In this document: piece after piece, positions 1 to 32,000 of the stretch
How positions within the stretch are numbered: position 1 is the first letter of the stretch
Layout of the letters: the number at the start of each line of letters is the position of its first letter
From: Candidatus Methanoperedens sp.
Lineage (GTDB): Archaea; Halobacteriota; Methanosarcinia; Methanosarcinales; Methanoperedenaceae
DNA: 32,000 nucleotides
Assembly: GCA_041494705.1 (NCBI GenBank)
Contig: JBGQBI010000001.1
Coordinates: 150,001-182,000, forward strand
Direction: 5' to 3'
Translations under genes and position numbers: made by a program
Notes under the pieces: model-generated
The model's input: the letters and a program-made list of their open reading frames with translations, nothing else
Told to the model about the DNA's origin: nothing
The model's database searches: none

Positions 1-72
1 CATGCAATTGCCATCATTCCTGAAACGCCAATTTTCCGATATCCTCGGCTTATCAGTATCTGAAAATACCAT
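1..72 (-). CDS. hypothetical protein, N-terminal fragment (continues off the window)
   Basis: ATG at 72..70 with GGAG 4 nt upstream on the minus strand. The frame stays open to the window edge, and only 24 codons are visible (MVFSDTDKPRISENWRFRNDGNCM). It is absent from the ORF track because no stop lies inside the window. Confidence 0.3.
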   Translation of the reverse strand, partial: MVFSDTDKPRISENWRFRNDGNCM

Positions 73-185
73 TTTTCTCCTAATTACTTGTCTGCTGTCC
101 TGCCACTATTCCTAAAATTACTTCTTTCAAGCTGTCCCAAAACGAATGTAAACAAAATCAGTCACCAGTTTTGGGATAGCTTGCC

Positions 186-209
186 TCCCGGTGTTAATTT
201 GACACGGGA
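186..209 (-). terminator. hairpin downstream of the 59-aa gene (8 bp stem with 1-nt bulge, 7-nt loop)
   Basis: TCCCGGTGT (186-194) pairs with ACACGGGA (202-209). It lies 17-40 nt past the stop at 226-228, and T-rich tracts follow on the transcribed (minus) strand. Confidence 0.4.
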
Positions 210-225
210 AGGGGACGTAGACTGC

Positions 226-405
226 TTACCAATGCCAACCGTTTGCACATGATGAACACTCTTCTACAATGGCCTTATGGGCTGCTGCTACGGCATCCTT
301 CAAATCCTTCGCATCAACCGTCACATTCTTTGCCTTCAGTGCTTTTTGAAGGGCAGAAATTCCCTTTTCCGTATTGGCCTTTTCAGAAATTTTCGCTTCA
401 CTCAT
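226..405 (-). CDS. small helical protein (59 aa) with C-terminal CSSCANGWHW tail, function unknown
   Basis: An internal ATG at 405 is preceded by a strong SD (AAGGAGGTGA, 5-nt spacer). The track ORF start at 435 has no such signal. The body is Lys/Ala-rich and looks amphipathic and helical; the only Cys, Trp and last His are in the final 10 residues. Confidence 0.6.
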   Translation of the reverse strand: MSEAKISEKANTEKGISALQKALKAKNVTVDAKDLKDAVAAAHKAIVEECSSCANGWHW

Positions 406-575
406 AGTTGTCACCTCCTTAAACATTGAATGCAATGTTTATAATATTTCTACCATCATAATTAAGATGTGCACTATATAAATAGTTAATTAATTGAAAT
501 ATTGCTCAATTCTGGCAATGTTATTTTTATTGTCCCAATAGTCTTTTATTTGTTTATCTACATTAAACTCCAATG

Positions 576-624
576 TTCATCCCCTCTTGGAATTTTGTTG
601 TTAAAATATTAATGAGGGGATGAA
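576..624. repeat. perfect 11-bp inverted repeat TTCATCCCCTC / GAGGGGATGAA separated by 27 nt
   Basis: Read directly: arms at 576-586 and 614-624, inside the 386-bp AT-rich divergent intergenic region between the 59-aa gene and the ThiF/MoeB-like gene. Confidence 0.6.
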
Positions 625-791
625 TATTATAAATTTTACTGCAAGTATATAAAATAGTTAAATTTATATGGCAAACTCATGAATTGGTAACCGCCACCAC
701 GATAGCCAGCCCGATTTACCACAAATTATATATGGCAGTAATACTTTATGGTGCTAAATAATACCCCCAGTAATAATATGGTGATAAAACA

Positions 792-1601
792 ATGATAGGC
801 GGATTCAGTGAAGAACAAATAAGAAGATACTCGCGCCACATAATCCTGCCGGAGGTTGGCGGAAAAGGACAAAAGAAACTATTAAGCTCAAAGGTATTAT
901 GCATAGGCGCAGGAGGTCTCGGCGCGCCTATAATCGAATACCTTGCAGCGGCAGGCGTGGGAACGCTCGGGATAATAGATGACGACACCGTTGACCTCAG
1001 CAACCTCCAGCGCCAGGTAATCCACGGGGGAAATGTGGGCAAACCCAAAGCCGAATCCGCAAAACAATTCGTCAATAATCTCAATCCCGATATCGAGGTA
1101 AAGACCTATATCGAAAGGCTGAATGCCAATAATGTCATAGATATTTTCAAGGAATATGATATAGTGGTGGACGGCTCTGATAATTTTGCAACCCGATATC
1201 TTGTTAACGATGCATGTGTTATCACAGACACGCCTCTCTCCCACGGCAGCATATACAGGTTCGAAGGACAGGTCACAACAATAATCCCCCACAAAGGGCC
1301 GTGTTACAGGTGCCTCTTTGAACATGCGCCCCCGCCGGGAATGGTGCCGAGCTGCCAGGAAGCCGGAGTGCTTGGCGTTCTTCCGGGCATAATAGGCGTA
1401 ATCCAGGCGACCGAAGTGATAAAATACCTGCTCGGCATAGGCGAGTTGCTTACGGGACGCCTTATTTACTACGATGCGCTCAACATGACCTTTGACGAAA
1501 TCAAAATGCGCTGGAACAAGCAGTGCCCGGTCTGCGGCGAAGAACCAAAAATAACATCGATACAGGAAGAGATATACGGAGACTCATGCAGGATTTGGTG
1601 A
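792..1601 (+). CDS. E1-like adenylyltransferase of the ThiF/MoeB/UbaA family
   Basis: RYSRHIILPEVG, GAGGLG nucleotide-binding loop, DDDTVDLSNLQRQ, and two CxxC pairs (CYRC, CPVC) typical of the Zn site in MoeB/ThiF. GGTGA lies upstream of the ATG. There is no rhodanese domain. Confidence 0.85.
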   Translation: MIGGFSEEQIRRYSRHIILPEVGGKGQKKLLSSKVLCIGAGGLGAPIIEYLAAAGVGTLGIIDDDTVDLSNLQRQVIHGGNVGKPKAESAKQFVNNLNPDIEVKTYIERLNANNVIDIFKEYDIVVDGSDNFATRYLVNDACVITDTPLSHGSIYRFEGQVTTIIPHKGPCYRCLFEHAPPPGMVPSCQEAGVLGVLPGIIGVIQATEVIKYLLGIGELLTGRLIYYDALNMTFDEIKMRWNKQCPVCGEEPKITSIQEEIYGDSCRIW

Positions 1602-1605
1602 AAAA

Positions 1606-1830
1606 ATGGCAGTTGAACTTGACTTGAAAGGGGAAGTGTGCCCCTATACATTTGTAAAAACAAAACTTAAACTCGAAGAACTTGAAAGTGGCGAGGAATT
1701 GTGTGTGACATTTGACCATGCCCCCGCAGTAGAGAACGTGCCGCGAAGCCTTAAAAATGAGGGACACAAAATAATGGGCATCGAACAGAAGGGTGAACAT
1801 CTCTGGATTGTCAGGATTCGTAAAGCATGA
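1606..1830 (+). CDS. tusA: TusA/SirA-like sulfurtransferase
   Basis: 74 aa with LKGEVCPYTFVKTK, the Cys-Pro active-site motif of the TusA family. It starts 4 nt after the upstream stop. Confidence 0.8.
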   Translation: MAVELDLKGEVCPYTFVKTKLKLEELESGEELCVTFDHAPAVENVPRSLKNEGHKIMGIEQKGEHLWIVRIRKA

Positions 1831-2129
1831 AGCTCGGGATACTATTGACCACAAGCCCTGAGAACGAGAATACCAATACTGTTATTTCAATAAGCTCGGC
1901 TGCAAGGGAACAGGGTCATGAGGTATCGATTTTTTTGATGTACGATGGCGTGTACAATATTCATAAAAAAGAGTTTGCAGGATTGGTCGATAAAGGCGTT
2001 AATATCGCCGTCTGCGCGTTCAACGTGGAGCAGCGCAATATCGCCAGGGTGGACGGCATCCTGTTCGGCAGCCAGTACGACCATGCTTGCATAGCAAGCG
2101 AAGTGGACAGGTTCATTTCTTTTGGGTGA
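1827..2129 (+). CDS. DsrE/TusD-like sulfur-relay subunit
   Basis: 100 aa. NIAVCAFNVEQRNI resembles the conserved Cys region of DsrE/TusD. The start overlaps the tusA stop (ATGA). Confidence 0.7.
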   Translation: MKLGILLTTSPENENTNTVISISSAAREQGHEVSIFLMYDGVYNIHKKEFAGLVDKGVNIAVCAFNVEQRNIARVDGILFGSQYDHACIASEVDRFISFG

Positions 2130-2160
2130 GCTATGAAAAACTTTAGGAAATTTTTATCAA

Positions 2161-2266
2161 AAACCTTTAAGAAAGGTTTATCAAACGAAGGGGTATGCGA
2201 AGCATACCCCAACACGCCCTCCCGAGGCGTGACTCGGGACGTTATAAAGGGGCGTAACCCTTTATG
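2161..2266 (+). promoter_or_regulatory. cluster of four consecutive short hairpins in the intra-operon spacer; the last one includes the start codon of the next gene
   Basis: H1 2161-2179 (8 bp). H2 2190-2210 (9 bp, GAA loop). H3 2220-2239 (7 bp, loop GCGTGA). H4 2245-2264 (7 bp, loop GCGTAA; its 3' arm ends on the A of ATG 2264). Alternative pairing of CACGCC 2213-2218 with GGCGTG 2226-2231 excludes H3. Confidence 0.5.
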
Positions 2267-2608
2267 AAAAAAATAGCTGTGATTGTAAGAAACCTTCCGT
2301 TGAATACACGGAGGAACGCAGAGGCGCTCCGGATGAGCGTGGGACTGACGCTGCGTGAAGACAAGGTCACGGTTATTTTCCTGGACGACGGTGTTTATTC
2401 CGCGACCAAAATAAAGCCTGAGCTTGTCAAACTCAAACCATTGAATAAGGAATTTGAGGCGCTTTCGATGCTGAAATGCCCAATGCTGGCTGATAAGCTT
2501 TCCATGCAGAAAAGGGGTATATCGGCTCTTGTTGCGAATGTCAGGGCAACAGAACGGGAAGAGCTTGTGAAAACGATAACAGAATCTGATATAGTGATAC
2601 CGTTTTAA
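2264..2608 (+). CDS. DsrF/TusC-like sulfur-relay subunit
   Basis: 114 aa. It has the DsrE/F-fold pattern (KIAVIVR..., AEALRMSVGL, VIFLDDGVY) and KCPMLADKLSMQKRGI near the C-terminal half. Confidence 0.65.
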   Translation: MKKIAVIVRNLPLNTRRNAEALRMSVGLTLREDKVTVIFLDDGVYSATKIKPELVKLKPLNKEFEALSMLKCPMLADKLSMQKRGISALVANVRATEREELVKTITESDIVIPF

Positions 2609-2610
2609 TT

Positions 2611-2856
2611 ATGAAGATACTGCACATTATCCGGAACCCGAATGATGTAACGCCACTGGAGATAGCAAAAGCCCAGAGCAGGGAACACGAAGTGGCAATA
2701 TTGTTATTGCATGATGCCGTTTATGCAAAACCTGATTTAACGGCCTATGCCTGCTCTGAGGATGCAGAAGCGAGAGGGGTTACAGGGCATAAATGTGTGG
2801 ACTACAAGGGGATTGTCAGGATGCTGTTTGAATATGATAAAGTGGTGTCGTGGTAG
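2611..2856 (+). CDS. DsrH/TusB-like sulfur-relay subunit
   Basis: 81 aa. LLLHDAVY, YACSEDAEARGV and a C-terminal ...KVVSW match the DsrH/TusB pattern. It starts 2 nt after the upstream stop. Confidence 0.65.
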   Translation: MKILHIIRNPNDVTPLEIAKAQSREHEVAILLLHDAVYAKPDLTAYACSEDAEARGVTGHKCVDYKGIVRMLFEYDKVVSW

Positions 2857-2859
2857 AAT

Positions 2860-3297
2860 ATGGAGACTATACATCTGGCAAAATGGGAAAGCAGGTTCTG
2901 GGCATGGTTAATCGATAACCTGCTGGTTGGTGCACTAAGAACAGGAATTATAGGTACTCTGGGCCTTATATGGGGTCTTGATTTTATCAGCCTGAAGGGC
3001 TTTGGGGTTCACGGAGTATTAATGTTTGCATACTGGACATTATTTGAAGGATACAACGGTCAGTCCATCGGGAAGATGGCAATGAATCTGAAAGTGACTG
3101 GTATAAAAGGGGAGAAAATAGATTATCCAGTGGCAGCAATTGAAAGCGCCGGCAAAGCGTTTATTCTGCCGCTTGATTGTCTTATCGGCTGGCTTGCTAT
3201 GCCCGGAACCAGGCTGCGGCTCTTTAACAGGATATCCAGTACTATTGTTATCAAAACAAAATACGAAGAACCGGAAGGAATAACATACATTAAATAA
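2860..3297 (+). CDS. RDD-family membrane protein
   Basis: RFWAWLIDNLL at the N-terminus, hydrophobic helices, GQSIGKMAMNLKV and a later R..D pattern typical of the RDD family. It is tightly linked to the preceding gene. Confidence 0.7.
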   Translation: METIHLAKWESRFWAWLIDNLLVGALRTGIIGTLGLIWGLDFISLKGFGVHGVLMFAYWTLFEGYNGQSIGKMAMNLKVTGIKGEKIDYPVAAIESAGKAFILPLDCLIGWLAMPGTRLRLFNRISSTIVIKTKYEEPEGITYIK

Positions 3298-3333
3298 AAG
3301 GAATAGTGTAATCTACTCTCTTAGATTCCTTTT
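3296..3333. terminator. hairpin between convergent genes (9 bp stem AAAAGGAAT/ATTCCTTTT, 20-nt loop)
   Basis: Read directly. The arms at 3296-3304 and 3325-3333 touch the stop codons of the RDD gene and manC. Confidence 0.4.
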
Positions 3334-4699
3334 AAATCCGCCCGTATTCGTCCTCGAACCTCTCAATATCGTCCTCTCCCACGTAATCACCAAGCTGCAC
3401 TTCTATGATTTCAAGCGGGATTGTTCCGGGGTTTGATAAACGATGCTTTACTTTAGCCTTTATGAAAGTACTTTCTCCTTCTTCCAGACGTTTTTCTTCA
3501 CCATCGACCTGCACCAGTGCAATTCCTTTTACCACTACCCAGTGCTCGCTCCTGTATTTGTGCAACTGGAGGCTGAGTTTTTTTCCCGGCATGACCCTTA
3601 TGTTTTTTATCTTGTGTCTTCCTGACGTTTCAAGTATGGTGTACGAGCCCCACGGCCTGTACACGGTCTGGTGAAGAAGTGCCTTTTCATCTTTCTTTTC
3701 TTTGAGCGCGGTAACTATTTCCTTGACTTTCTGTGAGCTTTTCCTCGGACATACAAGCAGCGCATCATCCGTATCCATCACAACCATATCATTAACATCG
3801 ATAAGCGATACTGCTTTGCCTTTCTTTGAATAAATCAGGTTGGCAGTGGAATTTATTGAGATATCCTCGCAATTGTAGATGGCATTACCTTTTTCATTCT
3901 TTTCAGTTTCTACATACATAGAATCAAAGTCGCCAAGGTCGCTCCATTTATATCCCAGCTTTACAACTGCTACTTTTTCAGATTTTTCCATGATGCCGTA
4001 ATCAATTGAGATGGAAGGGAGTTTCTTGTATATTTGACCGATATCATTGCGTTTCGTGAATGCAGTAAAAATATCAGGTGAATGGGTTTTAAGTTCGTTG
4101 AAAAATAGTTTTGTGTTAAAAAGGAACATGCCGCTGTTCCACAGGCATCCTTCTTCGATATATTTCCTCGCAGCTTCCAGTTTGGGTTTTTCCATGAACT
4201 TGAGAACTTTTTGGGCATTTTCCAGATTTTCCCCGGGTTTTATGTAACCATAGCCTGTATGAGGGAATGCCGGCGCAATCCCGAAGGTAACAAGATATTC
4301 CCCGGCCAATTTCTCCGCGCCTCTTATAGTACCCATGGCATCCATATCCAGTACGTGGTCTGAAGGGAACACGCCAACTGCGCATTCACCGAACTTTTTT
4401 TCTATCTCACTCATTCCAAAACATATTGCAGGGAGAGTATTCTTTCCCTCCGGTTCGATAAGGACGTGGTCTTCAGGGAGATGATGCCCGAGTTCCTCGA
4501 TTTGTCCTGTAACAAAGAACTTCTGGGCATCGTTCGTGACTACGAATATTTCGGTGATGTCCGATATCTTAAGACACCGAAGCAGTGTATTCTGGAAAAG
4601 CGAGGTTTTGCCAAGTTTTAAAAACTGTTTCGGGTACTGTTCCCTGCTCAGCGGCCAGAGGCGAGTGCCAGACCCGCCTGCAAGTATTATTGATTTTAT
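3332..4699 (-). CDS. manC: mannose-1-phosphate guanylyltransferase / mannose-6-phosphate isomerase (bifunctional ManC type), start codon non-canonical
   Basis: The track ORF (3332..4414) continues in frame for 95 more codons without a stop. That stretch encodes the canonical N-terminus IKSIILAGGSGTRLWPLSREQYPKQFLKL. The C-terminus is a cupin domain (LSLQLHKYRSEHWVVVKG...). No ATG/GTG/TTG exists in frame upstream of 4414. ATA at 4699..4697 sits where Met is expected, 8 nt after GGGAG. Confidence 0.8.
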   Translation of the reverse strand: MKSIILAGGSGTRLWPLSREQYPKQFLKLGKTSLFQNTLLRCLKISDITEIFVVTNDAQKFFVTGQIEELGHHLPEDHVLIEPEGKNTLPAICFGMSEIEKKFGECAVGVFPSDHVLDMDAMGTIRGAEKLAGEYLVTFGIAPAFPHTGYGYIKPGENLENAQKVLKFMEKPKLEAARKYIEEGCLWNSGMFLFNTKLFFNELKTHSPDIFTAFTKRNDIGQIYKKLPSISIDYGIMEKSEKVAVVKLGYKWSDLGDFDSMYVETEKNEKGNAIYNCEDISINSTANLIYSKKGKAVSLIDVNDMVVMDTDDALLVCPRKSSQKVKEIVTALKEKKDEKALLHQTVYRPWGSYTILETSGRHKIKNIRVMPGKKLSLQLHKYRSEHWVVVKGIALVQVDGEEKRLEEGESTFIKAKVKHRLSNPGTIPLEIIEVQLGDYVGEDDIERFEDEYGRI

Positions 4700-4739
4700 G
4701 GTTTTATCTCCCTTTTCACAATATGATATATCATAATTC

Positions 4740-5900
4740 TCACGTCACTATCTCTTCCACTCTCTCCTCTTCGATAGCGCGCCTTATTTCCATTGCCATT
4801 CTTCGCCCTGTGCTCATGGGTTTGCGCCAGAGCGTATTGCCGTACGGGTGACCCACTGATACATGCACATTCGTGCCTCCGCCCACACGCGGCGCCACAT
4901 CGTATACATAGAAATTCAGGTCTTTGTCCACGCAGGTCTGGAGGCAGAACGGGCCGATAATCCCGGGTTTATAGTATTTCCGGGTCGCTTCCACGTATTT
5001 TCTGGCAAGTTCGAATGCGTCCTCAAGCAACGATTCACGAAGCGTTGCCGAGTTATGCCCGCATACCGTGTATTCAGGCGTTACCTGGCGCTCATTTAGC
5101 GCCATCTGCTGCGGCGCAGGCAATCGCACATGCCCGTCAAGGCTCGTCTCAAAGCGCCAGTCGATGCCGAGTAATTCGATTTTGCTCATTTCCTCCTCTA
5201 TTGGCGAGTAGAACATATCAAGGTTAAAAACCGGTCCAATGACATATCGTTCTATCCGTGCTTCTGCAAGGGCTTCCCGTGTAATTACTCCCTGTTTCAG
5301 GAACGCCTCTGATTTTTTCTTGAATTCTGAAAACGACGCAGCCGTGAAGAACCCGCGTTCAAGTTTCTTTACTGCATGAGGGAGTTTCACCATAACGAGG
5401 CTGTCGATATCTTCGGGTTTTTCAATTTTTTCAGGGAAGGGAAGACCCGCTTTTTCAAGCAGCCAGTAATAATCCCGCGGAATTCCCCGCTCTTCGCTGC
5501 GGAGGAGGTTCCGGCTCCCGAACATCGGAACCTTGAAACTGTCTTCTATTTCATCTATACCGCAATAAGAAGTAAACGAGCGGTTCGGAATAAAAATCGT
5601 GTTTTTATCCCGCAGTTTCTTCTGGTTCCCGGGTTTTAATATTTCATTGAATTTATTATAAACATCTGCGCTGTCCACAATCCCGCGTATGAGTTTTCCC
5701 TTCTTCCTCTCTGCCTTAAAATATTCTGTATATGTCTTCTCCCGTCCCTTTTCGCATACCGCATGAGTCCTGAAACCTTCCTCAACCGCCCCATCGCAAA
5801 CGTCAAGAGCAGAATGAGATGCCAGCACTCCAACCGTGGCTTCACTCAAATCGTATCCCGATAAAACATCTATTATTTCCTTTCTATCTATCATATTCAC
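4740..5900 (-). CDS. purP: 5-formaminoimidazole-4-carboxamide ribonucleotide (FAICAR) synthetase, archaeal PurP
   Basis: 386 aa ATP-grasp-like protein. The N-terminal VGVLASHSALDVCDGAVEEGF and overall length and pattern match archaeal PurP (recognised from memory of the family). Confidence 0.75.
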   Translation of the reverse strand: MNMIDRKEIIDVLSGYDLSEATVGVLASHSALDVCDGAVEEGFRTHAVCEKGREKTYTEYFKAERKKGKLIRGIVDSADVYNKFNEILKPGNQKKLRDKNTIFIPNRSFTSYCGIDEIEDSFKVPMFGSRNLLRSEERGIPRDYYWLLEKAGLPFPEKIEKPEDIDSLVMVKLPHAVKKLERGFFTAASFSEFKKKSEAFLKQGVITREALAEARIERYVIGPVFNLDMFYSPIEEEMSKIELLGIDWRFETSLDGHVRLPAPQQMALNERQVTPEYTVCGHNSATLRESLLEDAFELARKYVEATRKYYKPGIIGPFCLQTCVDKDLNFYVYDVAPRVGGGTNVHVSVGHPYGNTLWRKPMSTGRRMAMEIRRAIEEERVEEIVT

Positions 5901-5951
5901 CTGTAGGTCTTTTACGTCTATGAAGGTTACGATTTTGGAAACTGCGCTCCA

Positions 5952-6692
5952 TTATTTTTTGGCTTCGGCAATTATAATATTAGCGCGCCCTTTTTTGATT
6001 TTTTTGACTAAACCCCTGTTTTCCAGGTCAGCTATCATCAGGCTGACCTTCGCCTCTCCATATTTTACTTCTTTTCTCAGCTCCTTCTGGGTTACCCTTC
6101 CTCCTTTTTTCATTATCAGCTCATAAATCCCGCGCAGGTCTTCAGGCAGTTCTGTGATTTCGGTTTTTGCTATGTTTTCAGGAGGAATCCCAATGGTTTC
6201 TCCAGCGCCCTGTTCAATCGGCTTATTTTTCTTTTTCCTCATCCAATAAAGAATCAATAAAGCAGCGAACACGAGGAATGTGGTAATTATGTAATATATT
6301 TGATTAGAATCGCTTTTTAAAACCAGGTCGCCGGTCAGATTTATGTCGCCAAGATATTGGTTTTCCAATTCCGTGGGCGGGAAAAGCAGGAGGTCATGGA
6401 CATAATCTCCTTCCCGGTCAATACGTATCTCATCTTCGGCAGCAAATTCAAGGATATTATTGCGGTAGTATTTTGCCTTAATCATATAATTGCCGGATGA
6501 GAGATTGAATGAATATGTCCCGTTCGTTGATACCACATACTGTGACGGTGTGGAGTTTACTTCAACAATTGCGCCCTTAAGAGGTTTCTCAAAATCTGAC
6601 CATTCGTAAATGGTGCCGTGTAAAGTTGCGGCTTGCGCGCCACTAATGAAGATGACTGTAAATAAAATACCTAAGAGAAAACTTTTTCTCAT
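5952..6692 (-). CDS. membrane-anchored protein: signal peptide, carboxypeptidase-regulatory-like beta domain, TM helix, C-terminal winged-helix DNA-binding domain
   Basis: The internal start MRKSFLLGILFTVIFISGAQA (ATG 6692) gives a signal peptide. TM helix: IYYIITTFLVFAALLILYW. The C-terminus IYELIMKKGGRVTQKELRKEVKYGEAKVSLMIADLENRGLVKK is wHTH-like. The upstream part of the track ORF is AT-rich junk. Confidence 0.6.
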   Translation of the reverse strand: MRKSFLLGILFTVIFISGAQAATLHGTIYEWSDFEKPLKGAIVEVNSTPSQYVVSTNGTYSFNLSSGNYMIKAKYYRNNILEFAAEDEIRIDREGDYVHDLLLFPPTELENQYLGDINLTGDLVLKSDSNQIYYIITTFLVFAALLILYWMRKKKNKPIEQGAGETIGIPPENIAKTEITELPEDLRGIYELIMKKGGRVTQKELRKEVKYGEAKVSLMIADLENRGLVKKIKKGRANIIIAEAKK

Positions 6693-6901
6693 CAACACAT
6701 AGTCTAATCTTAAAAGAGAATATATATAGTTTATTATAAAGTTAAAAAAGCATTTATAGAGGTTTGTAAAGGATTCAAAAGCCTGGAAAAAGCTGAAATT
6801 TTTATCATATAAAAGCATGCTTATCTATTCTGCGATTATAGTATTGGCAACCACTTGTAGAATAGTTGGCGATTGAACAAAAAATAATAGGAGGCAATGA
6901 A

Positions 6902-8155
6902 ATGAAAAATAGACATAGGTTCACTATATTAACGTCGCTTGTTGCGGTTGTATTTATATTGAGCCTGTTCTCAGGAATCGCAGCGGCCCAAAAGCCAGAC
7001 GGAAATAACGGAAACCATGAGAAATTTGCAAATACAGAAAAACAATTTCAGAGTGCAAAGGCACAATTGGATAAGGCATTAAAGCAATTCAATGCTAAAA
7101 AGGACAGCAAATCAAAGGATGAACTCGTACTCACAACCAGGGAGTATCTTGAAACAGCAATAAATCATACAATTTCATATCTTGATGTCCTGAAATCCAG
7201 AGCAGAAAAGCCTGAAAACCAGGGGATAATCCCATTCAATGTTTCTACAAATGCCGATGCTCATGTTGCGGAACTGGAACAGCTAAGAACAAAAGTAGAG
7301 CAGGATAACACAACCGAGGAATTTAGAGCAGATAATACCGAATTAAAGAATATATACTCCGGGATAAGACTTGAAACCCAATATGATTTCGCTATACTGC
7401 TTGATAATACAATAGGTAAATTCATTACAAAGTCGGATAACGTGTCAGCAAGACTTAATGTGGAAATTCAGAACCGGAAATCTAATGGCACAGATACATC
7501 CAATCTTGAGGCAATCGCTGCAAATTTCACGAATTTGATGCAAGAAGCAAGAGCCGGCCAGCAGAAAACAGAAGTGTTGTTAGCAACCCACACAGGATTT
7601 GACAATTCTGGCATGGTTATAAATAATACGGATGCCCAGGCTTTCTTGAAGAACGTAGACGATTCTCAAAAAGGAACAATCAAAACAATGAGAGATGCAA
7701 GCAGGCTATTGCAGGATTTCGTCAAGGATTACAGAAAACTCTCGGCTGGAAATGCCACAGCAGGAGGTAAGACAGCAAATAAGGAGAACGGGCGAGGCGG
7801 AAAAACCCTGGTCAAAGGGACAGGTACATTGGTAGCTAATGGCAGCGGTAGGGCAGTAATCCAGGGAAATGTCACAGTTTCGCTTTCCGGAACAAACGTT
7901 ACCTTGACAGTCTCAAGTAATGCCGCCGTTACCACAGATAGCGGTACAAACCAGACTCTCGGCAACGGACAGGTCAAATATCAGGGATTTAACTCAGCAA
8001 CAATAACGGGCGACAACATCAGAGTCGGAATATCCGGCAACAATATCAGCCTCACCGCCACGGGCACAGGTGCAGCAGTTCTTAACGGCAATGGAACATA
8101 TACAACCGAAAATGCTTTCGGTGTGAGCGGCGAATGGAAGAAAGGAGGAGCATGA
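6902..8155 (+). CDS. secreted protein rich in N-glycosylation sequons with C-terminal beta-strand repeats
   Basis: ATG 6902 lies 8 nt after AGGAGG. Signal/TM segment FTILTSLVAVVFILSLFSGIAAAQ. There are many NxS/T sequons. The C-terminal repeats are GNVTVSLSGTNVTLTVS / GDNIRVGISGNNISLTATG. No PGF-CTERM-type tail is present. Confidence 0.6.
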   Translation: MKNRHRFTILTSLVAVVFILSLFSGIAAAQKPDGNNGNHEKFANTEKQFQSAKAQLDKALKQFNAKKDSKSKDELVLTTREYLETAINHTISYLDVLKSRAEKPENQGIIPFNVSTNADAHVAELEQLRTKVEQDNTTEEFRADNTELKNIYSGIRLETQYDFAILLDNTIGKFITKSDNVSARLNVEIQNRKSNGTDTSNLEAIAANFTNLMQEARAGQQKTEVLLATHTGFDNSGMVINNTDAQAFLKNVDDSQKGTIKTMRDASRLLQDFVKDYRKLSAGNATAGGKTANKENGRGGKTLVKGTGTLVANGSGRAVIQGNVTVSLSGTNVTLTVSSNAAVTTDSGTNQTLGNGQVKYQGFNSATITGDNIRVGISGNNISLTATGTGAAVLNGNGTYTTENAFGVSGEWKKGGA

Positions 8156-8445
8156 AAATTGTGTATATATTGCTGGTGCTCATACTCGCAGCATCAGCTT
8201 TAGGTTGTGTGGGCAATAAGCAATCTGAAGTAACACCCACTCAAACCACCCAGGCTCCTGCCACCCAGACTCCTCCCACACAGGTTGAAACATCCGTAGC
8301 TCCGACAGAAACACCGGTTTCTGCTGCAGCAACTACAACCCCATCAGGCAATGACCAGTTCGCGACGCAGAGCGACATTAGTACAATTGATTCGCTGGTC
8401 AACGACTCAAGCATGGATATTCCCCTGTACGATGTAAATATCTAA
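8152..8445 (+). CDS. lipoprotein with Thr/Pro-rich linker
   Basis: ATG 8152 overlaps the upstream stop (ATGA) and follows GGAGGAG. The lipobox-like LAASALGC is followed by a TPTQTTQAPATQTPPTQ linker. Confidence 0.6.
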   Translation: MKIVYILLVLILAASALGCVGNKQSEVTPTQTTQAPATQTPPTQVETSVAPTETPVSAAATTTPSGNDQFATQSDISTIDSLVNDSSMDIPLYDVNI

Positions 8446-8476
8446 GGTAAGCGCTGATGCGTTTACCTTGTTTTTT
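8446..8476 (+). terminator. intrinsic-terminator-like hairpin plus T tract
   Basis: GGTAAGCGC (8446-8454) pairs with GCGTTTACC (8459-8467), loop TGAT. TTGTTTTTT follows, immediately after the stop at 8443-8445. Confidence 0.6.
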
Positions 8477-8557
8477 AAGTCCATTAAACCATTAAACAAA
8501 ATTATATAAACTATTAAGTATAATTTATTCGTGGATGCATGCATCGGAGGTAAAATT

Positions 8558-8797
8558 ATGGTACGATTAGAACGAGAGGGAAACTCATTCGTATTCATAA
8601 CAGGACAAACACAAAAGCCGGATATAAGTAATTTAATCAGTGCCATTTCGGAACTTCAGAAAAATTCCCCTGACTTGGCCAGGATAAAAGAAGGGTTACT
8701 TTATCTTGACAATTCTGCGGGAATTGATATCAGGAAGGAGATTAAAAGTGTCCTGCAAAAAGCACTGGAAAATAAAGTTGTGCAAACAGGTTTATAA
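8558..8797 (+). CDS. hypothetical protein (79 aa)
   Basis: ATG 8558 lies 7 nt after GGAGG. No recognisable motif. Confidence 0.45.
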   Translation: MVRLEREGNSFVFITGQTQKPDISNLISAISELQKNSPDLARIKEGLLYLDNSAGIDIRKEIKSVLQKALENKVVQTGL

Positions 8798-8818
8798 CTC
8801 CATGACAATAGTTTATTG

Positions 8819-9937
8819 ATGTCGAAATTATTCCTGATTCCTGTCATCAGCGTATTTGATGTCCACGATGCCGCAGTAAGGGATTGGCTCAATAATCTTG
8901 ATGACACGGCTATTCTCCTTCATCTCGATTCCCCTTTCAAACTTGAGCGGTATTTCCCTGAGAACGGAAGACGTGCCATTTTGTGCGCAAATGATATTCA
9001 CAAGGAAGTGCTTTCCCTGCTGGATATAATTGATCCGCAGGCGGTTTTTCTTGATATTCCAACCGACCTGTACGAACTTGAGAATAAATACAATAAAAGA
9101 CTGGTCTCACCACATGAATTCTGGACAGAGTACTATGAAACAGCTTCGGCAGATATAGATGGGTCGGCAAGAACCCTGTACAGGATTTATACAAATGAGG
9201 TTGTGGATAAAAATACAAGGCTTATCGAAAGTAAAGACAGGCTTCCATTAAGCGTTGTTTTTTATGGTCTTGATACGAAATCCAGAGAGGATTTTTTTGA
9301 AGTATATGAAGACAGCTTTGAAAAGGACGGTGAGTTCCTGCTGCAAGCCGCAAGGGCTGTCAATGAATTGATGAATTTGCGTGAAAAACCAAAACACCTC
9401 TGGTACAGTCCCTTGAAAACCAGGCAAATCGCAATCTCATACGAAGAAACTGAAAAATTTTATAACGAGCTTTTACACCGGTTTGGGAGACTACTTAAAT
9501 TCAAAGTGAGGGATTATATTGTTAAAAGCCTGAATCTGCAAGCCCCTGCATTTATTTCATCATACGAAAAATTCCTGGATTATAAGATTAAAGTTGATGA
9601 AATAAAAATCTCAAACATCATCGAAGGCTTGAATGTTTTAACAGCCCAATCTGATTATCCCGTTATTGTTGTTTTATGTGAGCCCGTACACTATTTTGCT
9701 ATATTGGACGCATTAAGAAAAGACAGAAGCCTGAATCAAAAAGGTATCACGATTGAAGAACCCGATATCTCTTCACTGATGGATAAAATAAAACCGTTTA
9801 TCCAGAAGAACAGGATAATGCAGAGCGACTATGATATCGCTTTGAACATTCTTGGAATGGAAAAAGCAAAAAAATATGATAACCCAAGTGCGATTCTTGT
9901 CCCTAAAAGTTATGATTTATTAAAATCGCCCATATAA
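8819..9937 (+). CDS. hypothetical protein (372 aa); weak TraB/GumN-like layout
   Basis: Long ORF with host-like composition. The N-terminal LFLIPVISVFDVHD and late PVIVVLCEPVHYFAILDAL loosely recall the two conserved strands of the TraB/GumN family. This is a weak by-eye impression only. Confidence 0.5.
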   Translation: MSKLFLIPVISVFDVHDAAVRDWLNNLDDTAILLHLDSPFKLERYFPENGRRAILCANDIHKEVLSLLDIIDPQAVFLDIPTDLYELENKYNKRLVSPHEFWTEYYETASADIDGSARTLYRIYTNEVVDKNTRLIESKDRLPLSVVFYGLDTKSREDFFEVYEDSFEKDGEFLLQAARAVNELMNLREKPKHLWYSPLKTRQIAISYEETEKFYNELLHRFGRLLKFKVRDYIVKSLNLQAPAFISSYEKFLDYKIKVDEIKISNIIEGLNVLTAQSDYPVIVVLCEPVHYFAILDALRKDRSLNQKGITIEEPDISSLMDKIKPFIQKNRIMQSDYDIALNILGMEKAKKYDNPSAILVPKSYDLLKSPI

Positions 9938-11201
9938 TAAGAACAACCGTACCGAATATTATGAAGCGGGTGAAGGACTTTTTTATCAATTGCATAAGTT
10001 CAGGCGGTCCTGACCATTTTACAAGCATAATCTTATTGCCTGTGCTTATTATACTTGCAAGGACTGCGGTTATTGCAGCAGTATTGTATGAAACATTACC
10101 GCTAACAGCAAGCGCCGTCACTGATGCGGTTACCACTGCGCTGCTTATAAATCCACCCAGCGCAATCGCATAAACTCCTGCAGCACCTGCCCACAGGTAG
10201 GCGAATCTTGAAATAAAAGATAACGCAGTGAACCCGAAGGCAAATTTTACAGCCGGGGATAATGCAAACGGGGACTGCAATTGTATAGTCTCGCTTGAAA
10301 CCATGTGGTCTCTTGATTTGATAACCGCGGCTGCGGCAAACAGGATAATGACAATCTGCACAGGAGCCATCAATAAAAGCACTTTTCCGCTCGGGTCAAC
10401 AATGAAAGCTATGACCATGTTCCTTGCCAGCATTGCAGCATTTGAAAGGATAATCCCCAGGTAACTGGATTCTATCAACTCGGTTCTTTTTTTTGCCATC
10501 GCAGCAAGGGCGCCTGTCGTTGCCTCACTGTTCACAAGCCCGCCAAGCATTCCGGAAACAGGTATCCCGCTTTTTGTCCCGAGCTGTTTCATGATGACGA
10601 AGCTGATGAAGCTGATAGTCGCCACTATTATCACAATCAGGAGAATCGTCCTCGGATTAATTACACCCATGAATAATTCATTTGGTGTAATGGGATAAAG
10701 TATGAAAACAACTGCAAGAAATCGAACGCCGCTTAAGATTTCATCATCCGTAAGATTGGTAGCAAATGAATGAAGGGGGCGTTTTTCTGCAAGCAAAAGT
10801 GTAATAATCACAGCCCCTGCGATTGCAGGGATGTAGAATTCATAACTTATTAGGACGCCAAGCAGGAACGTACAATATAATGCAATCGGACCTGTTATCC
10901 CGGGCATTTTCAATATTACATTTTTTATGTAAATGTATATTGCACATATCATAGCAAAAAACGCAAGGGAAATTAGAAGGATTCCAGGAACGATTTTCAA
11001 TGCCAGGTACGAAGAAACCATTCCCGCGATGCAGGCAATAGTAAAAGAACGAATCCCTGCAATCAGTTCCATTTTTTCAGGGCGCCTGTGTTCTCTTTCA
11101 ATGCCAATGAGAATCCCGATAAGCGTAGCCAGTGCTAATTTTTGGAAAAAATCGAAATTGACATCCATATTGCTAAATGTTGGCGATACCAGGTCGATCA
11201 T
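9903..11201 (-). CDS. MgtC/SapB-family membrane protein with DUF4010-like C-terminal domain
   Basis: LALATLIGILIGIEREHR is the MgtC-family signature. It is followed by a polytopic membrane region of the length typical for MgtC+DUF4010 fusions. Confidence 0.7.
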   Translation of the reverse strand: MIDLVSPTFSNMDVNFDFFQKLALATLIGILIGIEREHRRPEKMELIAGIRSFTIACIAGMVSSYLALKIVPGILLISLAFFAMICAIYIYIKNVILKMPGITGPIALYCTFLLGVLISYEFYIPAIAGAVIITLLLAEKRPLHSFATNLTDDEILSGVRFLAVVFILYPITPNELFMGVINPRTILLIVIIVATISFISFVIMKQLGTKSGIPVSGMLGGLVNSEATTGALAAMAKKRTELIESSYLGIILSNAAMLARNMVIAFIVDPSGKVLLLMAPVQIVIILFAAAAVIKSRDHMVSSETIQLQSPFALSPAVKFAFGFTALSFISRFAYLWAGAAGVYAIALGGFISSAVVTASVTALAVSGNVSYNTAAITAVLASIISTGNKIMLVKWSGPPELMQLIKKSFTRFIIFGTVVLIIWAILINHNF

Positions 11202-11328
11202 TGATAATCAATTATTAATAATTTTCAAAATACTTATGTCCTTTCATTGGATGTTTCTCACAGAATAACCTAATTTATCTCATCCGGTACAAGAAAGATA
11301 ATATTATTAGAGGACGTTACTGGAAGAT

Positions 11329-12087
11329 ATGACAGTGGTAATATCTATAGGCGGGTCGGTTCTTGCACGCGAATTAAATCCTGAAAAATTCAAAAGCTAT
11401 GCGTCGATGTTAAAGGAGCTCTCAAAGAAAAATGCCGTATTCGTTGTTACAGGGGGCGGAAGAGCGGCGCGCGATTATATTAACGTGGCAAGAGGACTCG
11501 GGGCGGATGAAGCGACCTGCGATATCCTGGGAATAGAAATAACCCGTATTAATGCCAGGCTCCTGATTGCAGCTCTTGGTGAGTCGGCATACCATGAACC
11601 GCCTCTTGATTATGAACAGGCGAAAAGGGCAAGCCTGAGCGGCAGGATTGTTGTCATGGGCGGGGTTGTACCGGGACAAACCACTGATGCCGTATCGGCA
11701 GTCCTTGCTGAATACATTGGCGCTGACCTTCTCATTAATGCAACATCCACCGACGGTGTTTATACATCCGACCCGAAGAAAAATAAAGATGCCCGGAAAT
11801 TTGAAACCATGACACCAGGGCAGCTCATCGAGGTTGTAATGAAGACGGAAATGGTCGCGGGCGCGAATTCGCCTGTTGACCTTCTGGCAGCTAAAATCAT
11901 TGAGCGCAGCAATATCAAGACCATTGTGTTAAACGGGGAATCTCCTCAAAATATCTTCGATGCGGTTTATGGGAAGCATAAAGGCACAGTGATTGAAAAA
12001 AAGAGAGCGCGTTCAAAAAAGAAAAACGACACTGAGAAAGATCCCTGCAATCTTGGTTATTTCAGTACTAACGGCTGTGATTCCTGA
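11329..12087 (+). CDS. pyrH: UMP kinase, archaeal type
   Basis: VVISIGGSVL, VTGGGRAARDYI, GGVVPGQTTDAVSA and DGVYTSDPKKN match the amino-acid-kinase fold of archaeal PyrH. A ~30-aa basic C-terminal tail appears non-homologous. Confidence 0.85.
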   Translation: MTVVISIGGSVLARELNPEKFKSYASMLKELSKKNAVFVVTGGGRAARDYINVARGLGADEATCDILGIEITRINARLLIAALGESAYHEPPLDYEQAKRASLSGRIVVMGGVVPGQTTDAVSAVLAEYIGADLLINATSTDGVYTSDPKKNKDARKFETMTPGQLIEVVMKTEMVAGANSPVDLLAAKIIERSNIKTIVLNGESPQNIFDAVYGKHKGTVIEKKRARSKKKNDTEKDPCNLGYFSTNGCDS

Positions 12088-12135
12088 TTTTGCCATCGGC
12101 AAATATTTGAAATCCAAAAGTCAATAGGACAAAAT

Positions 12136-12999
12136 ATGTTTGAAAATATATTCAAGGGATTTTCCTTCATAAAAGAGAGTTTCAGGCTCATCACCAAAGA
12201 TGCAGACCTTATCAAACCTTCCATTTATTCAATATTCGTGGCAGTATTTTTTACAATCATTTCTGTTATCGCCCTTTTTCTTCTGCAATCTTCATTACCG
12301 GCAGGGATATTTTACATCCTTGTTTTCCTCGTGCTTCTCGGGGTTTATTACATCTCATACTTTTTTACGGGCATGACCGCATTTCTCGTGTATGATTTCT
12401 TCAAAGATGGCGATGCCACCATGTCAGAAGCTTGGGCAGCCACGAAAAAGAATGCCCTGGCATTATTTTATTTAAGCATAATCTCAGCGATAATATATAT
12501 CATCACAAGCGCCTTTCGAAGACGGTCAAGAGAAAGAGGGGGCGTTGGCGGCGGCATAGGGGGCATGATCATGGGGTTTATCGAATCCGTCTGGACTGTG
12601 GCGACCTATTTCATCATCCCTGCTATCGTGATAGAGGACAGGGATATAAAAGGCGCAGTGGCAAGGGCTACTGATATTATGAAGAAGAATCTTCTTCCCA
12701 TCGGGGTGGGTGAGATTGCTGTAGGGTTAGTGACGGGTATTCTTTCCTTCATCGGAATAATAGTCGCTATCGTTATCGGGGTAATGTTATTCACTGCCAT
12801 TGGTGCTGTAACCGGCGCACTGGTTGCGATATTGGTGGCCGCAGTGCTGATTATACTGGTAATCGCGCTCTCCATGTATATCACCACGGCTTACCATACC
12901 TGTCTTTTCCTGTGGGCAAGGGATGTCGAGGATGCAAAGCTTGGCGCGCCTGGAACGATAAAACCGCCGGCGCCGATTGCAAATGCGATGGGTGTGTAG
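12136..12999 (+). CDS. polytopic membrane protein, unknown function
   Basis: Several long hydrophobic segments, a Gly-rich loop (RERGGVGGGIGGMIMG), and an N-terminus MFENIFKGFSFIKESFRLI. Confidence 0.6.
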   Translation: MFENIFKGFSFIKESFRLITKDADLIKPSIYSIFVAVFFTIISVIALFLLQSSLPAGIFYILVFLVLLGVYYISYFFTGMTAFLVYDFFKDGDATMSEAWAATKKNALALFYLSIISAIIYIITSAFRRRSRERGGVGGGIGGMIMGFIESVWTVATYFIIPAIVIEDRDIKGAVARATDIMKKNLLPIGVGEIAVGLVTGILSFIGIIVAIVIGVMLFTAIGAVTGALVAILVAAVLIILVIALSMYITTAYHTCLFLWARDVEDAKLGAPGTIKPPAPIANAMGV

Positions 13000-13046
13000 A
13001 TTTTAATTGGAATCTATAAAGGTTATAAGAAAAAATAGTAGCTAAA

Positions 13047-13907
13047 TTACTCCTCCACCCTCGCCACATTCATATTCCTCTTAAGCCCCATCGCCTCAGC
13101 CACGGACTCGCATTTCGTCTTCAGAAGATACGCTATCGGCTTGAAATCATACTCTGACATTGTCTCATAGTTCGCCATCCCCTTGCTGATAATAAGCGAT
13201 GCCTTCCCGAGCGCCTCCACAAGCTCAGGCGGCGCTTCTTGCAAACACAAACCGATGGCATTTGAACCCGTGGTGAGTACCTGGTCCACCTTTTTATCAA
13301 TACCAAGTTCCAGCGCTTCTTTCATGGTGACGTCATTCAGAATCGGCGCGCCCCTGACAACGAGTGTGATTTTGCCACCGAGTTTCCGGATTTCCTCGAA
13401 CAGCAGTGTGTCGAACACTATCTCGCCGCAGTTATCCGCAAGATAGACAACATTTCCAAGGATTTTTTTCATCCTCTCGGTGTCGTCCACGTCAAGCCCG
13501 TGCTCGAATTGCCTGAGCATCGTTTCTTTTGCTGTCGCTTTATCGGCATCAAAACCCAATACCCCGAAATCAAATGAATTTCCGATAATTGCAGCAAGCA
13601 CAGCGCGCCGGAACGAATCCTTCTTCTCAACAAAATCCTTCGCAAAAGGCATTAGCTTTTTTGCCGCCTCATTGCTCTGCTGTTTTTTCTCGCGATATGG
13701 GTCTATATCGCCCAGCACCCTATATGCTTCCCTGTGTATCTTCGTGGAAAGATGCGTCGCAGGGGCGCCGTCCACAAGATATTTCCGCAGCACCTCGATT
13801 CCTGCAAGCACAGCCTTCTTCTGGAGGGCTATGTCATTGGTTGAGAGTTCAGCCTCGAACTGTACTCTGGATAACAGGCACGGTGCACATCTTGGATGGA
13901 TTTTCAA
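13047..13907 (-). CDS. DUF89 / ARMT1-like damage-control phosphatase
   Basis: YLADNCGEIVFD and GMANYE-type motifs. I prefer the TTG start at 13907 (AGGAG 6 nt upstream), which gives MKIHPRCAPC, the usual N-terminus, and avoids a 56-nt overlap with polB. Confidence 0.7.
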   Translation of the reverse strand: MKIHPRCAPCLLSRVQFEAELSTNDIALQKKAVLAGIEVLRKYLVDGAPATHLSTKIHREAYRVLGDIDPYREKKQQSNEAAKKLMPFAKDFVEKKDSFRRAVLAAIIGNSFDFGVLGFDADKATAKETMLRQFEHGLDVDDTERMKKILGNVVYLADNCGEIVFDTLLFEEIRKLGGKITLVVRGAPILNDVTMKEALELGIDKKVDQVLTTGSNAIGLCLQEAPPELVEALGKASLIISKGMANYETMSEYDFKPIAYLLKTKCESVAEAMGLKRNMNVARVEE

Positions 13908-13917
13908 GGCTTTTCTC

Positions 13918-16509
13918 CTAAAATTCGAATAATTGCCTCTGCTTTGTTTCTGTCTGCACCTTTTTCTCTCCAATCCATCTTAACATTTCCCCGGTCACAC
14001 CAAAATCCGACAAAATGCGCTCAACAGGAGGAAGTATCTGTTTATTGACATAGTAATCCACATCAAGAGGCAGCTTTTTCTCTCTTGCATAATCGGGGTC
14101 TTCCGCCCGGTCCACAAACAGACTTTTCCCTGCGATAATCACAAAAGGTATCCTGTCGCCAACGTTTGCAATTATCCCTCTTTTTCTTAATTTTTCTATA
14201 ACCGTTATATGAGGCTGCCTGTTTTTATAGCTCTCAACTTTTTTCGTGTATTGCCTTGTCAACACCAGGTCTTCAAAGAGTTCACTGTCTTTACTTGCAT
14301 CTATCGACCTGATGCGGTTTATAGTATCCTTCACAAGTTCAACTGCTTCATCCACCTTTCCTTCTTTCAGCACAAGCTCAAGCACTTTTTCAACGGTCTT
14401 GGTTGTGAGTTCGCACCAATCACGGCGAACCGTCTCCATGCCTTTTACCTTAATTTTCTCCTTCATCCCCTGCGCTGTTTTTTCCACTATCAGAAGTGCA
14501 TAGCGCTTTTTGGCAAGGAATATGGCGCGCCTTGCAAATGAATCAAAAACAAGTTCCATAGGCTTAACGAGCGACCCCGTTACGGTATCTGCGATGCTGT
14601 TACCCACAAGCAGCGCCTCATTAAAAGTTATCTCCTTATCAAGGAGATGCACAAAAACGCTGTCAGTATCCCCATATACAACAATTAAACCAATGCGCTT
14701 TCCATCTTTAGCTTCATCCTTTTTAAAGGCCCTGCCACCTTTGAGGATTATTTCCTTTATATCCTCCTCGATTAGTTTTTTTGTGCGCAGGATATTCTCG
14801 CGCCCGAAGCTCGTGACCGCGCTTGCGAGGGTTAAACTGTACAGGCGAGCCCTTGCATATCCTGAATAACCGTAGAAGCTGTTGAGGAGGATTTTGAGCG
14901 CAAGCTGCGTTGCATCAAGCACGCGGTATTCTTCCTCGTTTGCAGTCTTCATTTTTGCGCGCGTCTCTTGCCTGCGGTTAAGTAAATCTTCAAGTATAGA
15001 AGGCACGATGCCTTTTACTACATTCCGGGAAACAAAAACCCCACCTGTAGGCGCAACGACCACATCGTCAGGTCTCTCGCCTACCACCTCTGTGGTATAG
15101 CACAGGTTGTGCGCCATCATTATGGTCGGGTAAAGCGACTTGTAATCAAGTATCACGATATTCTCAAGCAGTCCCTTCTTCGGCGAAAGCACCTCCGCGC
15201 CCGCCAGTTCCTCCCCTTCATCATAGCGCTCATCAGACATCTCGCCTGTGGGGCGCACCGGCAGCACCCTGTCATGCTTTTTATACTCCCGGAGGATGAG
15301 ATTCTCAACCATCTGTGTCTGCCCGCCGTCAAGGATATCCTGAAGAAGCGTTCCGCTCACCCTGGCAAGAGCTATGTATTTGTCTATAAGCCGCAGTTTC
15401 AGGAGGAACGCAAGGGCAAGCTCCGAGTCGCGCCTCGCATATTCGATGAATTTCGAAAGCTTCTCCCCGTTATCATTCCAGTATGATTCCATTTCGAGGA
15501 AAGGTATGTCGAGTTTCTCAAGAGCGAGAAGTTCCTTTGCTGCATTCCTTAGCGTGTACTGCTTGAGGGAAAATTCCTTTCGAAGAAGCGGCAGCACATC
15601 CACAGCGATGCGCCCCATCACGCTTACCCGCGTCGTGTTCCCGAATTTCTTGTAATATACCGTCCTCCCGTCCCTGCCCATTAGCGGCTCTATCCTCGCT
15701 CCTTTCTTGTTCAGGGTTTTAATCCTCTCCACAATGTAAGGCACATCAAAACTGTTGGAGTTATAACCCACAAGGATATCAGGGTCGTACTCCCTGATTA
15801 TCTCGAAAAACCGGCGAAGCATCGCTTCTTCGCTCCCGCAGCTCTCGTTTTCACCTTCTATTCGTGCATCCTTCCCAACGAGTACAAGTGTTTTCTTACC
15901 TTCAAAATCGGGAGCAAAAGCAAGGCTCATAAGGACGATAGGTGAATTTTCAGGAGTTGGCATTGCGCCATTTATTGGCAGGCACTCGATATCGAATGCA
16001 AGATGCCGAAGTGGGGCGTTTTTCAGGATTTCCACTGGTTTTACTTTCTGTGATGTTATCCTGATGCTGCTTAAAACCTCATTGCTTATCAAATTCCCTT
16101 CTGGTTCAGCATTTGCCCAGCCCATGCCGCCAAGCCCTGTATCCACCATGTACCTGTTCCTGAAAAGAATGTCAGTTTCATATACATCTTCCACTATGTT
16201 CCTGACATCATCGCGGATGATGGGTACGCTTTTCGGGTCAAAAAGAATGATTTTTAACATGCTGGTTTTGTTTTTGAAATAGCCTACAGGTTCAAAACGT
16301 AGAACGGGCTCAATCCTTTTTATGTGCTCTTTGAACTTCTCCTGGAGAATCGCTGCCATTTCAGGCTCAGCTTTTGCATAAAAATACGGTTCAAAGCCAG
16401 GCACCATGCAGCAGACGCTATTTCCAGAGTCATCTCTTCCATAGAGCCTTACTACAGGCTTATTTTCGCTGTAAGTGTAGTCGGCATCAAGAATCTGGAA
16501 GTTCATCAT
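13918..16509 (-). CDS. polB: family-B DNA polymerase
   Basis: Exo motifs FDIECL, YNSNSFDVPYI and YARRDSELA. Pol motifs DYKSLYPTIM, KILLNSFYGY and YGDTDSV. The start is at MMNFQILDADY (ATG 16509). No intein-sized insertion. Confidence 0.9.
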   Translation of the reverse strand: MMNFQILDADYTYSENKPVVRLYGRDDSGNSVCCMVPGFEPYFYAKAEPEMAAILQEKFKEHIKRIEPVLRFEPVGYFKNKTSMLKIILFDPKSVPIIRDDVRNIVEDVYETDILFRNRYMVDTGLGGMGWANAEPEGNLISNEVLSSIRITSQKVKPVEILKNAPLRHLAFDIECLPINGAMPTPENSPIVLMSLAFAPDFEGKKTLVLVGKDARIEGENESCGSEEAMLRRFFEIIREYDPDILVGYNSNSFDVPYIVERIKTLNKKGARIEPLMGRDGRTVYYKKFGNTTRVSVMGRIAVDVLPLLRKEFSLKQYTLRNAAKELLALEKLDIPFLEMESYWNDNGEKLSKFIEYARRDSELALAFLLKLRLIDKYIALARVSGTLLQDILDGGQTQMVENLILREYKKHDRVLPVRPTGEMSDERYDEGEELAGAEVLSPKKGLLENIVILDYKSLYPTIMMAHNLCYTTEVVGERPDDVVVAPTGGVFVSRNVVKGIVPSILEDLLNRRQETRAKMKTANEEEYRVLDATQLALKILLNSFYGYSGYARARLYSLTLASAVTSFGRENILRTKKLIEEDIKEIILKGGRAFKKDEAKDGKRIGLIVVYGDTDSVFVHLLDKEITFNEALLVGNSIADTVTGSLVKPMELVFDSFARRAIFLAKKRYALLIVEKTAQGMKEKIKVKGMETVRRDWCELTTKTVEKVLELVLKEGKVDEAVELVKDTINRIRSIDASKDSELFEDLVLTRQYTKKVESYKNRQPHITVIEKLRKRGIIANVGDRIPFVIIAGKSLFVDRAEDPDYAREKKLPLDVDYYVNKQILPPVERILSDFGVTGEMLRWIGEKKVQTETKQRQLFEF

Positions 16510-16669
16510 GGTTAGATTTGGTTTAATCCCTTTATACTTAACCTCGCCACTTACTGCTGTTTTGAGGATATAGAATATAATGCTTTTAATCCTGTCAATC
16601 TTTTCTGAATTGTTTTTAAAACTTAAAACAAATACTTTTTTAGTAAGCAATTCAGTAGTAGCCAGAACT

Positions 16670-17971
16670 ATGATTGAAATCTCCCTCACACTTCTCCTCA
16701 TCTCCGTTTTCTTGGGCTTCTTCCTCGGCATCATTTCAGGTCTCACACCCGGCATCCATGTCAATAATTTCGCCCTGATACTTGTTGCGATGTCGCCATT
16801 TTTTGCGAGCATCGGCTTTGCGCCCTTCTACATCGCCGTTGTCATCCTCTCAAATTCCATAGCGCACACCTTCCTTGATATTATCCCTTCAGTCTTTCTC
16901 GGCGCGCCAGAAGCCGACACTGCCCTTGCCGTCCTTCCGGGTCATGCGCTCCTCATGGAAGGAAGAGGCGCAGAAGCTGTGCGTCTCTCCGCTATCGGGA
17001 GCGCCGGCGCAGTGGTAGTATCTTTAATAATGGCGCTTCCTCTGGCTTTTTTCTTCATGAATATCTACGGAACAATAAGCCCGTATATCGGATGGATTCT
17101 TGTTTTGATAGTAATCCTGATGATAGCCACCGAAAACGGCGAGCAGGTGGAAGGCCAGGGGTCGCTCGTGCATCTTAAATTCAAGTTATATGCCGTCCTC
17201 CTGTTTTTTATTTCGGGCATGCTGGGGATATTTGCATTTGATAATGCGGCGCTGATGCAGCCTCTTGTAACATTTGGCGAGCCGTCTATCCTCCTTCCTC
17301 TTCTTTCAGGGATATTTGGCGCATCCATGCTTGTTATCAGCCTCATGACAAAATCCGAAATCCCGCCACAGCAAAAAACATGCAGGTTTGCGCTGCCGGC
17401 GAAGAGGATTGTGCGGGGCATGGTCACAGGAAGCGCGGCGGGTTCATTCGTGGCATGGCTTCCGGGCGTGTCATCGACGGTTGGCACAATAATTGCAAGG
17501 CTATTAGTTCGCGAAGAAAAGGATACGGATTCCTCAAAAGAATTTATGGTATCAATAAGCAGCGCCAATACGGCAAATGCGGTTTTTAGCCTGGTTGCCC
17601 TGTATATCATCGGAAAGGCAAGAAGCGGCGCAATGGTTTCGATTGATAAACTTGTCAATGTAAACGAATGGGATTTTTCCGTTATTATTGTCTTATTAAT
17701 TGTTATCGTTTATGTTTCCGTGATTTCATATTATACGACCATTTATCTTGGAGACAAGATTTCAGGGTTCCTGTCACGGATAAATTATTCAAAATTATGC
17801 GCGGCGGTCTTAATCGGGCTTTCGGTAATGGCGTTCATGTTCACCGGCTGGTTCGGGTTTATTGTGTTTTTAATATCCACATCAGTCGGGATGATAGCTT
17901 CATATGCGAAAATAAGGAAAACACATGCTATGGGGGTAATCATGCTTCCTGTGATTTTATATTTCCTGTAA
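16670..17971 (+). CDS. TctA-family (DUF112) membrane transporter subunit
   Basis: Internal start MIEISLTLLL. GLTPGIHVNNFALIL and a second repeat (GSAAGSFVAWLPGVSS) are typical of DUF112/TctA. Polytopic. Confidence 0.6.
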   Translation: MIEISLTLLLISVFLGFFLGIISGLTPGIHVNNFALILVAMSPFFASIGFAPFYIAVVILSNSIAHTFLDIIPSVFLGAPEADTALAVLPGHALLMEGRGAEAVRLSAIGSAGAVVVSLIMALPLAFFFMNIYGTISPYIGWILVLIVILMIATENGEQVEGQGSLVHLKFKLYAVLLFFISGMLGIFAFDNAALMQPLVTFGEPSILLPLLSGIFGASMLVISLMTKSEIPPQQKTCRFALPAKRIVRGMVTGSAAGSFVAWLPGVSSTVGTIIARLLVREEKDTDSSKEFMVSISSANTANAVFSLVALYIIGKARSGAMVSIDKLVNVNEWDFSVIIVLLIVIVYVSVISYYTTIYLGDKISGFLSRINYSKLCAAVLIGLSVMAFMFTGWFGFIVFLISTSVGMIASYAKIRKTHAMGVIMLPVILYFL

Positions 17972-17984
17972 TAAACGAGACTGT

Positions 17985-19430
17985 TTATTTACTTTGTACA
18001 TCTCCCGTTCCACGCATGGCTGAGACAATAATTGCGGGCACGGTGATTATCGAAGAGAGGATAAATGCCGCGGCTATACCTCCGGTAAAGGCTTCCTGCA
18101 CAGCTACAGGCATGCTTGCACCGCCCCTGACAAACATATCCATCATCGCAGGAAGAGAAATAGTTCCCATAATCAGCGGAAAAGCTATTCCCATGCTCAG
18201 CACCATGCCGGCGCTATTGAAAAACGCTCTCATGGATGAGGCCACACCGCGCCGCTCCGGGGCAACCGACGACATAATGGCGCTGGTATTCGGGGGCTGG
18301 AACAGCCCGGAACCGAAACTGTTGATAAACATCCATACTGCAAGTATCCAGTAAGGGGTATTGTAATGCATAGTCGCTAAACCAAGGAGGCCGACTAAGG
18401 ATATAACCAGCCCTATTGTGCTTATGCTCCTTGAGCCGTATTTATCAGATAGCACCCCGCCTATCGGGCCTGTAATCGCAAGACCGATTGCAAGAGGAAT
18501 TGTGAGTATGCTTGCCATAAGGGGGTCATAGCCCCAGGGGCCCTGGAAGAAAAGTATGAGGAGAATCATTACCGCTCCCCTGGCTATGGAATTAAGAAGG
18601 GCGCTTAACTGTCCGTAAGAGAAGATTTTATTCTTGAAAAGATTCAAATCCATCAGCGGATAGGTTGCCCTCTTTTCTACCCGCAGGAAAGCTGCAAAAC
18701 TTATAATCGCGATAAAAAGCGACAGAAGCATTGGACGCGATGTCAAACCGAGAACAAATCCTGCAGTGAGGTAAATCATAGACGTGATGAAGGCGATAGT
18801 AAATAATATCATTCCTTTGAAGTCGAATGTTTCCCCTTTCGGAAGTACCGCAACTTCTTTTAGTTTTAAATGAGCCCACACTGTGACAACGATACCGATG
18901 GGGACATTGAAAAAGAAATTCAGCCTCCAGTCTATCAATGTGAGGAAACCTCCCAATATGGGGCCAATAACAAATGCTGCCGCCATTATCATGCTGAGAA
19001 TTCCCATTGCTTTTCCCAGTTCGTCCCGCTTGAAAGCATCGGTTACTATTATTGTGCCGTTAGCCACGAGCATCGACCCGCCCACAGCCTGTAGTACCCG
19101 AAAAGCGATAAGCTGGCCAATGTTAGCGGATAAACCGCAGAGAAGCGAGCCGATTGTAAACACTGCCAGCCCGTAAACGTACAGCTTTTTCCGCCCGTGG
19201 ATGTCTGCAAGCCTGCCCCACGCGGGCGCAAGTATGGTCATGATAAGCATGTAGCTGATAAGCACCCACATTATCCCGAAGAGGTCTGTGTTCAGCTTGA
19301 CCATCATGGTTGGAAGGGCGATTATCAGGGTGCTGGCATTGAGGATTCCGACAAGCATTCCGAGAGAAGCTACGGTAAGGGCAGTCCATTTGTAGTCTCT
19401 CTGCGTTTTTTTATCAATGTTAGAGTTCAT
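17985..19430 (-). CDS. MFS transporter, 14-TMS drug:H+ antiporter (DHA2/EmrB-like)
   Basis: GRLADIHGRKKLY (MFS motif A) and LQAVGGSMLVANG, with length consistent with 14 TMS. The start could be ATG 19430 or 19442. Confidence 0.75.
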   Translation of the reverse strand: MNSNIDKKTQRDYKWTALTVASLGMLVGILNASTLIIALPTMMVKLNTDLFGIMWVLISYMLIMTILAPAWGRLADIHGRKKLYVYGLAVFTIGSLLCGLSANIGQLIAFRVLQAVGGSMLVANGTIIVTDAFKRDELGKAMGILSMIMAAAFVIGPILGGFLTLIDWRLNFFFNVPIGIVVTVWAHLKLKEVAVLPKGETFDFKGMILFTIAFITSMIYLTAGFVLGLTSRPMLLSLFIAIISFAAFLRVEKRATYPLMDLNLFKNKIFSYGQLSALLNSIARGAVMILLILFFQGPWGYDPLMASILTIPLAIGLAITGPIGGVLSDKYGSRSISTIGLVISLVGLLGLATMHYNTPYWILAVWMFINSFGSGLFQPPNTSAIMSSVAPERRGVASSMRAFFNSAGMVLSMGIAFPLIMGTISLPAMMDMFVRGGASMPVAVQEAFTGGIAAAFILSSIITVPAIIVSAMRGTGDVQSK

Positions 19431-19631
19431 GGTAAATCTCATAAAAGTTGAAGAGATGTTTAATTCAAACTCAGATATTTAAAATTATGTGCGAAGAAAT
19501 CGCATCAAAAGGATGCAGACATTTGCAAGAATGAATCCGGATGGGTAAACCTTTAAGCCGATATGAGAAAAATATAACACACTCAATGACAGAAACACTC
19601 CGGCCTTCGGTCGGAAAAAGGAGATATTTTC

Positions 19632-20297
19632 ATGAACGTCACGGAAGCCCTGAATTCCCGTTATTCCACCCGCGCCTTTAAATCTGACCCTGTTGACCAG
19701 GAAACGATTCTCAAGATACTGGAAGCCGCAACCCGCGCGCCCTCATGGGCAAATACCCAGCCGTGGGAGATATTCGTTGCAGGCGGGGAGGCTCTGGAAA
19801 GGCTGCGGCAGGGTTATCTTTCAAATTTTAAGATCGATGTGCCCCGTCAATCGGATTTACCAAGACCCGAACTCTGGCCTCCAGCCCATCAAAAGCGCAT
19901 TGAGGAATTGGGGGCGAAACGCTTTGGTCTTCTTGGAATTAAACGCGATGACAAAGCCCAAAGACAGGCATTTTCCGAGGCGAACTCTAAGTTTTTCGGG
20001 GCGCAGGTTGTCGTTTACCTGTGCATGGACCGCACCCTCACGCCCTGGTCGGTATTCGATATCGGAATGCTGGCCCAGAGTATTATGTTAGAGGCACAGG
20101 AATATAATCTCGGCTCGATACCTGCTTTTATGCTGGTATCTTACCCTGAGCTAATCCGAGCAGAACTGGAAATCCCGGAAGACCTGTCGATTATAATCGG
20201 AATTGCTCTTGGCTACAGCGATACGCAGCATCCGCAGAATAAGTTCAGGAGCCCACGGCGGGATATCAGGGAAGTTGTCAGGTTTAAAGGGTTTTAA
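19632..20297 (+). CDS. nitroreductase-family flavoprotein
   Basis: RYSTRAFKSDPV and EAATRAPSWANTQPWEIFV are the classic nitroreductase N-terminal motifs. GGAG lies upstream of the ATG. Confidence 0.8.
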   Translation: MNVTEALNSRYSTRAFKSDPVDQETILKILEAATRAPSWANTQPWEIFVAGGEALERLRQGYLSNFKIDVPRQSDLPRPELWPPAHQKRIEELGAKRFGLLGIKRDDKAQRQAFSEANSKFFGAQVVVYLCMDRTLTPWSVFDIGMLAQSIMLEAQEYNLGSIPAFMLVSYPELIRAELEIPEDLSIIIGIALGYSDTQHPQNKFRSPRRDIREVVRFKGF

Positions 20298-20302
20298 TCC
20301 TT

Positions 20303-20318
20303 AATCCTGATTCATGGG
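20303..20318. repeat. left copy of 16-nt direct repeat AATCCTGATTCATGGG (candidate attL)
   Basis: Matches 23213-23228 (AATCCTGATAAATGGG) at 14 of 16 positions. It lies 6 nt after the nitroreductase stop and ends where integrase homology begins. Confidence 0.5.
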
Positions 20319-20871
20319 ATTTTTATTATGGTGGGATTTTAAAGAAAAATTTTGCTTATGATATCAAAAGACCAAAGAAAGACAAAAAGTTGCCTGTTGT
20401 GATGAACGGTGTTGAGATTTCTCAAATGCTTTCATCGGTTAGCAACATAAAACACAGAGAAATCCTGATGCCCATATATTCTACGGGTTTAGTGTGAGTC
20501 AGGTCGTGAAGTTAAGGTACGAATAAATCGACGCTGAAAGAAAGCTCGTTCACTTAAAAAGTGCAAAGGGGAGAAAGGATAGGTACACGATACTTTCGGA
20601 TGTGGCGTTGGAAACGATAAGGAAATACCTGAAGAAATATGGTCAATCAAGATGGCTATTTCCATGTCAAGATAAAGAAAACCATATAACAACTCGGTCA
20701 TTTGAACAGATATTCTCAAATGCTTGTAAAAAATCGAACATCGAGAAAGACGTCACGGCGCATTCTCTCAGGCATAGCTTCGCTACGCATCTACTTGAAT
20801 GCGGTACAGACCTGCGGTATATCGAGGAGGTGGTGGGGCACAAGAGTTCAAAGACAACAGATATATATACG
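20318..20871 (+). pseudogene. tyrosine recombinase (XerC/D-IntI-like) pseudogene, truncated at both ends
   Basis: Conceptual translation: FYYGGILKKNFAYDIKRPKKDKKLPVVMNGVEISQMLSSVSNIKHREILMPIYSTGL. A frameshift follows (stop at 20495-20497), then VSQVVKLRYE, then an in-frame TAA at 20524-20526. It continues [23 protein letters not shown]...[38 protein letters not shown]. The HxxR, GH and Tyr boxes are present. The N-terminal SAM-like domain is missing, and homology ends right after the catalytic Tyr-Thr. Confidence 0.8.
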
Positions 20872-20966
20872 CCCAGCCGTTATATGCCATTGCGGGCAGA
20901 AGAAAGAGATAGTGATTTCGATGCCTACAAAACCAACACTAAATTCGAACAGAAAGGAGCTTTGTT

Positions 20967-21260
20967 ATGTTAATGCCAATGGACACGACAGGAAGCAGCC
21001 TTCCAGAATTAATTAAGTCGAAGCGTGCGGAGTTTACACAATTGGTCGAAATTCAGGGGGGATTTTCTGGCATCGACCAGGAAGTCAAGGCTGAACTCGC
21101 AAAGTTAGAGGCTTTGGTGGTGACGAACGGGCGAGCGATGATGGGACTACCATTCATCTGGGGGTCGATCAGGATATTAGCGATCTATGGGAGATGGTCT
21201 TGGTGGAGAACACCTACACCAAAACCACCACCCTCAGAGGCCCGAGTGAATCTTGCTTAA
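20967..21260 (+). CDS. hypothetical small protein (97 aa) with one C-terminal hydrophobic/Trp-rich segment
   Basis: ATG lies 7 nt after AAAGGAG. The segment [21 protein letters not shown] is followed by a Pro/Lys tail. It is the first ORF of the GC-rich core. Confidence 0.5.
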
Positions 21261-21285
21261 GACCAAACTGCGCAGAGGTCTTGAC

Positions 21286-23094
21286 ATGCGCGCGATTGTT
21301 GAGCGCGGCCTTCGTCTAGAAGCACAACGGTCAACTCCTGCGCTTCCCGACGTAGCGGCTCTGTGCCTTCGCATCGCGCACCATGCGCACGCTCTCGGAA
21401 TGTTGGATGGGAGCTCTACCGTGCTCGTGGACTGGGCTACGAGCCGGTATGAAGCCTGGGCCGCCTCGCTCCACAACTCAGACTTAGAAGTCGTCAAGGC
21501 AACCCTCGCTTCGGACCCCGTCAACCTGCTAATCGGTGGGCTTTGCCTCCCTGATGAGGACGCCCGAGAACGTGTGTTTGCGACTTACCTAACCTTCGCA
21601 CAATGCTTCAATGACCAAGGCATTTCGGTCGCCTCAGTCAAGAACGCACCGCTCGTCGGAGCCCTTCTCCGCGCCATGGGTCGCAAGGAAAAAGCAGATT
21701 GTCTGCCTTCCTCGTCTAACAGTCGTCCGGTTCTTTGGGTCGATATTGACGAGATTGCGAGGTTTGCACTTAGCGCTACCGAATTTGGAAGCAGGCTCGT
21801 TGTCTTGCAAGAGCAACGATCTATCGAGGCGGTCGTTGAGGCTCACCTCGTCAAATCGGCACGTACCTGTGATATCAATCGTGCGGGATATGCACTTCTT
21901 ACAGCAGCACTCCTTGGTATCGCGCGGGAGCGGTCGCAGGAACTTGTTGCGTGGTTAGCCAGGATGTTTCGGAGTGACGGCCTCATTGGATATTTGGAGT
22001 TCTACGAGGGTATCGAGACACGCGCCAACCTCCTGGTCTGCGCCAACGCCTACTGGGGGCTTCATATCGCGTGTAGGCCAGAAACGCCGTTGTATCCGAC
22101 CCTGACGCGCGTGCGCGACACTGTAGGCGTTTCAAGGCAAGCAATCAATTTGATACCGTCGATTCCCAACATCGACGTGAATCGGTGTGAACGGGTGGGG
22201 CATTCGCTCTGCAGGTGGCTTGAAGAGCGTCTTCCAAAGTTCAGCCTACTGCCAGCATGCAAGGACCGAGCAGACTTTGACAATCGCTTCAAGCCACTGA
22301 CAGAGATGTTTCTGATCCTTTTCATGCTCACTCGGCCAGAGCACGTTGAGTTGGGCTCCCCCTTTGTTCCATGGGCTAGGCGCATGACTGAGAAGCTTGC
22401 GGACCACCTCGACTGGGAGGGACTCGTAGAGAGCTTCAGAATGCACGCGACCGATTCGATCGGACTCATGGCGCCTCTCCTGTTAGAACAGCTCACTGGC
22501 AGACAATCTCGCTTCCACGATGAGTTGGTCGAGCTCTTGCGCCATCCCCTCGCTCAAGCCAAAGAGCGGACGCCGATGAGACAATTGGAGTTCCACATGG
22601 TCCGTTATCTCCATGGGGAGGCGAATGCCCTTGGGGATATGAAGGAGGAGTTATCGCGGACCTTGCTTGGTCGTGCGTGTGATCCGCTATACTTCTCCAA
22701 TGAGGATGCGTACGACATTACACATGCAGTAATCTACGCCCTAGCGTTAGGCTGGACATCTGATTCGGGCATTCTTGCGTCATACCGTCCCTGGCTAAGC
22801 CGCCATCTAACAAGCCTCACGCTTGCCAGCATGCTGGACGGAGATTTCGATCTGGGTGGCGAGTTCCTGATTTGCCACCTTCTCGACCAACAGGAGCCGG
22901 ATGTCAAGTTCGTACTGTCGGTCGAGCTTCTTCTCGATGCCGTTCAAGAGGACGGCGCGATATCGGGGCCGTCTCGGGAGATGCGTGAGGACATGGACGC
23001 TTTCGAGCGATGTTACCACACGACGCAGGTATGTTTGGTTGCATTGGCGGAAGTTTGGATCGCGCAGCTGCGACCGAAACCCACACATACCTAA
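21286..23094 (+). CDS. hypothetical large helical protein (~602 aa), no recognisable catalytic motif
   Basis: The only long ORF in the GC-rich core; antisense ORFs there are 144 aa or shorter. The start is either ATG 21286 or TTG 21253. Leu/Ala/Arg-rich. The C-terminal third has YDITHAVIYALALG, DGDFDLGGEFL, VQEDGAISGP and CYHTTQVCLVAL. Confidence 0.7.
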   Translation: MRAIVERGLRLEAQRSTPALPDVAALCLRIAHHAHALGMLDGSSTVLVDWATSRYEAWAASLHNSDLEVVKATLASDPVNLLIGGLCLPDEDARERVFATYLTFAQCFNDQGISVASVKNAPLVGALLRAMGRKEKADCLPSSSNSRPVLWVDIDEIARFALSATEFGSRLVVLQEQRSIEAVVEAHLVKSARTCDINRAGYALLTAALLGIARERSQELVAWLARMFRSDGLIGYLEFYEGIETRANLLVCANAYWGLHIACRPETPLYPTLTRVRDTVGVSRQAINLIPSIPNIDVNRCERVGHSLCRWLEERLPKFSLLPACKDRADFDNRFKPLTEMFLILFMLTRPEHVELGSPFVPWARRMTEKLADHLDWEGLVESFRMHATDSIGLMAPLLLEQLTGRQSRFHDELVELLRHPLAQAKERTPMRQLEFHMVRYLHGEANALGDMKEELSRTLLGRACDPLYFSNEDAYDITHAVIYALALGWTSDSGILASYRPWLSRHLTSLTLASMLDGDFDLGGEFLICHLLDQQEPDVKFVLSVELLLDAVQEDGAISGPSREMREDMDAFERCYHTTQVCLVALAEVWIAQLRPKPTHT

Positions 23095-23212
23095 TGTCAC
23101 ATCAACTCTCAAAAGTCTGAAAGTCTGGATAACTTTATCCTTGCATCTTCGGTTGTAAATCGCCAATTTACTTTCGCATTTTTATTTTTGGCAAGTAAAA
23201 GCATATCAAAAA

Positions 23213-23228
23213 AATCCTGATAAATGGG
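23213..23228. repeat. right copy of 16-nt direct repeat AATCCTGATAAATGGG (candidate attR)
   Basis: Its last 4 nt (TGGG, 23225-23228) are the discriminator base plus the first three acceptor-stem positions of the minus-strand tRNA-Val. Confidence 0.5.
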
Positions 23229-23298
23229 CCCGCGGAGATTCGAACTCCGGATCTCTTCCATGTCAAGGAAACGTCATAACCAACTAGACCACGAGCCC
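23225..23298 (-). tRNA. tRNA-Val (anticodon GAC)
   Basis: The reverse complement folds by hand as a 74-nt cloverleaf. Acceptor GGGCUCG/CGGGCCC, D arm GUCU-AGUUGGUUA-UGAC, anticodon stem UUUCC/GGAAG with loop UUGACAU. Variable loop AGAUC, T arm CGGAG-UUCGAAU-CUCCG, discriminator A. CCA is not encoded. Confidence 0.9.
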
Positions 23299-23516
23299 AG
23301 TTCATTCCACCAGTGGATTATCGCTATTAGGCGATTGTAGAGGTAATCATCCCTTTTTTTAGAAATTATCCACTTTCTTGGAAGTGGGCGTTAATAAGAA
23401 TCCAAAGCAAATATACTTATCGAAAATTAGAGGTTGTTTTAATTCGTGTTGGTAGTTATGTCAAGATATAATATATCTATGAAAACCACCTTGCATGGAT
23501 TATGAAATATTTTCCT

Positions 23517-24146
23517 TCAGTGCTTTTTAAAGCTATTATTTCCATAAAAAAAGTATTTCCCCCAATCCTTTAATCCCATGCCACCAGCAAAGTTAAACTC
23601 TTTAGTAAAATAAAGGGGTCCTGACTGGAGCCGACCTATCAAATCATCGCTAATATTGGCATTTACAAGTTCTCTTACTTTTTTTACAAAGTAATCCAAG
23701 TAAAAAAGAATTTCAGGTTCTCCTGTAGTTAAATCTGTTGTCACTTTAGAAGGGTATCTTACCTCGTTAAAATTATATAATATATCAATAAGAATCCCAA
23801 CACCATCTTCCTTGAAGAATTCATCCTTTTCTTGACAACATTCCAATAATTTCTTTAAATCATGGTTCTTAAATACAATTTCTTTCCCTTCAGTATCTCT
23901 ATAGCCTTTAATATACTTGCCATTTATCCCGTAATGTTTCAAAATGAAGGCTTTTAAATATTTTTCGACTGCCTGCTGCATGTGGTATGCCCCTAATCTA
24001 TAAAGATCAGAAAGCATCAATATACGAGTGGTTATGTAATCCTCGGATGCCAGCCGTAACCATAAATCAGGATTATATTCTATACTTAAATCTTTCAATT
24101 CCTCCAAGCTTAACATGTCTGAAGTTATTGGGGGCACATTATTCAA
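23517..24146 (-). CDS. HEPN-domain protein (209 aa)
   Basis: The YHMQQAVEKYLKAFIL (QAxEKxLKA), KNHDLKKLLE and NEVRYPS pattern matches the classic HEPN (PF05168-like) helices. A sampled line is about 32% GC. No adjacent nucleotidyltransferase gene. Confidence 0.65.
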   Translation of the reverse strand: MNNVPPITSDMLSLEELKDLSIEYNPDLWLRLASEDYITTRILMLSDLYRLGAYHMQQAVEKYLKAFILKHYGINGKYIKGYRDTEGKEIVFKNHDLKKLLECCQEKDEFFKEDGVGILIDILYNFNEVRYPSKVTTDLTTGEPEILFYLDYFVKKVRELVNANISDDLIGRLQSGPLYFTKEFNFAGGMGLKDWGKYFFYGNNSFKKH

Positions 24147-24429
24147 ATCATCAACCTCTTAACCTCCCACAACTTTTCTAAGCATAAGTCTTTCAATTTT
24201 ACAAGACAGAAAGGCGCAAACACGCTCTGCAAGGGCAACGTATCGCCGTTGCATCACTCACAAAGTCATGAAGATTGCCCTCCGTCCTAAAGCGACACGC
24301 ACAAGTGCGCTTACCGAACGCTTATTAGATACCCCAAGCTCCCTAAAAAGTGGTCTTGCAGAAATATCATAACTCATGTCGCAGCGATTAAGCCAAGTTT
24401 TATATTTCAATAAATTAAAATACTTTTCA

Positions 24430-24729
24430 ATGGGAACTGTCAGTACAAGGAAAAGGCTTGAAACCATAGAACGCGATGTTCTCTCTTCGATGTTCGTAGG
24501 AGTGCTGTCCAAGGACGATGCGTGGCTGGAACATACATTGAAAGAAACGCTCCCTGCGCTTGAGGCGCGCGCCCTTCGCCTTGCAGGGGAATGCAGGGAT
24601 AACAGGGAGTGTGCTGAGGATGACCCTGTGTGCGATGAAACGCGAATCAAGGCAATGTTTGCGAAGACCCGCGAGAAGCTTGAAAACGAACATCTGGTCA
24701 GGGAATCGCATACGAGATTTCATCATTGA
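24430..24729 (+). CDS. hypothetical acidic protein (99 aa)
   Basis: ATG 24430 lies about 25 nt downstream of the TATA-like TTTTATAT (24398-24405), suggesting a leaderless mRNA. The protein-like sequence is ...RLETIERDVLSSMFVGVLSKDDAWLEHTLKETLPALEARALRLAGECRDNRECAEDDPVCDE... No known motif. Confidence 0.4.
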   Translation: MGTVSTRKRLETIERDVLSSMFVGVLSKDDAWLEHTLKETLPALEARALRLAGECRDNRECAEDDPVCDETRIKAMFAKTREKLENEHLVRESHTRFHH

Positions 24730-24800
24730 TAAATTGATGCAATGCACTCCGCGCATTTTTACAAAACATATATCCAACAGAATAACCAAATCAGGATAAA

Positions 24801-25805
24801 ATGTTCAAAAGTTTTACATTCTGGAAACGGCGGGCTTTAAAAAAGCTGTTATCACAGCCAGGCAAGAGACTTACGATTTATACCAGGAACAACCCTGATT
24901 CAGACTCCCTGGCAAGCTCTCTTGCATTAAAACATATAGCAGAATATTACAACATGGATGCCGATATATATTATACAGGGGTAATCCAGAACAAGACACT
25001 TATCAATGTATTGGGCGACGATGTGACGAAAGTCGAGGCAATCACCCGGTCACAGACCGAAACGGCTTTTGTTGATTTGATGCCAGCGGAGTTAACAGGC
25101 GAAAAAATCACTCCTTCAATCGTAATCGGGCATACGCTTGGAAATATAGAAGGAATACGCTGCGCTTACCGTGATATAAGAACCACTGAAACCACATCAA
25201 GCATAATGATTGAATATTTAAAAAAACTTGGTGTGGCAATAGATAAAAGACTGGCAACCCTCCTTCTCTTTGCCATCAGGGACAAAACCAGGACTTTGAT
25301 AACCAACTTCACGCTTGAGGATATCGAAGCATACTGGTATATCCACAAATATGTAGATATGGAATTACTGTTAAGCCTGGAACATCCCTCTGTCAGGTTT
25401 GAGACATTTGCCGATCTTTCCCGCGCTATAGACAACAAAATAATTAAAGGGGCTTATCTCTTTACGACCGTGGGTTTTGTCAAGGACCCGGGCACGATTC
25501 CGAAAGTCTGCAAATACATGCTGGACATTGAAGGGGTTTCAACAGCTCTTGTGTTCGCGGTCGATGCTTCAAGAATTCATATATACGCAGAGTCTGAAAA
25601 TATGGAGCTTAATATGAAAAATATCCTCAGGAAAGCGTTCGAGGATTGGGGGGAAGTTGCTGGCGGGCCGTTCCATGCAAGCACTTCAATACCGCTGGGA
25701 GTGCTGGGTATTGTTGCAGAAGATGAAAAATCAAAACCCCTTCTCCTTAAGACGATTACCGATTCTATCTCATCCCGGTATTTCTATGCTCTCGAAGCCG
25801 AATAG
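24801..25805 (+). CDS. DHH/DHHA1-family phosphoesterase-like protein with degenerate DHH motif
   Basis: Motif I NPDSDSLASSLAL and motif II AFVDL are present. Motif III is IVIGHTLG (GHT instead of DHH). The motif IV region is AIRDKTRTL, and the DHHA1-like element is AGGPFHAS. Confidence 0.6.
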   Translation: MFKSFTFWKRRALKKLLSQPGKRLTIYTRNNPDSDSLASSLALKHIAEYYNMDADIYYTGVIQNKTLINVLGDDVTKVEAITRSQTETAFVDLMPAELTGEKITPSIVIGHTLGNIEGIRCAYRDIRTTETTSSIMIEYLKKLGVAIDKRLATLLLFAIRDKTRTLITNFTLEDIEAYWYIHKYVDMELLLSLEHPSVRFETFADLSRAIDNKIIKGAYLFTTVGFVKDPGTIPKVCKYMLDIEGVSTALVFAVDASRIHIYAESENMELNMKNILRKAFEDWGEVAGGPFHASTSIPLGVLGIVAEDEKSKPLLLKTITDSISSRYFYALEAE

Positions 25806-25939
25806 AACCTGCCGTGCGAACATCTAACGCAGACCCCTTCTCTTGACAGGCATTGAGAACAAACCAGGCTTCCGCACAGCATGCATGTGGACAGCTTTCC
25901 CGGGCGCCCGCAGATGCTGCAAACTCCCATTACTTCCAT
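25784..25939 (-). CDS. small double zinc-ribbon protein (51 aa, four CxxC pairs)
   Basis: MEVMGVCSICGRPGKLSTCMLCGSLVCSQCLSREGVCVRCSHGR... contains CSIC, CMLC, CSQC and CVRC. I prefer the internal ATG at 25939. Its 3' end overlaps the convergent DHH gene by 22 nt. Confidence 0.5.
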   Translation of the reverse strand: MEVMGVCSICGRPGKLSTCMLCGSLVCSQCLSREGVCVRCSHGRFYSASRA

Positions 25940-26184
25940 ACTTTCCCTCAACTGACCAGGACTATGATGCTTGATATGGGACGAAGAATTCTTCAATCAT
26001 CCACGATTCAAGTTCTTCAGCCTCTTTTTTTCCCCCATTTATCAAGGCTGGCCGTTTTTGATGGATTTCAGTTATTTTTTTGTTCATTTAAATCGATGGC
26101 ATCCCTCGGGATGACAGTCTCCAATAAGAAAAAGTCTTTTTGAGGATTTAAATGTATCGATTTAATGCTTCAGTACATCAGGGG

Positions 26185-26835
26185 TTACCTTAAATAGATA
26201 TAATTCTGCCCGTTCAGGCCTATTATTTGATGATAATAAACAGGCATAATTATTTCTGCATTATTCCTGCCTATATACACGTCTTTACCGAAATATGCAT
26301 ACTCGTACCCATATACATGGAACATATCATTTTTCTTTAAAATTTGGTCAGTCTGCGGGTCTACAAAATAAAGCTCCTTATCCAGAACAACAGATGCCAG
26401 CATATGCCAGTCGTTTTGACCTTTTACCGCGCCCGTTAATCCTACCGCATAAACTTCAAATCCTGCATCTGTGGCGTTTTTTATGAAGTCTTTTGTAAAT
26501 TGGGAACACACATACTGGTCCTGATAAGATTTTGAATTATCCACCGTATAAGAATGTTTATTTGTTGTATCTGTTTCTAGCCATGAAACGAATTTTTCAT
26601 ATTTAGTCAAGGGATTTACAGGAGTAACATTGTTGGAGGCAGAAGATGGCGTCTTGGTTGCAATAATGTCCGGAATATTATTTGAAGTATTATCTGGTAT
26701 TCCGGGGACGAGAGTAGCATTTGGTGCCGAATCAATTGTGGTGTTCGTACTTTCCGGTTGACCTGGAATTGAAACTTTTTCTATACAGCCTGAGACTAAA
26801 ATAGTAATAAAAAATACAATTAACCATTTTTTCAT
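26185..26835 (-). CDS. lipoprotein with transglutaminase-like / papain-like Cys-His-Asp signature
   Basis: Lipobox ILVSGC, then a Thr/Pro/Asn-rich linker. The C-terminal part reads YVCSQFTKDFIKNATDAGFEVYAVG...NDWHMLASVVLDKELYFVDPQTD (C, H and D in the transglutaminase-core order). The region is visibly AT-rich by eye (not counted). Confidence 0.55.
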   Translation of the reverse strand: MKKWLIVFFITILVSGCIEKVSIPGQPESTNTTIDSAPNATLVPGIPDNTSNNIPDIIATKTPSSASNNVTPVNPLTKYEKFVSWLETDTTNKHSYTVDNSKSYQDQYVCSQFTKDFIKNATDAGFEVYAVGLTGAVKGQNDWHMLASVVLDKELYFVDPQTDQILKKNDMFHVYGYEYAYFGKDVYIGRNNAEIIMPVYYHQIIGLNGQNYIYLR

Positions 26836-27200
26836 TATCTTTTATAAACCTCGTCAGGTTCAAATAACTTCTCGCCGATTACCTCTCCTTCAATCGTTCG
26901 ATAGAAACATGACCTGTAACCTGTATGGCAGGCGCCGCCTATTTGTTCGACTTTGAGCAGCACGGCATCGGCGTCGCAGTCTATCAATATATCATGCACA
27001 ATCTGTTCATGACCCGAGCTTTCCCCTTTCTTCCAGAGTTTGCGCCTTGACCTGCTCCAATAATATCCTCTTTTTGTTTCGATGGTCTTTTTGAGCGCTT
27101 CCCTGTCCATGAATGCGACCATGAGCACTTCGCCTGTTTTATAATCCTGGGCTATTGCGGTAATCAGGCCGTCTTCGAATTTTAAGTCATTGATGTCCAT
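26835..27200 (-). CDS. hisI: phosphoribosyl-AMP cyclohydrolase
   Basis: [44 protein letters not shown] and [28 protein letters not shown] are canonical HisI motifs. Confidence 0.9.
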
Positions 27201-27287
27201 GTGCCATCTGGATATTCTGCAAAGGTTAAGAATTTATCCGAACCTCCGACAGAAAGCTATTTAATTCCTGAAAGTAGCATTTGGCGC

Positions 27288-27809
27288 GTGTCTTTACTTA
27301 CGCTTCTGGTTATAAGTCTCCTTTCGGGTTCATTGATCAAGCTTACCGATGATATTGAGGATAAAAACCTCAGCCGTAAAATCTACGCAATACCCACCGG
27401 CCTTGCTTATGGATTATTGATTGGGTACCTGATGATATCCGATACAGGCGCCGCCCTTCTTTTCGGCGGCATCGTCCTCGGGAACCTGATAACAGGCAAG
27501 ATTAACAGCGCCGGACATTATTCCGGTCTTGGCGCGATACTTACCGTGGTTTTCCTATACGGGATTAAGCTCTCTCCCCTTGTACTGCTAATAGCGGTGC
27601 TCGCATCCTTTGATGAGATGGGAGATTTAATGCACATGCCGAAATTCCTGGATTTCATATTCGAGTACAGGTTAATCCTTAAGCTGGGGGTACTGGTACT
27701 TGTTATCCTGAACATGCTGGGGTTGAACGCTTTATTAGTCCTTCTTGCATTCGATGCTGCGTATATGCTGACTGGCGGAATAACAGGGAGAGCCGCACAT
27801 GAGATATGA
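27288..27809 (+). CDS. small polytopic membrane protein with DDxxD and DxxxD motifs, unknown function
   Basis: The frame is open from 27201, but that would abut the hisI start with no promoter space. GTG 27288 lies about 25 nt after the TATA-like CTATTTAATT. Motifs are KLTDDIEDK and SFDEMGD between hydrophobic helices. The start is uncertain. Confidence 0.5.
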   Translation: MSLLTLLVISLLSGSLIKLTDDIEDKNLSRKIYAIPTGLAYGLLIGYLMISDTGAALLFGGIVLGNLITGKINSAGHYSGLGAILTVVFLYGIKLSPLVLLIAVLASFDEMGDLMHMPKFLDFIFEYRLILKLGVLVLVILNMLGLNALLVLLAFDAAYMLTGGITGRAAHEI

Positions 27810-28803
27810 TGTCGCAGTTATAGGTGCGGGGCCTGCGGGCTCTTTCGCAGCTGAAAAGCTATCTTCACTCGGTCATAAAACCCTGATAATAGACCCGCGC
27901 GATAAAAAAAAGGTATGCGCCGGTATCCTGACAGCGCAATATGCCGGGGAATACAAGGTAGATGATGCGTATGTAGAAAGGGAGTTGAAGGGTGTCCGGC
28001 TCTCATTTCGCGATATCAGGGCTGAAATAACATACAGGAAAGCGGTTGAGTATTCCATAGACCGCGAAGCTTTTGATTCTTTTAACCTGAATGAAGCCAT
28101 TAATGCGGGGGCATGGCTGAAAAAAGACATGGCACTGTCGTTAGAGGAAAATGGCTCCTCTGTTACTATCAGGGCAGCGAAAGGGCAAATAGTCGCAGAT
28201 TATGCAATCGTTGCATCGGGTGTGTCGGATTTAAGCCGTCTTTGCGGCGGCGCGAAGAAATATGCCTATTGTGTCCAGCAGAAAAAAGATGCAAAACCTG
28301 ATGATTATTTTGAAATGAACCTGATGCGTGGCGGTTACTCGTGGAGCGCGCCAAAAAAGAACCATGTGCTCACAGGTACTTCGTCGCTTAACGGTTACCC
28401 GGATATTCCAGGCGAGAGGGGTTTGATACCGCTTGAACCTGCTGAAAAAACATTCTCCAATAGATTTCTTCTTGCAGGCGATGCAGCAGGATTCGTATCA
28501 CCGTTTGAGGGCGAAGGGATATTTTATGCACGGCGTTCCGGGGAAATTGCGGCAGAAGTATTATCCGGCGCCATTTCAGGAAATAACGCTCTTGCCAGCT
28601 TCGAGAAACGATGGAAAAAAGAATTCGATTTTTCAACGCTTGCCATGCTTGCCCGATTTTTATCTAACGATATGGTTCTGGAAGCATTTGTGCGTGAAAT
28701 CAGGGACAACGAGAGATTTAATAAGCTTGTAGAGGATATTCTGACAAAAAAAAATAAGTTCCATATAAAAGACATCTCTTCATTGATTAAAACACTGGTT
28801 TAA
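27799..28803 (+). CDS. FAD-dependent oxidoreductase of the geranylgeranyl reductase family
   Basis: MRYDVAVIGAGPAGSFAAEKL (GxGxxG), LLAGDAAGFVSPFEGEGI and length about 330 aa. It overlaps the upstream gene end by 11 nt. Confidence 0.75.
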   Translation: MRYDVAVIGAGPAGSFAAEKLSSLGHKTLIIDPRDKKKVCAGILTAQYAGEYKVDDAYVERELKGVRLSFRDIRAEITYRKAVEYSIDREAFDSFNLNEAINAGAWLKKDMALSLEENGSSVTIRAAKGQIVADYAIVASGVSDLSRLCGGAKKYAYCVQQKKDAKPDDYFEMNLMRGGYSWSAPKKNHVLTGTSSLNGYPDIPGERGLIPLEPAEKTFSNRFLLAGDAAGFVSPFEGEGIFYARRSGEIAAEVLSGAISGNNALASFEKRWKKEFDFSTLAMLARFLSNDMVLEAFVREIRDNERFNKLVEDILTKKNKFHIKDISSLIKTLV

Positions 28804-28814
28804 GGTAGCGCAAT

Positions 28815-29642
28815 ATGATAGAAATCATCATAGAAAACATCATCTGGCTGGCACTCGGATTGCTTGTCATAGCCTCAGGTATTCCCCGCAATAATAAATT
28901 CAAGCTCCCGCTTACGGGTACTGGCTGGATGCTTTTTTCAGTCCACTGGGTTTTACAGTGGTCACATTATTATGAATTGGGGGATTATGTCAATGTAGCC
29001 CTGACCGTACTTGCAGCCATTTTCTGTGTTTTTATTGGTTTTATACTGATACGGCGGGACAAAAGCCTTCTCGGGAATATTAACGGCACAAGCACCATTT
29101 CCTCCATATTTATGATGACCACTGCTGCTGCCATAGGCGGGCTTTCATATTTTGTCTTTGCAGAAATCCCGGCAATGAATACATGGATAATTTCAACCGT
29201 AGCCGACCAGACCATATGGCTTGCCTCGGTTTTCGGGGTAACGATAACAAGGCTTGACTGGAACCTGATTGCGGTCAATGGCTATAAAGTCGAAATAATC
29301 CTTGCATGCACAGCAATAGAAAGCATTGCATTGTTTATCGGGATAATCACAAGCGCCAATGCCCCATTCAAACGAATAGCTCCGGCTTTTCTCATTTCGG
29401 TCCCTGTAATATACGGATTGAATTTGATAAGAAATGTTTTCGTGGTTGACGCCTATGGAATGACATGGTTTGGCGACCCGGATACGAGTTTCTATATCGC
29501 GCATACCGTGATAGCAAAAACAGGCTCCCTTGTCGCATTATTTATAATCGCATATGTGGTGCTGAAAATACTTCCTGAAATCATCGACATGATTGACGGT
29601 ATCTTGAACCTTGTACAGGGGGCTTTCAAGCATGCCGGCTAA
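28815..29642 (+). CDS. artA: archaeosortase (exosortase/archaeosortase family transpeptidase)
   Basis: Polytopic protein with EIILACTAIESIALF (catalytic Cys region), YGLNLIRNVFVV (Arg) and YIAHTVIAKTG (His). The subfamily is inferred only from Psd/PssA synteny. Confidence 0.7.
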   Translation: MIEIIIENIIWLALGLLVIASGIPRNNKFKLPLTGTGWMLFSVHWVLQWSHYYELGDYVNVALTVLAAIFCVFIGFILIRRDKSLLGNINGTSTISSIFMMTTAAAIGGLSYFVFAEIPAMNTWIISTVADQTIWLASVFGVTITRLDWNLIAVNGYKVEIILACTAIESIALFIGIITSANAPFKRIAPAFLISVPVIYGLNLIRNVFVVDAYGMTWFGDPDTSFYIAHTVIAKTGSLVALFIIAYVVLKILPEIIDMIDGILNLVQGAFKHAG

Positions 29643-30264
29643 AGGCTCCTTATCATGGATAGGCGGGATGATGCTGTTTACCCTCGCCGTGGGGTATATT
29701 TCGAAGAGTTTCACGGGATTGGTTTTTTATATATTGTTAATCGCATTCGTTATCGGCGCAATTCTGACGCTCTTTTTTTTCATATTCTTCCGCGACCCGG
29801 AGCGTTCTCCAACCGGGGACGAGGATGATGCGGTTTCTCCTGCCGATGGCAGAGTGATATCTATACAAAACCAGAAAATCTGCATTTTCATGAACATCCA
29901 TAATGTCCATGTGAACCGGGCGCCTCTTGCGGGTACGGTAACAAATATCGATTATAAGCCAGGCGGCTATATACCCGCGTTCAATAAGGATTCATTTGTG
30001 AACGAGAGAAACCATGTAGTGATAAATACTGATTCCAGTGTTCTTGAATTAACACAGATAGCAGGCATCCTGACGCGGCGCATCGTCTCGTACATCAGCG
30101 TGGGAAGTCATGTTAAAAGGGGAGAGCGCATCGGGATGATACGTTTTGGCTCGCGTGTGGATGTAATAATTCCCGAAGGATATGTGTTTATCATCAAAGT
30201 GAACGACAAAGTCAAAGCCGGATGCACGATAATCGCCAGGAAAAAAGAGAAAATAACGGGGTAA
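29632..30264 (+). CDS. psd: archaeal-type phosphatidylserine (archaetidylserine) decarboxylase proenzyme
   Basis: ATG 29632 overlaps the archaeosortase stop. N-terminal TM helices, RDPER, the NVHVNRAP...G pattern and the FGSRVD self-cleavage site. Confidence 0.75.
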   Translation: MPAKGSLSWIGGMMLFTLAVGYISKSFTGLVFYILLIAFVIGAILTLFFFIFFRDPERSPTGDEDDAVSPADGRVISIQNQKICIFMNIHNVHVNRAPLAGTVTNIDYKPGGYIPAFNKDSFVNERNHVVINTDSSVLELTQIAGILTRRIVSYISVGSHVKRGERIGMIRFGSRVDVIIPEGYVFIIKVNDKVKAGCTIIARKKEKITG

Positions 30265-30277
30265 TAAGGAGATAAGA

Positions 30278-30961
30278 ATGGGACAGAATATCCTGAAACT
30301 TATAAAACCTGCTGATGTCATTACGCTTGTTAATGCGCTCCTCGGGTTTGCCTCGATAATAATGACGGTCAGGGGACAGTTCGATAGCGCGCTTGTGCTG
30401 GTTCTCGTTGCAGTAATAGCAGACGGGGCAGACGGCGCAGTGGCGCGTTACTCAGGATTCGGGGTTCTTGGCGCAAATCTTGACTCGCTTGCTGATGTGA
30501 TAGCTTTTGGTGTGGCGCCTGCGCTTTTAGCATTCGTTTTTCTTGCCAATACAGGATATATGGCATGGATTTTTTCAGGACTATTCCTTGCCTGCGGCAT
30601 ACTGCGCCTTGCCAGGTTCAATGTCGCCGGGAAAAAGGACGGTTTTGAAGGGATTCCCATAACGGCGGGAGGGTTTGTTGTGGCTCTTTTCCTTCTCATC
30701 AGGGATTATGTAGGTTATTTTGATTATGTTTTTATTCTTCTGCTTGTGAGCTTATCTTTGCTTATGATAAGCAACATAGATTATCCCAAATTGAAAAAAC
30801 CCGTTATCCTTGCGCCAATGTCGATAGTGCTTGTTTTTGATATTGCGGTTTTTTATCTGGGTTATCCGGGTTTGGTAAAAGAAACGTCATTGCTCCTGTT
30901 TATTATGATTTTTGCCTACATCCTGAGCCCGCTAGGAAGGAGATTCTATGTCAGAAATTAA
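30278..30961 (+). CDS. pssA: CDP-alcohol phosphatidyltransferase (archaetidylserine synthase-like)
   Basis: DGADGAVARYSGFGVLGANLDSLADV matches DGx2ARx8Gx3Dx3D. Polytopic. AGGAG lies upstream of the ATG. Confidence 0.8.
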   Translation: MGQNILKLIKPADVITLVNALLGFASIIMTVRGQFDSALVLVLVAVIADGADGAVARYSGFGVLGANLDSLADVIAFGVAPALLAFVFLANTGYMAWIFSGLFLACGILRLARFNVAGKKDGFEGIPITAGGFVVALFLLIRDYVGYFDYVFILLLVSLSLLMISNIDYPKLKKPVILAPMSIVLVFDIAVFYLGYPGLVKETSLLLFIMIFAYILSPLGRRFYVRN

Positions 30962-31304
30962 TGAACGCGATATAGCTGTGTTTGAAGCCGGTATCAAGCT
31001 CGGCGCGCTGTACCACCAGTTCATTGGAACGCCAATAAATGTCGATACCGTTGATGGTCTTGAAAGAATAATAGAGGATAGCATCGGAGTCCAGCCTCAT
31101 GTTAGAAGCGTGAGTGTTTCCATTGACCGCGAGATGGTCGGGAAAAAGCAGAATCCAAAATTTGGGTACTGTGAACTGGAAGGGCGGATGCTGCATGTGA
31201 GTTTGCAGGTATTGTATAAAAATATCATAGCCACGGTGGAACTGGCGTATGATGAGGGACTGGATTACCCGATGATGAGTGTTAAGAAGATTGAGAAAAT
31301 GTAA
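30948..31304 (+). CDS. mptD: archaeal dihydroneopterin aldolase MptD-like protein
   Basis: 118 aa. FEAGIKLGALYHQFIGTP is the motif I associate with the MptD (archaeal DHNA) family. It overlaps the pssA end by 14 nt and has an AGGAG SD. Confidence 0.6.
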   Translation: MSEINERDIAVFEAGIKLGALYHQFIGTPINVDTVDGLERIIEDSIGVQPHVRSVSVSIDREMVGKKQNPKFGYCELEGRMLHVSLQVLYKNIIATVELAYDEGLDYPMMSVKKIEKM

Positions 31305-31314
31305 GGTATAATTA

Positions 31315-32000
31315 TGGGAGAAAAACCAAAGGTTTTTCAGAAAAACAAAAAGATAAAACCCACAGAATTATTTGTCAGTGCCTCACCGAATGCCGTTGAT
31401 AAAGCTATGAAAGCCTCCAGTGACATTGATGAGGCAAAGCTGGGCAAAAATCGAGAAGATGAAAGTATGAAAAGCTTTGAAAAGATGAAAGGAATAGCGG
31501 AAATTATTGTTGGATTGGCGTCATTGTTTGCAATATTACAGTATGTATATTTATTTGCGAATCCACCAATAGCATTATCTATATCTCTTTCTGGAGAGCT
31601 TGGTGTTGATGGCAACAGTTCTGTGATAACGCCAGTCATAAAGTTGGAAAACTTAGGTAAGGAAGTGCCGATAAGATATAGCGTAGGGATTGCAAAAATT
31701 ACGAATCTTTCTGCGTTTGATTCATATTATTCAGAATCACCCACTTTAACAATAAATGCAGCCGAAATCAATACGTGTGGATTTACAAAGTGGTACAATA
31801 AGGGAGCTCTTATTTTTCCAGGTAGTGTTTCTGAGTATAATCTACATAGTGTTTGTTTGAGGGCTTTTCCAAATTTTGCACGTTATGAGATAACTTCAAA
31901 TATTGACATTACGTACAACAATGCAGATTATGATTATGTGATGAGGAGTTGTGATTACTCTGCTACTTATGTAATCAATACTGGAAATGGAAAGGGTTAT
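31315..32000 (+). CDS. hypothetical membrane-anchored protein, 5' part (runs off the window)
   Basis: ATG 31315, with the frame open for 228 codons to the window end. It is therefore missing from the ORF track. One TM helix (IAEIIVGLASLFAILQYVYLF) is followed by a Cys/Tyr/Asn-rich extracellular-looking domain. The region looks AT-rich by eye. Confidence 0.6.

Follow-up and report, generated by a model that had tools for sequence, protein, structure and literature searches.

A foreign mosaic insertion beside tRNA-Val in Candidatus Methanoperedens, bounded by a 6-bp duplication and not by the neighbouring 16-base repeat

In a 32,000-nucleotide stretch of DNA (the window) from Candidatus Methanoperedens, a methane-oxidising archaeon, the spacer between a nitroreductase gene and tRNA-Val carries a foreign, mosaic insertion, composed of a decayed tyrosine recombinase gene followed by a two-gene unit, ORF97 and a DUF6895 gene (Table 1). 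A first-pass annotation of the sequence had taken this islet for an integrative element bounded by a 14/16 direct repeat at the 3' end of the tRNA. We find that both repeat copies are already present in relatives that have no insert, and that the insertion ends at a different, shorter duplication. Because the 16-base repeat exists in relatives without the insert, the islet appears, on sequence comparison, to be what is left of a gene transfer, now decayed, rather than a tRNA-targeted mobile element of the classic type. The locus documents that a rare two-gene module from bacteria has moved into a methane-oxidising archaeon, with boundaries resolved to the base and empty sites for comparison. 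Moreover, it illustrates that a short repeat next to a tRNA may be statistically unusual and yet a coincidence that was there beforehand, and that the comparison with empty sites decides the matter.

Table 1. Features of the tRNA-Val locus (window coordinates)
Feature	Positions	Strand	Remarks
Nitroreductase gene	19632-20297	+	Left chromosomal flank; Pfam PF00881, 2e-26
Left 16-mer, AATCCTGATTCATGGG	20303-20318	+	Pre-existing chromosomal spacer, also in empty sites L005, L006 and L091
Junction duplication, left ATTTTT	20319-20324	.	Flank homology to empty sites ends at 20324
Tyrosine recombinase remnant	20321-20871	+	Three-frame translation, tblastn, alignment; best family NCBIfam XerA_Arch
Inserted DNA	20325-23189	+	2,865 bp with ATTTTT counted once; not present in L005, L006 or L091
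Spacer, remnant to cargo	20872-20966	+	No stable fold
ORF97	20967-21260	+	Small conserved partner of the DUF6895 gene; invariant 10-residue motif
DUF6895 gene	21253-23094	+	613 aa, TTG start, intact; C-terminal half is Pfam PF21836, 1e-38
AT-rich non-coding tail	23095-23183	+	No attC-like hairpin
Junction duplication, right ATTTTT	23184-23189	.	Chromosomal homology restarts here
Right 16-mer, AATCCTGATAAATGGG	23213-23228	+	tRNA trailer plus last 4 nt of tRNA; pre-exists in empty sites
tRNA-Val(GAC)	23224-23299	-	ARAGORN; intact, outside every duplication

Empty sites, insert boundaries and the 16-base repeat

The islet is absent from three Methanoperedens relatives that are about 93-95% identical to the window (L005, L006 and L091; blastn and MAFFT). 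Two of them, L005 and L006, have the layout that had been predicted as ancestral, with nitroreductase convergent on tRNA-Val; their nitroreductase gene is 92% identical, and the 58-nt spacer between the two genes already contains both 16-mers. From L091 the nitroreductase gene is missing, and the position equivalent to 19521 of the window is joined directly to the CTGATTCAT spacer. Each of the three empty sites has both 16-mers, at a spacing of 44-45 nt and with mutual matches of only 12/16, 10/16 and 10/16. The annotation had expected an empty site joining 20302 directly to 23213. Instead, homology to L005 and L006 runs to 20324 and restarts at 23184, 29 nt before the right 16-mer, so the relatives that lack the islet also lack the repeat-defined junction, an outcome that the annotation itself had named as speaking against its reading. 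The 14/16 repeat is therefore no att duplication. The real junction duplication is ATTTTT, present as a single copy in the empty sites (ATTTTT in L006, ACTTTT in L005), and a 9-bp sequence, ATTTTTATT, at 20319-20327 is found again at 23178-23186. The insert lies between the two 16-mers and begins 35 nt outside the end of tRNA-Val, and the tRNA is untouched. Searches of JGI metagenomes gave 0 matches for the exact empty-junction pattern, and L091 as the sole match for the tRNA-trailer pattern.

The repeat itself is genuine as a similarity. The two 16-mers lie where they had been reported and their 14/16 match was re-found, the right copy overlapping tRNA-Val by 4 nt (gene boundaries from ARAGORN; we read the discriminator base as 23225). 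A 16-mer with at most 2 mismatches has an expectation of 0.02 per window, and when the 60 x 130 search space was simulated, 8 of 2000 shuffles and 6 of 3000 randomly drawn pairs of real-sequence segments contained a 14/16 match. The resulting p of about 0.002-0.004 is slightly better than the earlier estimate, which was on the order of 1e-2. No second copy of the 3' 30 nt of tRNA-Val occurs in the window with up to 3 mismatches allowed. Further to the right, a third copy of the motif lies inverted inside the HEPN gene (24060-24075), matching the left 16-mer at 15 of 16 positions.

The composition of the islet is as foreign as had been proposed. GC content is 55-56% across 21000-23000 versus 44% for the rest of the window and peaks at 61% in 300-nt windows, which bears out the GC-rich core and makes the hand-counted range of 57-65% slightly high; for the flanks, claimed at about 47% (nitroreductase) and about 32% (HEPN), we obtain 51% and 33.5%. 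Sliding-window profiles, suggested as a check, show that the cargo (55% GC) deviates from the background, and it is the most tetranucleotide-deviant 2 kb in the window (correlation to background -0.15). Together with the three empty-site relatives, this deviant composition upholds the description of the islet as a lineage-specific, compositionally foreign insertion. In Methanoperedens, the gene content around tRNA-Val varies on either side: one side differs in the nitroreductase gene and the islet, the other in having HEPN or a PIN toxin-antitoxin pair. Two other candidate features of the region were rejected: an indel containing a 216-aa ORF (26163-26832), considered as integron-like, has no integron-like ends that we could find, and an AATCC...GGG similarity at 19531-19547, considered as a repeat flanking the nitroreductase segment, is not conserved in L005 or L006.

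Recombinase remnant and cargo

The tyrosine-recombinase pseudogene is real (Pfam Phage_integrase, 8e-23). It corresponds to residues 152-335 of a 361-aa homologue, P0005, at 84-85% identity, so that 151 codons at the N-terminal end of P0005 and 26 at its C-terminal end have no counterpart; the catalytic Tyr codon is retained. The reading frame is broken by the loss of 1 nt near 20491/20492 and interrupted by an in-frame TAA at 20524-20526. The left junction of the insert cuts the recombinase reading frame at FYYGG (20321-20335), and tblastn with six intact homologues detected no N-terminal integrase fragment anywhere in the window. The remnant lies at the left border of the islet, the insert end distal to tRNA-Val. 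Because the remnant is truncated at both ends and distal to the tRNA, the classic order of att site, integrase, cargo and tRNA 3' end is only a superficial resemblance.

Archaeal homologues of the remnant number in the thousands (61-86% identity, many on short contigs). Viral contigs scanned with P0005, the closest intact recombinase, yielded no relatives. The intact homologues score above the XerA_Arch cut-off and below that for integron integrases (TIGR02249, 216-233 bits versus 265). Their TIGR02249 match falls into two stretches, the first of which stops at profile position 178-179; the remnant itself covers positions 234-298 and has only a short LFP...H linker. By this profile comparison, the IntI-specific additional domain is missing from the remnant's recombinase family. 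In all 6 loci scanned (L092-L097, three elements), the recombinase stop codon is followed by an attI-like motif, and partial versions (TTCGGATAT...GTT) were recognised by eye after the stop codon in L098 and L099. A 574-bp cassette at G|TT separates L092/L093 from L094/L095, and its terminus is an imperfect hairpin of about 100 nt (in L092, dG -21 kcal/mol, z -2.1 to -2.8); an Rfam scan of the L092 cassette region returned nothing. An abundant archaeal XerA-like recombinase thus has a conserved attI-like site downstream, with a hairpin-bearing cassette seen inserted there once, and this pairing may bear on how archaeal integrons work.

Within the window, the attI motif (ATATGCGAAANNANTTCGGATAT) is absent with up to 3 mismatches allowed, and neither cargo boundary gave an attC-like structure; on both strands, 23092-23192 folds no better than shuffles (z = 0.0 and -0.55). 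Ahead of the cargo, GTTATATGCCATTGCGG at 20879-20895 bears a weak, post hoc resemblance to the sequence at and after the G|TT insertion point in L098 (GTTATATGAAATGGCGG) and L099; its first part, GTTATATG at 20879-20886, matches the insertion points of both loci, was likewise noticed post hoc and comes without a partner R'' box. An insertion sequence or transposon would have a transposase and terminal inverted repeats; the insert has the 6-bp duplication, but no transposase ORF, and none of the inverted repeats detected is terminal. Blastn of the islet against plasmid and phage records gave no match. With neither a working recombinase nor any attI, attC or att site, the islet is probably immobile now.

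Every close DUF6895 homologue examined (on the P0002 and P0003 contigs) has an ORF97 homologue directly upstream, with 45-67% identity. The DUF6895 protein shares 78% identity with P0002 and 63% with P0003, both encoded on bacterial contigs of 65-66% GC. The BLASTN search for a donor that had been recommended for the core did find a match, L085, with 77.7% nucleotide identity limited to 21006-23078; its contig is marked as bacterial by sigma-70 and SLH-domain genes. For ORF97, compared with L085, dN/dS is 0.27; the DUF6895 gene gives 0.18. These homologies indicate that the ORF97-DUF6895 unit is of bacterial origin. In L088 and L089, the unit adjoins a true IntI (contiguous TIGR02249 match, positions 149-315), and in L089 it is followed by an attC-like site; no canonically ordered R''...R' attC-like pair surrounds the homologue in L085. 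Both cargo genes are still open and may be expressed. The DUF6895 protein is predicted to form two alpha/alpha-toroid domains (AF2 model, pLDDT 84), with weak matches to class II terpene cyclases, and this two-domain form is rare, at about 20 clusters at 50% identity among 1.8 billion representative proteins. A PDB sequence search with the protein returned nothing, as did PADLOC on the cargo, HEPN and neighbouring ORFs, and a profile protein search added only a fragment, P0128.

Origin of the insertion

We regard it as probable, though well short of certain, that the islet is an inert scar of horizontal transfer, namely a mosaic fragment of an integron-like element that was captured by microhomology and not by tRNA recombination. 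The 2,865-bp fragment entered the T-rich spacer between nitroreductase and tRNA-Val, 35 nt outside the tRNA. Its source may have been an element whose archaeal XerA-like recombinase had a downstream attI-like site that received hairpin-bearing cassettes in an integron-like manner, with the bacterial ORF97-DUF6895 unit in the first-cassette position. The integron-like origin is suggested by the remnant's relatives, since the window itself has neither the attI motif nor an attC-like fold. As for the joining, we infer that it took place at a short T-run microhomology: on the left, the chromosomal ATTTTT overlaps the recombinase Phe-Tyr codons TTTTAT, and ATTTTT is also present on the right, so that a 6-bp duplication would have been left behind. 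The likeliest process would be illegitimate, microhomology-mediated capture of an element piece that was already broken.

Other origins can be weighed against this one. The GC steps at about 20970 and 23095 are sharp, as expected if high-GC bacterial DNA had been fused to an archaeal contig during assembly or binning, and two Logan contigs stop inside the tRNA at 23253; nevertheless, we give such a chimera practically no weight. Two independent Logan assemblies are identical over 19081-23253, a stretch that takes in the two insert junctions as well as the two GC steps, a 97-kb JGI contig of identical sequence covers the entire locus, and a further record of the cargo protein belongs to a 2.07-Mb NCBI contig (protein record), which answers the concern about a chimera raised by the first-pass annotation. 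In addition, a low-GC recombinase remnant and an AT-rich tail are both inside the insert, and the flanks agree with the empty sites to the base. The simpler reading of the Logan contig break (23224-23253) is a 30-nt share with another tRNA gene; population polymorphism was rejected as its cause, because an empty site of the same strain would fork at 23183/23184 and not at 23223/23224. A tRNA-targeted element whose integrase duplicated a 16-nt core, AATCCTGATNNATGGG, as attL and attR at the tRNA-Val 3' end is very improbable. It would account for a nominally unusual repeat (p about 0.003) whose right copy overlaps the tRNA end, for the integrase remnant and foreign cargo between the 16-mers, and it has a precedent in the genus, a 409-kb element integrated at tRNA-Asp and flanked by 14-bp direct repeats (PMC13444090). 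However, both 16-mers occur in all three empty sites with a mutual match of only 10-12/16, homology to those sites passes the left 16-mer and restarts before the right one, the integrase remnant lies at the end distal to the tRNA, and the window holds no partial tRNA copy.

The ATTTTT duplication invites two further readings. It is equally expected from a tyrosine recombinase acting at a 6-bp overlap region, and one could therefore propose site-specific integration of a larger element at an ATTTTT(ATT) core, followed by decay through internal deletions to 2.9 kb. The repeat has the size of a tyrosine-recombinase overlap (with the 9-bp ATTTTTATT at both ends), a recombinase remnant sits at one border, and genes come and go on either side of the tRNA. 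Still, we consider this origin unlikely: a junction inside the recombinase frame needs an attP within the gene, as in SSV-type integrases, while the N-terminal half is absent at the right border; the recombinase family has an attI-like site of its own with G|TT, and neither junction has GTT; and a later deletion ending precisely at the original junction is improbable. Alternatively, the islet could be ancestral, the relatives having lost it precisely by recombination between the ATTTTT(ATT) repeats. The four Methanoperedens sequences are nearly equidistant (93-95%) and their tree is weakly resolved, so that parsimony alone does not separate an insertion in the window lineage from an ATTTTT deletion in the relatives. 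The window has the longest private branch (40 private sites versus 21-35) and may thus be the outgroup, in which case a single deletion would suffice for the three empty sites; the one copy observed there is exactly what a deletion between 6-9-bp repeats leaves. We judge this quite unlikely, given that a weak signal pairs the window with L005 (14 sites versus 9 and 7), which would require at least two identical deletions. Even so, the foreign DNA would have been inserted earlier at the same junction, so that the event would differ in its timing but be of the same nature.

Comparison with known systems

Archaeal integrases of the SSV type, also called 'suicidal', have a gene that is cut in two when the element integrates into a tRNA gene. 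The islet is similar in that its left border falls inside the recombinase frame, with the C-terminal part reading inward. In contrast to these integrases, no N-terminal fragment is found at the other border or elsewhere in the window, the junction core ATTTTT lies in a spacer and not in the tRNA, and the recombinase is XerA-like and not of the SSV family. With pNOB8-type tRNA-linked elements, such as the 409-kb tRNA-Asp element of the same genus (PMC13444090), the islet shares foreign DNA beside a tRNA, a tyrosine recombinase gene and presence or absence among relatives. It differs from that element in that its duplication is 6 bp, located 35 nt outside the tRNA and without tRNA sequence, its recombinase is a tRNA-distal fragment, and the 16-nt att site proposed for it pre-exists in empty sites.

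For the cargo, the sole functional clue is the title of a paper by Shi et al. (ACS Catal. 2026, via PMC13352647), in which a DUF6895 family member is named a lasso-peptide epimerase. We could speculate, by analogy with that title, that the cargo has a peptide-modifying role. The cargo protein likewise has Pfam DUF6895 at 1e-38 in its C-terminal half, and a small conserved ORF as its partner, as a peptide-modifying enzyme might have. Compared with the enzyme named in that title, here no lasso cyclase or leader peptidase is encoded nearby, and the protein has an extra N-terminal toroid domain.

In archaeal integrons, attI directly follows intI, the cassettes carry attC sites and are exchanged across domains, and the genomes described include a Methanoperedens MAG with 4 attCs and no IntI (Ghaly et al. 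2022, PMC9668308). In the islet, isolated as a fragment in a chromosomal spacer, the recombinase family is under the integron-integrase cut-off and without the IntI-specific domain, and the window has no attI, attC or intact recombinase. The similarities with these integrons are that intact homologues, 63-73% identical to the remnant, have an attI-like site just after their stop codon, that one homologue locus has a hairpin-bearing cassette at G|TT, that the islet cargo follows the recombinase on its own strand, where a first cassette would be expected, and that a cargo homologue is located in a bacterial integron. It is tempting to speculate that an archaeal integron-like platform left the islet as its relic, that its first cassette, ORF97-DUF6895, came from a bacterial integron, and that the XerA-like family of the remnant is what services attC cassettes in many archaea, a proposal that we regard as unlikely. 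If true, it would provide a natural, fixed example of cassette transfer from a bacterium to an archaeon. Moreover, an XerA-like family without the IntI-specific domain would escape IntegronFinder-type searches, and this could account for the fact that most reported archaeal integrons are attC clusters without IntI.

The insert and its boundaries

The islet between the nitroreductase gene and tRNA-Val(GAC) is absent from two related Methanoperedens loci, L005 (JBAVMS010000005.1) and L006 (JAPZAO010000160.1), whose DNA is about 93-95% identical and in which the tRNA lies 58 nt past the nitroreductase stop. The first-pass annotation had predicted an ancestral arrangement with nitroreductase joined to tRNA-Val; this arrangement exists in both relatives, and the islet itself is confirmed. 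Homology with these empty sites extends to 20324 on the left flank and resumes at 23184 on the right, and the hexamer ATTTTT is present twice in the window versus once in the empty sites (as ACTTTT in L005). Thus, the insert measures 2,865 bp and comes with a 6-bp duplication. In addition, the 9-bp ATTTTTATT is found at both insert ends.

The same annotation had read a pair of 16-mers as an att duplication at tRNA-Val. Both copies are where it placed them, their 14/16 identity holds, and the discriminator base, read as 23225, bears out the 4-nt overlap of the right copy with the tRNA. Over the same search space as in the annotation, 14/16 matches came up in 8 of 2000 shuffles and 6 of 3000 randomly drawn real-segment pairs, so that the repeat is nominally unusual (p ~0.003). 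Both 16-mers are, however, already present in the empty sites of L005 and L006, 45 nt apart. The annotation itself had named the lack of the repeat-defined junction in relatives without the islet as refuting, and by this standard the att/tRNA mechanism is rejected. Their mutual identity is 12/16 in L005 and 10/16 in both L006 and L091, a third related locus, and the 14/16 in the window includes two matches gained by substitutions at 20315 and 23219. The 16-mers bracket the insertion point yet predate the insertion. An inverted third copy of the motif, TAATCCTGATTTATGG, 15/16 identical to the left 16-mer, encodes NPDLW within the HEPN frame, away from the edge of the variable HEPN segment, and is probably a coincidence.

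An assembly chimera is excluded for practical purposes, since the 97-kb JGI contig Ga0534151_0000019 contains sequence identical to the window, the Logan assemblies SRR29605729 and SRR29604878 hold 100% identical contigs over 19081-23253 and 19318-23253, each running across the two junctions and the two GC steps, and the cargo protein is also recorded from a 2.07-Mb NCBI contig. The host is Candidatus Methanoperedens, as shown by the relatives of the nitroreductase gene. The Logan contigs L002 and L003 stop at 23253, while L004 covers 23224-24258; the 30-nt (k-1) overlap, 23224-23253, is exactly the tRNA-Val 3' end, so another sequence in those samples contains the same 30-mer. Since an empty site of the same strain would place the fork at 23183/23184, this second source is likely another tRNA gene.

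Coordinates of features in the window and in related loci
Feature	Locus	Position	Strand	Remarks
Nitroreductase segment	window	19522 to ~20305		indel versus L091
Tandem duplication TTAATCC TTAATCC	window	20294-20307		7-nt unit, right at nitroreductase stop codon; single copy in L005, L006
16-mers	window	20303-20318; 23213-23228
ATTTTT copies	window	20319-20324; 23184-23189
Recombinase remnant	window	20321-20335 (FYYGG) to ~20871 (IYT)
GTTATATGCCATTGCGG	window	20879-20895
ORF97	window	20967-21260		paired with 613-aa gene
613-aa DUF6895 gene	window	21253-23094		TTG start; paired with ORF97
tRNA-Val(GAC)	window	23224-23299	minus	sole tRNA found (ARAGORN, window)
HEPN region	window	23451-24331		swapped for another module in L005 (10943-11633) and L006 (6991-7681)
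Inverted motif copy	window	24060-24075	minus
Segment with 216-aa ORF	window	26163-26832 (ORF 26185-26835)	minus (ORF)	ORF 36% GC; absent from L005, L006, flanks joined there
Extra segment	L006	3517-4357		~840 bp between TctA and MFS genes; absent from window
Integron integrase split by IS66, beside DUF6895 homologue	L088	4630-9021		IS66 insertion at 5521-8439
Hairpin-bearing cassette	L092; L094	7116-7689; 4766-4768		present in L092, absent in L094, exactly at G|TT

The surroundings of tRNA-Val are variable on both sides, as the HEPN region on its 5' side is replaced in both relatives; the module found there encodes a 148-aa protein, PIN-domain toxin-like by eye, and a 57-aa partner. L091 (Ga0210114_1004477) lacks the islet and also the nitroreductase gene, linking window position 19521, in the MFS-transporter upstream region, straight to the CTGATTCAT spacer before tRNA-Val. 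Its junction thus yields three locus states among relatives 93-95% identical. Close homologues of the nitroreductase, at most 64% identical, occur in many bacterial phyla. The 216-aa ORF has no Pfam or PADLOC match, and the ends of its indel show no visible hairpin or G|TT-type features. Synteny between L005 and the window is lost left of 16601.

Recombinase remnant and cargo

By three-frame translation and tblastn with six intact homologues, homology to the recombinase is confined to the FYYGG-IYT stretch, which corresponds to residues 152-335 of an intact 361-aa homologue (P0005) at 84-85% identity. Relative to P0005, the remnant lacks 151 codons at the start and 26 at the end; one nucleotide is deleted near 20491, and a TAA interrupts it at 20524-20526. 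The left junction lies within the recombinase reading frame, with the chromosomal T-run overlapping the Phe-Tyr codons. SSV-type gene splitting is not supported, since the same tblastn search found no N-terminal piece elsewhere in the window.

The remnant belongs to a family with thousands of homologues in archaea (61-86% identity), many of them on 1-3-kb contigs. Intact members score 234-248 bits against NCBIfam XerA_Arch, above its cut-off of 220, and 216-233 bits against the integron-integrase profile, below its cut-off of 265. They hit the latter in two stretches, the first stopping at position 178-179; the match of the remnant itself spans positions 234-298. In six loci with intact relatives (L092-L097), the stop codon is followed by a conserved attI-like site, ATATGCGAA-N5-TTCGGATAT-N(4-7)-GTT, of which L098 and L099 hold partial versions. 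Moreover, a 574-bp segment encoding a 145-aa ORF separates L092/L093 from L094/L095, inserted exactly at ...AACTTG|TT... and ending in an imperfect ~100-nt hairpin (GCGACTATGCG...CGCATAGTCGC; dG -21 kcal/mol, z -2.1 to -2.8).

The cargo is compositionally foreign: GC is 55-56% over 21000-23000 against ~44% elsewhere, and its 2 kb are the most tetranucleotide-deviant of the window (correlation to background -0.15). ORF97 and the 613-aa gene form a conserved pair, with the small ORF directly upstream in each close homologue examined (P0002, P0003). Only three close homologues of the cargo were found among 5.8 billion proteins, and ~20 two-domain clusters among 1.84 billion representatives. P0002 is 78% identical and lies on contigs of 66% GC, which are bacterial judging from their sigma-70 and SLH-domain genes. 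P0003 is 63% identical, on contigs of 65% GC although the pair itself has only 53%; a genuine integron integrase with a contiguous TIGR02249 match (positions 149-315) adjoins it, and an attC-like site (GCACATGAGGCATAAC...GTTATGCCTCATGGGC) lies downstream. In L088 this integrase is split by an IS66 insertion, which holds the three genes of the IS66 family plus one more ORF.

Nucleotide homology to the bacterial contig L085 (77.7%) is limited to 21006-23078. In the DUF6895 gene dN/dS is 0.18, in ORF97 it is 0.27, and dS to L085 is 0.79; both are real genes, and their direct donor would lie outside the sampled sequences. The AF2 model of the 613-aa protein (pLDDT 84, pTM 0.86) consists entirely of helices, arranged in two alpha/alpha-toroid domains, and matches class II terpene cyclases only weakly. 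What DUF6895 may do is hinted at solely by the title of one paper, which names a lasso-peptide epimerase.

Origin of the islet

Most simply explained, the islet would be a broken-off part of an archaeal integron-like element, comprising a portion of the recombinase gene and the first cargo unit, the latter ultimately bacterial; microhomology at ATTTTT would have led to its capture in the T-rich stretch between the nitroreductase gene and tRNA-Val. Site-specific integration at a core of 6-9 bp, the size range of the repeats at the insert ends, followed by decay, fits less well. Within the islet we found no attI motif with up to 3 mismatches allowed, no attC-like fold on either side of the cargo, no terminal inverted repeats, no transposase and no partial tRNA copy. 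Only one feature points, weakly, to an integron-type boundary: GTTATATGCCATTGCGG is similar to what L098 and L099 have at and beyond their G|TT point, a similarity noticed post hoc.

An ancestral islet deleted in the relatives also fits less well than microhomology capture. Parsimony does not settle whether the window lineage gained the islet or the relatives lost it, since the four Methanoperedens sequences are nearly equidistant (93-95%) and group weakly; neither the junction nor the foreign character of the islet depends on this timing. No role of tRNA-Val in the insertion is demonstrable, despite a neighbourhood variable on both sides, and the islet is immobile at present.

Relation to archaeal integrons

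The islet is a further case of a decayed, horizontally acquired islet, a kind already known, and its cross-domain, integron-linked history is of modest interest. In published archaeal integrons, attI lies directly downstream of intI and insertion occurs at the canonical point (PMC9668308); the attI-like site and the cassette insertion described above agree with this description. In contrast, the IntIs of those integrons are reported to carry the IntI-specific domain (PMC9668308), which the XerA-like family of the remnant lacks. The supplementary table of that study includes a Methanoperedens MAG that has four attCs but no IntI (PMC9668308). The very abundant archaeal family of the remnant, without the IntI-specific domain, may drive the archaeal attC arrays reported without IntI.

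Follow-up and report, generated by a model that had tools for sequence, protein, structure and literature searches.

The GC-rich cargo of a tRNA-linked islet in a Candidatus Methanoperedens genome is a self-contained two-gene module that was acquired horizontally from bacteria. It consists of a gene for a small, Trp-rich protein and a translationally coupled gene for a large, all-helical protein whose C-terminal half is a DUF6895 domain. Since the sole DUF6895 member that has been studied is reported to invert the configuration of a peptide residue, we suggest that the product of the pair is most likely a small peptide or protein carrying a chemical modification and that the pair would not be an anti-virus defence system.

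A two-gene module of bacterial origin in a tRNA-linked islet

A preliminary description of this DNA, made from its letters, had proposed two co-oriented ORFs as the GC-rich, foreign cargo of a tRNA-linked islet. Both ORFs were found at the expected positions (20967-21260, and a large ORF ending at 23094), and the GC content is 0.55-0.56 over positions 21001-23000 as against 0.44 for the window, i.e., the whole stretch of 32,000 nucleotides that was analyzed. The features of the islet and its right-hand neighbor are as follows:

20303 to 20318, no strand: left copy of a 16-nt direct repeat, AATCCTGATTCATGGG, directly after the stop codon of a nitroreductase gene (20297)
20340 to 20973, + strand: decayed tyrosine-recombinase (integrase) gene (Pfam Phage_integrase 8e-23; PHROG integrase 4e-25; three-frame translation)
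20967 to 21260, + strand: gene of the small partner, 97 aa, with a Shine-Dalgarno sequence GGAG 8 nt upstream
21253 to 23094, + strand: large gene, two all-helical alpha/alpha-toroid-like domains (AF2, Foldseek)
23213 to 23228, no strand: right copy of the 16-nt direct repeat, AATCCTGATAAATGGG, overlapping the 3' end of the tRNA-Val gene
23224 to 23299, - strand: intact tRNA-Val, anticodon GAC (ARAGORN; Rfam tRNA 62.4 bits)
23517 to 24146: HEPN gene

Two start sites are available for the large gene, a TTG at 21253, yielding 613 aa, and an ATG at 21286, yielding 602 aa, which is the start called by JGI. With the TTG, the two ORFs overlap by 8 nt; this start is in better agreement with the N-termini of the homologues, and the N-terminal LRxxLD of the 613-aa form is conserved in the relatives at loci L005 and L008. 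The second gene is translationally coupled to the first by this start-stop overlap. Both are real genes under purifying selection far beyond what is expected for chance ORFs, with dN/dS values of 0.09-0.18 for the large and 0.22-0.40 for the small gene.

The components of a tRNA-linked integrative islet are present, namely an integrase pseudogene, a tRNA target and a GC contrast of 0.56 versus 0.44, in line with the foreign origin proposed earlier. The integrase remnant covers only the catalytic domain, is interrupted by a frameshift and a stop around 20490-20530, and has a host-like GC content of 0.42; its last intact ORF piece (20602-20973, 123 aa) contains the HxxR...Y signature. The tRNA-Val gene, the 3' end of which points toward the islet, is the probable integration target. 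The two direct repeats are identical at 14 of 16 positions and are the sole two matches in the window. Because the repeat is short, its interpretation as an att remnant whose left copy forms the left edge of the islet is suggestive only. A metagenome contig (L004) covers exactly positions 20275-23213 of the window and breaks at both repeat-marked edges. The HEPN gene is outside the islet, since it is located beyond the tRNA as seen from the cassette and differs strongly in GC content (0.335).

DNA homology to the nearest bacterial relative, located on a contig of 66% GC, extends from 21006 to 23078 and thus comprises the two genes only. The GC content of the pair differs from that of its host not only in the window but also at three other loci (L005, L008, and L018). 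The same islet is present in four independent samples. That the cassette is a silent passenger, a recent bacterial fragment trimmed to two ORFs and unexpressed or non-functional in the archaeon, appears highly improbable. In favor of this reading, its GC content has not been ameliorated toward that of the host, the integrase has decayed, and the bacterial homology begins 40 nt into the small ORF and stops 16 nt short of the stop codon of the large one. As these limits lie inside both ORFs, the cassette arrived without its own promoter. Moreover, the recovered copies are 100% identical, and selection within the lineage is therefore not measurable. However, both ORFs have remained intact across 2.1 kb despite the decay of the adjacent integrase, a good Shine-Dalgarno sequence and the start-stop coupling are preserved, and the recurrence of the islet in independent samples likewise speaks against a passenger.

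Domain architecture and fold of the large protein

The large protein had been regarded as an orphan of no recognizable family. This view can no longer be held, as its C-terminal half is a DUF6895 domain:

21253 to 22170, + strand: N-terminal domain, approximately residues 1-306 of the 613-aa form, without a Pfam family
22207 to 23046, + strand: DUF6895 domain (PF21836; Pfam HMM), residues 319-598 of the 613-aa form

The match to PF21836 (E 9.8e-39; 133.9 bits with a cut-off of 23.8 bits) covers model positions 4-288 of 289, and no other Pfam family was found in the large protein at E values up to 1. A 44-sequence DUF6895 alignment that includes stand-alone members shows five invariant residues, Y476, H480, D522, E526, and H578 (602-aa numbering), all of which are kept here. 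The four C-terminal motifs that had been singled out from the sequence are exactly the conserved DUF6895 motifs. The actual residues of the element described as QxxDG are Q-E-D-G. The N-terminal domain carries an invariant W..R.DG..G motif (FRSDGLIGY), in which W223, D231, G232, and G235 (602-aa numbering) do not vary; the mean column identity of the large protein is ~30%. A direct hhalign comparison of the N- and C-terminal domains gave only a P of 0.009, and a relation between them is supported only indirectly, through the downstream partner genes of stand-alone DUF6895 genes described below.

The structure was predicted with AF2 from a 19-sequence alignment, which was used in place of a four-sequence model with a pLDDT of 54. 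The resulting model (pLDDT 86, pTM 0.87) is all-helical, as had been surmised, and consists of two domains. The top matches in a Foldseek search of the PDB are alpha/alpha toroids, namely class II terpene cyclases (E 1.5e-3, prob 1.0), and glycoside hydrolases and AprG are found among the further matches. TM-scores range from 0.24 to 0.5, and from 0.24 to 0.30 over the full length for the class II terpene cyclases. The early hunch of an alpha-alpha toroid is supported at the level of the fold. Sequence and profile searches of the PDB with the large protein yielded nothing meaningful. A motif scan of the protein detected no Walker A motif, in agreement with the preliminary description, and no CxxC, HExxH, or DxDD motif. 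The 19- and 44-sequence alignments contain no invariant Cys, and the large protein has no conserved Cys/His zinc site.

In its predicted structure, the large protein appears to share two alpha/alpha-barrel domains with the class II terpene cyclases (beta-gamma didomain; drimenyl diphosphate synthase, 7xqz, and squalene-hopene cyclase, 2sqc), and its DG-containing hairpin motifs recall their QW repeats. In contrast to these enzymes, however, it lacks both the DxDD motif and the QW repeat (regular expressions D.DD and Q...G.W), its conserved acidic motif being DGDFDLGGE; the domains are sequential, and there is no relation at the sequence level.

The small protein and its conserved pairing

The 97-aa protein is composed of an acidic N-terminal part with a helix and a QG box (Q30 G31 ... 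D37), a cationic Trp-rich segment and a Pro/Lys tail, and it is devoid of Cys. Its family has 29 members, in addition to the type B relatives of a sister subtype. The mean charge in the family is -3.6 for the N-terminal and +5.2 for the C-terminal part, with ~3.4 Trp residues. Peptide precursors typically combine an acidic pro-region with a cationic core. The cationic, Trp-rich amphipathic C-terminal segment of ~25 residues is nearly invariant, the frequency of the majority residue being 0.81 as compared to 0.50 in the N-terminal part. S67 and W77 are invariant in both subtypes, and Q30 and G31 are likewise invariant throughout the family. Searches of Pfam, NCBIfam, PADLOC, and PHROG with the small protein returned no match.

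Contrary to the earlier assignment, this protein is not a membrane anchor. The best 19-residue Kyte-Doolittle window reaches 1.34 (family mean 0.83), the Trp-rich segment contains conserved Arg and Lys, and in the type B proteins the segment contains His, Lys, and Asp and is followed by ~30 polar residues. A role as a carrier protein, with the G-S-I/L motif as phosphopantetheine site, was also considered and rejected given that there is no PP-binding match and that too few residues follow the Ser.

In all full-length loci that were examined, ~12 distinct contexts, the large gene is immediately preceded by a small ORF, and the suspected tight linkage of the two genes is thus confirmed. Pattern scans contributed three loci from genomes and 12 from metagenomes. 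Among type A pairs, as in the majority of type B pairs, the spacing ranges from a 4-nt overlap to a gap of ~50 nt, while two type B loci have wider gaps of 87 nt (L018) and ~215 nt (L031). The two genes diverge together, their identities dropping in parallel (small/large 65/77%, 45/63%, and 38/32%). Beyond the small ORF, the only feature that the neighborhoods share is a kinase, which is confined to one subtype. A second pair of genes at L012 (96 aa and 586 aa) proved to be unrelated to the cassette.

The kinase is of the APH type and is either fused to the large protein or encoded next to it. Proteins of ~900 aa make up seven of the ~19 full-length sequences in alignment A4 (P0037, P0038, P0042, P0044, P0045, P0048, and P0049), and a fused APH-type kinase domain was found in all four that were scanned (P0037, P0038, P0042, and P0044); an adjacent APH kinase gene is present at L018 and L032. 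The small ORF of this kinase subtype (type B) retains the invariant Ser. The copy in the window has no kinase. In class III/IV lanthipeptide synthetases, a kinase and an alpha/alpha-toroid LanC-like cyclase act on a leader-core peptide, and the type B relatives resemble them in combining kinase and toroid domains beside a small ORF with an invariant Ser. They differ in that the kinase is of the APH type and that neither a lyase domain nor the LanC zinc ligands are present; the large protein has no Pfam match to LANC_like. A link to class V lanthipeptides (APH kinase and an unknown 'X' protein) was dropped since the literature indicates a cyclase with a kinase fold and not a toroid.

While typical DUF6895 proteins are stand-alone and have ~300 aa, the domain is here fused behind a second toroid domain without a Pfam family. 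The stand-alone genes on Bacillus and Streptomyces plasmids are nevertheless similar to the cassette in that they, too, are preceded by a small ORF and accompanied by a second toroid module. Several of these small ORFs share an N-terminus and have genus-specific aromatic C-termini, so that their products look like peptide precursors. At two loci, however, the upstream position is occupied not by a peptide but by a 145-aa PUD1_2 protein. The metagenome contigs with stand-alone relatives are too short to provide context. The gene downstream of the stand-alone DUF6895 gene is homologous to the N-terminal domain described here (hhalign probability 93.7%, E 1.9e-7), and fusions of the two modules in the opposite order also exist. 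By Rosetta-stone logic, this split partner gene and these fusions suggest that the two toroid modules cooperate next to the product of the small ORF. An HMM of the QG box retrieved all type A and type B small ORFs among 3160 decoy ORFs but did not detect the small ORFs of the stand-alone operons, and for this reason no homology between the two groups is claimed.

It is improbable that the module serves defence, abortive infection or exclusion, with the small protein as a membrane-disrupting effector and the large protein as its sensor, activator or antidote, although such a role had been suggested from the genomic context. In favor of such a role, the module is compact and self-contained and moves horizontally; integrases, IS66, and HicB adjoin it in the window, at L008, and at L012; and on plasmids, recombinases, a Tn7-like TnsA, and a HEPN-NTase pair are found in the vicinity of stand-alone DUF6895 operons. 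Furthermore, the Trp-rich segment, which is cationic and amphipathic, resembles membrane-active peptides. However, PADLOC-DB 2.0, a database of 2023 that misses newer systems, gave no match for the small protein, the large protein, the HEPN neighbor, or ten relatives and neighbors, and no relatives of the pair were detected in PHROG or in searches of plasmid DNA, phages and viral contigs. Most copies reside among ordinary chromosomal genes without known defence genes (L005, L015, L020, and L023), the neighborhoods share nothing beyond the features named above, and the HEPN gene of the window, which had been part of the argument, is not in the islet. The locus is not an orphan, nor does it show any sign of a defence system.

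Proposed function and significance

To our knowledge, an epimerase of lasso peptides is the only characterized member of DUF6895. It is reported as a DUF6895 family epimerase in lasso-peptide modification, i.e., an enzyme with a peptide substrate (Shi et al., ACS Catal 2026 16:1757, 10.1021/acscatal.5c08590). In the present case, no lasso cyclase, peptidase, or PqqD genes are found near the cassette, and a dedicated, conserved family of 70-125-aa proteins takes the place of the lasso cluster; the host, moreover, is an archaeon. The six annotated plasmid loci that carry stand-alone DUF6895 genes contain no lasso cluster either.

By analogy with this epimerase, the pair may well be a self-contained peptide- or protein-modifying module with a RiPP-like product, a reading that we put forward tentatively. 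As in RiPP cassettes, the small gene adjoins the enzyme gene in the same orientation, in all of the ~12 contexts, and from this synteny we infer that the two proteins interact physically. The large protein would bind the product of the upstream gene, with the N-terminal box of the small protein serving as recognition element, and would modify a residue in its conserved C-terminal segment. By analogy with the DUF6895 lasso-peptide enzyme, the reaction could be an L-to-D epimerization, here without a cofactor, and would be catalyzed by the invariant His/His/Tyr/Asp/Glu cluster. The expected product, a small protein with a modification or a RiPP-like peptide, could be active on membranes or serve in signalling. 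For the sister subtype, an additional phosphorylation of the invariant Ser by the APH-type kinase is probable.

Linked pairs of a small precursor and an enzyme that converts L- to D-residues in a Trp-containing C-terminal segment are known from other systems, among them the epipeptide YydF with the radical-SAM epimerase YydG. The lasso peptide MS-271, with MslA and MslH (PMC10406935), is a second case. The likeness to our cassette is conceptual only, since MslH folds as a metallo-phosphoesterase and YydG belongs to the radical-SAM enzymes, neither of them being an alpha/alpha toroid, and since both operons encode processing and export functions that are missing here.

Most alpha/alpha-toroid enzymes act on non-peptide substrates such as isoprenoids, lipids, or glycans. 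The small protein might be an obligate subunit and not a substrate, its Trp-rich helix serving the enzyme as a lid, a scaffold or a membrane-surface tether, while the enzyme itself would act on such a non-peptide substrate. We regard this as rather unlikely, although several points speak in its favor. The best structural matches are two-toroid class II terpene cyclases, glycoside hydrolases, and AprG, and a Trp-rich, basic amphipathic helix is suited to interfacial membrane binding. While the small protein is bipartite, with a QG box and a C-terminal segment, its putative core is the most conserved part and not hypervariable, and this segment (0.81) is better conserved than the enzyme itself (~30% mean column identity). 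Furthermore, the islet encodes no RRE, no leader protease and no exporter or transporter. An obligate subunit fits the nearly invariant core and the missing RiPP accessory genes equally well. On the other hand, the large protein has neither the DxDD/QW motifs nor a conserved Cys/His zinc site, the Foldseek matches reach E values of only ~1e-3 with TM-scores of 0.24-0.5, and the one functional report on DUF6895 concerns a peptide. The small ORFs preceding stand-alone DUF6895 genes, with their genus-specific C-termini, likewise resemble precursors.

If the small protein is indeed the substrate, the pair could represent a so far undescribed class of small proteins or peptides that are produced by ribosomes and modified after translation. 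This class, which we regard as possible but rather doubtful, would be defined by a QG-box recognition region with an invariant Trp-rich cationic core, a fused double-toroid, epimerase-like DUF6895 enzyme and, in the sister subtype, an APH-type kinase, and its minimal two-gene form would have crossed from high-GC bacteria into an archaeon. We know of no modified ribosomal peptide that has been experimentally characterized from an archaeon. Should the proposed modification of the small protein prove true, DUF6895 enzymes would not merely be accessories of a few lasso clusters but the core of widespread modules of a small protein and a toroid enzyme, which move, with or without a kinase, between bacteria and archaea. 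The small proteins would constitute a novel family of precursors, whose clear sequence signature could be used to mine genomes, and the large proteins a cofactor-independent peptide-modifying scaffold of biocatalytic interest. The islet would then document the inter-domain transfer of a peptide-modification cassette.

The gene pair and the predicted fold of the large protein

The two co-oriented ORFs announced in the preliminary description, a small one for a 97-aa protein and a large one ending at 23094, were recovered as follows:

20967-21260, plus strand, small ORF, 97 aa
21253 or 21286 to 23094, plus strand, large ORF, 613 aa (TTG start at 21253) or 602 aa (ATG start at 21286)

JGI places the start of the large gene at ATG 21286, which gives the 602-aa form, while the TTG at 21253 creates an 8-nt overlap with the end of the small ORF. 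We prefer 21253, because of the overlap and since the additional N-terminal segment (LRxxLD) can be aligned to the start of the closest homologous proteins. Comparison with the two nearest homologues yielded dN/dS values of 0.09-0.18 for the large and 0.22-0.40 for the small gene, indicating purifying selection on both; the two ORFs are real genes. The window also encodes archaeosortase A, PurP, the SAMP-activating enzyme UbaA, geranylgeranyl reductase and a B-family DNA polymerase, and the host of the pair is a euryarchaeon.

The large protein had been described as belonging to no recognisable family. However, the 613-aa form matches DUF6895 (PF21836) over residues 319-598 with an E-value of 9.8e-39, and the four C-terminal motifs picked out earlier are signature motifs of this family. 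In an alignment with 43 stand-alone DUF6895 proteins, Y476, H480, D522, E526 and H578 (602-aa numbering) were the only invariant residues, and all of them are present in the window protein. Searches of NCBIfam, PADLOC, PHROGs and PDB sequences returned nothing for the large protein.

A confident AlphaFold2 model built from a 19-sequence alignment (pLDDT 86, pTM 0.87) contains 31 helices and no sheets, as the all-helical reading had anticipated, arranged in two domains that are joined around residues 265-297. Foldseek found no match in the PDB under an E-value of 1e-3. Among its top matches, none of them below this value, full-length alignments were obtained with squalene-hopene cyclase and drimenyl diphosphate synthase, both of them class II terpene cyclases composed of two alpha/alpha barrels. 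The single-domain alignments are to truncated cyclases, AprG, GH76 and GH88, all alpha/alpha toroids. This coherent list at the top of the matches supports the earlier toroid hunch at the level of the predicted fold. A terpene cyclase is excluded by the absence of the DxDD motif and the QW repeats, and a LanC-like protein by the lack of a conserved Cys.

The small protein is a member of a family comprising at least 29 clusters (69-101 aa), and there is also a remoter subtype (118-125 aa). Its conservation is bipartite: a QG box with helices on either side, in which Q30, G31 and D37 are invariant, and a C-terminal segment, (P)F(I/V)WG(S/T)IR(I/V)L(S/A)(V/I)YGKWS(F/W)W, with a basic tail after it. 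S67 and W77 do not vary in either subtype. Across the family, the mean charge is -3.6 for the N-terminal and +5.2 for the C-terminal part, and the latter carries ∼3.4 Trp residues on average. The proposed membrane anchor does not hold: the best 19-residue hydropathy window reaches 1.34 here and 0.83 as the family mean, and the segment contains conserved Arg and Lys residues. The C-terminal segment is an amphipathic cationic helix and not a transmembrane anchor.

The islet and the mobility of the pair

The features that frame the cargo are:

20303-20318 and 23213-23228, 16-nt direct repeat, 14/16 identical, the two expected islet edges
23224-23299, minus strand, tRNA-Val(GAC), 3' end towards the cargo
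23517-24146, minus strand, HEPN-domain gene (Pfam 4e-10, N-terminal part only), GC 0.335

Between the nitroreductase stop codon (20297) and the small ORF lies a tyrosine-recombinase gene that is reduced to its catalytic domain and interrupted by both a frameshift and a stop codon. The integrase fragment (20660-20671) and the interior of the tRNA-Val (23256-23267) have a perfect 12-nt repeat in common, TTCCATGTCAAG; by our own estimate, about one such repeat per 5 kb is expected by chance. In some archaeal integrases, the att site lies within the int gene. A metagenome contig identical to the window (L004; Logan SRR35969287) covers precisely 20275-23213, and two others with 100% identity (L002 and L003) end at 23253, inside the tRNA. 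Strain-variable insertions give such breakpoints in assemblies, and the contigs break at the proposed islet edges and in the tRNA as expected if islet-bearing and islet-free strains coexist, which is suggestive rather than conclusive.

The HEPN gene that had been noted beside the islet is present, but it lies beyond the tRNA-Val, on the opposite side from the islet, and does not belong to it. Its GC content is the lowest in the window, no adjacent nucleotidyltransferase partner was seen, and neither PADLOC nor NCBIfam gave a match. It may be a separate foreign insertion at the same tRNA region.

The cargo is GC-rich, as first described (0.55-0.56 over 21001-23000 versus 0.44 for the window). 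The pair deviates from its host in both directions, with 0.55 versus 0.44 in the window and 0.52 versus 0.66 in the related locus L008, which marks it as a mobile cassette. DNA-level homology with the closest relative, a 66%-GC bacterial contig, is limited to 21006-23078 (77.7% identity), and that with the next relative to 21345-23056. The flanks of the pair in L008 and in a further locus, L012, contain integrase fragments, IS66, HicB or an integrase with an excisionase. Mobility is also the one feature that points to a defence module, the role suggested in the preliminary description. PADLOC matched neither the pair nor ten neighbours and relatives, and viral relatives were not found; a defence role appears improbable. 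That this particular archaeal copy is a silent passenger seems slightly less probable still.

All full-length loci that were examined, representing ∼12 different contexts, have a small ORF of the family ahead of the large gene, usually with a spacing between a 4-nt overlap and ∼50 nt; wider gaps occur in two kinase-bearing loci (87 nt in L018 and ∼215 nt in L031). No other conserved neighbour was found around the pair in these contexts. Directly downstream of the closest bacterial copy lies a 596-aa ORF (L005, 12344-14134) that has no Pfam or PADLOC match and is absent from the window. In L012, the pair is flanked by a 586-aa (4687-6447, plus strand) and a 229-aa protein (7052-7741, minus strand). 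Neither of these proteins has a Pfam family; both carry nearly the same C-terminal motif, ...QPFPVYGW(I/L)D(V/I)(Y/W)W, and have an integrase and an HTH_17 gene beside them. They bear no relation to the DUF6895 system.

Kinase-bearing and stand-alone relatives

A full HMMER profile search yielded 929 relatives, and the full two-domain architecture was found in ∼20 cluster representatives. Seven of these are ∼900 aa long, and all four that were scanned (P0037, P0038, P0042, P0044) end in an APH-type phosphotransferase domain. In L018 and L032, the kinase is a separate downstream gene. We refer to pairs without kinase, including that of the window, as type A and to those with kinase as type B. 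Type B systems (L018 7041-10097, L032 2196-5201, L020, L023 and L031) consist of a 118-125-aa small protein with a DFS(I/L)R...TW motif, a double-toroid DUF6895 protein and an APH-family kinase, the latter as a C-terminal fusion or as the next, overlapping gene.

The majority of the other relatives are stand-alone DUF6895 proteins of ∼300 aa. In a set of six annotated plasmid loci (Bacillus, Pseudalkalibacillus, Streptomyces), the DUF6895 gene is directly preceded by a small ORF (56-86 aa) in four and by a gene for a 144-aa PUD1_2 protein in one, while in S. fungicidicus a 62-aa small ORF lies two genes upstream. The small ORFs upstream of stand-alone DUF6895 genes that have an N-terminal region in common comprise P0194, P0195 and, on plasmids of these genera:

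L038, 2931-3110
L039, 5629-5889
L040, 5759-5965

In three plasmid small ORFs, this N-terminal region is EAFQxLQKSGLLNPxLT. The aromatic C-termini vary, with LIGPWYAY found in Streptomyces, HSFCLLMCW in two sequences from Bacillus and yet another in Pseudalkalibacillus. In sequence, this looks like the pattern of RiPP/peptide precursors. An HMM does not connect these ORFs with the QG box, their likeness being by eye only.

In four of the six loci, the neighbouring gene on the downstream side has an LLDQQQ(P/E)DG(S/T)FG motif and is homologous to the C-terminal part of the N-domain of the window protein (hhalign probability 93.7%, E 1.9e-7), with a weaker match to the equivalent part of DUF6895. 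It follows that the window protein unites two toroid modules which in other loci are encoded by separate, neighbouring genes; opposite-order fusions also exist.

Several surroundings of stand-alone genes were also recorded. A PUD1_2-domain protein of ∼145 aa is encoded directly upstream in two unrelated loci, a Haliscomenobacter MAG (L019 7510-7962) and a Streptomyces plasmid (L037 6310-6744). An operon-like run on plasmid p1 of Streptomyces fungicidicus (L041 2763-8000) comprises a cytochrome P450, the 62-aa ORF, a 231-aa ORF, a 323-aa DUF6895-like and a 305-aa DUF6895 protein and a serine hydrolase; with its tandem DUF6895 genes, it is a candidate biosynthetic cluster. On two further plasmids, from Streptomyces sp. 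NBC_01243 (L040, noted at 4520-5368) and B. cereus (L036, noted at 9977-10763), the stand-alone DUF6895 operon directly adjoins a Tn7-like TnsA/integrase block in the former and lies near a HEPN and nucleotidyltransferase pair and a tyrosine recombinase in the latter.

Relationship between the two gene products

DUF6895 is named just twice in the literature searched, and its functional precedent is a reported lasso-peptide epimerase (Shi et al., ACS Catal 2026, 10.1021/acscatal.5c08590). As this reported activity is on a peptide, a small ORF recurrently precedes DUF6895 genes whatever their architecture, the small protein has an acidic-leader and cationic-core layout, and type B combines a kinase with an invariant Ser, we tentatively favour, at slightly less than even chances, the small protein as the substrate of the large one. 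The large protein would then modify the invariant C-terminal segment, and by analogy with this single precedent the reaction could be an epimerisation via the invariant His/His/Tyr/Asp/Glu cluster. In the main rival reading, the small protein would be a subunit, with a structural role or one in targeting the membrane surface, and the enzyme would act on something other than a peptide. The C-terminal segment is extremely conserved, neither a protease nor an exporter is present, and toroid enzymes usually have such other substrates; all three points speak for this reading, which we rate as less likely.

The DUF6895 domain family has already been catalogued, with one reported enzyme. In the literature searched, we found no description of the fused two-toroid architecture, the small-protein family dedicated to it, the sister subtype with a kinase or the occurrence in an archaeon. 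The best-supported interpretation is that the two genes form a self-contained module whose double-toroid DUF6895 protein works on the upstream gene's product or together with it.

Follow-up and report, generated by a model that had tools for sequence, protein, structure and literature searches.

The closest described counterpart of the locus analysed here is the artA-pssA-pssD system, for which synteny in Methanosarcina and function in Haloferax volcanii have been reported (Haft 2012; Abdul-Halim 2020, PMC7157517), so that the artA/pssA/psd arrangement itself is already published. Geranylgeranyl reductases (GGRs) saturate archaeal lipids, quinones and polyprenols, and paralogues acting on the quinone side chain or on dolichol are documented; GGRs are described as lacking membrane segments, their access to substrate and the abundance of their paralogues are named as open questions, and the Methanosarcina acetivorans GGR is paired with an adjacent ferredoxin (PMC10821996). 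The terms 'membrane protein', 'gene neighb' and 'synten' occur nowhere in the text of that review. PE-type lipids are abundant in Methanoperedens (PMC6581649).

New here is an optional cassette of two genes, a small membrane protein (smTM) and a GGR-like flavoprotein (GGRl), joined to the already known artA/headgroup cluster. The window, a stretch of 32,000 nt from the methane-oxidising archaeon Candidatus Methanoperedens sp. (GCA_041494705.1 JBGQBI010000001.1:150001-182000), carries six tightly packed open reading frames, all on the plus strand (27288-31304, Table 1), and the coordinates and overlaps given in an earlier, sequence-only reading all hold on re-reading. smTM and GGRl overlap by 11 nt (27799-27809), artA and psd by 11 nt (29632-29642), and pssA and mptD by 14 nt (30948-30961); GGRl and artA are 11 nt apart, psd and pssA 13 nt, and the string is presumably co-transcribed. 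The GTG start of smTM at 27288 corresponds to the residue at which 21 homologues start, and a TATA-like box about 27 nt 5' of it might be a candidate promoter for a leaderless operon transcript. An alternative, longer smTM frame from GTG 27201 would adjoin hisI.

Table 1. Features of the six-gene string and its upstream region, in window coordinates
Feature	Position	Strand	Remarks
TATA-like box TATTTAAT	27258..27265	+	by-eye reading of the sequence
smTM	27288..27809	+	173 aa; cassette gene 1
GGRl (GGR-like flavoprotein)	27799..28803	+	334 aa; cassette gene 2
ArtA, archaeosortase A	28815..29642	+	TIGR04125, 245.4 bits
Psd/Asd, archaetidylserine (phosphatidylserine) decarboxylase	29632..30264	+	PF02666, NF003685
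PssA/Ass, archaetidylserine synthase	30278..30961	+	TIGR00473, 128.6 bits
MptD-type dihydroneopterin aldolase (methanopterin pathway)	30948..31304	+	PF04038

The artA-psd-pssA core, which had been called established, is indeed present here as published (PMC7157517), and with mptD it is contiguous in all five sampled families of the class Methanosarcinia. Adjacency of artA and psd was found at 23/23 main-copy artA loci from the five families, with pssA adjacent in 22, and mptD adjoins pssA downstream in most of 29 loci, likewise from five families. Psd matches PF02666 (131 bits, E 5e-38) and NF003685 (237 bits, cut-off 183) and has the self-cleavage motif FGSR at residues 171-174. PssA exceeds the TIGR00473 cut-off of 107, reaches 184 bits on TIGR04217 (cut-off 200) and carries a CDP-alcohol motif of the PF01066 type, D49-x2-DG-x2-AR...G-x3-D-x3-D, while MptD covers positions 2-108 of the 108 in PF04038 (135.5 bits, cut-off 25, E 1e-39). 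PssA and Psd were rejected as sorting-system paralogues dedicated to ArtA, since the 'protein sorting system' models (NF038086, NF038088) give PssA 93 bits (cut-off 200) and Psd 165 bits (cut-off 240), and the genome holds no second psd copy. In this 99.5% complete genome psd occurs once, and besides pssA, the sole gene of its type, there is a single other CDP-alcohol transferase gene (at C3:305545); psd and pssA must therefore also make bulk PE-type lipids: they are housekeeping genes, not a dedicated anchor route. The conserved neighbour mptD has an unrelated function, so that adjacency in this operon need not imply a shared one.

ArtA, the sole copy in the genome, could be assigned to its archaeosortase subfamily by HMM, as had been proposed, with 245.4 bits on TIGR04125 (cut-off 75, model positions 2-268 of 271). 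C165 (within CTAIES) and R206, which we take to be the catalytic residues known from Haloferax, do not vary among 28 ArtA loci from the class. The earlier statement that the window encodes no PGF-CTERM-type substrate is correct; nine clear PGF-CTERM proteins, ending in PGF(G/E) followed by a hydrophobic segment and a basic tail, are encoded elsewhere in the genome, and four proteins genome-wide exceed the TIGR04126 cut-off.

GGRl is a shortened flavoprotein of the geranylgeranyl reductase family and the fourth GGR-family paralogue of the genome. Aligned with the paralogues it keeps GxGxxG (GAGPAG at residue 9), Cys40, which aligns with Cys47 of 3OZ2, and the motifs RxxFD, YSWxxPK and LAGDAAG; about 26 residues are missing after the YxWxFP motif, and the GxG that follows this motif is deleted. 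TIGR02032 is matched in two stretches with 128.4 bits. This lies below the curated family cut-off of 158.8, which speaks against the explanation proposed below. GGRl gave no match to PF22578 (GGR_cat), whereas GGR genes elsewhere do match it. Its AlphaFold2 model (pLDDT 89.2) finds 3OZ2 (E 1e-24) and 3ATQ (TM 0.81) as best folds with Foldseek, and 3OZ2 is matched by sequence as well. As the canonical digeranylgeranylglycerophospholipid reductase GGRl is out: it scores only 48-50 bits on the DGGGPL-reductase models NF041080 and NF041160, on which the paralogue at C2:22085-23263 reaches 190 and 286 bits. Three full GGR-family genes lie elsewhere in this genome, and three or four canonical paralogues are retained also by genomes that lack the cassette. 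GGRl forms a clade of its own confined to Methanoperedens, and a search of 301 genomes from the rest of the phylum gave no orthologue.

smTM, a polytopic membrane protein, belongs to an archaeal family as yet uncharacterised; neither smTM nor 45 members of this family gave a Pfam or NCBIfam match. The Asp-rich motifs pointed out earlier, DDIED (residues 21-25) and DEMGD (residues 109-113), are present and largely conserved: D21, D22, D25, D109 and E110 are invariant among 22 homologues, in which the final Asp of DEMGD varies. Within Methanoperedens the invariant residues are K18, D21, D22, D25, K71, H77, Y78, D109, E110, Y127, R128, K132, D156 and Y159. A DDxxD motif by itself is not diagnostic of a UbiA/trans-prenyltransferase or of a CDP-archaeol synthase, and a canonical CarS is encoded elsewhere in the genome. 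The suggested profile and structure search of the smTM product returned no family and no PDB fold match: nothing below E 2 was found against PDB sequences, the AlphaFold2 model (pLDDT 89.6, 8 helices) gave no Foldseek match at E <=0.001, and the best VIA-align hit (Z 7.0) covers part of a helical bundle only. Profile, PDB sequence and fold searches linked smTM neither to prenyltransferases nor to CarS or any other lipid enzyme. Because the fold matches nothing solved and no such link is detectable, a lipid-binding role of smTM is conjecture. Close homologues (n=122) are all Methanoperedens-like, and an HMM search gave 488 remote ones.

smTM and GGRl have identical presence sets, 30 of the 53 Methanoperedenaceae genomes, and are adjacent, overlapping or abutting, in all 30 carriers, a strict coupling that bears out the earlier pairing of the two. 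In at least 22 genomes artA is directly preceded by the cassette; in three the cassette stands away from artA among unrelated genes, and in another it has left a 32-aa relic upstream of artA. The 23 family genomes that lack it include 13 with a completeness of 90% or more, and nearly all of the 23 keep ArtA, which was detected in 52 of the 53 genomes. A 19-genome tree requires at least four state changes. Neither gene was found in the other sampled families of the class, Methanosarcinaceae and Methanotrichaceae among them, so that the expected synteny of this pair with artA does not extend there; of the six-gene order, the artA-psd-pssA-mptD part is conserved across five families and the cassette was found in some Methanoperedenaceae only. 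The sequence-only reading had named two outcomes as telling against it, lack of such synteny and identity of the GGR-like protein with a sole canonical reductase; the former was found and the latter was not. The cassette is best read as an optional, movable two-gene unit that was recruited into the artA operon within the genus.

The gene order recurs in another phylum. In Thermoplasmatota, eight of nine evaluable loci carry a remote smTM homologue and, 20-234 nt downstream of it and in the same orientation, a GGR-family gene; these loci span three GGR clades. ANME-1 homologues lie 3-5 kb from two GGR paralogues, the GGR genes being convergent and a 1,000-aa gene standing between them and smTM. 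No artA match was found within about 7 kb on either side of cassette-type loci elsewhere, including those of Thermoplasmatota. For a second smTM subtype in Thermoplasmatota the coupled genes are of the radical SAM/SPASM and Caroten_synth kinds, so that its setting is isoprenoid-like too. All eight long family members among the best 150 are fusions to S-adenosylmethionine decarboxylase, a Methanobacteriaceae member follows deoxyhypusine synthase, and one Thermoplasmatota subtype adjoins a saccharopine-dehydrogenase-like gene. That some relatives stand in non-isoprenoid contexts counts against a lipid reading.

We consider it likely that the string is a composite operon, made up of the known core, the passenger mptD and an optional prenyl-chain reductase cassette docked at the membrane. 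PssA makes archaetidylserine and Psd decarboxylates it to archaetidylethanolamine, with which ArtA, by analogy with Haloferax, would anchor the PGF-CTERM proteins that it cleaves; the bulk membrane lipids PE, MMPE and DMPE depend on PssA and Psd as well, and mptD is a conserved passenger gene. smTM, with its conserved cluster of charged residues (acidic DDxxD and DE, basic K and R), may, at the membrane surface, bind or present a phosphorylated isoprenoid lipid, whose double bonds would be hydrogenated by GGRl, a predicted soluble, FAD-dependent enzyme with no membrane segment of its own. The two proteins are presumably physical partners, and their substrate would be an archaetidyl lipid, dolichol or quinone. 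The cassette might tailor the anchor lipid, yet saturation of that lipid remains a weak proposal, because its basis is adjacency within one genus only. More broadly, though we regard this as doubtful, the smTM family could be a hitherto overlooked class of membrane subunits that hand membrane-embedded isoprenoid lipids to soluble modifying enzymes; in Methanoperedens the unit would have become part of the artA-psd-pssA operon so as to finish the anchor archaetidylethanolamine. The partners in Methanoperedens, Thermoplasmatota and ANME-1 would be reductases of the GGR type. In the second Thermoplasmatota subtype they would be radical SAM enzymes, and in the Micrarchaeota fusions the partner would be a pyruvoyl decarboxylase domain.

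It seems unlikely that all six genes form one route in which GGRl and smTM saturate the archaetidylethanolamine that ArtA attaches, as the sequence-only reading had it. Gaps and overlaps of no more than 14 nt throughout do suggest such a route, as does the fact that at least 22 of the 30 carriers have the cassette immediately before artA and one further genome the relic. Moreover, a passage of PMC7157517 cites archaetidylserine synthase as using unsaturated CDP-digeranylgeranylglycerol in vitro, and therefore later saturation near pssA/psd would be chemically sensible. However, several points speak against the dedicated route. The cassette is missing from 23 family genomes though ArtA is nearly universal among them, was not found in the other sampled families of the class and is unlinked from artA in three genomes; like cassettes elsewhere have no artA match within about 7 kb; with a single psd and one other CDP-alcohol transferase beside pssA, neither psd nor pssA is anchor-dedicated; and the function of mptD is unrelated.

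Reduction of the menaquinone side chain, as by AF0648 or MenJ, or of dolichol, as by a Haloferax GGR paralogue, with the proximity to artA being incidental, appears quite improbable. Such roles of GGR paralogues are documented (PMC10821996), the genome has two MqnA/MqnD-family genes, and GGRl is present as a paralogue in addition to the canonical lipid reductase. But futalosine-pathway genes are equally present in cassette-free Methanoperedens genomes and absent from one Thermoplasmatota genome with an smTM-GGR pair, and therefore do not correlate with the cassette; GGRl reaches only 42 bits on the MenJ model, and no tie between the cassette and glycosylation genes was found. That smTM handles no lipid and is instead a small transporter of cations or polyamines, or a generic anchor in the membrane, paired with GGRs without a joint reaction, is very improbable: the decarboxylase fusions, the deoxyhypusine synthase and saccharopine-dehydrogenase-like neighbours and the many conserved acidic residues, which would suit binding of cationic amines, are set against strict co-occurrence with GGRl in overlapping or abutting genes, the same order in three Thermoplasmatota GGR clades and the radical SAM/SPASM and Caroten_synth coupling of the second subtype.

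With the artA-pssA-pssD system the locus shares the same three families, the order artA-psd-pssA, the Cys and Arg of ArtA and PGF-CTERM substrates in the genome. It differs in that psd is the only copy and pssA one of two, both serving bulk lipids too, and in that the general archaetidylserine models give PssA and Psd higher scores than the sorting-system models do; mptD is additional, as is the cassette in some Methanoperedens. For archaeosortase biology this is a caution, since a neat six-gene operon turns out to be a class-wide core, an optional cassette and a passenger gene.

GGRl shares with the archaeal GGRs (Thermoplasma Ta0516, PDB 3OZ2; Sulfolobus, PDB 3ATQ; AF0648) an FAD Rossmann fold, a Cys at the position of Cys47, YxWxxP and GDAAG, and its best folds are 3OZ2 and 3ATQ; in contrast to them it is about 60 residues shorter, forms a Methanoperedens-only clade and always follows a polytopic membrane protein rather than a ferredoxin. 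In plants, ChlP is held by the membrane anchor LIL3. The ChlP-LIL3 pair and the GGR-ferredoxin pair of M. acetivorans (presumably MA1484/MA1485) are alike with our cassette in that a GGR-type reductase has a small partner nearby or bound. Here, however, the partner is a membrane protein of six to eight helices with conserved charged residues, no iron-sulfur motif and no homology to LIL3 or ferredoxins, and this conserved, unannotated partner, upstream of or near GGR-type genes in three lineages, is a testable candidate for the missing link between GGRs and their substrates.

Six open reading frames on the forward strand between positions 27288 and 31304 of the window were recovered as the sequence-only reading had described them, with the same overlaps (11, 11 and 14 nt); the two remaining junctions are gaps of 11 and 13 nt. 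The first two encode a membrane protein (smTM) and a flavoprotein (GGRl) and are referred to here as the cassette; the other four, artA, psd, pssA and mptD, form the core. The GTG start of smTM is common to 21 homologues and is preceded, 27 nt upstream, by a TATA-like box. Given this box and the absence of any gap larger than 14 nt, it is likely that the cassette and the artA operon would be read as one transcript. Counts from a scan for bacterial promoters and terminators were no different from those of shuffled sequence; such a scan is uninformative for an archaeon.

Genes of the string, with the match on which each assignment is based
Gene	Coordinates	Strand	Product	Basis
smTM	27288-27809	+	173-aa membrane protein	no Pfam/NCBIfam match
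GGRl	27799-28803	+	334-aa flavoprotein	best match geranylgeranyl-reductase (GGR) family, TIGR02032, 128 bits (below cut-off 158.8)
artA	28815-29642	+	Archaeosortase A	TIGR04125, 245 bits (cut-off 75)
psd	29632-30264	+	phosphatidylserine-decarboxylase-type enzyme	PF02666 match
pssA	30278-30961	+	archaetidylserine/phosphatidylserine synthase	TIGR00473, 128 bits (cut-off 107)
mptD	30948-31304	+	MptD-type dihydroneopterin aldolase	PF04038 match

The core is already known and is conserved across the sampled class. [quoted passage not shown] We compared the surroundings of artA (about 16 kb) at 28 loci, which represent the five families sampled from the class; 23 of these loci carry the main artA copy. 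There psd follows artA in all 23 and pssA in 22, with mptD directly next in most. ArtA was found in 52 of 53 Methanoperedenaceae genomes; its residues C165 and R206, invariant in all 28 loci, are kept here, PssA has its CDP-alcohol motif and Psd its FGSR cleavage site. The position of mptD directly 3' of pssA, where the stop and start codons often overlap, is shared by Methanoperedenaceae, most Methanosarcinaceae and Methanotrichaceae (L036-L057), and we saw no functional tie of mptD to the lipid or sortase genes. In most other Methanoperedens genomes ArtA has one or two additional paralogues of about 47% identity, each passing the TIGR04125 cut-off and encoded at a locus that lacks psd and pssA (L032 8001-8780, L033 7989-8780, L035 8001-8792); the window's genome (2.06 Mb, six contigs, 99.5% complete) has one ArtA only.

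PssA and Psd score below the NCBI 'protein sorting system' paralogue models, and the general models score higher. PF02666 is represented in the genome by one gene and the CDP-alcohol transferases by just two, and PE, MMPE and DMPE lipids are abundant in Methanoperedens membranes (PMC6581649). Psd and pssA must therefore feed bulk lipid synthesis, so these headgroup genes are not dedicated to ArtA, whatever role they also have for it. As had been noted, the window encodes no PGF-CTERM protein; nine clear PGF-CTERM ends are encoded elsewhere in the genome. An AT-rich ORF of 275 aa begins 9 nt past mptD (31314-32000 in the window, on to about 32141) and encodes a head rich in Lys, a single membrane helix, a domain rich in Asn, Tyr and Cys, and a C-terminal helix that carries a basic tail. 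It has no family match and is poorly conserved among relatives; we rejected it as an ArtA substrate because, despite its membrane helix and basic tail, it lacks a PGF motif and does not match TIGR04126.

Only some Methanoperedens have the cassette as the first genes of the artA operon. Close homologues of both cassette proteins are labelled Candidatus Methanoperedens, a single-sequence search with smTM in 151 genomes of the class gave matches in this genus only, and at artA loci outside it neither gene was found within 8 kb. Within the Methanoperedenaceae, smTM and GGRl occur in an identical set of 30 of the 53 genomes, abutting in every case. Both are missing from the other 23, of which 13 are at least 90% complete and which include all four genomes of the family's other three genera. 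Coordinates place the cassette immediately 5' of artA in 22 genomes or more; in several others the region is interrupted by contig ends. In two genomes (G418 and G414) it is internal to contigs, amid GATase, TauE and NAD-synthase genes, and artA-psd-pssA-mptD stands without it on a separate contig; in a third (G445) it follows an HdrA-like gene and precedes 860 nt of non-artA sequence. A fourth genome, G446, retains immediately 5' of artA a 32-residue piece of the GGRl C-terminus (L106 6970-7059, 72% identical), the rest of the cassette being gone, which is direct evidence of its deletion. A tree of concatenated core proteins from 19 genomes requires four or more changes of cassette state; it places G446 as sister to G445, and G418 as sister to the cassette-free G410. 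Strict pairing, patchy presence, relocations and the relic indicate that the two genes are tightly coupled and that their gain, loss and relocation do not depend on artA.

GGRl retains the FAD motif, RxxFD, YSWxxPK, LAGDAAG and a Cys aligned with Cys47 of the Thermoplasma GGR, and is missing about 26 residues past the YxWxFP motif. Its AlphaFold2 model (pLDDT 89.2) has 3OZ2 (E 1e-24) and 3ATQ (TM 0.81) as nearest structures. A search of 301 genomes from the phylum but not the genus revealed no orthologue, the best match reaching 35% identity, and in the family tree GGRl forms its own clade on a long branch, with Methanothrix and Methanosarcina paralogues of about 370 aa and a 611-aa Methanoperedens protein as sisters. 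The latter (L032 1120-2955, contig G121:C4; 618-aa counterpart in G412) groups with the GGRl clade and has a GGR domain that reaches 246 bits against TIGR02032; its proximity in G121 to a second artA, 5 kb away and on the other strand, was treated as coincidence. Three full GGR-family genes lie elsewhere in the window's genome, C2:22085-23263 being the best match to digeranylgeranylglycerophospholipid-reductase models. Since Methanoperedens genomes without the cassette retain three or four canonical GGR genes, GGRl is additive, and we rejected the cassette as a substitute for the canonical enzyme.

The DDIED and DEMGD motifs pointed out in smTM are indeed present, with D21, D22, D25, D109 and E110 invariant. 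The predicted structure (pLDDT 89.6) has eight helices, and Foldseek against the PDB gave nothing with an E-value of 0.001 or lower; VIA-align against 48,161 chains gave at best partial helical repeats (Z 7.0), a profile search of PDB sequences gave E > 2 only, and the ESM Atlas offered nothing beyond unnamed archaeal clusters. An unfiltered HMM search of all ORFs revealed no paralogue in the genome. A divergent CDP-archaeol synthase was rejected, a canonical CarS (179 bits) being encoded at C5:26687. Among 1.84 billion representatives, an HMM search picked up 488 relatives, mostly of about 175 aa; those to which a name or a taxonomic position could be given are archaeal (Methanothermobacter, Micrarchaeota, Thermoplasmatota). 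K18, D21, E110, R128 and Y159 are conserved across the whole family, and, judged by hydrophobicity, the conserved charged residues would lie mostly in loops on one side of the membrane. The only long forms among the best 150 of the 488 matches are eight proteins of about 290-340 aa (P0256, P0308, P0311, P0316, P0336, P0348, P0374, P0388; source names are available for two, both from Micrarchaeota), in which an N-terminal smTM-family domain is fused to a C-terminal pyruvoyl S-adenosylmethionine decarboxylase domain (AdoMet_dc, PF02675); Psd, in the operon with smTM here, is likewise a pyruvoyl decarboxylase.

Remote relatives of smTM were found in 16 of 201 sampled Thermoplasmatota and 14 of 38 ANME-1 (Methanophagales) genomes; neighbours outside Methanoperedens were annotated partly by tblastn with few queries. 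For the best-scoring Thermoplasmatota subtype, smTM precedes a co-oriented GGR-family gene by 20-234 nt at eight of nine evaluable loci (at the ninth it lies 2.6 kb away), and the partners belong to three separate GGR clades. In ANME-1, two GGR paralogues lie 3-5 kb from smTM, convergent and beyond a KaiC-domain gene. The repeated occurrence across phyla of smTM followed by a GGR gene, drawn from about 550 genomes of two phyla that are samples of their groups, together with the strict pairing in Methanoperedens, points to a two-protein unit of smTM and GGR. A search for longer fusions, for example of smTM with GGR, restricted to proteins of 595-2000 aa, found none, which is weak evidence.

Other settings were also seen. 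A second Thermoplasmatota subtype, of 233 aa, is overlapped by a radical SAM/SPASM gene and flanked by a Caroten_synth (PF04240) membrane protein and an FAD oxidoreductase, with more radical SAM genes and a saccharopine-dehydrogenase-like gene in the cluster (L118 4929-10127, L132 3636-10180, L119 4424-7717); this looks like an undescribed lipid-modifying cluster. One Methanobacteriaceae member directly follows deoxyhypusine synthase. In Candidatus Alkanophaga (Alkanophagales, L077 5993-7608) the homologue stands between a UbiE/MenG-like class I methyltransferase and three MtaA/URO-D-like genes.

The sequence-only reading had suggested that the string is a dedicated route that builds or tailors, perhaps by saturation, the lipid anchor of archaeosortase substrates. 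Saturation of that lipid by the cassette is possible, and its reduction after archaetidylserine synthesis is plausible because a characterised archaetidylserine synthase, as cited in PMC7157517, takes an unsaturated CDP-lipid. However, the cassette is missing from most ArtA-bearing relatives and relocated in three genomes, and its type in other lineages had no match to artA, psd or pssA within about 7 kb on either side, although very divergent copies could escape the Methanoperedens queries. A role in menaquinone is not supported: MqnA/MqnD genes occur whether or not a genome carries the cassette, and one Thermoplasmatota genome with an smTM-GGR pair lacks them. A 2024 review, in which a term search turned up neither membrane proteins nor gene neighbourhoods nor synteny, describes GGRs as acting on lipids yet lacking membrane segments (PMC10821996); taken with the two-protein pattern, this suggests that the cassette probably encodes a membrane-docked reductase of prenyl chains.
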